From Phormidesmis sp. (GTDB lineage Bacteria; Cyanobacteriota; Cyanobacteriia; Leptolyngbyales; Leptolyngbyaceae), in the NCBI GenBank assembly GCA_965248535.1, contig CBDFJR010000002.1:1344001-1408000 (forward strand): 64,000 nt of DNA, given 5' to 3'. A program made the position numbers and the translations under genes. The notes below the pieces were generated by a model, which searched no databases, was not told the origin of the DNA, and was given only the letters and a program-made list of their open reading frames with translations. Shown here one piece after another: positions 1 to 64,000 of this stretch (its first letter is position 1; every line of letters begins with the position of its first letter).

Positions 1-2
1 TT

Positions 3-2192
3 CTACCTATTTTGATTGAAGTCCTTCAAGGTCAAGATTTAGATGTACGAATAATCTCCATGAATGCTTTAAAAGAGATTGGTTCGCCAGCTAAGGCGGC
101 TGTTCCAGCGCTGATTGATAACTTGAAACATAAGCACTCTATGATTCGTTGGAATGCTGCTTATGCACTGGGCGGGATCGGATCTGATGCTGAAGCGGCT
201 GTTCCTGCGCTAACTGAAAGGCTTAAAGATGAGAATGCCAATGTCCGTAGCTTTGCCGCTAGTGCGCTTGGCTCAATTGGCAAAAAGGCTAAAGCTGCAA
301 TTCCCGGTCTGGTTGAGCTGCTGAAAGATAAGAATGCATCTGTTCGTGGTGGTGCTGCCTATGCTCTAGTAAATATCTGCAACAATAACGTGACAAGTGT
401 AGAGTACAAACCTGCTCTTCCTGCTTTGATGACGGCGCTCAAGGATCAGGACGATACCGTGCGCGCTGGGGCTGCCTCCAGTCTGGAATACTTTGCTAAA
501 GATAACGAAGTGGTTGTTCCTGCCTTAATTGCAGCCCTCAAAGATAAAAATGGCAAGGTTCGCACTGAGGCGGCACTCTCTCTACGATATATGGCTCTAC
601 AATTGCAAGAAGAAGCCAAAAATCTTCAGGAAACCGAAAAGGCGATCGTCGTTGTCAAGCAAATTCAGGCGGCTTTTGGCGACTCACCGGACTTTGAAGA
701 TAATCGTTTAGCAGTAGATAAAACTCTGGAAACGCTGGGCGATCGTAAACAATCGTTTCTACTTCAATCAGCTACTAAATGGGTTTCAGCCGGGAAAGAA
801 GTTTGGCTGGCTCATGCCGCGTTTTGGCTAGCTCTAATTCTGGTCTATCCCAAATCTCCGCAAATTCAAGCCATCTTCTTCTGGAATCCTTGGGTGCGAA
901 AGATTATGGGATTAGGGTATGTCGGCTTCGCATTGACTTGGGTGCCATTTTTGCGACGATCGCTCTTCGCCCCCTTTCGTGAATCACTGCTTGCCGATGC
1001 CGCGCTAGAGAACTTTAAACCACAAGCCTATTTTGAGAACTCAGACATCAAATATCAATCAGGAGACATTAAACCCATTCGAGAGGCGGTTTCAGGGTTT
1101 AAGGGACAAGTTGTGCTGGAAGGCGCGTCAGGGTTAGGGAAGACTATGTTTTTACGGCACCTGTGCCAACAATCACAGCGAGTTGTGGTTTATCTTCCAG
1201 CTACCAAGTGTGCCGATGGCGTGATTGAGGCCATTCAAAAGAAGCTGCACGGCGAGGAGATTAAAGACCCCAAGTTTTTGCAGAATTTGATTTATAGTGG
1301 CGCGATCGCGATCTGCATTGATGGTCTCAATGAAGTCAGTGCCGACACACGAGCAAAGATTGTCGAATTCACCGAAAACTACTTCAAAGGTGACATTATT
1401 CTGGCAACGCAGCCGATGGAATGGACACCCCCGGCAACGGCCAAACTGTTTGTCATGCAACCATTGGGGCGATCGCACATTCAAGCATTTCTGCTTTCTC
1501 GCAAACCGTTAATTCCTGACTATGCTCCAGTTCGAGATGCAGCTTATGAACAGTCATGCTCTCGTTATCTTGAACAAGTATTGCACGATCAACAGCCCTT
1601 AGAAGAACTAGAAGCCACTCAACGGATTCTCTCTAACCCAATGGATTTGACGGTGATTGCTTCGATGATTGCTGCCGACAAACAGCCCGATTTGTTTCGC
1701 TTGCAGGAACAACAATATACTGTCGTGGCCGAGGAGTACCAGGAAAAGCATCTGGGGCAAGAATTTCCGCTAGATGTTTTCTCGGAAGCGGTTTACCAAA
1801 TGCGGCTTAAAGATGAAACCACGCTGCCAGAAGAACAGTTTTTAGAGGAACTGTTGGGTATGGAACGGCACAAAATGGTCGTCAGCCGTCAATCTAAAGA
1901 TAGCCAAGGCAAACCTGCCAAGGAATGGTACTTTCGTCATGACAAAATTGCTGAGTTTTTTATTGTTCAAACCTTTTTAGAACACCCAGAGCGACAGGAG
2001 CAACACTTAGGCGATCCGCGCTTTCGAGGAGTCTATTTTATGTTGGTGAACTTTCTCAAACTGGAAGATGCGATCGCTCTCCGTGAAATGCTAATCCAAT
2101 ACGCTGCGGACACGAAAGATCATACGGTTAGTGACACGTTTGTTCAGTTGTTGCGATCGCGTAAAGTAGAGTTCATCCAAGCAGCAGCGTAA
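3..2192 (+). CDS. HEAT-repeat protein with membrane segment and C-terminal NACHT-like P-loop NTPase (5'-truncated by window)
   Basis: Repeated 'AVPAL..L.D....VR..AA.ALG.IG' HEAT/PBS-lyase units; hydrophobic stretch around aa 265-315; Walker A GASGLGKT, Walker B ICIDGLNE, late 'FRHDKIAEFF'. Frame is open to the window edge. Confidence 0.8.
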   Translation, partial: LPILIEVLQGQDLDVRIISMNALKEIGSPAKAAVPALIDNLKHKHSMIRWNAAYALGGIGSDAEAAVPALTERLKDENANVRSFAASALGSIGKKAKAAIPGLVELLKDKNASVRGGAAYALVNICNNNVTSVEYKPALPALMTALKDQDDTVRAGAASSLEYFAKDNEVVVPALIAALKDKNGKVRTEAALSLRYMALQLQEEAKNLQETEKAIVVVKQIQAAFGDSPDFEDNRLAVDKTLETLGDRKQSFLLQSATKWVSAGKEVWLAHAAFWLALILVYPKSPQIQAIFFWNPWVRKIMGLGYVGFALTWVPFLRRSLFAPFRESLLADAALENFKPQAYFENSDIKYQSGDIKPIREAVSGFKGQVVLEGASGLGKTMFLRHLCQQSQRVVVYLPATKCADGVIEAIQKKLHGEEIKDPKFLQNLIYSGAIAICIDGLNEVSADTRAKIVEFTENYFKGDIILATQPMEWTPPATAKLFVMQPLGRSHIQAFLLSRKPLIPDYAPVRDAAYEQSCSRYLEQVLHDQQPLEELEATQRILSNPMDLTVIASMIAADKQPDLFRLQEQQYTVVAEEYQEKHLGQEFPLDVFSEAVYQMRLKDETTLPEEQFLEELLGMERHKMVVSRQSKDSQGKPAKEWYFRHDKIAEFFIVQTFLEHPERQEQHLGDPRFRGVYFMLVNFLKLEDAIALREMLIQYAADTKDHTVSDTFVQLLRSRKVEFIQAAA

Positions 2193-2231
2193 AGTTAGAT
2201 GGGCGGTCGCGGTCAAATAATTGCGGCTCTT

Positions 2232-2570
2232 TTAGTCATGATCGATCGCGTCGGAATTCCCTGATTTGTCGGTCGAAATTTTAGACGATCGCCAGATCCA
2301 CCAGCCCGCGATCGCTAGCGTGCAGTTTCCCACCACCGTCATCGCGGCTTGCACCGTCACGACCCAATCCAATGCGGGCAGATTGTCAAAGAAATGCCAG
2401 GTGCAGGCACACATCGCGCTGACCAACGCAGGCAACATCCCCAGCGAGAGCGATCGCCACGCGAGATTTCCGCTCACCTCGGCATAGCGCCAAATCAGCC
2501 AGATTGCCGCGATCCATTCGATCACGCTAGACACATGAATCACCCAAGTCGGAATCGAGAGAGCGTGCAT
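2232..2570 (-). CDS. ycf49: Ycf49/DUF2499 family membrane protein
   Basis: MHALSIPTWVIHVSSVIEW...MCACTWHFFDN signature; ATG at 2570. Confidence 0.85.
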   Translation of the reverse strand: MHALSIPTWVIHVSSVIEWIAAIWLIWRYAEVSGNLAWRSLSLGMLPALVSAMCACTWHFFDNLPALDWVVTVQAAMTVVGNCTLAIAGWWIWRSSKISTDKSGNSDAIDHD

Positions 2571-2669
2571 AAAAAATTGAGAGTCGGGCGGATTCGCAGC
2601 GATCGCGCCTCGCAAGCTCTAGTGTAAGTGGAGTTGTGCTGTAGAATTGGCTTCAATCTAAAATCTGAC

Positions 2670-3722
2670 ATGAACAAGCGTCGAGCCGTGTTGTGTGGCT
2701 ACTATGGCATGGGCAACGGCGGCGATGAGGCGCTACTAGCTTCTCTGCTGCAAATGCTGCCGCCCGAAATCGAGCCGATCGTGCTGTCGGGCAACCCTCA
2801 GCAAACTCGCGATCGCTATCAAGTGGCAAGCTGCGATCGCAAATCCCTAGCCTCCGTCGTGCAGGCACTGCGGCGATCGGAGATTTTTATCTGGGGCGGC
2901 GGCAGTCTGATGCAGGATGCGACGAGTCCGTTTAGTGCTTTTTATTATGGGGGGTTGATGAAACTCGCCCAAACAATGGGGCTGACGACGATCGCTTGGG
3001 CCCAAGGCATCGGGCCGCTGAACCGATCGCTGACGCGCTGGCTCACCCAACAATCTCTTCAACAATGTGCTGGGGTGAGTGTGCGCGATCGTGGCTCGGC
3101 GGCATGGCTCGATCAGTGGAACATTCCATCAGTGCTAGCCCCTGACCCGGTTTGGGCGATGGAATCAGAAGCTGTCGCGGGATTGTGGGATCTGCCTGCG
3201 CCCAGAGTGGCGGTGAATCTACGATCGCATCCGCTTTTAACGCCCGATCGCTTGGCTGTTTTGACCCGTGCGCTAATCGAGTTTCAAACCGCGACGCAGG
3301 TCTGCCTGCTGCTGGTGCCCTTTCAAGCCAGTCAAGATCTAGCGATCGCCGAGACCATTCAGCCCCAGCTTCCGGGAGTGAGCAAAATTCTCAGGTTAGA
3401 AACCCCGCAGGAGCTAAAAGGCGTGTTTCGGGGCGTAGAAATGGCGATCGCCATGCGATTTCATGGGCTGATCATGGCGGCGGCCGAGGGCTGTCGGTGC
3501 TGCGCGTTGAGCTATGACCCCAAAGTCACCCACTTGATGGATGAGCTAGCCTTGCCCGGTTGGGAACTGGCCGATCTGCCCCTTGACTCCCATCAGATCA
3601 GTCAAGCCTGGCTGGAGATTTACGCCAATGGCGAAGCGCTTTCAGCCGATCAGATTCATTCGTTAGTCGATCGCGCCCTAATGCACCAAGACGTGTTGAA
3701 AAAAGCCTTAAGAAACTCTTAA
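2670..3722 (+). CDS. csaB: polysaccharide pyruvyl transferase CsaB
   Basis: GYYGMGNGGDEA, GGGSLMQD, AQGIGP, SVRD, MRFHGLI and YDPKV motifs. Confidence 0.9.
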   Translation: MNKRRAVLCGYYGMGNGGDEALLASLLQMLPPEIEPIVLSGNPQQTRDRYQVASCDRKSLASVVQALRRSEIFIWGGGSLMQDATSPFSAFYYGGLMKLAQTMGLTTIAWAQGIGPLNRSLTRWLTQQSLQQCAGVSVRDRGSAAWLDQWNIPSVLAPDPVWAMESEAVAGLWDLPAPRVAVNLRSHPLLTPDRLAVLTRALIEFQTATQVCLLLVPFQASQDLAIAETIQPQLPGVSKILRLETPQELKGVFRGVEMAIAMRFHGLIMAAAEGCRCCALSYDPKVTHLMDELALPGWELADLPLDSHQISQAWLEIYANGEALSADQIHSLVDRALMHQDVLKKALRNS

Positions 3723-3993
3723 AAATAGAATATTTTTAGCTTCTAAGCTTGGTAAATCACCTTTGTATGGTAAAAAGTTGGTTTATAAAGTTGATTTGGT
3801 CGTGACCTTTTTGAAAGTCAGCGTTCTTTGAGCAGCGATCGGGCCCAAAAATCTCAACTCTCTGGTTCAATTTTAAGCAACAGTCGGTATAACTAAGTCT
3901 AGAGATCTTAAACGTTGACCTGAGTTCTAACCGCTCTGTCAAAAAACGCCGCCATATTCTCAGGTTCCTTTCTTCTAGGGTAAACAAATCGCG

Positions 3994-5604
3994 ATGAATG
4001 AAGCTGAAAATTCAAACAATAACCCCCCCTTGTTTGAGTCCATTCCTCAGTCTGTCTCTGAGCCAGCCGAGCCAGACTCTCTTGCAGAAGAGTGGATAAC
4101 GGTCGATTTCCCCCAGGCGCTGCCCGTTGACGAAATTCCTCACGAGGAGCCTGTCCTGCCTGATCTTAGCCACTCGCTGCCAGAGTTGAGCGATCGCGTC
4201 TGCGACCTAGATCAGCAAAATCAAGACCTTCGCCGCCAAAAAGCCGATCTGATTAGCGTCTTAGAAAAGCAAGACCAAGAGTTTCACGCCCAGATTGCAA
4301 ACTTAAATAAAGCATTGCAACAAACTCGCAACATGCTGCGGTTAGAGCGACGAAACTGGGAGTCACAATCGCGACAAATTAAGCAGCGATCGCAGGAGCA
4401 AACCACCCACATTGCTCAACAAACCCAAGAATTAACCACCACTCAAGAGCAAGTGGTCAAGCTCTTTAGAGAGCTAGAAAACGCTCAACAAACGGCTCAA
4501 CGCCAGCAAATCTTGGTCGAAACGTTAACCACCCAGCTAGAAGTCAGTCAAGAACAAGTCGCCCAGCTAGAGCGCGAGTGTGCCATCACTCAACAGCGAT
4601 ATAGTGAGCAGACGCAGCACGTCCATCAGACCGACCATGCTTGCAAAGATCTGCGATCGCGCCTCTTGCGTCAGCAGCGCTACACCATGCAGTTCAAGGC
4701 GGCTTTAGAAAAGTGTCTCGATGTTCCGGCGGCTAAATCGGCTGATGGGTTAGAAACCCTGTTGACAGAGACCAGCGTCACTCGGCCCGATCGGCTTAAT
4801 CCGGCGGCTGATTTGTTAGCCCCTAAAGCTCAACCCGTGCAGCCCTGGTCAGCGCAGCCCGACTTTCCTGACCTCGACCCGCTGCCAGAGCCTCACTCAG
4901 TCTACATTCCGTCTCCTTGGGATGACGACTCTGAGATAGCCCCTGAAGACTTGATCACTCAAACCCCAGAGGTTGACAGCATTGTTTGCGACGCGATCGC
5001 TGATCAGCCCTTTGAGCCTCCGGTGGTGGTTGCGACCCAGCGCGAACCCTTGGTTGTGAGCTACACCATTCAGCGATCGCCAGAGACTTCAGACGCGCTG
5101 ATTCCTGAAATTCAGCTATTTACGCCCGATCTGACCCCTGAGATCATGGGAGAGACTCCAGACGAAACCGCACAAGCGATCGCATTCCCCGCTTTTCTGG
5201 AGATTGAATCAGATCTAGAACAAAAACTTGACCACGCCCTACAAGCCTTTGAGCTTCCGGTTGAGCCGTTTGCCTCTGGCTCTGAGCTTGCAGACTTGCT
5301 GCAAAATGATCAAGAGATTCTCAACGAGATTCACGCGATCGCAGAGTCGGCCGACCCAGCCCCAGATCTTGACTTATCTGAGCCTGAAGCCGTTGATCTG
5401 GCAGCCAATTCTGCGTCTGCGTCGCCTTTCATCACCCTGCAATCAATGACCTCCCGCGAGTTAACTCGGCAGAGTGTTTCAGCAAGTGACAACCCCCTTT
5501 TGGTGAATGGGCCCTCTCCGATCGTCTACCCGCTGCGATCGTCTAAAAAGCTCAAATCTCTGGCTGCCGTTGACTTACCCTCGTTTCCACGTCCCGGAAA
5601 GTAG
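3994..5604 (+). CDS. hypothetical protein with long coiled coil and acidic/Pro-rich tail
   Basis: 536-aa ORF; Q/E/L heptad-rich region around aa 65-240; C-terminal 'PSPIVYP...SLAAVDLPSFPR'. Confidence 0.75.
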   Translation: MNEAENSNNNPPLFESIPQSVSEPAEPDSLAEEWITVDFPQALPVDEIPHEEPVLPDLSHSLPELSDRVCDLDQQNQDLRRQKADLISVLEKQDQEFHAQIANLNKALQQTRNMLRLERRNWESQSRQIKQRSQEQTTHIAQQTQELTTTQEQVVKLFRELENAQQTAQRQQILVETLTTQLEVSQEQVAQLERECAITQQRYSEQTQHVHQTDHACKDLRSRLLRQQRYTMQFKAALEKCLDVPAAKSADGLETLLTETSVTRPDRLNPAADLLAPKAQPVQPWSAQPDFPDLDPLPEPHSVYIPSPWDDDSEIAPEDLITQTPEVDSIVCDAIADQPFEPPVVVATQREPLVVSYTIQRSPETSDALIPEIQLFTPDLTPEIMGETPDETAQAIAFPAFLEIESDLEQKLDHALQAFELPVEPFASGSELADLLQNDQEILNEIHAIAESADPAPDLDLSEPEAVDLAANSASASPFITLQSMTSRELTRQSVSASDNPLLVNGPSPIVYPLRSSKKLKSLAAVDLPSFPRPGK

Positions 5605-5683
5605 CTCACCCTAAAGCCCCCTACTCTGGCAGGGCTGACCTATTGAAGAAAGGAAAAAGTACATGACCCAGGGCAGCCAATTT

Positions 5684-7456
5684 TTAATCTTGACCATTTT
5701 TCTGAAATCGCCACAACTGCCGACCTAACCGAGGAGGTAGCCAAAAGGGATGGTTCCACGATCGTGCCCCTGCCTGCTCGCCCAGCACCTCAATGCGCCA
5801 AGCTTGCCACATTAACAACAGCCAGAGATTATTGCCGAGATAGCGATCGCTGGGCAAAGTTCCACTGGAACCGTGCATCGCAGCGCCCCGTCTTCCTGAC
5901 ATCATCTGTGCGGCGAGATGGGGCTGCCAGCGTCCTTCTTGCTGCAACACACCAGGATTGAGCCATTGCCCGATCTCTGACCACAGCGTTTGATAATAGC
6001 TCGGTCTGAGGGGCACCCCCATGCCTCGTTTTTCGCGCCAAACCACTTCGGGCGGCAGCCACGATTCGACCGCTCGTTTGAGAATATATTTTTCACACGC
6101 TCCCTGCAAAACCAGGTCTCCGGGCAGCCGAAACGTCCATTGAGTCAACGCCGGATCACAGAAGGGCGATCGTACCCACAACCCATGAGCAAACCCTAGA
6201 GCAGTGGCGCGGGGCTGAATGTTTTGTGCCCCTTTGAGCATCAGCGATGCTCGGCGCAATCGCGCTAACAGCGACGAGTCTGACTCTAAAGCGGGGCGCA
6301 AATAATCTTGCAGGTCGATCGCCTGAATTTGCTGATAAACCTCTGGAGAAAAAATCTGTGACTCATAGCCATAAAATCGTTGAAACGTCCGTAGATACTG
6401 CTGATTAAAGTCCTTAGTTCCCATCGGGTTTTCAGAATTGTAAACCGCACTGGCAATCAGAGGTTTATTGACCCAACCCGCAAAGAGTTGATCGCCGTTT
6501 TCGCCGTTAAAGACAACACGAGTTTCTTGAGCCGCCGCCTGATTGAGCAAAAATAAAGGAGCCGTCACCCCGTCACCATAGGGAGAATCGAGCGATCGGG
6601 CCGTCTCTCTCAAGACCGCCATCAATCGTTGAGGCGGGGCGGACACCCGCACTAGGGGAATCTGCAAATAGTCTGCAACCTGCTGGGCATAGGGCAATTC
6701 TGAATAGCTGTCATCGCCAAAATCAAGCGCATAAGCCCGCACGGTCAGCCCTGCCTGCACTAGCAGCGCCGCCACGATCGACGAATCAATCCCGCCCGAC
6801 AAAAAAACGCCCACGGGCTGATCAGGAAGATCGGCGACTTGAGCCGCGATCGCTCCTTTGAGCAGATCTTGCAATTGCGCGATCGCAGTATCTTGATCAT
6901 TAATCAGATCGCTAGATTCTCGCCACGATAATTGATCATCACAGGATTGAGAAATAGGATGGGGATGACCGTTCCAAATTAATTCAACCCCGGCCGGAAC
7001 GCTAGAAACTTGCTCGATCGAGGTGAGCGGAGTTGGAACGTAAGAAAAACAAGCATAGCCATATAACGCTGGAAAACTAACTTTAGGAGATTCAACGATT
7101 GGCAAGAGCAACCGCAATTGAGTCGCAAACCAAATCACCTGGTCAACACAAGTCCAATACAGTGGCACTCGCCCAAAGCGATCGCGCCCTAATCGCAACT
7201 CGTGGGGTTTGAGATTGACCCAGACATCACGATGATTAATTCTCCCGCAGGCAGACAGCCCGATTGAGTCTTCGTCTGACGGCAGATGATCGGCTCCGAT
7301 ATAAGCGATCGTCCAGTCAGAAGATTGTCTAAATAAACAAGGTTCAGAAGTCTTCAAACGCTGAAGAAGCTGACGGAGACAGACGTTCAAATCGGGATGG
7401 TTTGTGGCATTGCTCAATCTCCAGCCGCCGACAAACTGATAGGGTCGCCCCAGCAT
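5684..7456 (-). CDS. asparagine synthetase B-like ATP pyrophosphatase/amide ligase (no N-terminal Cys)
   Basis: RDRFGRVPLYW, PP-loop LSGGIDSS, GENGDQLFAG, RSPFCD, EKYILK and REKRGM motifs; ATG at 7456 overlaps the upstream stop (TAATG). Confidence 0.85.
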   Translation of the reverse strand: MLGRPYQFVGGWRLSNATNHPDLNVCLRQLLQRLKTSEPCLFRQSSDWTIAYIGADHLPSDEDSIGLSACGRINHRDVWVNLKPHELRLGRDRFGRVPLYWTCVDQVIWFATQLRLLLPIVESPKVSFPALYGYACFSYVPTPLTSIEQVSSVPAGVELIWNGHPHPISQSCDDQLSWRESSDLINDQDTAIAQLQDLLKGAIAAQVADLPDQPVGVFLSGGIDSSIVAALLVQAGLTVRAYALDFGDDSYSELPYAQQVADYLQIPLVRVSAPPQRLMAVLRETARSLDSPYGDGVTAPLFLLNQAAAQETRVVFNGENGDQLFAGWVNKPLIASAVYNSENPMGTKDFNQQYLRTFQRFYGYESQIFSPEVYQQIQAIDLQDYLRPALESDSSLLARLRRASLMLKGAQNIQPRATALGFAHGLWVRSPFCDPALTQWTFRLPGDLVLQGACEKYILKRAVESWLPPEVVWREKRGMGVPLRPSYYQTLWSEIGQWLNPGVLQQEGRWQPHLAAQMMSGRRGAAMHGSSGTLPSDRYLGNNLWLLLMWQAWRIEVLGEQAGARSWNHPFWLPPRLGRQLWRFQKNGQD

Positions 7457-8079
7457 TACTTCACCCCAAAGCTTTGACGACTCAGCGATCGTCCTTCCAA
7501 AGACATTTGCACCTGCCACGTTCCTGCCGGAGAGCGGCTATCGAGTCGATAAAAACAGTAGGTTGTCCAGAGGGGGTTTTCGATCGGTTGAGTTTGGTAA
7601 TTGCTCTGCTGAACCACCTGCCCCGATGGATCGATCCAATCACAGGTGAGATGTAAGCGATCGCCCAGAGGCACCTCTTTAAGAGTGACTTGATAAAACA
7701 CTTGAGGATTTTTTTGGCGATCGACGAATTCTACATTCGCCGGACTGTTTTTTGTGAGGGTAATCCGACTTTGACCAGCCGAAATGCGGGCAATTGACTG
7801 CTGATATTGTTGATGAAAAATCGCTGCAGCTGCGATTCCACCCACGATCACGACAGCGATCGCGCTCCCAATCAACCAATTTCGTTTTTTCTGTCTTGCT
7901 AGTGCTTTACGTCGCGTTAACTGCGCGAGAGCATCGTCTAACAAATCATCGGGCAAGTTGAGTTCTTGCAAAATTTGTTTAACTTGCTCTGATGACAACT
8001 CTTCATCACGCTGTTTTGAAAGTTGCCCAACTTCGGCAACCACCTGAGCTAACTGCGTTTGGGTAAGACGAGTATCCAT
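7456..8079 (-). CDS. single-TM protein with C-terminal beta-rich domain (DUF3859-like)
   Basis: N-terminal 'RLTQTQLAQVVAEV' helical domain, one TM helix, then 'CDWIDPSG...W.TYC...AGTWQV'. Confidence 0.7.
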   Translation of the reverse strand: MDTRLTQTQLAQVVAEVGQLSKQRDEELSSEQVKQILQELNLPDDLLDDALAQLTRRKALARQKKRNWLIGSAIAVVIVGGIAAAAIFHQQYQQSIARISAGQSRITLTKNSPANVEFVDRQKNPQVFYQVTLKEVPLGDRLHLTCDWIDPSGQVVQQSNYQTQPIENPLWTTYCFYRLDSRSPAGTWQVQMSLEGRSLSRQSFGVK

Positions 8080-8137
8080 AACAAAGACGAGATACGATCG
8101 CGGTTGTCCCTATTCATATCATGTCTAGCGATCGCTT

Positions 8138-8188
8138 AGATCTCCGCTTCTTAAAGAAGTCGGAGATCTTGGGAAAAGCCGGGGATCT
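8138..8188. repeat. palindromic short dispersed repeat (copy 1 plus a half copy)
   Basis: AGATCTCCG-CTTCTTAAAGAAGTCGGAGATCT followed by AAGCCGGGGATCT; related copies at 20525 and 50543. Confidence 0.7.
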
Positions 8189-8233
8189 GGGCAGGATTGC
8201 TTTACGATCGAGGCTTCTCTGCATCTATTAACT

Positions 8234-10009
8234 ATGTCTGCCGCTACCTCAAACCCTTTGCAACGCCTTTTGCACTACAGTCGCCCTCACCGCGCTCAAA
8301 TTTGGCAAGCCAGCGTTTGCTCAGTTTTGAACAAAATCTTTGATCTGGCACCTCCCTATCTGATTGGCATGGCCGTCGATGTTGTTGTCAAACGCGAGTC
8401 GTCTTGGATTGCAAAAGTCGGGTTCACCAGCATCATCGGACAGTTGGCCGTGTTATCGCTGCTGACCTTTGTGATCTGGAGTCTAGAATCGCTGTTTGAA
8501 TATGCCTACGATCGGCTCTGGCGCAACCTAGCCCAAACCTTGCAGCATGAGTTGCGACTCAACGCCTATAGCCATTTGCAAGAGCTAGAACTGAGCTTTT
8601 TTGAAGAGCAAAGCACCGGAACATTGTTATCCATTCTCAATGACGATATCAACCAATTAGAACGATTTCTTGACAGCGGAGCCAATGAGATTCTGCAATT
8701 TGTGACCACGATCGTGTTTGTGGGCGGCACATTTTTGGCCTTAGCACCGGGCGTTTCGTGGTTTGCCATGTTACCCATCCCATTTATTTTTTGGGGTTCG
8801 ATCGCGTTTCAAAAACGTCTCGCGCCCCGTTATGCCGATGTGCGACAAAAAGCCAGTTTGATTAACAGTCGATTAGCTAATAATTTATCTGGCATTGCCA
8901 CAATTAAGAGTTTTACGGCTGAAACCTATGAGCACGATCGGGTTGCCACTGAGAGCAATGCTTATCGCTCTAGCAATCGTCGCGCCATTGCCCTTAGCGC
9001 TGCCTTTGTGCCGTTGATTCGCATTATCATTTTGGTTGGCTTCACCGCAACCCTCTTTTTAGGCGGCATCGAAGCGGCCAACGGTCGGCTCTCAGTCGGC
9101 ACTTATGGGTTTATGGTATTCATCATTCAGCGATTGCTGTGGCCCTTCACCCGACTGGGGCAAACGATGGATCAATATCAGCGAGCGATGGCCTCAATCA
9201 GTCGCGTCATGAACTTATTGGATACCCCGATCGCGATTCCCACAGGTGATCGTTCCTTGCCCACTCAGCAAGTGCGCGGCGAAGTCGATCTCAACCACAT
9301 CACCTTTGCCTACCAGGGTCGCAGTCACGCCCTAGAAGACCTATCGCTCCACATCCCTGCCGGAGAAACGATCGGCATCGTCGGCGCAACCGGGTCAGGA
9401 AAAAGCACTCTGGTAAAACTGCTGCTGCGATTTTATGAGATTCAGCAGGGGCAAATCTTGCTCGACGGCATTGACATTCGTGAACTGCGGCTGCGTGATT
9501 TGCGTCGCTGCATCGGCTGGGTGAGTCAAGAAGTCTTTCTGTTTCACGGCACTGTTGCCGATAACATAGCCTACGGCAGTTTTGATGAAACGCGGGAAGA
9601 GATCATGCGATCGGCAAAACTAGCCGAAGCCCACGACTTTATTCAGGGGTTGCCCGATGGCTATGACACGATTATTGGCGAACGCGGTCAAAAACTGTCA
9701 GGCGGACAGCGCCAGCGCCTCGCGATCGCTCGTGCTCTGCTCAAAGATCCCCCAATTTTGATCCTCGACGAAGCCACCTCTGCGGTCGATAACGAAACCG
9801 AAGCAGCGATTCAGCGATCGCTAGAATACATCACTCAAAATCGCACCACGATCGCCATTGCCCATCGTTTATCTACAATCCGCCACGCCCACTGCATTTA
9901 TGTGATGGATGGCGGACGCGTCGTTGAGCAAGGCACCCACGAAACACTGCTTAACCAATCTGGCATTTATACGGCTCTGTGGCGGCTGCAATCGGGAGTC
10001 AAGGCTTGA
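8234..10009 (+). CDS. ABC exporter, fused permease/ATPase (MsbA/MdlB-like)
   Basis: N-terminal TM domain; GATGSGKST, LSGGQRQR, ILDEATSAVD and IAHRLST motifs. Confidence 0.93.
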   Translation: MSAATSNPLQRLLHYSRPHRAQIWQASVCSVLNKIFDLAPPYLIGMAVDVVVKRESSWIAKVGFTSIIGQLAVLSLLTFVIWSLESLFEYAYDRLWRNLAQTLQHELRLNAYSHLQELELSFFEEQSTGTLLSILNDDINQLERFLDSGANEILQFVTTIVFVGGTFLALAPGVSWFAMLPIPFIFWGSIAFQKRLAPRYADVRQKASLINSRLANNLSGIATIKSFTAETYEHDRVATESNAYRSSNRRAIALSAAFVPLIRIIILVGFTATLFLGGIEAANGRLSVGTYGFMVFIIQRLLWPFTRLGQTMDQYQRAMASISRVMNLLDTPIAIPTGDRSLPTQQVRGEVDLNHITFAYQGRSHALEDLSLHIPAGETIGIVGATGSGKSTLVKLLLRFYEIQQGQILLDGIDIRELRLRDLRRCIGWVSQEVFLFHGTVADNIAYGSFDETREEIMRSAKLAEAHDFIQGLPDGYDTIIGERGQKLSGGQRQRLAIARALLKDPPILILDEATSAVDNETEAAIQRSLEYITQNRTTIAIAHRLSTIRHAHCIYVMDGGRVVEQGTHETLLNQSGIYTALWRLQSGVKA

Positions 10010-10367
10010 TGGCGTGTTCTTGCAGCACTTCTAAGGCAACGACTTTGAGGGCCGCCTCGTGAGTGGCAGACAGCACGATCGGCGGCGCAATTCCAGCGTC
10101 AAGCGCCTGCTTCCAGCGAGACACACACAAACACCAGCGATCGCCAGGGTTTAACCCCGGAAACTCAAACATCGGCATCGGCGTGCTCAAGTCGTTTCCC
10201 TCTGCTTTGGTGTAGGCAAGAAACCCTTCGGTCACTTGGGCACAGACGACGTGAGTCCCGACATCTTGCGCCCCAGTTTCACAACAACCATTGCGAAAAA
10301 ACCCGGTCATCGGAGATGTGCTGCAAGTCTCCAAAGTTGTACCCAATACATTCTTCGCGTCTGTCAT
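9999..10367 (-). CDS. DUF2237 family protein
   Basis: NVLG..LE.CS..PMTGFFRNGCC, GNDLSTP and PGDRWCLC motifs. Confidence 0.88.
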   Translation of the reverse strand: MTDAKNVLGTTLETCSTSPMTGFFRNGCCETGAQDVGTHVVCAQVTEGFLAYTKAEGNDLSTPMPMFEFPGLNPGDRWCLCVSRWKQALDAGIAPPIVLSATHEAALKVVALEVLQEHAIKP

Positions 10368-10542
10368 CACCAAGGCTCCTAGCATCTGAGCGGGGAAGGT
10401 TCCGATACATTCTACCGCGCCGCCCAAAACTGACGTTTGTCTTTACCCTCTGATCGGTTGTTTTGATTCGTTAAGGTTTGAGGAGGATTTTAATTCACGG
10501 TTTGAGGCTATAACAAGCATCTCAGGATTCTCTACTCCAGGT

Positions 10543-10914
10543 TTACTTCTGCGAGAAGCATTGTTCGCCACTTTTCCGTTTGAATAATGCATCAAGCTGT
10601 TTCCCCAACGCAGTACTTTGCTCGATTTCTCGATTAGCGTATGTGCCAATCTGCATGATGAATTGGATCTCTTCAGGAGAGCGATGCCACTTAAGTCGAT
10701 TACACAGACTGCAAGCAGGCAAAAAATTATCTAAAGAGTTTTCACCTCCTTTAGCAAGGGGTTTAATATGATCAGCCGTCCAGCGCAAATCTAGCGCTCC
10801 TCCACAGATATGACACAACCCGCCTGTCTTTTGAAAAATTACGCTGCGTTCTTGAGCCGACGGGTTGCGACGACGCACAACGTAAGGATCAGGTTGCGAT
10901 ATAGGTATATCCAA
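10543..10914 (-). CDS. HNH endonuclease
   Basis: CHIC...DHIKPLAKGG....DNFLPACSLCN zinc/HNH motif; TTG start is uncertain. Confidence 0.8.
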   Translation of the reverse strand: MDIPISQPDPYVVRRRNPSAQERSVIFQKTGGLCHICGGALDLRWTADHIKPLAKGGENSLDNFLPACSLCNRLKWHRSPEEIQFIMQIGTYANREIEQSTALGKQLDALFKRKSGEQCFSQK

Positions 10915-11226
10915 TTTCTAAAGTGTCCAAAGCTTGACTTCTCTTTAAGCAAAGAGTGCCCCGTTAGGCAATCCTTTAACTGTCATTTGACCAGATGAGC
11001 GGCATTTCCAAAATGCTATCTACTCATAACTTTCAAATGACCTGTGATGAAAACATTTATAGTGGTTCTCGGTTAAGTGCAGTAGATCTTTAATCTTGAA
11101 GCTATTGCTAGTTGAGGATTGGCTGTACTCCACTAGCTTAATAAGCGCTATGTTCAATAACTAAAAAATACTTTGCGTCAAGCGGTAGACAAATAGAACG
11201 ATCGCCACCGCTTGATGCTCACCTTT

Positions 11227-11847
11227 CTAAGGAACGATCGCCAAAGGAGTCTTCAGCTTCAGCTTCACATCAGTTCCCTTTTTGAGATCCACTTCGCCCC
11301 CCGGACTCGACAACACAAACGCTGCTGCCGCCGCCCCACCTGCCAATCCGCCGTGCTTAAACTTGGTTTTGTCTCCAATAAAGTGACCCGCCACGGCTCC
11401 GCCCAAGACAATGCCTACATTTTGCAAAAACTTTCCTTTGGTTTGGCTTTCAACCTGCGTGTTGACCAGCGTGGCATCGATCGGATATTGACTGCCATCT
11501 TTAAGCACCACATCATCTAACACGAGATGCAAACTCGCCTTCTTGCCGCTCTGGGCCTTCACGACATCTTCTAAATGCCCCTGAATCTGAGCATCTTTGG
11601 GCAACCCATTTTTGACCTTGAGGGTGAACTGCTCTTGATCACGACTTTTGCCCGTCGAGATCTCTTGTTGAAGATCGGTGTCGATCGTGGTGCCTGCGGC
11701 GATCGTGACGGGTTGAACTTTGGTGTCTACGTTCGTGGCTTTTGTGCCGTCAGGGGCCATCGAAGCCGTGTCATTGGATTTGCTGCACGCGATCGCGCCA
11801 CTCAACAGCGTTGCACTGAGCAACAGAGACAAACACTTTTTTTTCAT
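11227..11847 (-). CDS. lipoprotein with TrbI/VirB10-like beta domain and Gly-rich hairpin
   Basis: Lipobox-like 'AIAC' after a hydrophobic signal; 'IAAGTTI...LQQEIST', Gly-zipper 'GGAVAGHFIG..GGLAGGAAAA', 'EVDLKKGT..KLKLKTPL'. Confidence 0.6.
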   Translation of the reverse strand: MKKKCLSLLLSATLLSGAIACSKSNDTASMAPDGTKATNVDTKVQPVTIAAGTTIDTDLQQEISTGKSRDQEQFTLKVKNGLPKDAQIQGHLEDVVKAQSGKKASLHLVLDDVVLKDGSQYPIDATLVNTQVESQTKGKFLQNVGIVLGGAVAGHFIGDKTKFKHGGLAGGAAAAAFVLSSPGGEVDLKKGTDVKLKLKTPLAIVP

Positions 11848-11999
11848 GGTGATTTAGCTCACTAAATTCAATTGAATCCCCCTAGAATAAATCCCCCTGC
11901 CAGAAGCGGCTCAACTATTTTTAGAGTGAAGGTGATCATTCCAAAAAAAAGGAGCCTCAAAGAGACTCCAACATCATCAGAAAATCTACCCGAAATCGA

Positions 12000-12386
12000 T
12001 TATTTAATCGAAACCTTACCGCCGACTTCTTCGATTTGCTTCTTGATATCTTCAGCTTCAGCCTTGGCAACGCCTTCTTTCAGCGCTTTGGGTGCCGCTT
12101 CAACAAGATCCTTAGCTTCCTTCAGACCTAGCCCGGTGATCACCCGAACAACCTTGAGAATTGCAATCTTCTTGTCAGCAGGCACATCGTCTAAGACCGC
12201 GCTAAACTCGGTCTGCTCTTCGACTTCTTCAGCCGGAGCCGCAGCACCCGGAGCCATCATCATCATGCCACCAGCCGGAGCCGCCGCACTCACGCCAAAG
12301 GTCTCCTCGATTTGCTTGACCAGATCAGCCGCTTCCAGCAGGGTCAAACCTTTTAACTTGTCAATAATTTCGTCAACAGCAGCCAT
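12000..12386 (-). CDS. rplL: 50S ribosomal protein L7/L12
   Basis: [45 protein letters not shown]. Confidence 0.98.
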
Positions 12387-12472
12387 GAGATTACTCCTAA
12401 GATTCTAGATTGTGAACATTGGACTTTGAATCGAGTTTCCAGTGCAGAATTCGCAACTCAAAATTCATTTTC

Positions 12473-13000
12473 TTAAGCAGATTCCTTCTCAGAAATTTGC
12501 TTGATGGCGCGTGCCAAACCAGACGGCACTTCGTTGATGCCCACTGCCAGTTGAGTGGCGACACCGTTGATCGCGCCCGCAATTTGTGCCAGAAGCTGCT
12601 CTTTAGAAGGCAGATCAGCGATCGCTTTCAAATCTTCCTCAGTCAGCAGTTTGCCGTCCATCACGCCGCCGCGAATTTCGGTTTTTTTGCTGGCTTTTTG
12701 GAACTCTTGATACGCCTTGATTGCGCCGCCCAGGTCATCTTTGACCATGACAAACGCTGAGTCGCCCTTGAGAATTTCACCCACGGCTTGCCAGCGATCG
12801 TCGTCTTGGACTGCGATGCCCATAAACGTGTTTTTCGTCACCTTGCAGCTTGCGCCTTTAGGACGAAGACGGTTCCGCAAATCACCGATTTCACGCACGC
12901 TCAAACCTCGATAGTTGACGATAAACATCAACTGAGATTCGTCTAGTGATTGCTTGAGATCGGCAACGATTTGCCTTTTGTTTTCTGGCGTTCTACCCAC
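12473..13000 (-). CDS. rplJ: 50S ribosomal protein L10
   Basis: GRTPENK, YRGLSV, KVTKNT and LPSKEQL motifs; GTG start with AGGAGG RBS. Confidence 0.97.
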   Translation of the reverse strand: MGRTPENKRQIVADLKQSLDESQLMFIVNYRGLSVREIGDLRNRLRPKGASCKVTKNTFMGIAVQDDDRWQAVGEILKGDSAFVMVKDDLGGAIKAYQEFQKASKKTEIRGGVMDGKLLTEEDLKAIADLPSKEQLLAQIAGAINGVATQLAVGINEVPSGLARAIKQISEKESA

Positions 13001-13061
13001 TCGAAATCACCTCCTTAAATTGGGGTTCTGTCCCTTGCTTTGCTCTCACTGTCTAGCCAAA

Positions 13062-13193
13062 AACAAACCCCGACAGTTAAATGCCGGGGTGAAGTATGTT
13101 TTAATCTCAGCGCAACAGTTGTGCATCTGGGATGTTAGAAAACAAACCTCGGCAGGAATTTATGCTTAACGCACCTGCTGTCTCCGGCTTAGT
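13062..13193 (-). promoter_or_regulatory. L10 leader (rplJL autoregulatory RNA)
   Basis: Minus strand reads CCGGAGACAGCAGG...AATTCCTGCCGAGG, then the hairpin ACCCCGGC..GTCGGGGTTTGTTTTT, between rplA and rplJ. Confidence 0.8.
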
Positions 13194-13246
13194 TATTCAG
13201 TTTGAGCAAATTTTTCTGGTGCCGTTCTCCTGATTGAAGACTTGAT

Positions 13247-13960
13247 TTATGCAGCGTCTCCTAGTTTAAAGTCACGCAGGGCATTAATGTCAACCTCGAT
13301 CGAGGGCCCCATCGTCGAAGAGATGTAAACACTCCGCCAATAGCGACCTTTCGCGCCCGCAGGACGGTTGCGATCGATGGTTTCTTGCAGCGCTTTCAGG
13401 TTCTCCATCAAGTCTTCTGCCGAGAACGCAGCTTTGCCAAACAAGACGTGAACAATCCCCGTTTTGTCGGCCCGAAACTCTAGTTTTCCGGCTTTAAACT
13501 CAGCGATCGCCGGCCCTAAATCATAGGTGACAGTGCCCCCCTTAGGAGACGGCATCAAACCACGCGGGCCCAAAACCCGACCAAGCTTTGCCACTTGGGG
13601 CATCATATCAGGAGTCGCAATCAGTAGATCAAAATCCATCATCCCTTTTTGGATTTCGTCGATCAATTCTTCAGATCCGGCGATGTCTGCGCCCGAAACG
13701 GTGGCTTCATTGACCTTTTCGCCTCGTGCAATCACAGCAACGCGAATGGTTTGACCCGTTCCTTTGGGGAGCGATACCGTTGTTCTCAACTGTTGGTCAG
13801 CATACTTCGGGTCAATGCCCAGACGCACATGCGCTTCGGCCGACTCTGCAAACTTTGCAGTTGCCGTCTCTTTTAGGAGATTGAGCGCCTCTACGGGATC
13901 GTAGGCACGTTCTTCAACCTTCCCCTGCAATTCTTTGAGTCTTCGAGATACCTTTTTCAT
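13247..13960 (-). CDS. rplA: 50S ribosomal protein L1
   Basis: [29 protein letters not shown]. Confidence 0.98.
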
Positions 13961-13970
13961 GTCGCTTTAT

Positions 13971-14003
13971 TGGGGTCGCTAACGAGGAACGTCCTCTCCC
14001 CCA
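13971..14003 (-). promoter_or_regulatory. putative L1-binding mRNA hairpin between rplK and rplA
   Basis: Minus strand TGGGGGAGAGGACGTTCCTCGTTAGCGACCCCA folds as two stems around a purine-rich internal loop, just upstream of the rplA ATG. Confidence 0.55.
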
Positions 14004-14023
14004 TAAATAATGTGGTCGATGTC

Positions 14024-14449
14024 TTAAGCGCTAACAGTGATGCCCATGTTTTTAGCCGTGCCTTCGATGATTTTCATCGCGGCTTCGATGTCATTGGCGT
14101 TGAGGTCAGGCATTTTGGTCTTAGCAATGTCTTCTAACTGGGCACGAGTGATTGACCCGACTTTTTTACGGTTGGGTTCACCTGAGCCAGTCTCAATTCC
14201 CGCCGCTTTTGCAATCAACTTAGACGCAGGAGGCGTTTTGAGAATGAAGGTGAAACTGCGATCTTCATAGACTGAAATTTCTACCGGAACCACCATACCT
14301 GCCTGGTCAGCAGTTCTGGCGTTATATTCCTTGCAGAACATCATGATATTGACCCCGTGCTGACCTAGCGCGGGACCGATCGGAGGGGCTGGGTTTGCTT
14401 TTCCAGCGTTAATGGCTAACTTAATAACCGCCGCAACTTTTTTTGCCAT
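14024..14449 (-). CDS. rplK: 50S ribosomal protein L11
   Basis: [29 protein letters not shown]. Confidence 0.98.
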
Positions 14450-14476
14450 CGATCGTGATCTCTTTGAGAATTCAAA

Positions 14477-15121
14477 TTAAACTTTCTGAACCTGATTGAC
14501 TTCCAACTCGACGGGGGTGTCCCGCCCGAAGATCGAAAGCAGCGCTTTGAGTTTATTACGCTCACCGCTCACCTCAATCACTTCGCCTTCAAAGTCCTTA
14601 AACGGACCCGAAAGCACGACGATCTTATCGCCTGCCGCCATGTCAATCTTTCTGACTGGCTCCTGTCCTTGGGCCTGTTTGAAGATGCGCTCAACTTCTG
14701 AGTGACCCAAAGGCATTGGTTTGACGTGGCCCCGACCACGACCGTAGCGGCGCTTTTGCTCTGCGCCAACAAAGTTAATCACATTGGGCGTGTTTTTGAT
14801 CACCTGCCAAGTGTCGTCATCCATTAACATTCGCACCAAGACATAGCCCGGAAAGACTTTTTCAGCCCCTTCTTTAGACTTGCCATCTTTTTGAGGTCTC
14901 AAGACGGGTGTTTCGGGGATCTGAACGTCTAAAATGCGATTGGCGACATCCAAGGTTTGAATGCGCTGCTCTAAGTTGGCTTTGACGCGCTTTTCACAGC
15001 CCGATGCAACCTGCACCGCATACCATCGGGCTTTTTCTAGCTGGACATTTTCTTCAGGGTTTTCTTCCGCCGCACTATAGGGCTGATTTAAGTCTTTTGA
15101 CTCGTCTGATGTAAAAGTCAT
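14477..15121 (-). CDS. nusG: transcription factor NusG
   Basis: WYAVQVASGCEK, FPGYVLV, KOW motif GPFKDFEG, IFGRDTPVEL; ATG overlaps the secE stop (ATGA). Confidence 0.96.
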   Translation of the reverse strand: MTFTSDESKDLNQPYSAAEENPEENVQLEKARWYAVQVASGCEKRVKANLEQRIQTLDVANRILDVQIPETPVLRPQKDGKSKEGAEKVFPGYVLVRMLMDDDTWQVIKNTPNVINFVGAEQKRRYGRGRGHVKPMPLGHSEVERIFKQAQGQEPVRKIDMAAGDKIVVLSGPFKDFEGEVIEVSGERNKLKALLSIFGRDTPVELEVNQVQKV

Positions 15122-15342
15122 CCAAACACCTTCACCTGCGCCCATTGAAAGAGTTGATCGACCAGGTAGATAAGGGTTGCAGAGAGGGTGACCATCAAAA
15201 TTACCGCCACTGACTCACTGATAAGCTGCTGTCGGCTAGGCCACACCACCTTGTCCAATTCTTCTCGCGTTTCTTGGATAAAGGCGTTGGGGTTAAAGGT
15301 TGCCTTCTGCTCTGGAATGGTTGCTTCGTCTTTTTTTGCCAC
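15118..15342 (-). CDS. secE: preprotein translocase SecE
   Basis: EELDKVVWPSRQQL followed by a TM helix; conserved position in the cluster. Confidence 0.95.
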   Translation of the reverse strand: MAKKDEATIPEQKATFNPNAFIQETREELDKVVWPSRQQLISESVAVILMVTLSATLIYLVDQLFQWAQVKVFG

Positions 15343-15456
15343 AGTTCCTAAGCGCTCCCGTCAGGTTAATGAATGAGTGGTTTACACCCCTGTAGGCTTG
15401 ATGATCTAACCTGGAGGAAACCATGAATCTGGTGGCTCTAAACCAGAATAGTTCAG

Positions 15457-15529
15457 CGCGCCCTGGAGGACTTGAACCCCCGACATCAGGTTTTGGAGAC
15501 CTGCGTTCTACCAACTGAACTAAGAGCGC
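15457..15529 (-). tRNA. trnW: tRNA-Trp (CCA)
   Basis: GCGCTCTTAGTTCAGTTGGTAGAACGCAGGTCTCCAAAACCTGATGTCGGGGGTTCAAGTCCTCCAGGGCGCG; 73-nt cloverleaf. Confidence 0.97.
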
Positions 15530-15635
15530 ACAAGCCGAACCGATCGCATTGCCACTTGTCTAGTCTAGCAGCTATTGGCAGTTTAGCTTTTAGCGATTAG
15601 TGATTGTGAAGGACTAACCGCTAGAAGCTGATTGC

Positions 15636-15998
15636 TTAGAGCGGACGATCGAAGCGTTGCTTGAGGCGGGTGGCCTTGCCGACGCGATCGCGCAAATAAT
15701 AAAGCTTGGCCCGACGAACTCGACCGCGACGCAGCACCTTGATGCTCTCAATGCGGGGAGAGTGCATTAGAAAAACCCGCTCTACGCCCACGTTTTGAAA
15801 GACGCGGCGAACGGTAATGTTTTGACTAATTCCTGCGCTGCCTTTGGCGATGATCACCCCTTCATAGGGCTGAGTTCGCTCTTTGTCGCCCTCTTTAATT
15901 TTGACACCCACGCGAACAGTGTCGCCCACATGGAGGATGGGAAGGTCTGATTTCATTTGTTCCGCTTCGATCGAGCGGATCAGTTCCTGCGCTTTCAT
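15636..15998 (-). CDS. rplS: 50S ribosomal protein L19
   Basis: [31 protein letters not shown]. Confidence 0.98.
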
Positions 15999-16348
15999 AG
16001 GGCTTCAAAAAACTCACAATTGCTTAGTGTAGCTGAGGGGTCAGTTTCTCGTCTAGAGGCTAGCCCGAATCTTATCTTAACTGACTAGGTGACATCTGTG
16101 CAGAAATCTTAGCGCCGAGGGATCTGAAGGGACAGGATTCGCTATCTTTTATGGGCGGCACTGCTGGGGTTGACGATCGCTCGTCTGCTCAGGGGGCGTG
16201 GGGAGATGGTGAAACTCTGACCGCTGAACCTGAAGGAGGCTAGACTTTAAGCTAGGGATCGTCTTGGTTTGCTCACGCCCGCTGAAACAGGGGCACGGTG
16301 GTGCCATAGCTTAAGTCACCCTTCAGAACGGTTCATAGTTTATTTCAT

Positions 16349-16715
16349 TGTGTCACTGGGAAACCTAATCCCCTTGTGGGTTGGGAGGGATAGGTGCGCT
16401 TGCTGGTGGGGTTCAATACCCCGGAAGCAAGCAATAATCCTTGCTACTAACAGACTGTTTTTTGGTACAATCGAACTCATGACAAGCCCACTCCTTTAAT
16501 AAAGGCACGACCTGCAAGACTACGCACTACAGGGGATACAGTTTCAGAAGCTCCGGCTTTTTGGGAGAGAGGGATGAGAACACCAGGTTGTTGCTCCTTG
16601 CGAAAAAATTAAATACTCCGGGCTGCGGTCAATCAGCCTACTGCGCTCCGACTTCTAGACGGCTAGATGGATGTGGAAGTGCAAGCCTCATCCCCTTGTG
16701 GGTGAGGTAGTTGAC
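16349..16715 (+). mobile_element. non-autonomous, internally deleted IS200/IS605-family element (PATE-like)
   Basis: Two near-identical subterminal hairpins in direct orientation (CCTAATCCCCTTGTGGGTTGGG at 16364-16385; CCTCATCCCCTTGTGGGTGAGG at 16686-16707); right end TAGTTGAC; no intact ORF. Confidence 0.75.
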
Positions 16716-16748
16716 TCACCTGACGATTGACTTCACAGGGTTTTGAGT

Positions 16749-19529
16749 ATGTCATTTTTATTTTCTCTACGGCGATATCGTCTTCCTGGTTTTTTGTTTG
16801 CCCTTTGTTTAGCCACCGTTCTCTTGTCAGGAGAAATCGCGTTTTTGCCCCCTGCGATCGCCGAGCAAGCGCCTGCTAAACCGCCGATCGCCATCACCAC
16901 CACGCAACAAGTCAAAAAAACGATTTTAGAGAATGGCTTGACCGTATTGACTAAAGAAGTGCCAACTGCGCCTGTGGTAACGGTGCAAGTTTGGTATCGC
17001 ATTGGGTCACGCAACGAAGCGCCCGGTGTCAACGGCATTGCTCACCAGCTTGAACACTTGATGTTTAAAGGCACGAGCGATCGTCCGATTCAGTTTGGTC
17101 GATTGTTTAGCGCCTTGGGCAGCCAATCAAACGCCTTCACCAGCTACGATCAGACCGCTTATTTTGGCACGGTTGAACGCGACAAACTGCGATCGCTGCT
17201 GGCCCTCGAAGCCGATCGGATGCAGAGTGCCGTGATCGGTGCCCCTCAACTCACGAGCGAAAAGCGTGTCGTCATTTCAGAACTGCAAGGCTATGAAAAC
17301 AGCCCCAGCTATCGACTCGATCGGGCCGTGATGCGATCGGCGTTTCCTGACTCGCCCTATGGGTTGCCCGTGGGCGGCACTAAAGCCGATGTTGAGAAAT
17401 TCACCGTTGAGCAAGTGCGGGATTATTATCGCAATTACTACAGTCCTGACAATGCAACCGTGGTGATTGTGGGAGACTTTCAAACCGATGCGACGCTAAA
17501 AGCGGTTCAAGAATCCTTTGGTCAGGTTCCGAGGTCTGAAAAGCCCAAAGCTGCGGCCCAACCTCCGGCCCCGATCGTGACCAAAGGCAGCCCAGCAAAA
17601 GCGGCGATCGTGCTCAAACAACCCGGTAGCGCTGCTCTTTTACAGTCCGTCTACCCCCTGCCCAACGTCACCCATCCCGATGTGCCTGCTCTGCACTTGT
17701 TTGATTTAGTGCTGACTCAGGGGCGCAGTTCTCGGCTCTATCAATCTTTGATCGAATCGGGTTTAGCTAGCGACTATAGCGGCTATCCGGCCAATATGCT
17801 ATCTGGCGGATGGTATGGATTAGGTGCGACGGCGGCACCCGGTCAAGACTTATCAAAAATCAACCAAACCATCCAGGCAAGTTTGGCGAACCTTCGCACC
17901 AAGCCTGTGACCGTTGACGAACTGAAGCGGGCCAAAACTCAGCTTAAATCTTCTGTGCTGCTGCGAAACCGAAGCATCACCAATCAGGCGATGCAGCTAG
18001 GCGACGATCAAACGACGGCGGGCGATTATCAGTTTACCGATCGCTATTTGGCAGCGATCGAGAAAGTAACCACCGCCGATATTCAACGAGTTGCAAAAAC
18101 TTATTTTGACCCTAGCCAGCAGACCTTGGGATTCTTTGAGCCGACTCAGCTAGATGCCAAAGCAGGCGGCTCGGTGAATGCGGGTCAAACCGTGGAGCAA
18201 TTTAATCTAGGTGCTCCGGTCGATCCGGCTGAGGTGGCAAAATATTTGCCGCCTGTGACGCGGAGCGATCGCCCGGCTCAGGCACTGCCCGAAAAAACAA
18301 TTCTCTCAAACGGGCTGCGAGTGCTGCTGCTGCGCGACTCTAGCACCCCAACAGTTTCGCTCAGGGGTTATCTAGATGCCGGAACCTCTTTTGATGCGAG
18401 TCAAAAATCAGGGCTTGCCAAACTGACGGCTGACAACCTGCTGAATGGCACCCAAACCAAAGATGCGTTAACGCTAGCAACGACGCTTGACGATCGGGGC
18501 ATTGCGCTAGGATTTGATGTGAATCGAGAAGGATTGTCGATTAGAGCAAACACGCTTGTTGAAAATCTGCCAACGCTCGTGCAAACACTGTCAGACGTGA
18601 TGCAACATGCAGTCTTTCCTGATAGAGAATTGGAACTGAGCCGTCAACGCGCCCTCACTGCTCTCAAAGTTCAATTAGACAGCCCTGCATCTAAGGGAAG
18701 ACGCACCTTTCAGCAAGCGATCTATCCCTCTAATCATCCCTTTCACAACTTTCCGACTGAGGCCAGTTTGAAAGGCATTCAACGGCAAGACTTGCTGAAC
18801 TTTTATAAGAGTCACTATCGTCCTGATAAGACCACGGTGGCGCTGGTGGGCGACTTTGACCCGGCTCAGGTGAAGAGTCTATTAGAGAAAGAATTGGGCA
18901 CCTGGAAAGCCACAGGGCAGGCTCCTGCCTTGACGTTTCCGCCTGTGGCGCTGCCTGCAACTGGGGTGCGTCTCTATGACGGCATTCCTGGCAAAACGCA
19001 ATCGATTAGCTACCTGGGTTATGTGGGCATCAATCGCACCGATCCCCGCTATTATTCAGCGATCGTGATGAACCAAATTTTGGGCGGCGACACGCTAGCG
19101 AGTCGATTGGGCACCGAGATCCGCGATCGTCAAGGACTCACCTACGGGATTTATAGTGTCTTTCAGGCAGGCATTCATCAAGGGCCCTTTCTGATCTCAA
19201 TGCAGACAGCCCCCGAAGATGCCCCGAAGGCGATCGCCAACACGCTCAAAGTGTTGGAGCAATTTCGCACCCAAGGGGTAAGCACCAGCGAGGTGTTAAC
19301 GGCCCAGCGATCGCTGACGAGCAGCTATCCCGTAGATTTAGCCGACCCCGATGATCTGGCATCCATCATCTTGATGAACGATGTTTATGGACTGAATCCC
19401 GCAGAAATTCGTCAGTTTCCTAAACAGATTGATGCGGTGACTCAGGCTCAGGTGAATGAAGCCACTCAAGATTTGCTGCACCCCGATCGCTTGGTGGTTG
19501 TGACGGCTGGGCCTGCAATGGCTCGTTGA
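16749..19529 (+). CDS. M16 family (pitrilysin-like) zinc peptidase, secreted, two-module
   Basis: Signal peptide; inverted zinc motif HQLEH, NAFTSYDQT, and second-half 'EIRDRQGLTY'. Confidence 0.92.
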   Translation: MSFLFSLRRYRLPGFLFALCLATVLLSGEIAFLPPAIAEQAPAKPPIAITTTQQVKKTILENGLTVLTKEVPTAPVVTVQVWYRIGSRNEAPGVNGIAHQLEHLMFKGTSDRPIQFGRLFSALGSQSNAFTSYDQTAYFGTVERDKLRSLLALEADRMQSAVIGAPQLTSEKRVVISELQGYENSPSYRLDRAVMRSAFPDSPYGLPVGGTKADVEKFTVEQVRDYYRNYYSPDNATVVIVGDFQTDATLKAVQESFGQVPRSEKPKAAAQPPAPIVTKGSPAKAAIVLKQPGSAALLQSVYPLPNVTHPDVPALHLFDLVLTQGRSSRLYQSLIESGLASDYSGYPANMLSGGWYGLGATAAPGQDLSKINQTIQASLANLRTKPVTVDELKRAKTQLKSSVLLRNRSITNQAMQLGDDQTTAGDYQFTDRYLAAIEKVTTADIQRVAKTYFDPSQQTLGFFEPTQLDAKAGGSVNAGQTVEQFNLGAPVDPAEVAKYLPPVTRSDRPAQALPEKTILSNGLRVLLLRDSSTPTVSLRGYLDAGTSFDASQKSGLAKLTADNLLNGTQTKDALTLATTLDDRGIALGFDVNREGLSIRANTLVENLPTLVQTLSDVMQHAVFPDRELELSRQRALTALKVQLDSPASKGRRTFQQAIYPSNHPFHNFPTEASLKGIQRQDLLNFYKSHYRPDKTTVALVGDFDPAQVKSLLEKELGTWKATGQAPALTFPPVALPATGVRLYDGIPGKTQSISYLGYVGINRTDPRYYSAIVMNQILGGDTLASRLGTEIRDRQGLTYGIYSVFQAGIHQGPFLISMQTAPEDAPKAIANTLKVLEQFRTQGVSTSEVLTAQRSLTSSYPVDLADPDDLASIILMNDVYGLNPAEIRQFPKQIDAVTQAQVNEATQDLLHPDRLVVVTAGPAMAR

Positions 19530-19542
19530 TCAATGCGGCAAG

Positions 19543-19568
19543 AGGGGCACGGCGTGCCGTGCCCGTAC
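19543..19568. repeat. REP palindrome
   Basis: AGGGGCACGGCGTGCCGTGCCCGTAC; matches the REPs inside the RAYT gene. Confidence 0.8.
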
Positions 19569-19705
19569 TGGCAAGGCGTATTTGTAATATTGTCATTCCA
19601 AATCAAATGGGTTGAGACGCGCAAGCGAGAATTAAGCTACCTTAGAAAATGGCGAGGGCGTGTGTTGCGCGATCGCTTTCCCACTGCCGACCTAGTGCCA
19701 TTGCC

Positions 19706-20518
19706 ATGAACATTCTCAGTAATCTGCTCCCCCAGTCTGCTCCTAAAAAGCGTCGCGGCATTGAGATCAAGTCTCAGCGCGAGATCGAGATTATGCGGCA
19801 GGCAGCAAAAATTGTAGCGATCGTGCTCAAAGAAATCTCAGAACTGGTCAAACCTGGCATGACTACCGCCGACCTAGATGCCCATGCCGAAAAACGGATT
19901 CGAGAGATGGGAGCCACTCCCAGCTTTAAGGGCTATCACGGGTTTCCGGCTTCGATTTGCGCCAGCATTAATCAAGAAGTGGTGCACGGAATTCCCAATC
20001 GCAAAAAAGTGATTCGGACGGGCGACGTGCTGAAAGTCGATACAGGCGCGTTTTTTGAAGGCTTTCACGGCGACTCGTGCATTACGATCGCCGTTGGTCA
20101 AGTCACTCCCGATGCCGCCAAACTGATTCACGTTGCTGAACAGGCTCTCTATAAGGGCATTGAGCAAGTTCGGGCGGGGGCGTTTTTGCTCGACTTGGCG
20201 GGGGCCATTCAAGATTATGTCGAGGCAAACGGCTTTAAAATCGTAGAAGACTTTACGGGTCATGGGGTTGGGCGCAATCTTCATGAAGAACCGTCAGTTT
20301 TTAACTTTCGCACCCACGATATGCCCAACGTCAAGCTTCGGGCTGGCATGACATTGGCGATCGAGCCGATCGTCAATGCAGGCACCAAAAATACTCGCGT
20401 TTTGCCCGATCGTTGGACGGCGGTCACCCTAGACAATGCGCTCTCTGCTCAGTTTGAGCACACGGTTCTTGTCACCGAGGAAGGCTATGAGATTTTGACC
20501 GATCGGACAAATCTCTAG
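19706..20518 (+). CDS. map: type I methionyl aminopeptidase
   Basis: VVHGIP, DTGA...GDS, GHGVG..LHEEP, AIEP and AQFEHT motifs. Confidence 0.96.
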
Positions 20519-20524
20519 ACCCTC

Positions 20525-20557
20525 AAACCTCCGAATTCTTAAAGAATTCGGAGGTTT
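20525..20557. repeat. palindromic short dispersed repeat (copy 2), probable bidirectional terminator
   Basis: AAACCTCCGAATTCTT-A-AAGAATTCGGAGGTTT between convergent genes. Confidence 0.75.
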
Positions 20558-20564
20558 AGACCTA

Positions 20565-20963
20565 TTATTCCACTAGCTGCGTCACCCAGCTTGAGCCGCT
20601 CTCTTGGGGCTGAGGTTGGGCGAGTCGCCAGGTTTTTCCTTCACGCTGCCGCTGCAAATAAACGTCAAACGGATTGTCTTTTGGGGTCACCGTCCGTTTA
20701 GACAGTTTGAGGGTGTAGTCATAGGTGCCTTGGACTCGATAAGCCGACAGATTTTGAATGGTCAGAGGCTCTTGACGAGTCACCTTGACCCGATCGATCG
20801 TCAGATTGGGCAGCGCCAACCGCAACTGCTGACTTAAAGCTTGCTGAGTTTGGCTGACTTGCAGCGCGATCGCTTGTCGCACAATCTGATGGCTCGGAGT
20901 CAACTGATTCGCGCTACAGGCGGTGATTAGACTCGCCAAGACCACAACCAAAATGATTTGCAT
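20565..20963 (-). CDS. hypothetical lipoprotein
   Basis: Signal with lipobox 'LITAC'; 'NPFDVYLQRQ.EGKTWRLA'; start uncertain. Confidence 0.7.
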   Translation of the reverse strand: MQIILVVVLASLITACSANQLTPSHQIVRQAIALQVSQTQQALSQQLRLALPNLTIDRVKVTRQEPLTIQNLSAYRVQGTYDYTLKLSKRTVTPKDNPFDVYLQRQREGKTWRLAQPQPQESGSSWVTQLVE

Positions 20964-21048
20964 CGATCGCCGCACAGCTACTTTCCTCCAAATGCCACTA
21001 TTAGAGTAGCAGCGATAGGATGAGCCTGAAAGTGACCTAGGAGAACTG

Positions 21049-21708
21049 ATGTACAAAAAATCATTTGGGGTCAGTGACGACCTCTACCACTATATTGCCG
21101 CCAACTCGCGTAACGAACCTGAGATTCTCGCCAAGCTGCGTCAAGAAACCGCCGATCATCCTCAAGCCAGAATGCAAATCTCGCCGGAGCAGGGGCAGTT
21201 TATGGGCTTACTGGTTCGGCTGATGGGTGCCCAAAAAACCCTCGAAGTGGGCGTGTTTACAGGCTACAGTTCTCTCGCGATCGCCCTAGCGTTGCCCCCC
21301 GATGGCAAGCTAATTGCCTGTGATATTAGCGAAGACTACACCGCGATCGCTCGTCGCTATTGGCAAGCCGCTGGGGTCAGCGCCAAGATAGAACTGCACA
21401 TTGCGCCCGCTCTAGAGACCTTAGATCATCTGCTCAAAACTCAAGCCGAAACCTTTGACTTTGCGTTTATTGATGCCGACAAAGGCAACTATGAACATTA
21501 CTACGATCGGGCCTTTCAACTGATTCGCCCCGGTGGATTGATCGCGATCGATAACGTGCTTTGGTCAGGGCGAGTGGCTGATCCCACCGATCAAGATAAG
21601 ATTACCCAAACGATTCGCGCCTTTAATCAAAAGCTGGCGCAGGACGATCGGGTGGTGTTGAGCTTGCTGCCGATCGCCGACGGGTTAACCCTCGCGTTCA
21701 AGAAATGA
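21049..21708 (+). CDS. class I SAM O-methyltransferase (caffeoyl-CoA OMT-like)
   Basis: MQISPEQGQF, LEVGVFTGYS, FIDADK and DNVLWSG motifs. Confidence 0.92.
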   Translation: MYKKSFGVSDDLYHYIAANSRNEPEILAKLRQETADHPQARMQISPEQGQFMGLLVRLMGAQKTLEVGVFTGYSSLAIALALPPDGKLIACDISEDYTAIARRYWQAAGVSAKIELHIAPALETLDHLLKTQAETFDFAFIDADKGNYEHYYDRAFQLIRPGGLIAIDNVLWSGRVADPTDQDKITQTIRAFNQKLAQDDRVVLSLLPIADGLTLAFKK

Positions 21709-21893
21709 GTTCCTGAGAATCAGTGCTCCGCCGCAGCCTGTCGCTAAAAAGAAGGAAATTGTTCCCCCACTACTTGAGTCAAGTTTGTTAATAGGATTAA
21801 AATACCCAAAAGCCCGAATTTATTGACTCCCCTGCGAACCATTTTTTTCACACGTTTATCTGTCCACTTTTAGGATTTCATTAGGTTATCTCC

Positions 21894-23525
21894 GTGACTC
21901 CTCAGACTGAACAAGCTGCTCTCACATCACCATCTGCATCTACCTCAGACAGCGACTTGGATGTAGTCAATCGACAGATGATTGTGATTCTGGACTTTGG
22001 CTCCCAATATTCTGAGTTGATTGCACGGCGCATCCGCGAAACTCAAGTTTATTCAGAGGTGCTCTCCTATCGCACCTCGGCCGAACACCTTAAAAAACTC
22101 AATCCCAAAGGCATTATTCTTTCGGGAGGCCCAAGTTCTGTCTATGATCAGAATGCTCCCCACAGCGATCCTGAGATTTGGAACCTAGGCATTCCTGTTC
22201 TAGGGGTGTGCTATGGAATGCAATTAATGGTGCAGCAACTCGGTGGCGGGGTCGAAAAGTCCGATCGCGGTGAATATGGCAAGGCCAGTTTAGAAATCGA
22301 CGACCCTACCGATCTGCTGACCAATGTCGAAGATAACACCACGATGTGGATGAGCCACGGCGACTCGGTGACGAACCTTCCGACGGGCTTTGAGCTATTG
22401 GCCCACACTGCAAATACGCCCTGTGCCGCGATCGCTGACCACGATCGGAAACTCTATGGAGTGCAGTTTCACCCCGAAGTCGTGCATTCCCAGGGCGGTC
22501 AAGCCCTGATTCGCAACTTCGTCTATCACATCTGCACCTGCGAACCCACTTGGACAACGGCAGCGTTTGTCGAAGAAGCGGTGCGAGAAATTCGGGCTAG
22601 GGTCGGCGAAAAACGGGTCTTATTGGCACTGTCGGGCGGCGTTGACTCTTCGACCTTGGCATTTTTGCTGCACCGGGCGATCGGGGATCAACTGACTTGT
22701 ATGTTTATCGACCAAGGGTTTATGCGAAAGCTAGAACCAGAGCGGTTGGTGAAGCTTTTTGCTGAGCAGTTTCATATCGCCGTTGAGTATGTCAACGCCC
22801 GCGATCGCTTCATTGATTCAGTCAAGGGCATCACCGATCCCGAAGAAAAACGGAAGCGAATCGGGCATGAGTTTATCAGCGTGTTTGAGTCCGAGTCTAG
22901 ACGGTTGGGCCCCTTTGACTATCTCGCTCAGGGGACGCTTTATCCCGATGTGATCGAGTCGGCCGATACCAATGTTGATCCCCAAACGGGTGAACGGGTC
23001 GCCGTCAAGATCAAGAGCCATCACAACGTCGGCGGGTTGCCCAAAGATCTGCGCTTTAAGCTCGTCGAGCCGCTCCGCAAATTGTTTAAAGACGAAGTGC
23101 GGAAGGTGGGACGCTCGATCGGGCTGCCTGAAGAAATTGTCAATCGTCAGCCCTTTCCTGGCCCAGGGTTAGCGATTCGCATCTTAGGAGAAGTCACCAG
23201 CGAACGGCTCAATATTCTTCGCGATGCCGATCTCATTGTTCGTCAAGAGATTAATCGAGCCGGGCTATATCATGATCTCTGGCAAGCGTTTGCGGTGCTG
23301 TTGCCCGTTCGCAGCGTCGGAGTGATGGGCGATCAGCGCACCTATGCTTATCCGATCGTGCTGCGCTTTGTCGCTAGTGAAGATGGCATGACGGCTGATT
23401 GGGCAAGGGTTCCCTATGATTTGCTGGAGACGATTTCTAATCGCATCGTCAACGAAGTCAGCGGGATCAATCGCGTAGTTTATGACATCACCTCTAAACC
23501 ACCAGGCACGATCGAATGGGAGTAA
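21894..23525 (+). CDS. guaA: GMP synthase (glutamine-hydrolysing)
   Basis: [35 protein letters not shown] and KPPGTIEWE motifs. Confidence 0.98.
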
Positions 23526-23584
23526 CCTAGCCTCTCTGTAGGTTCAAAAATAAGTGCGATCGGGGCAGCGATCGCCTAATAATT

Positions 23585-23634
23585 TGTGGAAAACAGCCCA
23601 AACTCTGTGGAAAACTCTGGGAAGTTGTGGAAAA
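23585..23634. promoter_or_regulatory. three direct-repeat DnaA-box-like 9-mers (TGTGGAAAA = TTTTCCACA)
   Basis: Exact copies at 23585, 23606 and 23626 (spacing 21 and 20 bp). Confidence 0.6.
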
Positions 23635-23635
23635 C

Positions 23636-24544
23636 TCATTTTTCTACTGGAGACCCGTAGCTAATCTGATCAGATTGATAAGTCGGCGGCTCTACGTGAA
23701 TCATCACTCTCACAGGGCTATATTTTTCAGCTAATCGGGCTTCTACTTCCTCGGTGATGTCGTGAGCCGTCTGCACATCCCCCACTTCGACGATCAGGTG
23801 CATCTCAATAAAAGACTGCCGACCCACCACCCCTCGCGATGCGATGTCGTGACAGTTCAGCACGCCAGGCACCTGCATCGCCACTTCATAAATGGCTTCT
23901 GGCGCGATCGCCATCTCATCTACTAGAGAAGGCAGATTTTGTTTGAGCACTGACCACCCACTCCAAAACACCATCAGCGCTACGGGAAAAGACAGCGCCA
24001 GATCCAGCCACTGCCAGTTAAACGCCCAAACGCCAACTAAACCTGCCAAAACGCTGATCGTTACCCAGACATCACTCATCGTGTGCTGGGCATCGGCAAT
24101 CAAAATCGGACTGCCCACTCGCTGCCCTTCGGCGCGCTCGTAGTAGGTGACAAAAATATTGATCCCCAACACGATCAGCAATAGCCACAGTTCCCCGGCC
24201 GAGATGTGAATCGGCTTACCCGTGCCCATCAACCGCTCGATCGCGCCCTGCAAAATCTCAAAACACGCAATCCCCAAAAAGGCAGCGATGCCTAAAGCAC
24301 TCACAGCTTCAAACTTTTGGTGCCCATAGGGATGATCGCGATCGGGCATCGGAGACGAAAATCGGCTGGCAATCAATCCCAGAATGTTGCTAGCGCTGTC
24401 GGTTAAACTATGCAGCGCATCTGCTAACAAACTTAATGAACCCGTTGTCAATCCCACAAAGGCCTTGAGTCCCAAGACAAACAGATTGAGCAATAGGGTG
24501 ATGATTAACACTTTGCGAACCGTCGATCGATTATCTACTATCAC
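23636..24544 (-). CDS. cation diffusion facilitator (FieF/CDF) transporter
   Basis: SLLADALHSLTD, HPYGH.KFE, ADAQHTMSD and IHVEP motifs. Confidence 0.92.
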   Translation of the reverse strand: MIVDNRSTVRKVLIITLLLNLFVLGLKAFVGLTTGSLSLLADALHSLTDSASNILGLIASRFSSPMPDRDHPYGHQKFEAVSALGIAAFLGIACFEILQGAIERLMGTGKPIHISAGELWLLLIVLGINIFVTYYERAEGQRVGSPILIADAQHTMSDVWVTISVLAGLVGVWAFNWQWLDLALSFPVALMVFWSGWSVLKQNLPSLVDEMAIAPEAIYEVAMQVPGVLNCHDIASRGVVGRQSFIEMHLIVEVGDVQTAHDITEEVEARLAEKYSPVRVMIHVEPPTYQSDQISYGSPVEK

Positions 24545-24731
24545 AATCTCTCATTACCCTTTAGCGCTCTGAATTATTCAGTGTAGATCTCGAAGATTAA
24601 AAGCGCTCTAAAGTCTTATTCGTTAAAGCTTTGAGCTTTCTATAACTGTTTTAAGTTCTTGACGACAATCGCAATTAGCAAGTCATACCAAATTGAAAAT
24701 AGACTGCAACAGGTGATCAATAAAACCTACT

Positions 24732-24764
24732 CAAAGTCCCCCATTTTGGGGGATTTAGGGGGCG
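24732..24764. repeat. cyanobacterial short dispersed repeat
   Basis: CAAAGTCCCCCATTTTGGGGGATTTAGGGGGCG hairpin-type element; only copy in the window. Confidence 0.55.
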
Positions 24765-24955
24765 AGGAACGGTCGCATTCACAAATTGACCTGGTATTAC
24801 AGAACCCGATAAACCTTACGTCTTGACTCAAGACTTGAGAGATTCTTTTTGTAGATCTTTGTCATCTAGAAAGTTAACTTTTTTGCTTGGGCTTCAATTC
24901 TCAATCCTGCTTCCCAGTAGGATGAAAGGGCTGCCACCGGGGACGAATCGTGTCT

Positions 24956-25300
24956 ATGTCTTCTCAACTCACGTTAAACCTAATCGAAGGCTCTATTTCT
25001 TTCCGCTTTAGTCCAGAAGCCGCCAGAGACTTAAAAGCGACGCTGGCAGACCTGATGGAGCGGCTCAAAGTCACCGCCAATAAGCCAACCCCTGGAGGCA
25101 GAGTTACGCCCCAAAAGCCTGTGGAATATCGCCATACAGGAGACGTTTTTTTAGAGGTGTTTTGCAACCCCAATATTTGGCCCACACCCTTTGCAGCCAA
25201 GGTGCTGATCACCCTGAGAGACGATCGCATTCGCATCACGACCGAAGCCGAACTCAGCCGCGTCAATGACGATATCAGCGCTTATTTAGAACAAGCTTAG
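24956..25300 (+). CDS. conserved cyanobacterial hypothetical protein
   Basis: LTLNL.EGS.SF.F; FLEVFCNPNIWPTPFAAKVLIT. Confidence 0.8.
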   Translation: MSSQLTLNLIEGSISFRFSPEAARDLKATLADLMERLKVTANKPTPGGRVTPQKPVEYRHTGDVFLEVFCNPNIWPTPFAAKVLITLRDDRIRITTEAELSRVNDDISAYLEQA

Positions 25301-25405
25301 AGAACAAGTCTAGCTCGTAAGCCTTAGCTGAGAAATGTTACAGACCGCACTGTGAGCGGTGCAGTAAAATCGAGGCAACCACTCTCCTATTTATCGCTTT
25401 AAGCC

Positions 25406-25786
25406 ATGACTTCTGATACCGTCCTTCGGCTATTGCAGAAAGGGTTTCGCGTCACGATCGGGGCAACAGCAACGCTGATCGAAGTGCTGCAAGACCCTCA
25501 AAGACGCGAGCAAAATTTATCAAAATTAAGGCTAGAGCTAGATCAGCTAGCGCAAGAATGGGCTGAAAAAGGGGAAACCACCGAGCAAGAAGCCCGCAGT
25601 TTTGTAGACACCTTCGTGGCCCAACATCGCGCCACCAGCGATCGGGCTGCCTCTGAAACCACCGTGACGACGATCGCAACGTCAGTGCCCTCCTCCACAG
25701 AGGTGCTCGAACTGCAAGAACTCACTGCACAACTCGCCGCCATTCGAGCCGAGCTAGCGCAGCTACGATCCCAAAAGCAGCCCTAA
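25406..25786 (+). CDS. hypothetical helical protein
   Basis: LQKGFRVT.GA...WAEKGE.TEQEAR; coiled-coil C-terminus. Confidence 0.75.
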   Translation: MTSDTVLRLLQKGFRVTIGATATLIEVLQDPQRREQNLSKLRLELDQLAQEWAEKGETTEQEARSFVDTFVAQHRATSDRAASETTVTTIATSVPSSTEVLELQELTAQLAAIRAELAQLRSQKQP

Positions 25787-25801
25787 AGACCGGAGATTCG
25801 C

Positions 25802-25830
25802 GTAAGGGCACGGCACTGCCGTGCCCCCTA
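25802..25830. repeat. REP palindrome
   Basis: GTAAGGGCACGGCACTGCCGTGCCCCCTA. Confidence 0.8.
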
Positions 25831-25902
25831 GACTCGACCAGTCACCGATCGTTTTAATAACTCTAAAGATACTATTCACGACTCAGTTAAAAGGAGTGTG
25901 CT

Positions 25903-27006
25903 GTGGATCTAGCGACCACCTTAAAAAGTCAAACCCCTCGCAATCATGTGCGAGAAATCGGCATCAACGGCAACCATTGGTATGCGATCGCTTGGTCTGC
26001 TGATCTCAAACCGACAAAAATTCTGACCGCGACCATTTGGCAGCAGTCAATCGCCTTTTATCGCGATCGCCACAACCAGATTCAAGCCGTCGAAAATGTT
26101 TGTCCCCACAAAGGCGTTTCGTTTGATCAGGGCAAAGTTGCAGAGAATGCGATCGTGTGCCCCTATCACGGCTGGGAGTTTAACGGGCAGGGCGAATGCG
26201 TCAATATTCCCTACTTTCCGCCCGATCAAAAGCTGCCTTGTGTCAAGATGCAGAGCTTCCCCGTGCAGGAAAAATATGGATTAATTTGGGTCTTTCCGGG
26301 TGAGCCTGCCCTGGCAGCCACGCAGCCCCTAATCGACATTGCAGAATACGACGACCCCCACTGGCTGCTGATTCCCATTGAGGCAGACTTTAAAGCCCAC
26401 TTCTCAATCTGCAATGAAAACACGATGGATGTGTTTCACGGTCATCTTCACAAAAAGCTACAAGGCTGGTTTGATCCCGTGCTGCTCAAGCTTCGAGAAA
26501 CTGAAACCTCGGTCGAAGCTAGCTATCAACTCTCTTACACAGGCTTTGTGACTCAACTGTTGGGGCTGAGTCAATCAGCCAATCGAGTCACCACCAAAGT
26601 CATTTCGGTGAGCTATCGCTATCCTCACTACATCAACTATCTTCCAGGGCTTTCATCGCTCTATTTGATGCGGTTGCCCATCGCACCTCAAAAAAGCCGA
26701 TCGTTCTCGCTTTTGTTTCTTAAGTTAGGATTGCCTCCGTGGTTGCTCAACATCCTGCGTCCCGTTTTGCAGCCTCTCATTCTAAATCTGCTGCTGCTGC
26801 CCTTTCTCAGACAAGATATTGAAATGATCGAGAGCGAACAGGAGAATTATGCAAAAAATCCTCAGCGGCGCTATGTCGAGGTTAACCCCGCGATCGTCGC
26901 CGTGCAGCGCCTGATATTACGTCAATATGAGCAGTTTATCCGCTATTCGCCCCACCCTGAAAGCCCGTTAGACTCGCCCGTTCCGCAGGAAGCATCGACC
27001 CAATAG
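25903..27006 (+). CDS. Rieske non-heme iron oxygenase alpha subunit
   Basis: CPHKG...CPYHGW Rieske ligands; EN.MD.FHG.LH and 'QD' mononuclear-iron motifs. Confidence 0.9.
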   Translation: MDLATTLKSQTPRNHVREIGINGNHWYAIAWSADLKPTKILTATIWQQSIAFYRDRHNQIQAVENVCPHKGVSFDQGKVAENAIVCPYHGWEFNGQGECVNIPYFPPDQKLPCVKMQSFPVQEKYGLIWVFPGEPALAATQPLIDIAEYDDPHWLLIPIEADFKAHFSICNENTMDVFHGHLHKKLQGWFDPVLLKLRETETSVEASYQLSYTGFVTQLLGLSQSANRVTTKVISVSYRYPHYINYLPGLSSLYLMRLPIAPQKSRSFSLLFLKLGLPPWLLNILRPVLQPLILNLLLLPFLRQDIEMIESEQENYAKNPQRRYVEVNPAIVAVQRLILRQYEQFIRYSPHPESPLDSPVPQEASTQ

Positions 27007-27177
27007 CAGCACAAAACTTTTTGGGATTCCTTCTGAGTTGTTGCAAAATGTAGTCTTTACGATCACACGATTGCGGCGCGATCGCATTACATTACAGAAG
27101 TAGTCATCGGGAATAGGGCCTAACGCTCTACTCAGATGCCCCGATGGTCTCTCATCCACCTTTATGAGACTCAACCC

Positions 27178-27681
27178 ATGTCATTTTTAAACTGGCATAG
27201 AGGCGCTGTTGCCTTAATGCTGTCTGTCGTTTTGCTGCTCACAGGCTGTCAGCCCAAAGCCCCCTCACAGTTTGCTCAAGCCCAGCAAGACAGCAGCCAA
27301 AAAGGAGTCACCGCCGTTGCCAAAGATGCGACCCAAGGCAGCGAGTTTAACAAATTTTTCCCGCGGGCTGCCGATGGCTACGCCAGAGCCTTTAGCCAAG
27401 AAAAGAAAGGATTTGCTGAGGCAAAACTCAATAAAGACGGCAAAAACATCGCTATGCTGTCGATTAACGACACAACAGGCATCCCAGGATCTGCTCAAAA
27501 ATATGCGGCGGCAACCGAAAAAATTGCGGGGTATCCTGCCACCAATCTTGGCAATCAAACGGCTGTTTTAGTGGGCAAATATCAGGTCAAAGTTCAGTCT
27601 CGCGATCCGTCGTTTGAAAAGACCGATCGCCAAGCCTGGCTGCAAAAGTTTGACCTCAAAGGGCTAGAAAAACTCAACTAG
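27178..27681 (+). CDS. hypothetical lipoprotein
   Basis: Lipobox LTGC; QEKKGFAEAKL; YQVKVQSRDPSF. Confidence 0.75.
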   Translation: MSFLNWHRGAVALMLSVVLLLTGCQPKAPSQFAQAQQDSSQKGVTAVAKDATQGSEFNKFFPRAADGYARAFSQEKKGFAEAKLNKDGKNIAMLSINDTTGIPGSAQKYAAATEKIAGYPATNLGNQTAVLVGKYQVKVQSRDPSFEKTDRQAWLQKFDLKGLEKLN

Positions 27682-27715
27682 CCACAGCACCCACCCTCAC
27701 TATCAGGAATTTTTC

Positions 27716-28603
27716 ATGAGCAAATCCATTTTTGAACTCGTCGATGAGCTTCCTACCGGAGGGACGACCGTCACCGCCCTCAATGCCCTAGATTTTGTGA
27801 TTCCGGGGCAGTGGCAAAACTTGACAGGCTTCACCAACACGATTAGAGCCGTCACGGGCGAATCTGATGAGGCCATGATTCAAGCGATCGGAGACCGAGC
27901 CGTCTATCTTTACAATGACGAATCCCAGGGCTATCAGCGCGCCCTGTGGCTCTATCAAACCGTCGATAGTGCCGCAGGGGCCTTGGGTGCAGCCGCGATG
28001 GCCAACAAAATTGGTCAAGACATTTCATTTTTAGGGTTTTTAGGCAATCTCACCCCCAAGCCCGAAAAAGTTCAGAGTCTCGATCTGTGCATCAAACTAG
28101 TCGTCGAACTGGTGGCATTCTGCCAGATCAACGGCATCCCCGGTGACAGCATTGGCGACTTTTTAGGTGCATTGGGCGACTACAGCGGCGAGTCATTGAT
28201 GCGAATGGCGGCATTAGTCTGCTTTGACGGCATCATTCCTCTAGGAGCCGACTTTATCAATATGGGGCTATCCACCATTCAACAGACCACCCCCGATGAT
28301 TTGCAGCACAACCAGAGCTTTAAGAGCGTCAGCAGCCTGATTCCGGGCGGCAACCCGGCTGGGCAACTGGGGTTTATCACTCAGAGCTTTGATTCAGTTA
28401 AAGGCTGGATGGGCGATTTTGTCAGTTCTCGTAATTTGACTCAAGACGGTCTGTTGAGCCATGTCAAACAATATGTTGACATTTCGGCTGACAAACTTGA
28501 TTATGTCGGCGCGTTCCTCGATGTAGCCGTCAAATACTACACTCATACTGGAACGCAAACGCTGGCTCGTCGTTTAGTCGAGCGGGCAGTCGCAGAAATT
28601 TGA
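27716..28603 (+). CDS. conserved hypothetical protein
   Basis: 295-aa ORF with AGGA RBS, 34 bp after the lipoprotein gene. Confidence 0.75.
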   Translation: MSKSIFELVDELPTGGTTVTALNALDFVIPGQWQNLTGFTNTIRAVTGESDEAMIQAIGDRAVYLYNDESQGYQRALWLYQTVDSAAGALGAAAMANKIGQDISFLGFLGNLTPKPEKVQSLDLCIKLVVELVAFCQINGIPGDSIGDFLGALGDYSGESLMRMAALVCFDGIIPLGADFINMGLSTIQQTTPDDLQHNQSFKSVSSLIPGGNPAGQLGFITQSFDSVKGWMGDFVSSRNLTQDGLLSHVKQYVDISADKLDYVGAFLDVAVKYYTHTGTQTLARRLVERAVAEI

Positions 28604-28622
28604 TTCTAGCCTACACTCAATG

Positions 28623-28689
28623 GCAAAAAAGACCGTCTGTAACGGGTAGCACCTGGTTGAGTGCCTACCCACAGACCGTCTTTTTTTGC
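28623..28689. terminator. long imperfect hairpin with A/T tails
   Basis: GCAAAAAAGACCGTCTGT..GGGTAGCAC / GTGCCTACCCACAGACCGTCTTTTTTTGC. Confidence 0.6.
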
Positions 28690-28900
28690 AATCAGTGCCT
28701 TTGAACCCACTTAGTTAGAGTGCTTACTGATAAGCTGGATTCAGACAATTGACGAATGGACGCATGTTCTTATATTTCAGCTTCAGATCGACGAGTTAGC
28801 GAAATCCTACGCAAGCCAGATATAGGGTTAGATTTAGTTGCGACGCACTCGGCGCAGCTTTATAGAATCGCCGTCTAGAAAAAGGTGAGAGGAGTTTACT

Positions 28901-30178
28901 GTGCAAGTTGTTAAGGAGTACGTGCGGCGCTGGTACGAAAGCGGCTTAGATCCCGATGAGTACATCTGCCACAAACGCCAGGGAAATTTTGTCGAGATCG
29001 AGGAGGCTGAAACGGGGAAACGACGCACCGTTCTCACCTTTTGCACCAACGATGTTTTGGGGCTGACTCAAGAAGAATCCGTTAAACAAGCGGCCGTTGA
29101 TGCCATCTGGCAATATGGAACGTCTAACAGTTCTACCTCGGTTCTGAGCGGTCGCATTGATCTACATCGCCAGCTAGAAAATGAGATTTCGGCGTTTAAG
29201 CATCTGCCTCACACTCAGCTTTTTTTAAATGCGTGGATGGCAGTGCAGGCGTTGATGGATGCGTTTTGCCATTTGGCGATTCCCGTTTCGGGGTTTCAAA
29301 ACGATCGTGAGACGCTAATTTTGACCGATGTTCTCAATCATGGCTGCATTGTCACGGCGGTTGCCAATGCCGGAACTCGCTCTGGCAAGATGTTTGGGCA
29401 CAGTCCGAGGGTGCGGGTGCGGGCTTATCGCCATTGTGATGTTGAAGATTTAGCGCGCAAGCTGAAGCGCTATGCTCAACCTAACGATCGTATCCTGGTT
29501 ATTTCTGATGCGGTGTTCTCAATGGATGGGGACATTGCGCCGCTGCCGGAGATGATTGAGGTGCTGGCTAACTATCCTGATTCGGTCTTGGTGATGGATG
29601 AGGCCCACGCCAGTGGCGCGATCGGGGCAACAGGTCGCGGCATTTATGAACATTTTGGACTCACGCCACAAGACGCGATCGATCGCGGCATTACGCCCTT
29701 GATCATGACAACATTCTCTAAGTTTGCGGCATCGGCAGGCGCGGCCATCAGCACCCATGTGCCTGAACTCAAGCCTTTGTTGAATGTGTCACCGACCTCA
29801 ATCGGGACGATCTCGTTGCCTGCTCCGACAACGGCGGCGGCCTTGGAGAGCATTCGCATCGTCCGTCAAGAACCCGATCGAGTCAAGCTTCTGCAAGAAA
29901 ACACGCGATATCTGCGATCGCGGCTTGAGGCTCACGATTTTGCAGCGATCGGAGAAACCAATGTTGTGCCAGTTTTGCTACCACCCGAAATCAATCCTAA
30001 AGTCTATGCAAGAGAATTGCTAGATTATGGAACGTGGGTGTCTCCGATTTGGTTTATCGCCAAACCTCGGATTCGCATTACCGTCAACACGCTGCACACC
30101 AAAGAAGAAATGGATCGGTTGGTGACAGGCATGGTGAAGATGCGCGATTTGGTTTATAAGCCCACGATTAGCGCCTAA
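28901..30178 (+). CDS. PLP-dependent alpha-oxoamine synthase (serine palmitoyltransferase/BioF family), divergent
   Basis: NDVLGL, D.LNHGCI, YRHCD, DAVFSMDGDIAPL, DEAHASG and PLP lysine in TTFSK; GTG start with GAGGAG RBS. Confidence 0.85.
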   Translation: MQVVKEYVRRWYESGLDPDEYICHKRQGNFVEIEEAETGKRRTVLTFCTNDVLGLTQEESVKQAAVDAIWQYGTSNSSTSVLSGRIDLHRQLENEISAFKHLPHTQLFLNAWMAVQALMDAFCHLAIPVSGFQNDRETLILTDVLNHGCIVTAVANAGTRSGKMFGHSPRVRVRAYRHCDVEDLARKLKRYAQPNDRILVISDAVFSMDGDIAPLPEMIEVLANYPDSVLVMDEAHASGAIGATGRGIYEHFGLTPQDAIDRGITPLIMTTFSKFAASAGAAISTHVPELKPLLNVSPTSIGTISLPAPTTAAALESIRIVRQEPDRVKLLQENTRYLRSRLEAHDFAAIGETNVVPVLLPPEINPKVYARELLDYGTWVSPIWFIAKPRIRITVNTLHTKEEMDRLVTGMVKMRDLVYKPTISA

Positions 30179-30721
30179 CCTCAATTTAATCGCTTTAGTT
30201 AGCTGAGAGCGATCGTTCTTTTTAAGGGAGCGATCGTTCTTTTTATGGGCTGGTTATTAGAGGGGTTACTTCACCTTACAGAGATATATTACCTAGATAA
30301 GTCGGCATCCTGGCAGAGGTCGATAGACTCCCAAACGTCAGTTGCAGGCTAGCAAATTAGTAAGGGTTAAGTTCACAGTTTCTGAGCAAAATTCACCAGA
30401 ACTTTACGAATATCTCAGCGCAATCACATACTATTAGTTCAACTTAGACCTAGCCAGTTTAATTTAATTAAAGCCTTTTCAAAAAAGCTTCTAACATTAC
30501 CAACATTTAAAAGGAAGAGTGTCCACGATCGTGGGTCGTCAATCCTTTATAGGAGCACAGAACAGGTGCAGCGATGATTCTTGTAGGGGGACGATCTGCC
30601 TCGCCCTATAGGAATTGGACTGCTGGTTTTAACCTGCACCGTGAACGGGTATCACCTTACTACACAGTTCACGAAAAGGCGAAGGAGTGTTTTTCTACCC
30701 TTTTTTAACAGGAGTTTTTCG

Positions 30722-31609
30722 ATGGATGCTGTTGAGCAATCAAAGCTACAGCCATTTCTGACTTTAAATCATCAAGTTAATCTTAAAAGCGATATTCCAG
30801 AAGCCCCAATTGTCAGCACACCTGAAATCCAAGCAAATAGCTTTTATTTCAGCAACTCAACTTGGGCGAAGACATATTTTGATGCTTGTCATCGCGATGC
30901 TGCCTTTAAAGAGCGGTGGGTTGCCGCGGTGGGTAGTTGGGACGATAAGATCGTGGTGGATGTAGGTTGTGGCCCAGGCAACCTCTATGCAAACCTAGGC
31001 GGGAAACCAGCGGTGCTCATTGGAGTAGATGTAGCACGTGGGTCTCTGGAAATGGCCCAGCAGATTGGGTATACGCCATTGTTGGCAGATGCCCACGACA
31101 TGCCACTGATTACAGAGTTTGCTGATATTGTGGCCGTCAATGCGTCATTGCACCATTGCATCGACATGTCTCAGGTATTGGCAGAGTCAGCCCGGTTGGT
31201 GCGCCCCGGTGGAGTCTTGATTGTTGACCACGATCCACAACTGACAGCTTGGAACTATAAAGGATTGGGACTATTGCTCTACAAAGTCCGTCTGGGAGTG
31301 ATCTATCGGTTTTTCCTTCGTAACTTAGCGGTTCCTAATGAAGAACGAACCCGTGCACTTGCAACCGAGGTGCATCATCAGCCCGGTCACGGTGTGACGA
31401 AGAATTTGTTTCATGAAATCCTAGAACCGATGGGCTTTGAGGTGAAGGTCTACCCTCATAACAATACGATCGGGGCTGACGCTCTAAAAGGGATTTGCGG
31501 CAACCCACCCCATTGGCGATATCGTCTCGGACAATTGCTTTCTGGCATTAATCCCTATTCTTCGGAGGCAGCATTGTCTCTAATGTGCGTGGCGGTTCGC
31601 AAGCCTTGA
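30722..31609 (+). CDS. class I SAM-dependent methyltransferase
   Basis: VDVGCGPG, GVD, ADAHDMP, LHH and LVRPGG motifs; AGGAG RBS before ATG 30722. Confidence 0.88.
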   Translation: MDAVEQSKLQPFLTLNHQVNLKSDIPEAPIVSTPEIQANSFYFSNSTWAKTYFDACHRDAAFKERWVAAVGSWDDKIVVDVGCGPGNLYANLGGKPAVLIGVDVARGSLEMAQQIGYTPLLADAHDMPLITEFADIVAVNASLHHCIDMSQVLAESARLVRPGGVLIVDHDPQLTAWNYKGLGLLLYKVRLGVIYRFFLRNLAVPNEERTRALATEVHHQPGHGVTKNLFHEILEPMGFEVKVYPHNNTIGADALKGICGNPPHWRYRLGQLLSGINPYSSEAALSLMCVAVRKP

Positions 31610-31830
31610 TCAAAAGATTGCTCATGACACCTTCATAAGAGATCAGAGTTTCAGGAATTTTCTGCACCACGACCGGGGCTGATCTGAGCGATCGCCTCAA
31701 ACTAATCGGTTGGCTGTCTTCGTATCTGAACAATTTGTTTCAAAACTAGCTTAATCAAGCCCTCACCTGGAGAAATGCTGATATATTTCTCCATAACGCT
31801 TAGTTTGCACCTGTGGGAGGCAATCCGCCC

Positions 31831-32997
31831 ATGAATCCCTCTCTTGATAAAAGTTTTGGAGGAGCCAGATCAGCAGCTTTTCAGATCATCTCGGTCACTA
31901 GCGCAACAGAGCAAGCGATGTTTTTAGAGGTGCCCGCGATCGTATATGCCCACGATCGCTATTGGGTGTCTCCACTTCGCAGTGACGTTGCCAAAAAGTT
32001 TGAGTCTAGTAATCCTTTTTTTCAATACGGCAGGCTTCAGCAGTTTGTTGCGATTCGCGGGGCAAAACCCATCGGTCGCATTGTGGCGGCAGTCAACGAT
32101 CGGTTGGTCGATCGCGAAGGCAAACCCATCGGCATTTTTGGTTTTTTTGAGTGTGTTGAAGACTTTGAGGTTGCCCAATCTCTTTTTGGTGCTGCCGCTG
32201 ACTGGCTAAGAGCGCAGGGAATGACCGAAGTCAGAGGCCCGATCGATCTTTCAACTCACAATAATTGCCTGTTTTTAGTAGATGGCTTTGACTCGTCGCC
32301 CATGGTGATGATGCCTTACAATCCTGCTTACTATCCTCAGTTTTTAGAACGAGACGGCTGGCACAAAGCCAAAGACGCTTATGCCTATAACTTTCTGCTT
32401 GATCAACCCCTCTCTCCAGAATTTGAAAAAGGCTACAAAATTGCCTGCAAATCTGGGGTTAACTTTCGACCCTTGAGAACCAAAGGCGAAGGATTTGAGC
32501 AAGACGCGATCGGTCTCTATAATCTGTTTACCAAGGCCTTTTCTGATAACTGGAGTTCTACCCCTCGCACTCAAGCAGAGTTTTTAGAAGAGGCAAAATC
32601 GCTGCAAAGTTTGGTCGATCCTGATGTGTTTCCGATCGCTGAATACAACGGTGAAATGATCGGGTTTTGGATGGGGTTGCCGGACTACAACATTCCCCTC
32701 AAACACGTTAACGGTAAGCTGAATTGGTTGGGAATTCTCAAGTTTCTCTGGCATCGTCGCCAAATCGATCAAGGGCGAGTGATTGCGATCTGTTCGCTTC
32801 CAGAATTTCGCCGCAAAATGGTTCCTCTGGCGCTGATTTATTTGGGCATGAATGGCGGAATTCAAAAGGGAAAACCTTACAAACGAGCCGAATTATCTTG
32901 GGTTTACGAAGATAATTTTGCTTCCCGTAAATTGATCGAAGCGTCGGGTGGCAAAATCTATAAAACCTATCGAATGTATGAAAAAAGTCTAGTTTAA
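31831..32997 (+). CDS. YghO/bCerS-like tandem GNAT-fold acyltransferase (bacterial ceramide synthase family)
   Basis: 'P..VY..D..WV.PL', NPFF, GRI.A, G.FGFFEC, 'WLR.QG...VRGP', LVDGFD..P..MMPYNP.YY, LPDYN, AELSWV.EDN and K.YR.YEK motifs. Confidence 0.75.
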   Translation: MNPSLDKSFGGARSAAFQIISVTSATEQAMFLEVPAIVYAHDRYWVSPLRSDVAKKFESSNPFFQYGRLQQFVAIRGAKPIGRIVAAVNDRLVDREGKPIGIFGFFECVEDFEVAQSLFGAAADWLRAQGMTEVRGPIDLSTHNNCLFLVDGFDSSPMVMMPYNPAYYPQFLERDGWHKAKDAYAYNFLLDQPLSPEFEKGYKIACKSGVNFRPLRTKGEGFEQDAIGLYNLFTKAFSDNWSSTPRTQAEFLEEAKSLQSLVDPDVFPIAEYNGEMIGFWMGLPDYNIPLKHVNGKLNWLGILKFLWHRRQIDQGRVIAICSLPEFRRKMVPLALIYLGMNGGIQKGKPYKRAELSWVYEDNFASRKLIEASGGKIYKTYRMYEKSLV

Positions 32998-33025
32998 GTC
33001 TCTATAAAAAATCGGAACTTTTTCA

Positions 33026-33985
33026 ATGAAAGCATTAGTAACCGGGGCTAACGGCTTTACTGGGTCTCATTTAGTCAAAGCGCTTGAAAAGCGAGGCGAT
33101 GCTGTGGTGGGGTTGGTGAGACGATCCAGCGACTTATCGCGATTAGACAACACCGCGATTGAACTAGTCTATGGAGACATCACCGATCGCGCTGCCCTGC
33201 AACAAGCCATGAGTCAAGTTGATACCGTTTTTCACACAGCCGCCTACGTCGAACTCGGTTTAGTCGATGCCGCACGAATGGAACAGGTCAACGTTCAAGG
33301 AACGCGCACCGTGCTGGAAGTTGCCCAAGCTGCGGGAGTTTCTAAAATGATTTATTGCAGCACGATCGGGGTTTTTGGCGACACCCAAGGCAAAGTCATT
33401 GACGAAACCTTCGAGCGGATTCAAAAAGATTTTTCGTCTGCCTACGATCGCACCAAATACAACGCCCAACAACTCGTCAATCAAGCGGCGGCTAGCGGGT
33501 TTCCGGTCATAAGCGTGATGCCTTCCGGCATTTTTGGACTGGATGATCCACATTTTATGCCCGTCCTCAATACCTTTCTTAAAAGACGGCTAAAAGTTTG
33601 GGCAGGCGGACAAAGAATCACAGGCATCGTTCATGTCGATGATTTAGCAAAAGCGATGATATTGGCAGCCGATCGGGGTCAACCTGGCGAACATTACATT
33701 ATCTCGTCAGGCGATTTATCAACTCGTGAAATGTTTGAGATTTTTAGTCGAGAAACCGGAATCTCTGCCCCGGCTGACGCGCCCGAACCACTAGTTCGCA
33801 CCGTTGGCGCAGTCTTAGATCTCATTGGCCGCACCTTTTCGTGGCAGCCTCCGATCGACCGAGAACGAGTGCATTATCTCTACGATCGCTGCGTCCGCGT
33901 CGATGCTGCCAAGGCAAAACGAGAACTTGGATGGAACCCTCGCTCTATTGAAGCCACCCTCAAAGAACTAGTCCAACAGCCTTGA
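33026..33985 (+). CDS. NAD(P)-dependent extended SDR (epimerase/reductase, HpnA/DFR-like)
   Basis: TGANGFTG, HTAA, YCST, catalytic YDRTK and VHVDDLA; 28 bp after the previous gene. Confidence 0.9.
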   Translation: MKALVTGANGFTGSHLVKALEKRGDAVVGLVRRSSDLSRLDNTAIELVYGDITDRAALQQAMSQVDTVFHTAAYVELGLVDAARMEQVNVQGTRTVLEVAQAAGVSKMIYCSTIGVFGDTQGKVIDETFERIQKDFSSAYDRTKYNAQQLVNQAAASGFPVISVMPSGIFGLDDPHFMPVLNTFLKRRLKVWAGGQRITGIVHVDDLAKAMILAADRGQPGEHYIISSGDLSTREMFEIFSRETGISAPADAPEPLVRTVGAVLDLIGRTFSWQPPIDRERVHYLYDRCVRVDAAKAKRELGWNPRSIEATLKELVQQP

Positions 33986-34001
33986 GATAAAAGAATCCTA
34001 T

Positions 34002-34033
34002 AAAAAAGGCTCCGCGGTCGCGGAGCCTTTTTT
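34002..34033. terminator. bidirectional intrinsic terminator
   Basis: AAAAAAGGCTCCGCG-GT-CGCGGAGCCTTTTTT between convergent genes. Confidence 0.9.
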
Positions 34034-34056
34034 GTCGATTTCAGAAGAAGCTTCGA

Positions 34057-35955
34057 TTAGAAGGTGAAGGTCGTTCTCACCGTGCCAATCACAACATCAT
34101 CGTTTGTGGTATTCTGACCGGGGTTAATCACCCAGATGATGCCAGGCGTGATTGAGATGTTGTCATTCAACTGATACTTATAGAACCCTTCTAGGTGAAG
34201 AGGAATCGCGTTGCCCACACCCGCTGCTCTTTGAGCAGCAGACGGATTAGACACATAAGGCTCTGCCCCTGCCATAAAGCCCAAGAGGTTACCTTTCTTG
34301 CCAAAATCAGGGAAGGCTAGACCAGCGCCATAAGTCCAGATTTTGCGAGAACCGTTGCCATCATCAACAAAATCAGCGTTGATGTAAGACGCAAAGCCAT
34401 TCAACACGATCTGGGGGCTGAGTCTAAAAGCGACTTCTGCTCCATAAGCGTTGACCTTAGCTGGGGTAATTGCGCCGAGTACGCTCGTGCCTTGGTTAGC
34501 CAGCAACGTGCCCGAAGCGCCAGTGCCGCCGTTTCCAGTGTCAAAGATCGCCGATCGTCTATAGGCATTGACGTAGGTCAAGCCAAGACTTAGAGCATTA
34601 CTAGCTTTGAAGGTCACTTGAGCCAGCGCAGAATAACTGCCGTTAAACAACCCATTTTTATCAGCAGGACTGTTTGCACTAGCGACCACTGCACCCGCAG
34701 AGGTTGAGTTGTCAGCCAAATAGCCACCGCTAATCGTAAAGGCTGGGGTCAATTCAAAGTTCACGCCTGCACCACTGCCACCACCAATCAAATAGATGGG
34801 GTTGCGTTGAGCAAAAACCGACAGAGGGCCTGTGCCGCCGTCAAACGCATCTAGAGCAGGGCTGACTGTGGGCGCATAGTCATAGTGAAGACCGCCTACA
34901 GCCGGGACGTAGACTCTCACCTTGTCAGTGATGTTAAAGAAATAGGCGACCCAATCAGCAAAAATTTTGTTGCCAACCGTGTTTCCAAAGTTAAAGGTCT
35001 GAAGCCCTTCAGCGTTTACGCCACCCGGTCGGTTGGGATTGTTTAGGTTGAAAGCGCCTGCATTACCTGCGGCAAGACGAGTAACCAACAAATCTTTGCC
35101 TGTAAAGCTGGTGTTGAGCGCCAGACGAACCCTGTCTTGAAACACCGTGTTGTTGCCACCAGAGTTTCTAACGCCAAACTCATCAGTGACTGCAAAAATA
35201 ACCTCGCCTGCAAGCTTGGTTGTGGTTGAAAACTGCTGCTTTTCAAGGGTTGCCGTCCGAGCTTCTAGAGCATCAACACGACCACGCAGGGTTGCCAACT
35301 CAGCCGCAAACTCTTCTTGCAGCTTTTGCAGGGTTGCCAAGTCTTCTTTCTTTACCAAATCGGCTGTGGCAGCCGCGATTAGCTCATTGACGCGATCGAG
35401 ACAAGCGTTCAAACCAGCCGCAAACTCATAGCGACTTAAAGCGCGGTTGCCGCGATAGGTTTTGTCGGGGTAGCCCGCGATGCAGCCATAGCGCTCAACC
35501 AAAGACTGCAAGGCTTGGAATGCCCAGTCAGTCGGCCGCACGTCAGACAGTTGAGAAACCGATGTGACTTGCCCGATCGCTGCCCCACCTTTTCCTTCCC
35601 GGCTGTAGCGATTGATTTGGTCGATTGAGTTGAGATCAGCACTCTGGTCTGCCGGAGAAGACACTTGAGCAACTTGAACCGGGGCAATCTTAGAAAGCTT
35701 TAGCTCGGTAGATTTTTCAGAAATCTCTTTGGCTTGAGTGGTCTTCGAGGTGGCAACTTCAGCAACCTGAGCCGCTTTGACTTCAACAGACGGTGCGACA
35801 AGCGCCTCAATTGCTTGAGTTTTCGCTGCGATCGCGACCGGAGATGTCGGAACAACGACTGACTTTTCTGCGGCGATCGCCCCAGAAGAAACCGCTAGAG
35901 CTACCCCAAAAAGCGCTGGGCTGACCACTAACGAATTCAACAGAAATTTAAACAT
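34057..35955 (-). CDS. cyanobacterial outer-membrane porin (SLH + OprB-type barrel)
   Basis: VTSVSQLSDVRPTDWAFQALQSLVERYGCI, QFSTTTKL, C-terminal RTTFTF; GAGGAG RBS. Confidence 0.95.
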   Translation of the reverse strand: MFKFLLNSLVVSPALFGVALAVSSGAIAAEKSVVVPTSPVAIAAKTQAIEALVAPSVEVKAAQVAEVATSKTTQAKEISEKSTELKLSKIAPVQVAQVSSPADQSADLNSIDQINRYSREGKGGAAIGQVTSVSQLSDVRPTDWAFQALQSLVERYGCIAGYPDKTYRGNRALSRYEFAAGLNACLDRVNELIAAATADLVKKEDLATLQKLQEEFAAELATLRGRVDALEARTATLEKQQFSTTTKLAGEVIFAVTDEFGVRNSGGNNTVFQDRVRLALNTSFTGKDLLVTRLAAGNAGAFNLNNPNRPGGVNAEGLQTFNFGNTVGNKIFADWVAYFFNITDKVRVYVPAVGGLHYDYAPTVSPALDAFDGGTGPLSVFAQRNPIYLIGGGSGAGVNFELTPAFTISGGYLADNSTSAGAVVASANSPADKNGLFNGSYSALAQVTFKASNALSLGLTYVNAYRRSAIFDTGNGGTGASGTLLANQGTSVLGAITPAKVNAYGAEVAFRLSPQIVLNGFASYINADFVDDGNGSRKIWTYGAGLAFPDFGKKGNLLGFMAGAEPYVSNPSAAQRAAGVGNAIPLHLEGFYKYQLNDNISITPGIIWVINPGQNTTNDDVVIGTVRTTFTF

Positions 35956-36387
35956 GAATATTCTCCTCACACCTGGTTTATAGAGCGACTGTTTGAGCCT
36001 TCTACCTGTCTAGTCTAGACTTGTAACCACTTCTGCAAACTACAAAACCTACGCCAGCCTATCACTCAGGCAGTTGAGTTATGTATGCCAAATTACAACT
36101 AGAGAGCGACTTTGGAAATAATAGCAGATGTTTGCCAAGAGTGTCTGGCTGTTGTTGGGATCGATCACAGCAAAAAATCCCTTGCAAATCTCCTCCTATA
36201 AATCTCCCAGAGGTTAGCCAACTATCACCTCTATCGAAAGGAATACATACTTTTAATCAAGACCGCTAATTCTCTGCAATGCTGGGAATTGGGGGTTAAA
36301 CCAGCCAGAATCTCTCAGGATCTAGCACTGCTCTAGGTCGATATATTCGACTAGCTCCCATCGAAGATCCTCCCTTTTAAAAACTAT

Positions 36388-36441
36388 CCGCTCCTGCTAA
36401 AGAAACGTTGGTAAAACCAAAATCCCAAGGAGCAGGAGCGG
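36388..36441 (-). terminator. 11-bp inverted repeat with T-rich tail on the minus strand
   Basis: CCGCTCCTGCT (36388-36398) / AGCAGGAGCGG (36431-36441); the minus strand continues ATAGTTTTT. Confidence 0.5.
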
Positions 36442-36540
36442 TGTAGGGGGTCTTCAGATTGCAACTAGACTGCCGGAAGGGACTCCAGGCTAGTCAGCCG
36501 TTATGGATGAGCCATCTCTACCAGTGTGGAAGATCTAACT

Positions 36541-36612
36541 CTAGAGAGCAGCCCCGGCGCACAGCCAGTTCAACACAACCTGACGACCCAGGCGTATACT
36601 ACTATCTTGCAT
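36541..36612 (-). CDS. putative 23-aa small protein MQDSSIRLGRQVVLNWLCAGAAL
   Basis: GGAGGTGA RBS (GGAGG 8 nt before ATG 36612); TAG at 36541-36543; below the ORF-track cutoff. Confidence 0.5.
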   Translation of the reverse strand: MQDSSIRLGRQVVLNWLCAGAAL

Positions 36613-36790
36613 GGGCATCACCTCCTATCGCCTAAACGGCTTTATTATCAAGGGTTTACACCGTCGAAAGCAGATAAATTTCGCTGCTTCAATTCAAGAT
36701 AACACAGACTTTTTCGAGTGTGTTGCAATCTCACAAAAAAGCTCCCACCTGACTGGCGGGAGCGATCGAAAATGTGCAATTCCAGACCCT

Positions 36791-37849
36791 TTAGAGAGCG
36801 TTACCGCGAGGCAGAACCTCTTCAGGGAATACAAATTTTTCGTGGGGCTGGTCCTGAGAAGCCATCCAAGCGCGGATGCCCTCGTTCAACAAAATGTTCT
36901 TCGTGTAGAACGTTTCAAATTCCGGGTCTTCCGCCGCCCGCAGTTCTTGGGAGACGAAATCATACGCCCGCAGGTTTAGCGCCAAACCAACGATGCCCAC
37001 CGATGCCATCCACAACCCCGTCACCGGGACAAACAGCATGAAAAAGTGCAGCCACCGCTTGTTGGAGAAGGCAATCCCAAAAATCTGTGACCAGAAACGG
37101 TTTGCCGTCACCATCGAGTAGGTTTCTTCACTCTGGGTGGGGTTGAACGCCCGGAAGGTGTTGGCGTTTTCGCCGTCTTCAAACAGGGTGTTCTCCACCG
37201 TCGCGCCGTGGATGGCGCACAGCAGCGCGCCGCCCAAGATGCCCGCCACGCCCATCATGTGGAAGGGGTTGAGGGTGAAGTTGTGAAACCCTTGGATGAA
37301 CAGAATGAATCGGAAGATGCCCGCTACGCCGAAGCTCGGAGCGAAAAACCAACTCGACTGTCCCAACGGGTACATCAAGAAGACGGAGACGAAGACGGCG
37401 ATCGGGCCGGTGAAGGCGATGGCGTTGTAGGGACGGATGCCGACTAAGCGGGCAATCTCGAGCTGCCGCAGACAGAAGCCAATCAAGCCGAAGGCTCCGT
37501 GCAGGGCGACAAATGCCCACAGACCGCCGATTTGGAACCAGCGAGTCAGGTCGCCTTGGGCTTCAGGGCCCCACAACAGCAGCAGGGAGTGCCCCATGCT
37601 GTCGGCGGGGGTGGAGACGGCGACGGTGAGAAAGTTGGCTCCTTCGAGGTAGGAGGAAGCCAAGCCGTGGGTGTACCACGAGGTGACGAAGGTGGTGCCA
37701 GTCATCCAGCCGCCCACGGCCAAAAAGGCGCAGGGGAACAGCAGGAGGCCTGACCAGCCGATGAAGACGAAGCGATCGCGTTTCAACCAGTCGTCGAGTG
37801 CGTCAAATACGCCTCGGCTTGGTTGCGCGCGCCCTACTGCTATGGTCAT
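36791..37849 (-). CDS. psbD: photosystem II D2 protein, stand-alone copy (no psbC downstream)
   Basis: MTIAVGR...[11 protein letters not shown]...[11 protein letters not shown]; 352 aa; Y160, H189 and H197 retained. Confidence 0.99.
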
Positions 37850-38022
37850 AACGCAAATCTCCAAAGATTATGAGAACGGAAGACAAACCATCAAACTTGC
37901 TACCAGCAATCGCTCCGATTGGAGTTGACTCGGCCGCCGGGCAAGCATGATTTACTTTTCTTCACTTATTCCATCGATTATAGAGGCATGTTCTTCAAAA
38001 ATTCCAGGTTTGCACCCGCAAA

Positions 38023-38050
38023 TCTTAAAGCTTCTTTATATTTCTTAACA
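38023..38050. promoter_or_regulatory. HLR1/RpaB-like 10-bp-period direct repeats upstream of psbD
   Basis: TCTTAAAG-CT-TCTTTATA-TT-TCTTAACA; imperfect match to the TTACA-type repeat. Confidence 0.35.
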
Positions 38051-38124
38051 CTTGAAGACAGAGCCAACCGCATCAGGCAGATATTTGCGATACTAGAGCT
38101 TGGTTATCCGTAAAGCACTCTCCT

Positions 38125-38391
38125 ATGTTCATTATCGAATTGACGTTAAAGACTACACCTGTTCCCCTCTCGGTGCAGCGCAAATCAGCAGAAGATGCAG
38201 AAAAGACTTACCAAGAGATCACGGCGGCAATGCGCGCTGGCAGTAGCCAGGTTTTAGAGCTAACCTGCGATCGTCAAACCGATAAGAAACTGGCGCTGCT
38301 CAGTGACGGTCTAGCTGCGGTGCAAATCTATGAAAAATCAAGTGCGTCTGCTTCTGGTAGAGCGCCCGGTTTCTTCGCGATGGCCGAGTAA
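38125..38391 (+). CDS. UPF0367 family protein
   Basis: PLSVQRK, LELTCDRQ.DKK and GRAPGFF motifs. Confidence 0.8.
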   Translation: MFIIELTLKTTPVPLSVQRKSAEDAEKTYQEITAAMRAGSSQVLELTCDRQTDKKLALLSDGLAAVQIYEKSSASASGRAPGFFAMAE

Positions 38392-38397
38392 GCCCCC

Positions 38398-39084
38398 ATG
38401 ACTTCTGGATCGACTGCTGCCATTCACATTCACGATCTCTGCTTTAGCTGGGCTAAAGATAGAACCGTTTTGCAATCTTGCTCTCTAGAAGTGCCAACTG
38501 GAGAGTTTTGGATGCTGTTGGGCACGAATGGCAGTGGTAAATCCACTCTATTGAGGCTCTTGGCTGGGCTGTTAACGCCTGACTCAGGAGACATTGAGAT
38601 TTCACCCCCGATCGGGTTTGTGTTTCAAAATCCTGACCATCAGCTTGTGATGCCTACGGTTGGTGCAGATGTAGCGTTTGGCTTGGTTCAAGAAGGGTTG
38701 TCAATTTTAGACGTGCGGCAGCGAGTCGAAGAGTCTCTGGCTGCCGTCAATTTATTGGCACTGCAAAGGCGGCCGATCTACGCCCTCAGTGGAGGACAGA
38801 AGCAGCGAGTCGCGATCGCTGGAGCTATTGCCCGCCACTGCGGGATTTTGCTGTTAGATGAACCCACCGCGCTGCTTGACCCCGACAGTCAGTTAGACCT
38901 AGTGGCTCAAGTGCAAAAACTAGTTAAAAACCGGGGCATGACGGCCCTGTGGGTGACTCACCGATTGGACGAGTTGGACTATTGTGACGGAGCCTTTCTA
39001 CTAGACCAAGGGCGAGTCGTAGATCAGGGAGACCCCAAACGGTTGAGACAGCGCTTAATGCAGACTGAAGAACTAGCAGACTAG
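38398..39084 (+). CDS. ABC ATP-binding protein (EcfA/CbiO-like)
   Basis: GTNGSGKST, FQNPDHQL, LSGGQKQR and LLDEPT motifs. Confidence 0.9.
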   Translation: MTSGSTAAIHIHDLCFSWAKDRTVLQSCSLEVPTGEFWMLLGTNGSGKSTLLRLLAGLLTPDSGDIEISPPIGFVFQNPDHQLVMPTVGADVAFGLVQEGLSILDVRQRVEESLAAVNLLALQRRPIYALSGGQKQRVAIAGAIARHCGILLLDEPTALLDPDSQLDLVAQVQKLVKNRGMTALWVTHRLDELDYCDGAFLLDQGRVVDQGDPKRLRQRLMQTEELAD

Positions 39085-39242
39085 CGCTGATTGAAGACTC
39101 ACAAACCCGCTGTGAGGATGAGCTTTTCTGGTTCGTCTGACATCTTGGCGCAAATTTTTGTATCCAAACCTCAATCGGAGGTGCCAATATTAAGAAGTGA
39201 GAAGCCAACGTCAGCGTCCGTCTGTCCCATCACCCTAAATCC

Positions 39243-39797
39243 ATGCCCCGTTCTGCGCCCCAAGCTGTGCTGTTGGTGGACGGCTATAACATAGTCGGCG
39301 CTTGGCATGACTTGAAGCAGGTGCGAGACGGTCAGGGGCTTGAAGAAGCGCGCCGCCACCTGATTGCAGCGTTAACGGGTTACAGCGCTTTTCAGGGATT
39401 TGACACTCAGGTCGTTTTTGACGCGCAATATCGCGACAGCCTGGCTACTCGCGAAGTGGTCACGCCCAATTTGTTGGTTCACTACACTGATTTTGGGCAG
39501 ACCGCAGACACTTATATTGAGCGATCGTGTGCTGATTTTCGTCACGACATTCGCAAATTTCATCAACGGCTGATTGTGGCAACCTCCGATCGGGCCCAGC
39601 AACTGACCGTGGTGGGCTATGGAGCAGAGTGGATGTCAGCCCAACAGTTAGCCAACGATGTTGAGTTTGCGGCTCGGCGAGTGCAACGCAAACAGAAAGA
39701 CGTTAAGAAATCATCGGGTCGGTTTTTGTTTAATGCTCTCGACCCGATCGCTCAAGAGCGGTTAACCCGGCTACGGTTTGGCAAAGATCAGAAATAA
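39243..39797 (+). CDS. NYN domain ribonuclease (YacP/Rae1-like)
   Basis: LLVDGYN, VVFDA, QTADTYIER and VATSD motifs. Confidence 0.88.
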   Translation: MPRSAPQAVLLVDGYNIVGAWHDLKQVRDGQGLEEARRHLIAALTGYSAFQGFDTQVVFDAQYRDSLATREVVTPNLLVHYTDFGQTADTYIERSCADFRHDIRKFHQRLIVATSDRAQQLTVVGYGAEWMSAQQLANDVEFAARRVQRKQKDVKKSSGRFLFNALDPIAQERLTRLRFGKDQK

Positions 39798-39861
39798 GTT
39801 GGCAAAAGGCTTGTCAAAAGGTCGGGTTTGTCGTTATTATTGGATTCGCAACGAGTAACGT

Positions 39862-39933
<72 letters not shown>

Positions 39934-39952
39934 TTTTCAAAATCAATAGCTT

Positions 39953-40249
39953 TTACTGACTCCGAGCCTTATCTGTCAGCCAGGCTAAAAGTGGCTGTAT
40001 TGCCTCGGTCGCGGCTTCATCAACGTGGATCGTGTGCTGCTTCCTGCCTTCTTTAGCGGTGATTTTGTAGTGAAAGCGATCGGGTTGAAAAGGGGTGGCT
40101 GCGACTTTTGAAGGCAGATGAAAAAAGTCTGCCGCTTGCATGAGTTGCCGAAGTTGTTCCGCGTCAGATGACGACAAGGTTTCTGTGTCAACCGTTGCCG
40201 TCATCGTCATTCCCGCAAAACCACCGCTACGCTCGAATGTGACTTTCAT
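39953..40249 (-). CDS. emfourin-like protealysin inhibitor
   Basis: 'F.RSGGFAG', 'DFF.LP' and 'PDRF.Y.IT' motifs; directly downstream of the M4 protease. Confidence 0.85.
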   Translation of the reverse strand: MKVTFERSGGFAGMTMTATVDTETLSSSDAEQLRQLMQAADFFHLPSKVAATPFQPDRFHYKITAKEGRKQHTIHVDEAATEAIQPLLAWLTDKARSQ

Positions 40250-40274
40250 GAGGCAAAAAGTGAGGAACTAGTCT

Positions 40275-41345
40275 CTAAATAACTCCAACCGTTTTCCAAG
40301 CATTTTGCACCGCAACGTGTTCTTTACTATTTTTGCCGTAAAGTTCGGCGGCGATCGCGATCGTCACGTTAGCAGCCGTTTTGAAGGTGGCTCGGCGGCT
40401 CAGACGCTCGGTTAGCGCCACATACCAGATTTTCCCAGCTTTTTCCCAGGCGTGTCCTCCCATCTCGATCGCGGACAAACAAAAAGCTCGATTGGGAATG
40501 CCCGAATTAATGTGAACGCCGCCACTGTCTGCCGTGCCCGTGTATAGATTTTTGAAAACCGCAGGTTGAGGATCTTTTCCCAAAACTTTATCGTCGTAAG
40601 CCGTGCCGGGGGCCTTCATCGATCGCAGAGCCACCCCATTTACTTTGGCCGTAAACAGCCCTTGCCCGATCAGCCAATCTGCTTGGTCGGCAGTTTGGTT
40701 CAAAGATTTTTGCTTGATCAACGAGCCAAAGACATCCGAAAAAGATTCGTTAAGCGCCCCCGGCTGTCCCTTGTAGATCAGCGCGGCCTCACTTTGCGTG
40801 ACTCCGTGGGTTAGCTCGTGCCCAATCACGTCGATCGATTTCGTGAAGCGATCGAAGATTTCACCATCCCCGTCGCCATAAACCATCTGACTGCCATTCC
40901 AAAAGGCATTGTCATACTTACGATCGAAGTGAACTGTAGAATCGAGTCGCATCCCCAACCCGTCGATCGAGTTGCGCTGAAACACATCGTAATAAAAATC
41001 GTAGGTTGCGCCTGATCCGTCATAGGCTTCATCAACCGCGATATCGCCTGTGGGCGGGTCGCCTTCTCCCCGAACTAGCGTCCCTGGTAAGTCGGTGGCA
41101 TTTTTGGCGTTGTAGATGGTGCGGCGCTTAGTTCCGGCGGGGGCCATAAATCGAGTGGCTCCGATCGCCTCCCGTCGTCCTCGAAATTGCTCCGATGCTC
41201 TCAGCGTTTCTAAAGCCCACTCGCGCTGAGTTTGGCTGCCGCTCAGAATAATATGATCAGTCATGTAGGGAGGCAAAATGCAGCAAATGGGACAGATATG
41301 AGACCCTTGGTGCTTGCCTGATAACCGTTTAGCTGTCGTTCTCAT
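40275..41345 (-). CDS. M4 family metalloprotease, protealysin-like
   Basis: Short propeptide with CILPPYM, no signal peptide; NAFWNG, HELTHG, GALNESFSD and GGVHINSG motifs. Confidence 0.93.
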   Translation of the reverse strand: MRTTAKRLSGKHQGSHICPICCILPPYMTDHIILSGSQTQREWALETLRASEQFRGRREAIGATRFMAPAGTKRRTIYNAKNATDLPGTLVRGEGDPPTGDIAVDEAYDGSGATYDFYYDVFQRNSIDGLGMRLDSTVHFDRKYDNAFWNGSQMVYGDGDGEIFDRFTKSIDVIGHELTHGVTQSEAALIYKGQPGALNESFSDVFGSLIKQKSLNQTADQADWLIGQGLFTAKVNGVALRSMKAPGTAYDDKVLGKDPQPAVFKNLYTGTADSGGVHINSGIPNRAFCLSAIEMGGHAWEKAGKIWYVALTERLSRRATFKTAANVTIAIAAELYGKNSKEHVAVQNAWKTVGVI

Positions 41346-41667
41346 GGCTTTAAATTGCTCCTAGTTTTGAAAATGAGAGACTGACTTCTAGCGCCGAATT
41401 CTGATGTTTTGTTACAAAACTTATATTTGTTCTCAGATAATTTCCCTCTTACTTTTATGATATTTAACAGACCTGACAAATTGGTTCTACACACTTTTTA
41501 ATAATTCAGTGTTTGAACCCGAAACGTTTTAATCTAAAAGTAAGCGTGGTTGACCCTGGATAACGTTGTATTCATGTGGTTCATTACTTCAACAGAATGT
41601 GTGTTCTAGAAGTAACGAGGCTGATTGACGGAGACAGGTGACACTCTGGTCAGATTTAACACAGTAA

Positions 41668-45099
<3,432 letters not shown>

Positions 45100-45158
45100 T
45101 CAACCCTTGAGCGAGTCAACAAGGGGCAGGGCTGCCCGTCCCTAAGCCAACTGTGATT

Positions 45159-45199
45159 AAAGAGGTCTCGATCGAGGTGATAGCGATCGAGACCTTTTT
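45159..45199. terminator. terminator hairpin after apcE
   Basis: AAAGAGGTCTCGATCG...CGATCGAGACCTTTTT. Confidence 0.7.
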
Positions 45200-45226
45200 G
45201 TTGACCCATCAGAGTCAACAAGCGCC

Positions 45227-45505
45227 TCACCAGCCATCGGTTTCAGACTCGTTCCAGACTTCTAGATCTAACTCTGCCAAATAGGTCAGGGCATTTTCAA
45301 TCTGAGCTTGACTTCCTTGAAGGTTGAGGTCAAACCAGCCGTCGCCATTGGCGTTGGCTCCCAAAATAGCGGCGGTGATGTTGACGGTGAGCGAATAGTC
45401 AGAGATGAGATGAGAAATCACGGGTTCTTGATGATAGTGCTTGGGAATGCGGATGCGGATGCGCTTTTGCGTCGATCGCGTGTCTGGATTAGTGAGGGTT
45501 TGCAT
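45227..45505 (-). CDS. NIL domain protein
   Basis: RIRIPK.YHQEPVIS.LIS.Y.L.VNI.AA.L...GDGWFDL.L.G. Confidence 0.85.
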   Translation of the reverse strand: MQTLTNPDTRSTQKRIRIRIPKHYHQEPVISHLISDYSLTVNITAAILGANANGDGWFDLNLQGSQAQIENALTYLAELDLEVWNESETDGW

Positions 45506-45591
45506 GATGGCTTATTTTAATCTACAGATTGTCAGTCGGAATACTGTACTTAATAGACCCTATCTTAGCGAGAAACGTTTTTAAACGCAAG

Positions 45592-45627
45592 TAGCGCCCT
45601 GCTCCACCTCGGTGGAGCAGGGCGCTA
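45592..45627. terminator. perfect 17-bp inverted repeat downstream of ispG
   Basis: TAGCGCCCTGCTCCACC-TC-GGTGGAGCAGGGCGCTA. Confidence 0.65.
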
Positions 45628-45667
45628 TTTTGGACTTGTGGTTTAGCAGAATCTTGGCAATCTTTGA

Positions 45668-46891
45668 TTAGGGGTCGATCCAGCGATCGTCGCCCTTGAT
45701 CAAATTAATCAACTCTTGCACCCCATCCGCTTCAGGCACTTTTTTAATCTCGTCTCGACCGCGATAGAGAGAAATCAGCCCGGCTTGTTTGCCAACATAG
45801 CCATAGTCAGCGTCAGCCATCTCACCGGGGCCGTTGACAATGCAGCCCATGACCGCAATGTTTAGCCCCGTCAGATGCTGGGTTGCGTTTCTGACTTGAT
45901 GCAAGACTTCTTCTAGATTAAAGAGCGTCCGGCCACAAGAAGGGCAGGCCACATACTCTACCATCGTTCTTCGCAGACCCAGCGCTTGCAAAATGCCATA
46001 GCAAACCGGAATCTCTTTTTCAGGAGCCTCAGTCAGAGAGACGCGAATGGTGTCGCCAATGCCTTCAGCTAAAAGGGTGCCAATACCTGCGGTGGACTTG
46101 ATGCGCCCATATTCACCGTCTCCGGCCTCAGTCACGCCTAAATGCAGGGGATAGTCCATGCCTAGCTCATTCATGCGCTTGACCATCAGACGGTTTGCAG
46201 CCAGCATGACGGGCACCCTAGAGGCTTTGAGCGAGAGTTCAATATGGTAGAAGTTGAGCGATTCACAAATGCGAATAAACTCTAGCGCCGACTCGACCAT
46301 GCCTTCAGGGGTGTCGCCGTAGGTAAACAACATTCGCTCTGAGAGGGAGCCGTGATTGACCCCGATCCGCATTGATTTGTTCTGGTCACGCAGCGACACA
46401 ACCAAAGGCTCTAGAGTTTCGTAGATTTTGTCACCGATCTCTTTAAATTCTGCGGGGGTGTATTCGGTGCGATCGCTCTTGGGCTTTTCAAACACATAGA
46501 GGCCAGGATTGATCCGCACGTTATCGACATAGTTCGCCACTTCTAGGGCGATTTTCATGCCGTTGTGGTGCACATCGGCGACCAGAGGCACGGGCTGATA
46601 GGTTTTGTGGAGGCGATCACGAATCTCTTCCATCGCTTTGGCGTGGGCCATGCTCGGCACCGTCACGCGGACAATCTCGCAGCCGATTTCGTGCAGTCGT
46701 TGAATCGCCGCGACCGATCCCGCAATGTCTAACGTGTCTTCGTTGATCATTGACTGAACCGCAACCGGATGACTGCCTCCGATCGTAATGCTGCCCACCG
46801 GAACGGGGCGGGTCTTGCGACGATGAATGGTGGAGTCTGTAGATAGCTCACTGGAAATCGGAGCAGGAACGAGGCTGGGCAAGGTTTGCAT
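45668..46891 (-). CDS. ispG: HMBPP synthase (GcpE)
   Basis: [33 protein letters not shown] and [10 protein letters not shown] motifs. Confidence 0.97.
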
Positions 46892-47029
46892 ACGGCTGTT
46901 ATTAAGGCTCGACAGCAGGAAAACAGGGTGAATAGTCTCTCTGTCTCTCAGATTGCCACAGATGGAGCCGTTTTGCCTGATTTGTAGCGCACAGCGCAGC
47001 AGAAAATGCATCGCTTTAACTATCGAGAA

Positions 47030-47224
47030 CTATCGGGCCGACACACAGCACCGCGATTCTTGCTTGACTGAGCCAGACATCGCAGCCGTTTGCAGGGTCA
47101 TAAATGCCCGCAGATCTTCTTGGTCGTATTTGGCTGACAGAAGCTGTCTCAGTTGATCTTCAGCCTCGATCGTCAAGAAGCCAGTCGTCAGAGCTTGTTG
47201 AACCACTTCACGAATTAATGCCAT
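47030..47224 (-). CDS. small conserved cyanobacterial hypothetical protein
   Basis: IREVVQQAL.TG.LT.EAE.QLRQLL...AFM.LQ.AAM.G.VKQESR. Confidence 0.75.
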   Translation of the reverse strand: MALIREVVQQALTTGFLTIEAEDQLRQLLSAKYDQEDLRAFMTLQTAAMSGSVKQESRCCVSAR

Positions 47225-47815
47225 AAGAATGCCCCAGCACAGATTGAGAGAAAACAACCGCCGTCGGTCTTGTAAGTCTTATAGTTAGCAACTTGAATAG
47301 TTATGCAGATTAGCCCACTTTTCACTTGACTTAGTTTTTAGCTAAATGAGCCATTCTGGTTTTGAATTTAAGCAACAGATTGCTATAAAAAGGGTTGAAG
47401 CAGTTGACCGAAAACAGACTTCTGATCTGCACCTTTCGCACCTGCCCTAAGAACGCGACGGAGATCAAACTTAAAAAGTTCCTGTCCTTTTTTAAGAAGC
47501 GGCACCTTATAGTCAGCAAAGGTTTCAGAGAATCAAGCGGTGTGTATCTTTAGTGACATGATCTAGAGATTTCGTGCTGATACCTAGGTCTGTCTGCCGG
47601 GCAACCCGATCGGGCATTCGTTAACTAGCTCAGAATCTCAGTGATCAAGTTGCGCGTTATGGATGAACTGGCCCAACTAAAACTGTCGTAACCGTCACAT
47701 TTTTTTAGCTTGACAAACGCATTGTCTGGTTCTTTTTTTAAGCAAGAATACCAGCTTTTAGATCCGAGGTTGCCCTCCATCAAAACCTGCCCAAGCTCAA
47801 AAAAAATTGATTAGC

Positions 47816-48652
47816 TTAGGGAAGTTCTAGGGCGATCGAGCCTAAAACTCCCTTGCGAAAATCGTTGAGAATCTGACGCGCCGATCGCTCCACATCGCCT
47901 TTATATTTCCGCTCTGCCAGAGCTTGCAGATAGCTCTCCCCGGTCAACTCTGCCGCATCGACTTGATATCGAGAGGCTAAGGCCCGATCGTAGTGCAACT
48001 GTTTAAGCAGATCGACCAGCGATGCCGCAACGCGCTGATTGTCATAGGCGGCTTCACCAATGTCATCACAAATCGCCAGCTTGATCGCCGCTTCTTGATC
48101 ATTGAGCTTGTTGGGCAACACGCCAGGGGCATCTAACAACTCAATCTGATCTGAGATTCTCACCCATCTCAGTTGCCGCGTCACCCCCGCCCGCCGAGAG
48201 CTATCCACCACTCGCCGATTAAGCAAGCGATTGATCAGCGCCGACTTGCCCACGTTAGGAAAGCCAATCACCACGGCTCGAATCGGCCGAGGCAACATGT
48301 CGCGATCGCGCCGTCGAGCATTGACCTGGGCCCCCGCTTCTTGCACGGCCTGAGCCACCGCTGCAATGCCCTTGCCGTGTTGAGCGTCGGTAAAATTGGG
48401 TTCTTGCCCCTGCGATCGAAACCACTGCGTCCACTGCTGACGAGTTTGGGCTGAGATCATATCTGTGCGATTGAGCACCAACACTTGTCCTCTCGTGCCG
48501 ATCCACTGATCGACCTGCGGGTGATGGGTTGAGCTTGGAATTCGAGCATCCCGCACTTCTAACACCACATCCACTCGCTTAAGCTGCTCAAAGAGCGCTC
48601 TTTCTGCTTTGGCAATGTGACCGGGATACCACTGAATGGGGGGAGAAGACAT
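47816..48652 (-). CDS. rbgA: ribosome biogenesis GTPase RbgA/YlqF
   Basis: IQWYPGH, EVRDAR, GFPNVGKS, GVTR and LLDAPG motifs. Confidence 0.95.
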   Translation of the reverse strand: MSSPPIQWYPGHIAKAERALFEQLKRVDVVLEVRDARIPSSTHHPQVDQWIGTRGQVLVLNRTDMISAQTRQQWTQWFRSQGQEPNFTDAQHGKGIAAVAQAVQEAGAQVNARRRDRDMLPRPIRAVVIGFPNVGKSALINRLLNRRVVDSSRRAGVTRQLRWVRISDQIELLDAPGVLPNKLNDQEAAIKLAICDDIGEAAYDNQRVAASLVDLLKQLHYDRALASRYQVDAAELTGESYLQALAERKYKGDVERSARQILNDFRKGVLGSIALELP

Positions 48653-48733
48653 GGGGAAGAGCAATGAGGTGAAGTTTAATCGGATGGCAAACCTCTATCT
48701 TAGAGACTTATGAACCCCTCACCCCTCAGCTTT

Positions 48734-49138
48734 TTAAGGAATGACTAAGACTGGGCACGGCGATAGGCTGATGACGCGAGTCGTCACACTTTCAGAGGTG
48801 CCTTCGTGGGTGAGTCCCAATCCTCGGCTGCCCATGACGATCAGATCAGCCCCCACGTCATCAGCCACATCACAAATTGTGAACGCAGGTTTGCCTGTTC
48901 GCTCTAGGGCTTCGGCTTGAATGCCTTGTTGAGAAAATAACGTTTGGGCATTTTTCAGCAACTCAGCGACTGCCTGGGGTGACTCCATCGCATCTGCCGA
49001 CGGGTCAACTGCGGGCGGCTCGACCACCGAGAGAATAATCAAACGGCTCTGGTGAGTTTTGACCAGCGTGGCCACGGTTTCGGCTGCTTGCCACGATTCT
49101 CGACTTTGGTCAACGGGGAATAAAACAGTCTTGAACAT
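48734..49138 (-). CDS. universal stress protein
   Basis: FKTVLFPVD; ADLIVMGSRG; SVT.RVI...PCPVLVI. Confidence 0.92.
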   Translation of the reverse strand: MFKTVLFPVDQSRESWQAAETVATLVKTHQSRLIILSVVEPPAVDPSADAMESPQAVAELLKNAQTLFSQQGIQAEALERTGKPAFTICDVADDVGADLIVMGSRGLGLTHEGTSESVTTRVISLSPCPVLVIP

Positions 49139-49334
49139 AAAATCTTATTTCAACTAAACAGACTTCAGTGCGGGGCTAGGAAGCAAGCATTTGAGACCTT
49201 CTTTGTCTTTAATTTTGACGCTAATTGGCCCCCTGCTTCTGAACTTAGCGCATTAGTCCAGATTCGCGATCGACATCACGACACTTTCAGGGAAAATGAA
49301 GACGGGTAGAAGACTCATTCAGGAGACTGGTTCT

Positions 49335-50537
49335 GTGTCCAAGAAGACTGTAAACGATTTATCATCCTCAGATTTACAAGGCAAGCGAGTTTTAGTTCGG
49401 GCTGATTTTAACGTTCCGGTAGACGATCAAGGCAAGATTACCGACGATACTCGCATTCGTGCCGCGCTGCCGACCATTCAAAATTTAACGGCTAAAGGGG
49501 CAAAGGTGATTTTGTGCAGCCACTTTGGTCGCCCCAAAGGAGTCACTGATAAATTGCGTCTTACCCCCGTGGCAGCGCGCCTCTCTGAAGTGCTGGGTCA
49601 GCCTGTGGTTAAGTGTGATGACTGCATTGGCGATGAAGTGGCTGCCAAAGTCGGGGCCATGCAAAACGGCGACGTGATCCTGCTCGAAAACGTTCGATTC
49701 TACCCAGAAGAAGAAAAGAACGATCCAGAGTTTGCAAAGAAGTTGGCCGCGATCGCGGATCTCTACGTCAACGATGCCTTTGGCACGGCTCACCGCGCTC
49801 ACGCCTCAACCGAAGGGGTGACTCACTACCTCAAGCCCTCTGTAGCGGGGTTGCTTGTTGAGAAAGAATTGCAGTATTTGCAAAACGCGATCGAGCATCC
49901 TCAGCGCCCGTTAGCGGCGATCGTCGGTGGCTCAAAAGTCTCCAGCAAAATTGGCGTGATCGAAACCCTGCTGGATAAAGTCGATTATCTGCTCATGGGC
50001 GGCGGCATGATCTTCACGTTTTATAAGGCTCGTGGGCTAAACGTGGGCAAGTCGCTGGTCGAAGAAGACAAGCTAGAACTGGCCAAAATGCTAGAAGCCA
50101 AAGCCAAAGAGCGCGGCGTTGCTCTGCTGCTGCCGACGGATGTTGTTGTGGCTGACAACTTCTCTCCTGATGCCAACGCTCAAACCGTCAGCATTGAGAA
50201 TATCCCCGATGGCTGGATGGGCTTAGACATCGGCCCTGACTCGATCAAAGTCTTCCAAGATGCTTTGAGTCAGTGCAAAAGCGTGATCTGGAACGGCCCA
50301 ATGGGCGTATTTGAGTTTGATAAATTTGCCGCCGGAACGGAAGCGATCGCCCACACCTTGGCCGAGCTAACTCCCAAAGGCACGACGACGATCATCGGCG
50401 GCGGTGACTCAGTAGCAGCCGTTGAAAAAGTGGGACTGGCTAGCCAGATGAGTCACATCTCGACAGGCGGTGGCGCAAGTTTAGAACTGCTAGAAGGCAA
50501 AGAACTGCCAGGAATTGCGGCTCTAGACGAAGCGTAG
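49335..50537 (+). CDS. pgk: phosphoglycerate kinase
   Basis: [24 protein letters not shown] and [11 protein letters not shown] motifs; GTG start with AGGAG RBS. Confidence 0.98.
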
Positions 50538-50542
50538 CCATT

Positions 50543-50592
50543 AAATCTCCGACTTCTTCAAACCTCCGAATTCTTGAAGACTTCGGAGGTTT
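50543..50592. repeat. palindromic short dispersed repeat (copy 3, preceded by a half copy)
   Basis: AAATCTCCGACTTCTTC followed by AAACCTCCGAATTCTTGAAGACTTCGGAGGTTT, between convergent genes. Confidence 0.7.
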
Positions 50593-50607
50593 GGGTTTTC
50601 GAGAGTC

Positions 50608-51255
50608 TCATAGCTGACCTGAGATTTCCTGGCAGGTGTTGCCATCTTTAGAGTCAGAGTTTTGAGGAGAGATCAATTCGTTTCGCTGCAAAATCTGGTT
50701 ATCAAACCCAAACACTCGAATGTCACAAATGCCCGTTGCCCCCGGAGCAACTAGGGCAAATAACCCATCCGGGCTTTCATCACGAAGACTTTTGCCATTG
50801 TTAAACGTGACTTCTATCGCCGAAACTTGAGGCGAGAGCACCTGACCATAGACGATGGTTTGACGATTAGTGCCTTTGCCGATCGTGTGGCCAACTCCAT
50901 AGTCAATTAAAGAGGCGGGTGTGGTTTTAGACGGTGCCATCACAAAATAGCTGCTGGTGCCACTGAGTCGCCATTCCATTCCAGTTTGCTTCATTACCCG
51001 ATAGCTCAAAACGGGTTGATCTGAGCTTTGTTTATCGGCGGTGAGACAGTTTCCTCGATAGATCGCCAAAATTCCCTTTGACCATTTGCGAGTGGTCAAC
51101 ACCTGCACGTTTCTGGCCTCAACTTCAGGCTGCCCTGGGCAGGAAAACGAGCGGCGAAGGGCTTCATCGGGAGTGGCGGCGACGAGAGCAACGGCCCAGC
51201 CTGCTGTCGTCAAACCTAAACCAATCATCAGACTCATTACCAATCGTCGGCTCAT
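50608..51255 (-). CDS. hypothetical exported protein
   Basis: Signal-like N-terminus; 'VYGQVLSPQVSAIEVTF.NG'; four Cys residues. Confidence 0.65.
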   Translation of the reverse strand: MSRRLVMSLMIGLGLTTAGWAVALVAATPDEALRRSFSCPGQPEVEARNVQVLTTRKWSKGILAIYRGNCLTADKQSSDQPVLSYRVMKQTGMEWRLSGTSSYFVMAPSKTTPASLIDYGVGHTIGKGTNRQTIVYGQVLSPQVSAIEVTFNNGKSLRDESPDGLFALVAPGATGICDIRVFGFDNQILQRNELISPQNSDSKDGNTCQEISGQL

Positions 51256-51374
51256 GGTCGATCGTGCCCTGTGCTCGTGGAGTGAACAATCTATCAACGA
51301 ATCCGCCAACTCTGGGGAAATAGAGAAGCTCTTAACTTCCCACCCGTCATGCAGAACTCGGCTTAAGGCTAACT

Positions 51375-52349
51375 TTAAGGATTTGAGAAGGTGTTGATCT
51401 GGCCGCCGCCCAGAACTCGACCCGGAATCGGCCGCGGAGCCGTGAAGGGTGCATCGGAGGGAAAACTCTGGGGCGGTTGCAGCGCTGGCCCTACGGGCAC
51501 CGGATTTAAACTTGGCGAATTGTTTAAGGCTGGCGATGCGATCGCTGGCGGTTGGGTTGAAAGAGGAGACAGGAGCACGATCGGCACTGTTCCACTAGCC
51601 GGAAGCGGCTGTGTGCCTTCGACCAGACCCGTATAAGAATTGGGATAGGAAGTCGCTGTCGGTGCGGTTGCGCCAAAGCTGCCCGCAGTCGGGCTGTAGC
51701 TGGGAGTAGCGGGCACGATCGCCGAAAAGCTGGCAGGAGTCTGAACCGCCCGATTAGTAAAAGAGATCGCCAAATCGCCCCCAGAAACGCCGTTGTCGCT
51801 CAAAGCAGGTTGCGGATTTTCTGTAGGCGCTCCAGCGTTAGGAAACCCCAGTAGAGGAGTAGGACTTGGCGGCTGAGTTGAGTTTGATTCTGCGATCGGG
51901 GCGGTGCCTGTCAAACCAGCGTCAGGCAGTCCGAGCTTCTGCATGGTTGCCGAAAAGACACTGCCATTAGAAGGCTGAGACGCGATCGGGGTCAAACCAG
52001 CGATGGGAATCTGCGGCAGCGTCTTTAAATTCGTCGCGGCGGGCACCGATCCAGAGGGATCAACCTGTCTATAAGCCGAGTTAGCCGACAGTCCAATGTC
52101 GTTAAACAGCAGGGGCAACGTGTCAATATCTGCCCCGATCGCCCGATCTTCTGGCGACAGCCCACTGGCATCATCCGAGCTAGGGGCAACCCCCAAATAG
52201 CTGACCCATTCGGGGCGCATCCAATATTGCCAAGTGAACAAAATCACGAACATGAGCGCGATCGACGGCCCCCAAAAAATGGGTTGCGTCAAAGGCCGCA
52301 GCCTAGCCAGCAAATAGCGAGCAGCGACAGAAGAGGGTTGGCGGCGCAT
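51375..52349 (-). CDS. hypothetical membrane-anchored Pro/Ser-rich protein
   Basis: One TM helix; EDRAIGADID.L; C-terminal GGGQINTFSNP. Confidence 0.7.
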   Translation of the reverse strand: MRRQPSSVAARYLLARLRPLTQPIFWGPSIALMFVILFTWQYWMRPEWVSYLGVAPSSDDASGLSPEDRAIGADIDTLPLLFNDIGLSANSAYRQVDPSGSVPAATNLKTLPQIPIAGLTPIASQPSNGSVFSATMQKLGLPDAGLTGTAPIAESNSTQPPSPTPLLGFPNAGAPTENPQPALSDNGVSGGDLAISFTNRAVQTPASFSAIVPATPSYSPTAGSFGATAPTATSYPNSYTGLVEGTQPLPASGTVPIVLLSPLSTQPPAIASPALNNSPSLNPVPVGPALQPPQSFPSDAPFTAPRPIPGRVLGGGQINTFSNP

Positions 52350-52454
52350 GGTCAAAAGACTGTAGAGAACCGAGACTATCCCTGATAAATGGAATTGTAG
52401 ACGATCGCCCTCGCGGTAGACATCAGCGATCGGACAGATCCCCACAAAGACCGT

Positions 52455-53639
52455 TTATCGCGCCGCCCGAACGAGTAAAAATCCGCCTGCAATCAGCCCC
52501 AAAACGGTTGGCAACCAGGCTGCGACATAAGGAGACAAGATTTCTAAAAGCCCCAGAGAATCGCAGATAAACGACAGGAGATAATAGGTGAAAATAATCA
52601 CAATGCTAACGGCAAAACTTGCGCCTCTGCCGCCACGCTGGGGGCGAGTTCCCAGGGTTGCTCCCGTCAACCCAAACACCAAACACACAAACGGAAACGC
52701 AAGCTTTTGCTGAATTCGCAGCCGCACTTTACGCGCTTCTTTTTGATCACCACTCTGAGTCACAATGTTGAGCGAGTCGCGCAGTTCGGCAATGTTCATC
52801 TCGGCTGAGTCTTGCTTGCGATTGGCTAGATCGAGGGGCGTGCGCGGCAATTCTAGCTTTTGCCGCACAAACTTGACAATGTTGCGATAAGACCCATCAG
52901 GGGCGACCACATAAATGGTGCCGTTAAAGAAATCCCAGGTGGTGTCTTTGGGGTTCCAGACCGCCGACTCTGAAGCGACGATTTGATTTAGCCCTCCCTG
53001 AGAAAAATCGAGAACCGTCAAGCCTTTCATTTGCCGCCCATCAAACTGCCGCGCATAAAAAATTCGTTCTAGGGTCTGGTCGCTAGAGCCATCTGACTGC
53101 TTGCCGTTGCTAAACTGCGTCACCAGAATATTTTTTTCTCGAAAGGTTGGCTTGTCTTCTTTAAGCGCCGAGTCGAGGGTGCGGGCGGCCCGATAGGTGG
53201 CAGCGGGGACGATCGCTTCATTAAACCCAAACGTGATCCCCGTCACCATCAGACTCAGCACGATCGCGGGCAAAATCAGTCGATAGACGCTGATCCCCGC
53301 ACTGCGGAGGGCAATCAACTCGCTGTCGGTGGAGAGACGACTGTAGACCAGCAGCGCCGCTAACAGCATCGACATGGGCAACGCCAGGCTCACAAAATAA
53401 GGCAGTTGCAAGAAAAAAACCTGGATCGCGATCGAGAACGGCAACCCCGACTGGGTAACTTTGCGAATCAAGTCAAACAGCGTCCCCACCGAAGCCACCA
53501 CCGACGAAAACGCGGCCACCCCAAATAAAAGCGGTGGAATCAGTTGAGTCAAGACATACCGATCCATCACCGACAAGAAAGAGAGGCGGCTGACAGGTCG
53601 AAACGAAGGCTGAGGCGGCTGAGAAAACCCGGAGGACAT
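52455..53639 (-). CDS. LPS export permease LptF/LptG (Ycf84-like)
   Basis: MDRY, RLS.DSELIALRSAG.S, multiple TM helices and AAWLP; follows lptB. Confidence 0.9.
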   Translation of the reverse strand: MSSGFSQPPQPSFRPVSRLSFLSVMDRYVLTQLIPPLLFGVAAFSSVVASVGTLFDLIRKVTQSGLPFSIAIQVFFLQLPYFVSLALPMSMLLAALLVYSRLSTDSELIALRSAGISVYRLILPAIVLSLMVTGITFGFNEAIVPAATYRAARTLDSALKEDKPTFREKNILVTQFSNGKQSDGSSDQTLERIFYARQFDGRQMKGLTVLDFSQGGLNQIVASESAVWNPKDTTWDFFNGTIYVVAPDGSYRNIVKFVRQKLELPRTPLDLANRKQDSAEMNIAELRDSLNIVTQSGDQKEARKVRLRIQQKLAFPFVCLVFGLTGATLGTRPQRGGRGASFAVSIVIIFTYYLLSFICDSLGLLEILSPYVAAWLPTVLGLIAGGFLLVRAAR

Positions 53640-53667
53640 GGGAAAAAAGAGTGATGGGCTACGAAAA

Positions 53668-54396
53668 TCAACGCTGGAAGTTATCTCCCAGATAATATTG
53701 TCGGACGAGAGGATTTGCATAGAGTTCTTCGGCGTTGCCCGACGCAAGAATCTGCCCATCGCGCATGATGTAGGCCCGATCGGTGATGGCCAGCGTTTCT
53801 CGCACATTGTGATCGGTGATCAGAATGCCGATTTGACGATCGCGCAGTTGAGCCACAATGTCCTGAATCTCAGCCACCGCGATCGGGTCAACGCCTGCAA
53901 ACGGCTCGTCTAGAAGCAAAAATTTGGGGCCGCTCACCCCCGACGCAAGGGCCCGCGCCAACTCTGTGCGCCGCCGCTCTCCCCCAGACACCTGCACTCC
54001 TAGGGTAGAAGCCACCTTCTCTAATCGAAACTCTTTGAGCAGACCACTCAAGCGATCGTTCCACTGCCAGCGCGGAACATTGGTTTGCTCTAGGACGAGT
54101 AAAATGTTTTCTTGAACTGTGAGATATCGAAAAATGCTCGGCTCTTGGGCCAGATAACCAATGCCTAAGGTCGCTCGTTGGTTGATCGGCAGGGCAGTGA
54201 CTTCACGATCGTCGAGCCAGACCTTGCCGCTATCGGGTTTTTCTAAGCCCGTCGCAATATAAAACGTCGTCGTCTTGCCAGCCCCGTTAGGGCCCAGCAG
54301 CCCCACCACCTCGCCTTGAGCCACAGAAAGACTGACCCGATTCACCACCGATCGCGCCCCATAGGACTTATGAATATTTTCTAATACAATCCTCAA
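53668..54396 (-). CDS. lptB: LPS export ATPase LptB
   Basis: GPNGAGKTT, YLAQEPSIF, SGGERRR, DEPFAGVDP and ITDHNVRETL motifs; TTG start after GAGGAG. Confidence 0.95.
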   Translation of the reverse strand: MRIVLENIHKSYGARSVVNRVSLSVAQGEVVGLLGPNGAGKTTTFYIATGLEKPDSGKVWLDDREVTALPINQRATLGIGYLAQEPSIFRYLTVQENILLVLEQTNVPRWQWNDRLSGLLKEFRLEKVASTLGVQVSGGERRRTELARALASGVSGPKFLLLDEPFAGVDPIAVAEIQDIVAQLRDRQIGILITDHNVRETLAITDRAYIMRDGQILASGNAEELYANPLVRQYYLGDNFQR

Positions 54397-54440
54397 TAAC
54401 CTGCTCCTCAAACTAGCCAAAGGGGAATCGAGTCAGGCAG

Positions 54441-54968
54441 TTAGCGCTTACCTGAAGGGGGTGACTGAAATTGGGGACTGGGGCTAAATGGAGCAGGACT
54501 CACCGCCCCCGGACTGGAGACAGCAGGAGTGTCGGTAATTAAATAAATAGCCTCTACCTGCTTACTCGCTTGGGGCAACGCCACAAACCGCCCTTCGTCA
54601 ACCAGGTAAGTGATATTTTCTCCTCGCAAACTGTTGCCCTGCTGCAAGACATAAACGTCACCCGTCAACACAATTCGGCGCTCTTTGCTGAAGTAGATGG
54701 CTTGAGCTGAGGTCGCTTGAATCTGCCGAGACGGATAATTGATCTGCACATTGCCCCGTGCCACGACCACCCCAGTTTTAGCATTGGCTTCGGTGCTGTT
54801 GGCTCGCAGGGTTAGAGGCTGGGCAGGGGCCACTTGAGGAGATGCCTCAACCTGATTAGGCACCGCATCGGCAGAGAGGTTTGAGGCTGTCAGGCTAAGA
54901 GTCAGGCTGACCGGAACCAGCAGGGCAAGCCCCAGACGATCGAGGGAAAATTGGTTTAAAAATATCAT
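54441..54968 (-). CDS. lptA: LptA/OstA family protein
   Basis: ARGNVQI.YP, AQA.YFS.ERRIVL.G.VYVLQ; upstream of lptB. Confidence 0.85.
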   Translation of the reverse strand: MIFLNQFSLDRLGLALLVPVSLTLSLTASNLSADAVPNQVEASPQVAPAQPLTLRANSTEANAKTGVVVARGNVQINYPSRQIQATSAQAIYFSKERRIVLTGDVYVLQQGNSLRGENITYLVDEGRFVALPQASKQVEAIYLITDTPAVSSPGAVSPAPFSPSPQFQSPPSGKR

Positions 54969-55190
54969 GGGGTCAATGGCAGACAGAGAAATGAGAGAGC
55001 AATCCCGTAGAGCACCGCTGATGACCTCGAATATATCATCATGTGAGTTTAACAAATCTCGCTTGAGAGTCGAAAACTAGACTGCTTAGTCTCAGAGACG
55101 AAGCGCGTTCCCAGAAGTTTCGAGCCGATCGAGCCTGCTCTACTCTAAGACTATAGGCAACCGTCTTAAAGCCGATCAGGTCTGATTTGA

Positions 55191-55634
55191 TTATTCCACT
55201 GATGCCGTCAGCTTCTGGACAATCGGAATCTCTAGAATAATCTTGCCTTCTTGATCAGTCACGCCAGAAATCGCGGTGTCTAACGACTGAGACAAGATAA
55301 CATTGCCCACCTGTTCGGCTCCCATTTGCTGTAGACGGGTCAGCAGATTGGTGCCGTCACGGATGAAGCGATCGAGATCGACCCCTCCATAGTCTGACGG
55401 ATAGTTTCGCAAGCGGTGCAGCCCCTCGCCCAGCAGAATCACGGCTCCGCGCCAGTTGTGATTGCCCAGGTGGTAAATCGCAACCGCAACTTGCAAAATT
55501 CCCTGATAGAAGTTTTTCTCAAAGGTAGGCGCTTCAATCCAAATCGCTTCTAGGGTGTCGTGACAGGCATAAAACTCGCCTTGATTAAATTGCTCAACGG
55601 CTTGCCAAAAGGCTGCTGGTGGGTCATCTGTCAT
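55191..55634 (-). CDS. DUF309 family protein
   Basis: FN.GEFYACHDTLEA.W; YQGILQVAV. Confidence 0.88.
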   Translation of the reverse strand: MTDDPPAAFWQAVEQFNQGEFYACHDTLEAIWIEAPTFEKNFYQGILQVAVAIYHLGNHNWRGAVILLGEGLHRLRNYPSDYGGVDLDRFIRDGTNLLTRLQQMGAEQVGNVILSQSLDTAISGVTDQEGKIILEIPIVQKLTASVE

Positions 55635-55647
55635 CGCATAATTTCCA

Positions 55648-56784
55648 CTAAAGAGGATCTAGAAGCTGGGATTGCAGCGATCGCTCTGGGCGAATCATGA
55701 GGCCCGGCGAAGGGGGTGGCTTTTGTCCGGTTCGCCGAGACTGCCACAACACCCAACGACTGCCTAAAGGCAGCGCGTTGAGACTTTCGGGGGTTTGAGT
55801 CAGCCAAATCAAAGGCAGATTGGGGGGGCTAACCGGGGAAGTCTCTTCTCCAGCATAGGCTGCTGCCAGAGCCTCTAACACGGGTTGCTCTCCTTGCAGC
55901 ACTCCCGTTCTAGCTGTCCAAAATCGAATCTCTGGCATCTGACGCACCCCATAAAAATAAAGCGATGCGGCCGCGATGACAGCCTGCTCGAATAATTCTG
56001 GTTCCCAAGCAGCGGCGCTGTCTAGACAGACGACCAGTTCTTGACCACCCGTAAACGATTCGAGTTCTCGAACCCGCAGTTCTCCATAGCGGGCACTGGT
56101 GCGCCAGTGAATCAGTCGGGTTGGGTCACCCCAGCGATAGGGGCGCAGCGATCGGGTCACTCCCTCATGGGCAGCCGTAGTGCGTTGATCACTGGTGAAC
56201 TGCCTCTGCGATCGCCCAGTTTGATCAATTAAGGGACAACGAGCTAACGGCAGCACCGTCGGATACACGATCGCCCTAGCCTCAACCTGCTGATTTTGTC
56301 GTCGCCAAAATAATCCGAGGGGAGCCGCCGATCGTAGGTGCACCGTTTGCCATCGATAAACGCCGCGCTGGTGAGTCGGGTGCTGATAGACCCAATATTG
56401 AGTCGCATCTGCGCCCAAGCTTTCAATCACTTTAGTCGCTGGCTCACCCAATCCATAAGGCATCAGGTCAGACAGTTGCAGAAGCGTTTTGGGGTGAGGC
56501 GTTAAATTCTGAATCAGCAATTCTATCGTCAGCGGGTCGCCTGCGCTCACAGGGTAAATCGGGCGGCGACGGACTTCAATGCCTTTCAGGTTTTGGGTCG
56601 ATAGAGTGATGGCGATCGCTAACAGCGCCCAGATCACCCCGCTGATCACATAGAGCCACCCCGACAGCGTGTTAGTGGCAGCAACGAAAAAAAACAGAGC
56701 CAGACCGCCCAACACCCACCCGATATAAGCCGGGTTGACCCAGCGAGTCTCTAGCCAATGGGTCAGCCGAAATTTGATGCTCAT
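55648..56784 (-). CDS. DUF58 family membrane protein
   Basis: Two N-terminal TM helices; RG.Y, PLGLF, VYP and LRPYR.GDP.RLIHWRTSAR motifs. Confidence 0.88.
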   Translation of the reverse strand: MSIKFRLTHWLETRWVNPAYIGWVLGGLALFFFVAATNTLSGWLYVISGVIWALLAIAITLSTQNLKGIEVRRRPIYPVSAGDPLTIELLIQNLTPHPKTLLQLSDLMPYGLGEPATKVIESLGADATQYWVYQHPTHQRGVYRWQTVHLRSAAPLGLFWRRQNQQVEARAIVYPTVLPLARCPLIDQTGRSQRQFTSDQRTTAAHEGVTRSLRPYRWGDPTRLIHWRTSARYGELRVRELESFTGGQELVVCLDSAAAWEPELFEQAVIAAASLYFYGVRQMPEIRFWTARTGVLQGEQPVLEALAAAYAGEETSPVSPPNLPLIWLTQTPESLNALPLGSRWVLWQSRRTGQKPPPSPGLMIRPERSLQSQLLDPL

Positions 56785-57006
56785 CGCCGCCCGTGATTCC
56801 ATAAATGACTGACGCTTTCTCTTTGACTCAGCTTACTCTTTTAGAGAGTTTGACAAAAATCGCAAAAACCTGAGCAATACTATTTATGATCGATAGAATC
56901 TTAGATACATTCAAAAAAACTAGAAAAGTTTTGCACATCTAGCGTTTTGATGCGCTCAACCTGGATTGAGCAGGGAGCTTACCAACTGGACTCAGCCTGA
57001 TTAATT

Positions 57007-58260
57007 ATGACCAACTTCAACCCATCAGACGAGAAAGCTAAGAAAGAATCCCCAATGCGGGGCACCCCTGCCTCTCCACCCCCGCCGCCCCCTGCTCAAC
57101 TGGCAACTCCGCGCTCAAAACTCGCTGGCGCTCGGCTGACGATCGAGCAGATGGTTAGAGATGCCCATGCGCGCCAAGCGTCTGATATTCACATTCGCGT
57201 CGGTGAGCCGCCCCGGTTGAGAATTCGAGGTCAAATTGTCCGGTTGTCAGATCATGTTGCTGTGTCTGCTGAACTGTTTGAAACCTATCTGGCTGAAATG
57301 CTGAGTGAGCAGCAAAAAAAGCAGTTTGTTGAGAAAAAAGAGCTAGACACCGCCATCTACTATCCAGGCTTTTTGCGCTGTCGGGTTAACTGTTTTGAGA
57401 CATTGACGGGTGGAGCGATCGTGCTGCGTTTGATTCCCCTTGATGTGCCGTCAATTGATGGGTTGGGGCTGCCACAAGTGCTTAAGCATTTGGTCACCTA
57501 TCCGCAGGGTCTGATTTTGGTGACTGGGCCCACTGGGTCGGGCAAGTCTACCTCGATCGCGGCGATGATTCGAGAATTAAATGAGTCAGACAGCCGCCAC
57601 ATTGTGACGATCGAAGACCCGATTGAATATGTCCACGCGTCGGGCAAATGTTTGATCAGTCAGCGAGAAGTCGGGCTGCACACCCACGAATTTCACGAAG
57701 CGCTGCGGGCCGTTTTGCGAGAAGACCCTGATGTGATTTTGATCGGGGAAATGCGCGATCGCGTCACGGTCGATACGGCCCTCAAAGCAGCGCAGACCGG
57801 GCACCTGGTTTTAGGAACGCTGCACACCAAGAGCGCGATCGGCACGGTTAACCGACTGCTCAATATCTACAACCCCGATGAGCAGCAGGCAATGCGGACT
57901 CAGATTTTAGAGTCTCTAATCTCGGTGGTTTCTCAGCAGTTGTTGCCGACCACAGACGGCAGACGCACTGCCGTCCACGAAGTTTTGCTGAACACTGCTG
58001 CGATGCAAGATTATTTACTCAAAGGTCAAGAAACGGATGCTTTCCAGTTGATGGAGACGGACACCAATGAGGGAATGCAGGTGATGAACCAAGCCCTTTG
58101 TGAACTGATTTTGTTGGGGAGGATTAGTCCTGATGATGCGGTGAAAGCGTCTCCTGATGCGGGAGACCTGCGTCGCCGAGTTCGCAATGAGGGCTACGAT
58201 CCGGCTCGGTCTTCTAATCGGGAGTTTGACCCGACAGCGCGGGAATATAACCCGGTTTAG
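57007..58260 (+). CDS. pilT: type IV pilus retraction ATPase PilT (PilT2-like, Pro-rich N-terminus)
   Basis: ASDIH, GPTGSGKST, TIEDPIE, LREDPDVILIGEMRD and TGHLV.GTLHT motifs. Confidence 0.93.
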   Translation: MTNFNPSDEKAKKESPMRGTPASPPPPPPAQLATPRSKLAGARLTIEQMVRDAHARQASDIHIRVGEPPRLRIRGQIVRLSDHVAVSAELFETYLAEMLSEQQKKQFVEKKELDTAIYYPGFLRCRVNCFETLTGGAIVLRLIPLDVPSIDGLGLPQVLKHLVTYPQGLILVTGPTGSGKSTSIAAMIRELNESDSRHIVTIEDPIEYVHASGKCLISQREVGLHTHEFHEALRAVLREDPDVILIGEMRDRVTVDTALKAAQTGHLVLGTLHTKSAIGTVNRLLNIYNPDEQQAMRTQILESLISVVSQQLLPTTDGRRTAVHEVLLNTAAMQDYLLKGQETDAFQLMETDTNEGMQVMNQALCELILLGRISPDDAVKASPDAGDLRRRVRNEGYDPARSSNREFDPTAREYNPV

Positions 58261-58274
58261 ATGTGTGGGTCGCG

Positions 58275-58305
58275 AAAAAAGGGGCTACTTGCGTGGCCCC
58301 TTTTT
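58275..58305. terminator. bidirectional terminator between pilT and typA
   Basis: AAAAAAGGGGCTAC-TTGC-GTGGCCCCTTTTT. Confidence 0.8.
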
Positions 58306-58362
58306 GATGGGAATTTGTGCAATTCCCGGTTTGGTGATTTTGGAGGTGGTTGGTTGGTGGGG

Positions 58363-58388
58363 GAGGGCATGGCGTGCCATGCCCCTAC
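58363..58388. repeat. REP palindrome
   Basis: GAGGGCATGGCGTGCCATGCCCCTAC (GTAG head on the minus strand; compensatory change in the stem). Confidence 0.8.
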
Positions 58389-58462
58389 CGGGTTTCGCGT
58401 TTTTTGGTCGGGCATTGCCGGACTTTTTTGCGGCTCTATCGGTTTTCCTAATCAAATTCGCC

Positions 58463-60259
58463 CTATTTTTTGGCGAGCTTTTTCGCTTTGGCGACTTTGC
58501 GGAGGCGGATTGACTTGGGCGTGACTTCTAGCAACTCGTCTCCACCGATGTACTCTAGCGCTCGTTCGAGGCTCATGTCGATCGGTTCTTTTAGCTGCAC
58601 CAGTTCTTCACCGCCAGAAGCCCGGTGGTTGGTCAACTGTTTTGCTTTGCAGACGTTTAACTCTAGGTCTTGTTGACGGTTGTGCTCACCGAGCACCATT
58701 CCCCGATAGACTTTAACGCCGGGTCTGATAAAGAAGACTCCGCGATCTTCGGCGTTTTGCATTGAGTAGAAGGTGGCAACCCCTTCCTCAAAGGAGATCA
58801 GAACGCCGTTGCGTCGCGTCTCGATTTCGCCGCTAATCGGGCGGTAGTCTAAGAAACTGTGGTTCATGATGCCTGCGCCGCGAGTCATGCGCATAAACTC
58901 GCCCCGGAAGCCAATCAGACCTCGTGCCGGAATCACAAACTCTAGCTGGGTGCGCGATGCGGTGCCGACCTGCATATCCTGCATTTCGCCTTTGCGCTGA
59001 CCCAACCGCTCAATGCAGCCGCCAACCGATTCTTCAGGCACGTCTAGGACGAGAGTTTCAAACGGCTCACAGGGTTGACCGCTGACTTCACGATAGATGA
59101 CTTGAGGCTGAGACACTTGGAACTCGTAGCCTTCACGTCGCATGGTTTCGATCAAAATGCCGAGGTGCAGTTCACCACGACCTGAGACCGCCAGTTTGTC
59201 AGGAGAGTCGGTTTCTTCGATGCGGAGAGCAACGTTGGTTTCAAGCTCACGGAACAGGCGATCGCGCAACTGTCTTGAGGTGACAAAATCGCCTTCTTGA
59301 CCCGCAAACGGCGAATCGTTGACAGAGAAATTCATCCGCAAGGTGGGTTCGTCAACTTTGATCAGCGGCAACGCTTGAGGATTGTTAGGATCGGTAATCG
59401 TTTCGCCGATGTTAGCGTTGGCAAACCCGGCCACCGCAACGAGGTTTCCGGCCGTCGCTTCTTCAATGTCGATGCGCTTCAACCCTTCAAAGCCCATTAG
59501 CTTTGAGATTTTAGCTTTGACGATCGCGCCTGTATCGGTGACGATCGCTGCTTGCTGCCCGACGCGAATCGTGCCGTTGTGAATCTTGCCGATCACAATC
59601 CGACCCAGATAATCGGAGTAGTCTAAGGTCGTGACTTGCAGTTGCAGGGGCTTGGAGGCATCGCCAACGGGGGGGGGAACGTGGCGCAGAATCGCATTAA
59701 ACAGCGGCTGCATATCAGACGACTCTTCTTCAAGGGTTTCTTTAGCAAACCCTGCCATGCCCGAACCAAACAGATAAGGGAACTCGCACTGAGCATCGTC
59801 AGCACCCAGTTCTAAAAAGAGATCTAATACTTTATCGACAGCGACGTGAGGGTCAGCGCGGACTCGATCAATTTTGTTGATAAACACGATCGGGCGCAGC
59901 CCTTTTTCTAGGGCCTTTTTGAGCACAAAGCGGGTCTGAGGCATTGGGCCTTCGTTGGCATCGACGATCAGCAGACAGCCATCTACCATGCCCAACACGC
60001 GCTCAACTTCGCCGCCAAAGTCAGCGTGCCCCGGCGTATCGACAATATTGATCAGCGTCTCTTTGTAGTGAACTGCCGTATTTTTAGACAGAATGGTGAT
60101 GCCGCGCTCTCGCTCAAGATCGTTAGAGTCCATCACGCAGTCTGGAACCGTCTCCCCTTCTCGGAACGTCCCAGATTGTTTGAGCAGTGCATCCACGAGC
60201 GTTGTTTTGCCGTGGTCAACGTGGGCAATGATAGCAACGTTGCGAATCGGGAGAGTCAT
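58463..60259 (-). CDS. typA: translational GTPase TypA/BipA
   Basis: [26 protein letters not shown] and GRGELHL motifs. Confidence 0.97.
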
Positions 60260-60416
60260 AGAAAAGGTTCCAGTTGAAAAGGATTAAGAAGTTTGCGTTA
60301 GAGGGCTTCGATTGCCATCACGGTTTGGCATCATGCGTCGAAAATAGTAAAGAAGCCTTAATAATTCTATCTTAGCGGTTACCTAAATAGATGACCCGTC
60401 AAGGTGCAATATTAAG

Positions 60417-60872
60417 TCACGCGTTGGGCAAGGCGAGAATGCGCTGGGCAATTTCTAACGCGATCGGCATCACCGAAAGGCGATTGCCTGGTCTAACAAC
60501 GAGCAGGTCATCGGGTGAGAACTGCGATCGTAGCGTGTCTAAGGAAACTAAATGGGGCAGTTCTTCGACAAATTCAACACAGACGGTTTGCCAACGGGGT
60601 GACTCGTTTGTAGACTTCCTATCGAAATAGGGGCTAGCGGGGTCAAACTGCGTTGGGTCTGCCATGTCTGCTTCAACCACTTTCATCACGCCAGCGATGC
60701 CTGGAGGGGTAGCATTTGAATGGTAGAAAAAGGCTAGATCGCCCGGCTGCATTGAGCGCAGGAAGTTGCGCGCCTGATAATTTCGCACCCCGTCCCAAAT
60801 CGTTTGACGATCGCGCTTTAGGTCAGCGATCCCATAGACATCAGGTTCAGATTTCATCAACCAGTAATTCAT
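60417..60872 (-). CDS. EVE domain protein
   Basis: YWLMKSEP, WDGVRNYQARN, FFYHSN and RLSVMP motifs. Confidence 0.93.
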   Translation of the reverse strand: MNYWLMKSEPDVYGIADLKRDRQTIWDGVRNYQARNFLRSMQPGDLAFFYHSNATPPGIAGVMKVVEADMADPTQFDPASPYFDRKSTNESPRWQTVCVEFVEELPHLVSLDTLRSQFSPDDLLVVRPGNRLSVMPIALEIAQRILALPNA

Positions 60873-61002
60873 GGCAAAAACTCTCTGCTAAGGCGATTTA
60901 GAAGTCTAGCGGAAGCGCACCAAAAAACGGGCTTTGTCATAGGAAACCGCTTTTTTAAATCACAACCTGTTATAAAGGTTTCGGAGAGGAGTGAGCACAA
61001 GC

Positions 61003-61824
61003 ATGAACCTACGCAAAGACGCATTAGAGATTCTTAAAGAGACGAGTCGGACGTTTTATATTCCCATCAGTCGGTTGCCATCGGGCTTGCAGGCAGCCGT
61101 TTCGTCGGCTTATTTGTGTATGCGGGCGATCGACGAAATTGAAGATGACCCCGACTTAGAAAATGCCATCAAAGCCAAAATTCTCAGAGAAATCAGTCTG
61201 ATTTTGCAGTCTGGCACCGTTGGGTTTAAAGAGGGTGATTTTGACTCAGCCTTTGGAATCTACGCCGATCGACTCCCTGAAGTCTCGCTGAGAATCGGTG
61301 AATGGGCGACCTTGGCTCCGGCTGATATTGCGCCCCGCATTTGGGAATCGACCGCAGCGATGTCAGACCGAATGGCGCACTGGGCAGACTGCAATTGGCA
61401 CATTGAGACCGAGACGGATCTCGATCGCTATACCTTCAGTGTGGCGGGGTCGGTGGGTCTGCTGCTCTCAGACCTATGGAGTTGGCATGACGGCACCCAA
61501 ACCGATCGAATGGAAGCGATCGGGTTTGGTCGCGGCTTGCAGGCGGTCAACATTCTTCGCAATCACGGCGACGATCTGACGCGTGGCGTTGACTTCTATC
61601 CTCACGGGTGGACGAGTGACGATCTGCAAACCTATGCCCGTCGCAACATTCAGTTAGCCGATGCTTATACCGCTTCGCTGCCGTTAGGAAGTCCGGCTTC
61701 TGATTTTTGTCAGATCATTCTAACGCTGGGTCATGCCACGTTAGACGCGATGCTGCACGGCTCTGAGAAGCTCAGTCGCAGTCAAGTGATAGATCTCGTT
61801 CAGCAGGTGACGAGCGCGAGTTAA
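61003..61824 (+). CDS. squalene/phytoene synthase family (cyanobacterial squalene synthase-like)
   Basis: TSRTF, RAIDEIEDD, Y...VAG.VG and GRGLQAVNILRN motifs. Confidence 0.88.
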   Translation: MNLRKDALEILKETSRTFYIPISRLPSGLQAAVSSAYLCMRAIDEIEDDPDLENAIKAKILREISLILQSGTVGFKEGDFDSAFGIYADRLPEVSLRIGEWATLAPADIAPRIWESTAAMSDRMAHWADCNWHIETETDLDRYTFSVAGSVGLLLSDLWSWHDGTQTDRMEAIGFGRGLQAVNILRNHGDDLTRGVDFYPHGWTSDDLQTYARRNIQLADAYTASLPLGSPASDFCQIILTLGHATLDAMLHGSEKLSRSQVIDLVQQVTSAS

Positions 61825-61870
61825 AGAATCTGGGTGGGCAATCTGGTCGTAGACCCTAGCACCAGATTGC

Positions 61871-62569
61871 ATGGATTACAGCGCCGACATCCACCATCGT
61901 CGATCGATTCGGTTAAAGAGACACGACTATTCAGAGCCAGGTGCCTACTTCATCACCCTTTGCACCGACCAGCGATCGTATTTATTTGGCACGATCATCA
62001 ACGGCGAGATGCAGTTGAATGATTATGGCGCGATCGCCGCCGATTGTTGGCATCAAATTCCGCAGCATTTTCCCCATGTGGCGTTGAGTGCGTTCGTCGT
62101 GATGCCCAACCACATTCACGGCATCATCGTCGTCACCCGTAGGGGCACGGCAATGCCGTGCCCTCCTCCAGACGATCGCGCCCATTCCCCCAACCCCATT
62201 GGCGAGTCGATCGCCGGGTCGCCCAAATTTCAACCCGATCGTCAACCCAAATTTCAACCCGATCGTCAACCCAAATTTCAACCCGATCGTCAACCCGACA
62301 ACGGCGAAGAGGGCACGGCAATGCCGTGCCCGTACTACGAGCGAAAATTTGGTGAGTCGATCGCCGGATCGATCCCAACGATCGTGGGTTCCTATAAATC
62401 TGCGGTAACCAAAAAAATTAATCTTCTTCGTCACGCACCGGGCACCCCGGTTTGGCAACGCAACTACTACGATCGCATCATTCGTGACCAACACGCACTC
62501 ATTACCATTCAAAACTACATCGTCAATAACCCCCGATCGTGGATGACCGATCGCTTTCGTCGCTGCTGA
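61871..62569 (+). mobile_element. REP-associated tyrosine transposase (RAYT, Y1 HUH) with internal repeat insertion
   Basis: RRSIRL..HDY, GAYFITLC, HUH motif MPNHIH, WQRNYYDRIIR and catalytic YIVNNP. Confidence 0.88.
62139..62335. repeat. inverted REP pair (REPIN-like) enclosing 3 x 24-bp tandem repeats
   Basis: REPs at 62139-62164 and 62309-62335; unit CCCAAATTTCAACCCGATCGTCAA x3 at 62222-62293. Confidence 0.9.
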
Positions 62570-62677
62570 CTTCGGCAATACCCCTACAACGAGGTGTAAA
62601 CACCGCCCTTCCGGAAATCGCTCATCTCTCTACAATAGCGATATCAAGATAAAACTCTAAAGACACAGGGGGACGCG

Positions 62678-64000
62678 ATGCAGCCAACCAACCCCGATCA
62701 ATTTACCGCCAAAGCCTGGGAAGCGATCGTTCGCACCCCAGAAATTGCCAAGCAACATCAGCAGCAGCAGATCGAAAGCGAGCACCTGATGCGCGCCCTG
62801 CTAGAGCAAGATGGGCTAGCCACCAGCGTCTTTAAAAAGCTGGGGATCAATTTGCAGCGGTTGCGCGATCGCACCGACGAATTTATTAACCGTCAGCCCA
62901 AAATCTCTAGCAGTGGGGGATCGGTCTATCTCGGTCGCAGTTTAGACACGCTGTTTGATCGAGCCGAAGACTATCGCAAGCAGTTTGCTGATGAGTTCAT
63001 CTCGATCGAGCATCTGCTGCTGGGCTATGCCAAAGACGATCGGTTTGGCAAAGGACTATTTGCAGAATTTAAGCTTGACGAAACTAAGCTCAAAGATACG
63101 ATCAATCAGATACGAGGAAGTCAAAAGGTGACGGATCAAAACCCGGAAGGCAAGTATGAAGCGCTCGAAAAATATGGACGAGATCTCACGGAGTATGCTC
63201 GTCAAGGCAAACTCGATCCGGTGATCGGGCGAGATGATGAGATTCGGCGCACGATTCAAATTCTGTCGCGACGGACGAAGAATAACCCGGTGCTGATTGG
63301 CGAACCGGGCGTGGGCAAAACCGCGATCGCCGAAGGACTAGCCCAGCGAATTATCAAGCGAGACGTGCCGGAATCGTTGCTCGATCGCAAACTGATTGCC
63401 CTAGATATGGGTTCTCTGATTGCTGGCGCGAAATATCGGGGCGAATTTGAAGAGCGCTTGAAGGCCGTTCTCAAAGAGGTCACGGAATCTCAAGGCACGA
63501 TTATTTTATTCATCGACGAAATTCACACTGTAGTGGGTGCAGGGGCAACTCAGGGCGCAATGGATGCCGGAAACCTGCTCAAGCCAATGCTGGCAAGGGG
63601 TGAACTTCGATGTATCGGGGCAACGACGTTAGATGAATATCGGAAGTACATTGAAAAAGACGCAGCGCTAGAGCGAAGATTCCAGCAAGTCTATGTTGAT
63701 CAGCCCAGTGTCGAAGAGACGATCTCGATTCTTCGGGGTCTGCGAGAACGCTATGAACTTCACCACGCAGTCACAATCGCTGATAATGCTTTAGTGGCAG
63801 CCGCTGTGCTTTCGACTCGATATATTAGCGATCGCTTCCTCCCCGACAAAGCGATCGATCTCGTAGACGAAGCCGCTGCCAAGCTAAAAATGGAAAACAC
63901 GTCTAAGCCAGACGAGCTAGACGAAATCGATCGTAAAGTCTTGCAGATGGAGATGGAGCAGCTTTCTTTGAAAAAAGAGACTGACCCGACATCCCTCGAT
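62678..64000 (+). CDS. clpB: ATP-dependent chaperone ClpB (3'-truncated by window)
   Basis: Missing from the ORF track (no stop in window). Translates [17 protein letters not shown]...[47 protein letters not shown]. Confidence 0.95.

Follow-up and report, generated by a model that had tools for sequence, protein, structure and literature searches.

To our knowledge, cyanobacteria are not accepted as sphingolipid producers, and a locus of the filamentous cyanobacterium Phormidesmis in which an alpha-oxoamine synthase (AOS) gene is followed by genes for a methyltransferase, an acyltransferase related to the bacterial ceramide synthase bCerS, and an SDR therefore poses the question of whether this organism makes a ceramide. 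To address this, we analyzed the window, a 64,000-nucleotide stretch of contig CBDFJR010000002.1 (positions 1,344,001 to 1,408,000), together with related genomes. The balance tips modestly toward a conserved module, consisting of a Rieske oxygenase, the AOS, a bCerS/YghO-family acyltransferase, and an extended SDR, that would produce a ceramide-like N-acyl amino-alcohol lipid. The initial annotation described four co-oriented genes, and all four open reading frames are indeed on the plus strand (Table 1).

Table 1. Features of the locus, in window coordinates
Feature	Position	Strand	Description
Rieske non-haem iron oxygenase	25903-27006	+	Accessory module member; Pfam Rieske domain
Two interposed ORFs	27136-28603	+	181-aa lipoprotein-like (lipobox LTGC) and 295 aa without family
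Terminator-like hairpin upstream of AOS	28625-28692	+	-29.6 kcal/mol, z -6.3, then U run
Alpha-oxoamine synthase (AOS)	ORF 28901-30178	+	425 aa; core; class I/II aminotransferase, AOS type (Pfam/NCBIfam)
Hairpin and U run 3' of AOS	30205-30246	+	-22.7 kcal/mol, z -4.9; tandem 17-18-nt repeat
Strain-specific insert of ~1.5 kb with methyltransferase	30294-31789	+	Missing from 6/6 matching same-genus relatives; flanked by GATATATT
Class I SAM methyltransferase	ORF 30641-31609, likely start 30719	+	322 aa; inside insert (Pfam/NCBIfam)
YghO/bCerS-family tandem-GNAT N-acyltransferase	ORF 31813-32997, likely start 31831	+	394 aa; core; weak GNAT match (Pfam/NCBIfam)
Extended SDR, presumed keto-reductase	33026-33985	+	319 aa; core (Pfam/NCBIfam)
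Two-way intrinsic terminator between SDR and convergent porin gene	34000-34035		-25.5 kcal/mol, z -6.3, A6/T6 flanks

Orthologues of the AOS, the acyltransferase (at least 59% identity), and the SDR occur in an identical set of 16 among 201 genomes of the phylum (this one, G000, and 15 other carriers, which are related genomes and not independent samples), and at those thresholds none of the three is found in the remaining 185. This identity of occurrence extends to genomes in which more than 1 Mb separates the genes. The AOS and acyltransferase genes adjoin each other in 12 of the 15 other carriers and are unlinked in three; the SDR gene directly adjoins the acyltransferase gene in six, often with a 4-bp overlap, and is within 7 kb in eight. 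The identical occurrence and the adjacency support a functional tie of the acyltransferase to the AOS and the SDR. Co-conservation of the cluster as initially drawn thus holds for these three genes, but not for its fourth, the methyltransferase.

The methyltransferase has an intact motif I (VVDVGCGPG), but is present in only one of the 15 other carriers, elsewhere in that genome, and was not found in the other 14. Its gene lies within the insert that has GATATATT on both sides, and this segment is missing from all six of the same-genus relatives that matched. Judged by this distribution, the methyltransferase was inserted recently and in this genome only, and lies outside the module; we no longer count it as a pathway member. 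The possibility that the AOS and methyltransferase genes are a bioF-bioC pair was also considered and rejected: the BioC score is 42 (cut-off 185), the methyltransferase is in the insert, and BioF is encoded elsewhere.

A further gene, overlooked in the initial annotation, does belong to the conserved module on the evidence of its distribution. This Rieske protein, which has intact CxH...CxxH and D-x2-H-x-H-x-H motifs and a hydrophobic C-terminal stretch, has orthologues (54 to 60% identity) in 10 of the 15 other carriers, in every case no more than 1 kb upstream of the AOS gene, and the 185 noncarrier genomes have either paralogues at 35 to 38% or no match; that it is confined to genomes with the other three genes, and sits beside the AOS gene there, argues for its membership. 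Rieske and VanA_C domains were found in the nine neighbor ORFs scanned in carriers, and the nearest solved chains to the window protein are SxtT/SxtDIOX (95 bits) and DdmC. The two ORFs interposed between the Rieske and AOS genes have no Pfam or NCBIfam match; their DNA is kept beside the AOS gene in the genus and, in the wider family, in some genera, is missing between the Rieske and AOS genes in genome G080 and the other carriers, and is probably outside the core. Analysis of the window tells the conserved module apart from two lineage-specific insertions.

The AOS was initially described as Spt-like with intact PLP residues, and these two statements fared differently. Alignment confirms the residues: NH (His147), DEAH (Asp233, His236), and TFSK (Lys274) coincide with catalytic positions in E. 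coli Spt, the genome's own BioF, and Sphingobacterium SPT. Arg392 is also conserved, and each of the 16 members of the AOS clade keeps the catalytic His, Ser, Asp, His, Thr, Ser, Lys, and Arg. We note that the His/Asp/His/Lys/Arg set is a marker of the AOS superfamily and is not specific to Spt. Membership in the Spt family is not supported, as the AOS misses all three NCBIfam Spt cut-offs (NF047600, 176 versus 640; NF047599, 160 versus 500, where reference Spts score 588 to 668; and NF047603, 119 versus 670), falls outside the Spt-type clade in our tree, and has altered substrate-contact residues (see below). It is 28% identical to E. coli Spt and 31% identical to the genome's own BioF, and an Spt-like AOS from a metagenome locus, used as query, scores 274 bits against that BioF compared with 133 bits against the window AOS. 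The highest NCBIfam score of the AOS is to bioF, at 232 bits, which is under the TIGR00858 cut-off of 426, and the true BioF of the genome, at C2:634979-636064, scores 459 bits; the window gene is thus distinct from the housekeeping bioF.

In the tree, the AOS sits on a stem of 3.67 substitutions/column outside the Spt-type clade (Spt, the AOS of fusion proteins, and three AOS without assignment; support 94/84), and is parted from BioF, Kbl, and HemA by a single 83/87 branch. On a grouping with BioF the phylogeny is divided: the best tree does not place the AOS with the BioFs, yet a clade of the two is not rejected by an AU test (p 0.206). For Sphingobacterium SPT, the substrate contacts given in PMC10196870 are Tyr54, Gly80-Ser81-Arg82, and Met271-Phe272; at these positions, all 16 members of the AOS clade have Val/Ile, Ser-[Cys/Thr]-[Ser/Glu], and Ile-Gly, respectively, and the alignment has a 4-residue deletion alongside these changes. 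The Tyr54 equivalent is retained in all 24 of the other AOS aligned. With these contact positions changed, the enzyme may use an amino acid other than serine, and its acyl pocket differs. By its sequence relationships, then, the AOS is in a deep cyanobacterial clade of its own, neither BioF nor canonical Spt.

The assignment of the acyltransferase to the YghO/bCerS type is upheld by full-length homology and by fused relatives. It is 28% identical to E. coli YghO over 392 columns (E 1e-51), in an alignment that begins at the Met of 31831, and its link to bCerS is made through YghO (PMC9386255) and the Phenylobacterium locus L083, not through a validated Caulobacter bCerS. According to PMC9386255, yghO (ECD_02850) and Caulobacter CC_1154 encode the acyl-CoA N-acyltransferase of dihydroceramide synthesis. 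In one uropathogenic E. coli, yghO lies beside spt and genes for a fatty acyl-AMP ligase, an ACP, an NAD epimerase-family protein, and paralogues of LptF and LptG, and among 80 YghO-family loci in named genomes, genes within 10 kb include Spt-type AOS in 53, CerR-type SDR in 50, ACP in 51, and ligase in 59. The nearest noncyanobacterial clade, represented by 80 metagenome loci, has an AOS gene directly upstream in 55 and an adjoining SDR gene in 42, with no ACP, ligase, or Lpt matches in any of the 80. Natural AOS-GNAT fusions (P0175, P0202, and P0225) have GNAT parts 33 to 39% identical to the window acyltransferase, and P0172 is a fusion of GNAT and AMP-binding domains. In a quick tree the acyltransferase clade has a stem of 1.16, an ordinary length for the family. 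The predicted model (pLDDT 92.7) has a tandem-GNAT fold, and the nearest solved folds, with no solved bCerS among them, are the amine-acylating tandem GNATs 2wpw (clavulanate pathway), MshD, and a glucosamine N-acetyltransferase. By homology, the acyltransferase is a member of the bCerS/YghO family that would be expected to carry out N-acylation. An SxtA-like reading, with methyltransferase, GNAT, and AOS acting in saxitoxin loading, was rejected because the GNAT belongs to the YghO type, conservation of the methyltransferase is lacking, and no ACP was found.

The SDR has the motifs TGANGFTG and YDRTK, but its proposed orthology to CerR is not supported. Its identity is 21% to the CerR-type protein of E. 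coli and 27 to 32% to metagenome CerR-like SDRs, and another SDR of this genome, at C5:666743, matches CerR-like queries equally well or better: a CerR-like query scores 114 bits to it and 110.5 bits to the window SDR, and the E. coli CerR-type query matches C5:666743 alone. Caulobacter CerR is reported as periplasmic (PMC11087976), and no signal peptide is visible in the window SDR. On these comparisons it is not a demonstrable CerR orthologue, and is presumed to be a keto-reductase.

All three hairpins initially placed near 28650, at 30205-30245, and near 34015 are borne out by folding energies (z -4.9 to -6.3), and no shuffled sequence folded as well as any of them. The first (folded part 28625-28686) has A and U runs on its flanks and was the only one reported by a simple consensus scan, on the minus strand; that at 34000 is perfectly shaped as a terminator for both directions. 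The hairpin 3' of the AOS gene (folded part 30205-30241), which consists of a tandem GAGCGATCGTTCTTTTT repeat and is followed by a U run, is kept in same-genus relatives and is present in both G205 and G210. Because it predates the insert, transcription of the AOS gene may be separate from that of the acyltransferase-SDR pair, in relatives as well. The acyltransferase-SDR gap is 28 bp, as initially given; the two larger gaps (about 540 and 220 bp) are correct for ATG starts at 30719 and 31831, and measure 462 and 203 bp with the longest ORFs.

Direct observation covers the sequence homologies, the matching sets of carrier genomes, the arrangement of the genes, catalytic motifs that are intact, and fusion proteins found in relatives. 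The scheme that we infer from them, including every chemical step, the step order, the chain lengths, and the lipid nature of the product, is a prediction from sequence. First, the AOS would join an amino acid to an acyl thioester, forming a 2-amino-3-keto compound, and the bCerS-like enzyme would then N-acylate the new amine. Next, the SDR would reduce the 3-keto group, and the Rieske oxygenase, where present, would hydroxylate or desaturate the product. For ACP and acyl ligase genes, which the initial annotation did not see in the window, tblastn of the whole genome (E <= 1e-6) with the E. coli versions of AcpR, the fatty acyl-AMP ligase (AasR, acyl-ACP synthetase), and the Lpt paralogues gave no match. 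With no dedicated carrier or ligase found, the acyl donor is probably acyl-ACP. Of the two products initially suggested, a ceramide or a ceramide-like amino lipid, the latter is the better wording, and a strict serine-derived ceramide is unproven. More tentatively, and with the odds somewhat against it, a substantial minority of filamentous cyanobacteria may make undescribed sphingolipid-like lipids, with a long-chain base from a new AOS specificity (for an amino acid other than serine, alanine, or glycine, or for an unusual donor such as acyl-ACP) that a membrane-associated Rieske enzyme would then oxygenate. If true, this would be a route to hydroxylated 'ceramide' unrelated to the eukaryotic di-iron hydroxylases.

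It is rather unlikely that the product is instead a short-chain or nonmembrane N-acyl amino-ketone or -alcohol, serving as an exported signal or secondary metabolite and not as a structural lipid. A divergently transcribed MFS transporter gene beside the module in at least five carriers (5/5 candidate ORFs scanned) would suit export, but this genome lacks an MFS orthologue. The Rieske enzymes of solved structure that come closest (SxtT/SxtDIOX) act on a small alkaloid, although the hydrophobic C-terminal stretch of the window protein would fit a membrane substrate. Likewise, the remodeled AOS pocket, the lack of dedicated fatty-acid activation genes among our matches, and the making of quorum signals by AOS enzymes of the CqsA family are consistent with a small metabolite, whereas the characterized and context-defined members of the acyltransferase family handle long-chain lipids, and AOS identity of 70 to 83% across nine families of the sample is a degree of conservation seen more often in physiological functions than in secondary metabolism.

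A true Caulobacter-type ceramide pathway, with Spt acting on serine and a long-chain acyl thioester, N-acylation by bCerS, reduction by CerR, and methylation, is improbable. The bCerS-family acyltransferase and the AOS-acyltransferase order agree with Spt-type loci, but the window SDR is no demonstrable CerR orthologue, the methyltransferase has the restricted occurrence described above, and AcpR, AasR, and Lpt paralogues were not matched by tblastn. The best PDB sequence match of the AOS is Sphingobacterium SPT (139 bits) and the TFSK lysine motif is common to it and Spt-type enzymes; its Spt scores, tree position, and contact residues nonetheless point away from Spt. Finally, we give very little credence to neighbors without a shared pathway, such as a spare BioF/Kbl-type AOS with GNAT and SDR acting on unrelated substrates: the AU result, the terminator-like hairpin after the AOS gene, and the three carriers with unlinked AOS and acyltransferase genes would allow it, but the trio occurs in identical genome sets with the unlinked cases included, AOS-GNAT fusions exist in relatives, and the genome already has a BioF over cut-off.

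According to PMC8895605, Nostoc punctiforme has only BioF, with no sphingolipids found in a dedicated study, and the two cyanobacteria with reported ceramides carry extra AOS genes of unknown role; in the main text of PMC11334938, which reports Spt-like genes in 38-40 phyla, cyanobacteria are named in a reference only. Our literature search found no published description of the module. It offers a concrete, conserved genetic candidate for a cyanobacterial sphingolipid-like lipid, its AOS would add a new substrate specificity to a much-studied family of enzymes, and the product lipid could serve as a biomarker for filamentous cyanobacteria of benthic and terrestrial habitats.

The window Rieske protein is in the same broad group as SdmA of the SdmA/SdmB sterol demethylase pair (SdmA model, 227 bits; SxtT, 95 bits), and the SDR is likewise 3-beta-HSD-like (SdmB model, 146 bits; HpnA model, 209 bits). 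However, the SdmA, SdmB, and HpnA scores are far under their cut-offs (600, 600, and 368), no sterol or saxitoxin genes are nearby, and the Sdm/Sxt similarity indicates no more than a likely C-H hydroxylase role for the oxygenase. The AOS has the fold and PLP chemistry of BioF, the model to which it scores highest, but it is under that cut-off, has clade-specific residue changes, and both co-occurs with and adjoins a bCerS relative. The minimal SDR-AOS-GNAT clusters and AOS-GNAT fusions of uncultured bacteria (the 'Spt-like clade B' idea of PMC11334938) have the same three-gene layout without ACP or ligase, and GNATs 33 to 39% identical to ours; their AOS is nonetheless Spt-type, 34 to 43% identical to E. 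coli Spt with the Tyr and G-S-R kept, whereas the window AOS is at 28% and has lost both, and none of 80 such loci has a Rieske match. The Spt-bCerS-CerR ceramide pathway of Caulobacter crescentus and of E. coli B/UPEC (spt-acpR-epi-aasR-yghO locus) uses the same three enzyme types (AOS, YghO/bCerS tandem-GNAT, and NAD(P) epimerase-family SDR), and, as in many uncultured bacteria, the AOS gene of the module is directly upstream of the acyltransferase gene. Unlike these systems, the window module is without the dedicated AcpR, AasR, and LptF/G paralogues of a Rhodobacteria-type sphingolipid locus, its SDR is not CerR-orthologous and is without a signal peptide, its AOS forms a separate deep clade with changed contact residues, and it includes a Rieske oxygenase.

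We found that orthologues of the AOS, the acyltransferase and the SDR (identities of 70 to 83%, at least 59%, and 59 to 74%, respectively) occur in an identical set of 16 of 201 genomes sampled across the phylum, the window's genome included, and that the other 185 have none of the three at those thresholds; the module is real and conserved. The co-conservation that the initial annotation had set as a check on its four-gene ceramide cluster is seen for three genes, the methyltransferase being the exception. The 15 other carriers fall under nine family codes and 12 genus codes and are kin, hence non-independent samples. Their gene order is AOS, acyltransferase, SDR; the AOS adjoins the acyltransferase in 12 of the 15, and in six the SDR directly follows, often with a 4-bp overlap.

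Features of the locus and its surroundings (window positions)
Feature	Position	Strand	Basis or remark
CDF zinc exporter Cdf31	23636-24544		538 bits vs 460
Rieske oxygenase	25903-27006	+	
Lipoprotein-like ORF	27136-27681		Signal peptide with lipobox LTGC; between Rieske gene and AOS
295-aa ORF	27716-28603		No family match; between Rieske gene and AOS
Hairpin	28625-28686		-29.6 kcal/mol; folds far better than shuffles
AOS-type class I/II aminotransferase	28901-30178	+	ORF, Pfam/NCBIfam
Hairpin after AOS, then U run	30205-30241		-22.7 kcal/mol; folds far better than shuffles
Tandem repeat of GAGCGATCGTTCTTTTT(A)	30207-30246		Forms the post-AOS hairpin
GATATATT	30281-30295 and 31776-31790		Flanks the insert on both sides
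Insert	about 30294-31789		Placed by alignment
Class I SAM methyltransferase	30641-31609 (ATG start 30719)	+	ORF, Pfam/NCBIfam
Acyltransferase	31813-32997 (ATG start 31831)	+	ORF; weak GNAT match, Pfam/NCBIfam
Extended SDR	33026-33985	+	ORF, Pfam/NCBIfam
Hairpin	34000-34035		-25.5 kcal/mol; folds far better than shuffles
SLH/OprB iron-uptake porin	34057-35970		
psbD	36791-37864		

ORF calling with Pfam and NCBIfam recovers the four co-oriented genes of the initial annotation with the assignments tabulated above, and folding against shuffles confirms its three hairpins. Its intergenic gaps match if the ATG starts are taken, and the YghO alignment backs that of the acyltransferase. The post-AOS hairpin holds a HIP1-like core, GCGATCG, and is kept in same-genus relatives. 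The flanking genes are ordinary.

The acyltransferase belongs to the bCerS/YghO family on all features testable here, as had been proposed. With E. coli YghO it shares 28% identity over its full length (E 1e-51), and YghO is in turn the bCerS homologue in E. coli, since the dihydroceramide-synthesis N-acyltransferase gene is given in a passage of PMC9386255 as yghO ECD_02850 together with Caulobacter CC_1154. In a uropathogenic E. coli, the genes around yghO include spt, lptG/lptF paralogues and those for a fatty acyl-AMP ligase, an NAD epimerase-family protein and an ACP. The AlphaFold model (pLDDT 92.7) is a tandem GNAT whose closest solved structures are amine acylators; by sequence, no solved structure matched. 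At E ≤ 0.001 the family comprises 6468 representatives, and at E ≤ 1e-30 there are 940. Three family members (P0175, P0202 and P0225) are natural AOS+GNAT fusions, with a GNAT part 33 to 39% identical to the window's acyltransferase and an AOS part 36 to 43% identical to E. coli Spt; others join GNAT to AMP-binding (P0172), to GNAT (P0122) or to PilZ (P0138 and P0196), the last hinting at c-di-GMP control in some lineages. Among 80 named-genome loci drawn from a YghO-led alignment, genes located within 10 kb include an Spt-type AOS in 53, a CerR-type SDR in 50, an ACP in 51, a ligase in 59 and an LptG paralogue in 45. Of 80 metagenome loci from the clade closest to the cyanobacterial acyltransferases, 55 have an AOS immediately upstream and 42 an SDR alongside; searches for ACP, ligase, Lpt, Rieske, MFS and methyltransferase matched none of the 80. 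In a quick tree, the cyanobacterial clade and two unnamed representatives share a stem (1.16) of ordinary length within the family. We also note acyltransferase relatives of 27 to 35% identity in open frames of 930 to 1247 aa, which may be fusions, in three sampled genomes (G109:C14:506498-507538, G112:C116:79258-80301 and G124:C33:36307-37350), whose best AOS matches are not adjacent to them; these genomes carry a 'same phylum' label (families f24 and f30) and are perhaps of non-photosynthetic lineages.

The identity of the AOS is different from that first supposed. The PLP residues noted earlier do correspond, in alignments, to catalytic residues of the enzymes used as references, and mapping onto Sphingobacterium SPT shows that all catalytic residues are retained. 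Nonetheless, Spt was rejected as its identity: the AOS scores 176, 160 and 119 bits on three Spt models with cut-offs of 640, 500 and 670, shares 28% identity with E. coli Spt, lies outside the Spt clade and is altered at substrate-contact positions. In a tree of 40 sequences with references labeled by curated cut-offs, the cyanobacterial AOS clade (support 100/100, stem 3.67 substitutions/column) falls outside a group of Spt, the fusion AOS and three unassigned AOS (94/84), and is split from Kbl, HemA and BioF by one 83/87 branch only. That the gene is simply BioF, which would have told against the initial annotation, does not hold, because the genome's real BioF sits elsewhere (459 bits vs a cut-off of 426; 31% identity to the AOS), although an AU test does not reject a grouping with BioFs (p 0.206); bioF is the best NCBIfam match, at 232 bits, which is lower than ordinary AOS enzymes score on the models of other families. 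All 16 clade members carry ND[VI]LG for NDYLG (Tyr is retained in the 24 other AOS aligned), Ser-[Cys/Thr]-[Ser/Glu] for Gly80-Ser81-Arg82, NHGC for NHAS, Gly for Phe272 and a four-residue deletion ahead of the catalytic Arg, at positions that are near-universal elsewhere. In SPT, as described in part of PMC10196870, several of these positions are in contact with the amino-acid substrate or border the acyl site. Judging from these residues, the AOS is probably active with a different substrate preference.

The SDR was first likened to CerR, a link that by sequence comparison is weak. Its TGxxGxxG and YxxxK motifs are intact, but it scores far below the cut-offs of its best models (HpnA-like, 209 vs 368; SdmB-like, 146 vs 600; best structure, PDB 3wj7), and it shares 21% identity with the SDR of the E. 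coli locus and 27 to 32% with those of the metagenome clusters. A CerR-like query scores 114 bits against C5:666743 of this genome vs 110.5 for the window's SDR, and the E. coli CerR-type query matches the former only. This second extended SDR (G000:C5:666743-667711) shares 33% identity with the window's and is what CerR-type queries match best in the genome. The place of the window's SDR in the module is based on shared occurrence and adjacency to the other genes, not on orthology.

In the relatives, the gene immediately upstream of the AOS encodes a Rieske oxygenase (Rieske + VanA_C). Ten of the 15 carriers have an orthologue of the window's enzyme (54 to 60% identity), and each such gene sits within 1 kb of the AOS; the 185 non-carriers have no orthologue, only paralogues of 35 to 38% or no match. 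Its [2Fe-2S] and mononuclear-iron motifs are intact, its C-terminal stretch is hydrophobic, and its closest solved relatives are the monooxygenases SxtT/SxtDIOX and DdmC.

In this genome the module is broken up by two lineage-specific insertions. The two ORFs between the Rieske gene and the AOS are kept at that place only within the family. A single one of the 15 carriers has the methyltransferase, and there it lies elsewhere in the genome. Seven same-genus genomes were searched and six matched, the seventh being 65% complete; in all six, DNA similarity spans the AOS and the hairpin and restarts in the acyltransferase, leaving a gap of about 170 to 280 bp vs about 1.6 kb in the window. The ~1.5-kb insert bears the methyltransferase, which, given its single other carrier and the segment's absence from six relatives, is a recent add-on of the window's genome. 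At the corresponding position (L203, about 4690-4890), the same-genus genome G205 carries a different insert, which is palindromic, ~190 bp long and bounded by long terminal inverted repeats; the position immediately behind the AOS hairpin appears to be a hot spot for insertions.

On balance we lean towards a pathway in which the AOS would condense an amino acid with an acyl thioester to a 2-amino-3-keto compound, the bCerS relative would N-acylate it, the SDR would reduce the ketone and the Rieske enzyme would oxygenate the product, giving a ceramide-like lipid. Searches of the genome by tblastn with the E. coli versions found no AcpR-, AasR- or Lpt-type genes at E ≤ 1e-6; housekeeping acyl-ACP is therefore the likely donor, as suggested by established knowledge of cyanobacterial fatty-acid metabolism. 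A divergent MFS transporter lies alongside the module in at least five carriers (all five of the candidate ORFs that were scanned), and the window's own genome has no orthologue of it; a short-chain or exported N-acyl amino-ketone metabolite we consider unlikely. A strictly serine-derived, methylated ceramide is more doubtful still: the methyltransferase does lie within the locus, in an insert, and the 'possibly methylated' product of the initial annotation is without comparative support. The SDR is within 1 kb of the acyltransferase in 7 of 15 carriers, within 7 kb in 8 and elsewhere in 7, and the identical occurrence persists even with the SDR more than 1 Mb distant; we give almost no credence to the neighbors being unrelated in function.

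Among CC-licensed PMC and bioRxiv texts, bCerS and cyanobacteria are mentioned together only through cyanobacteria in a reference. The relevant passage of PMC8895605 gives Nostoc punctiforme as having BioF only and no sphingolipids, and points to additional AOS genes, untested in that study, in Moorea and Scytonema, the two genera from which ceramides have been reported. Caulobacter CerR is described in a section of PMC11087976 as periplasmic, whereas the window's SDR has no visible signal peptide, because its Rossmann motif begins at residue 6. The module is a new variant of known bacterial ceramide logic.
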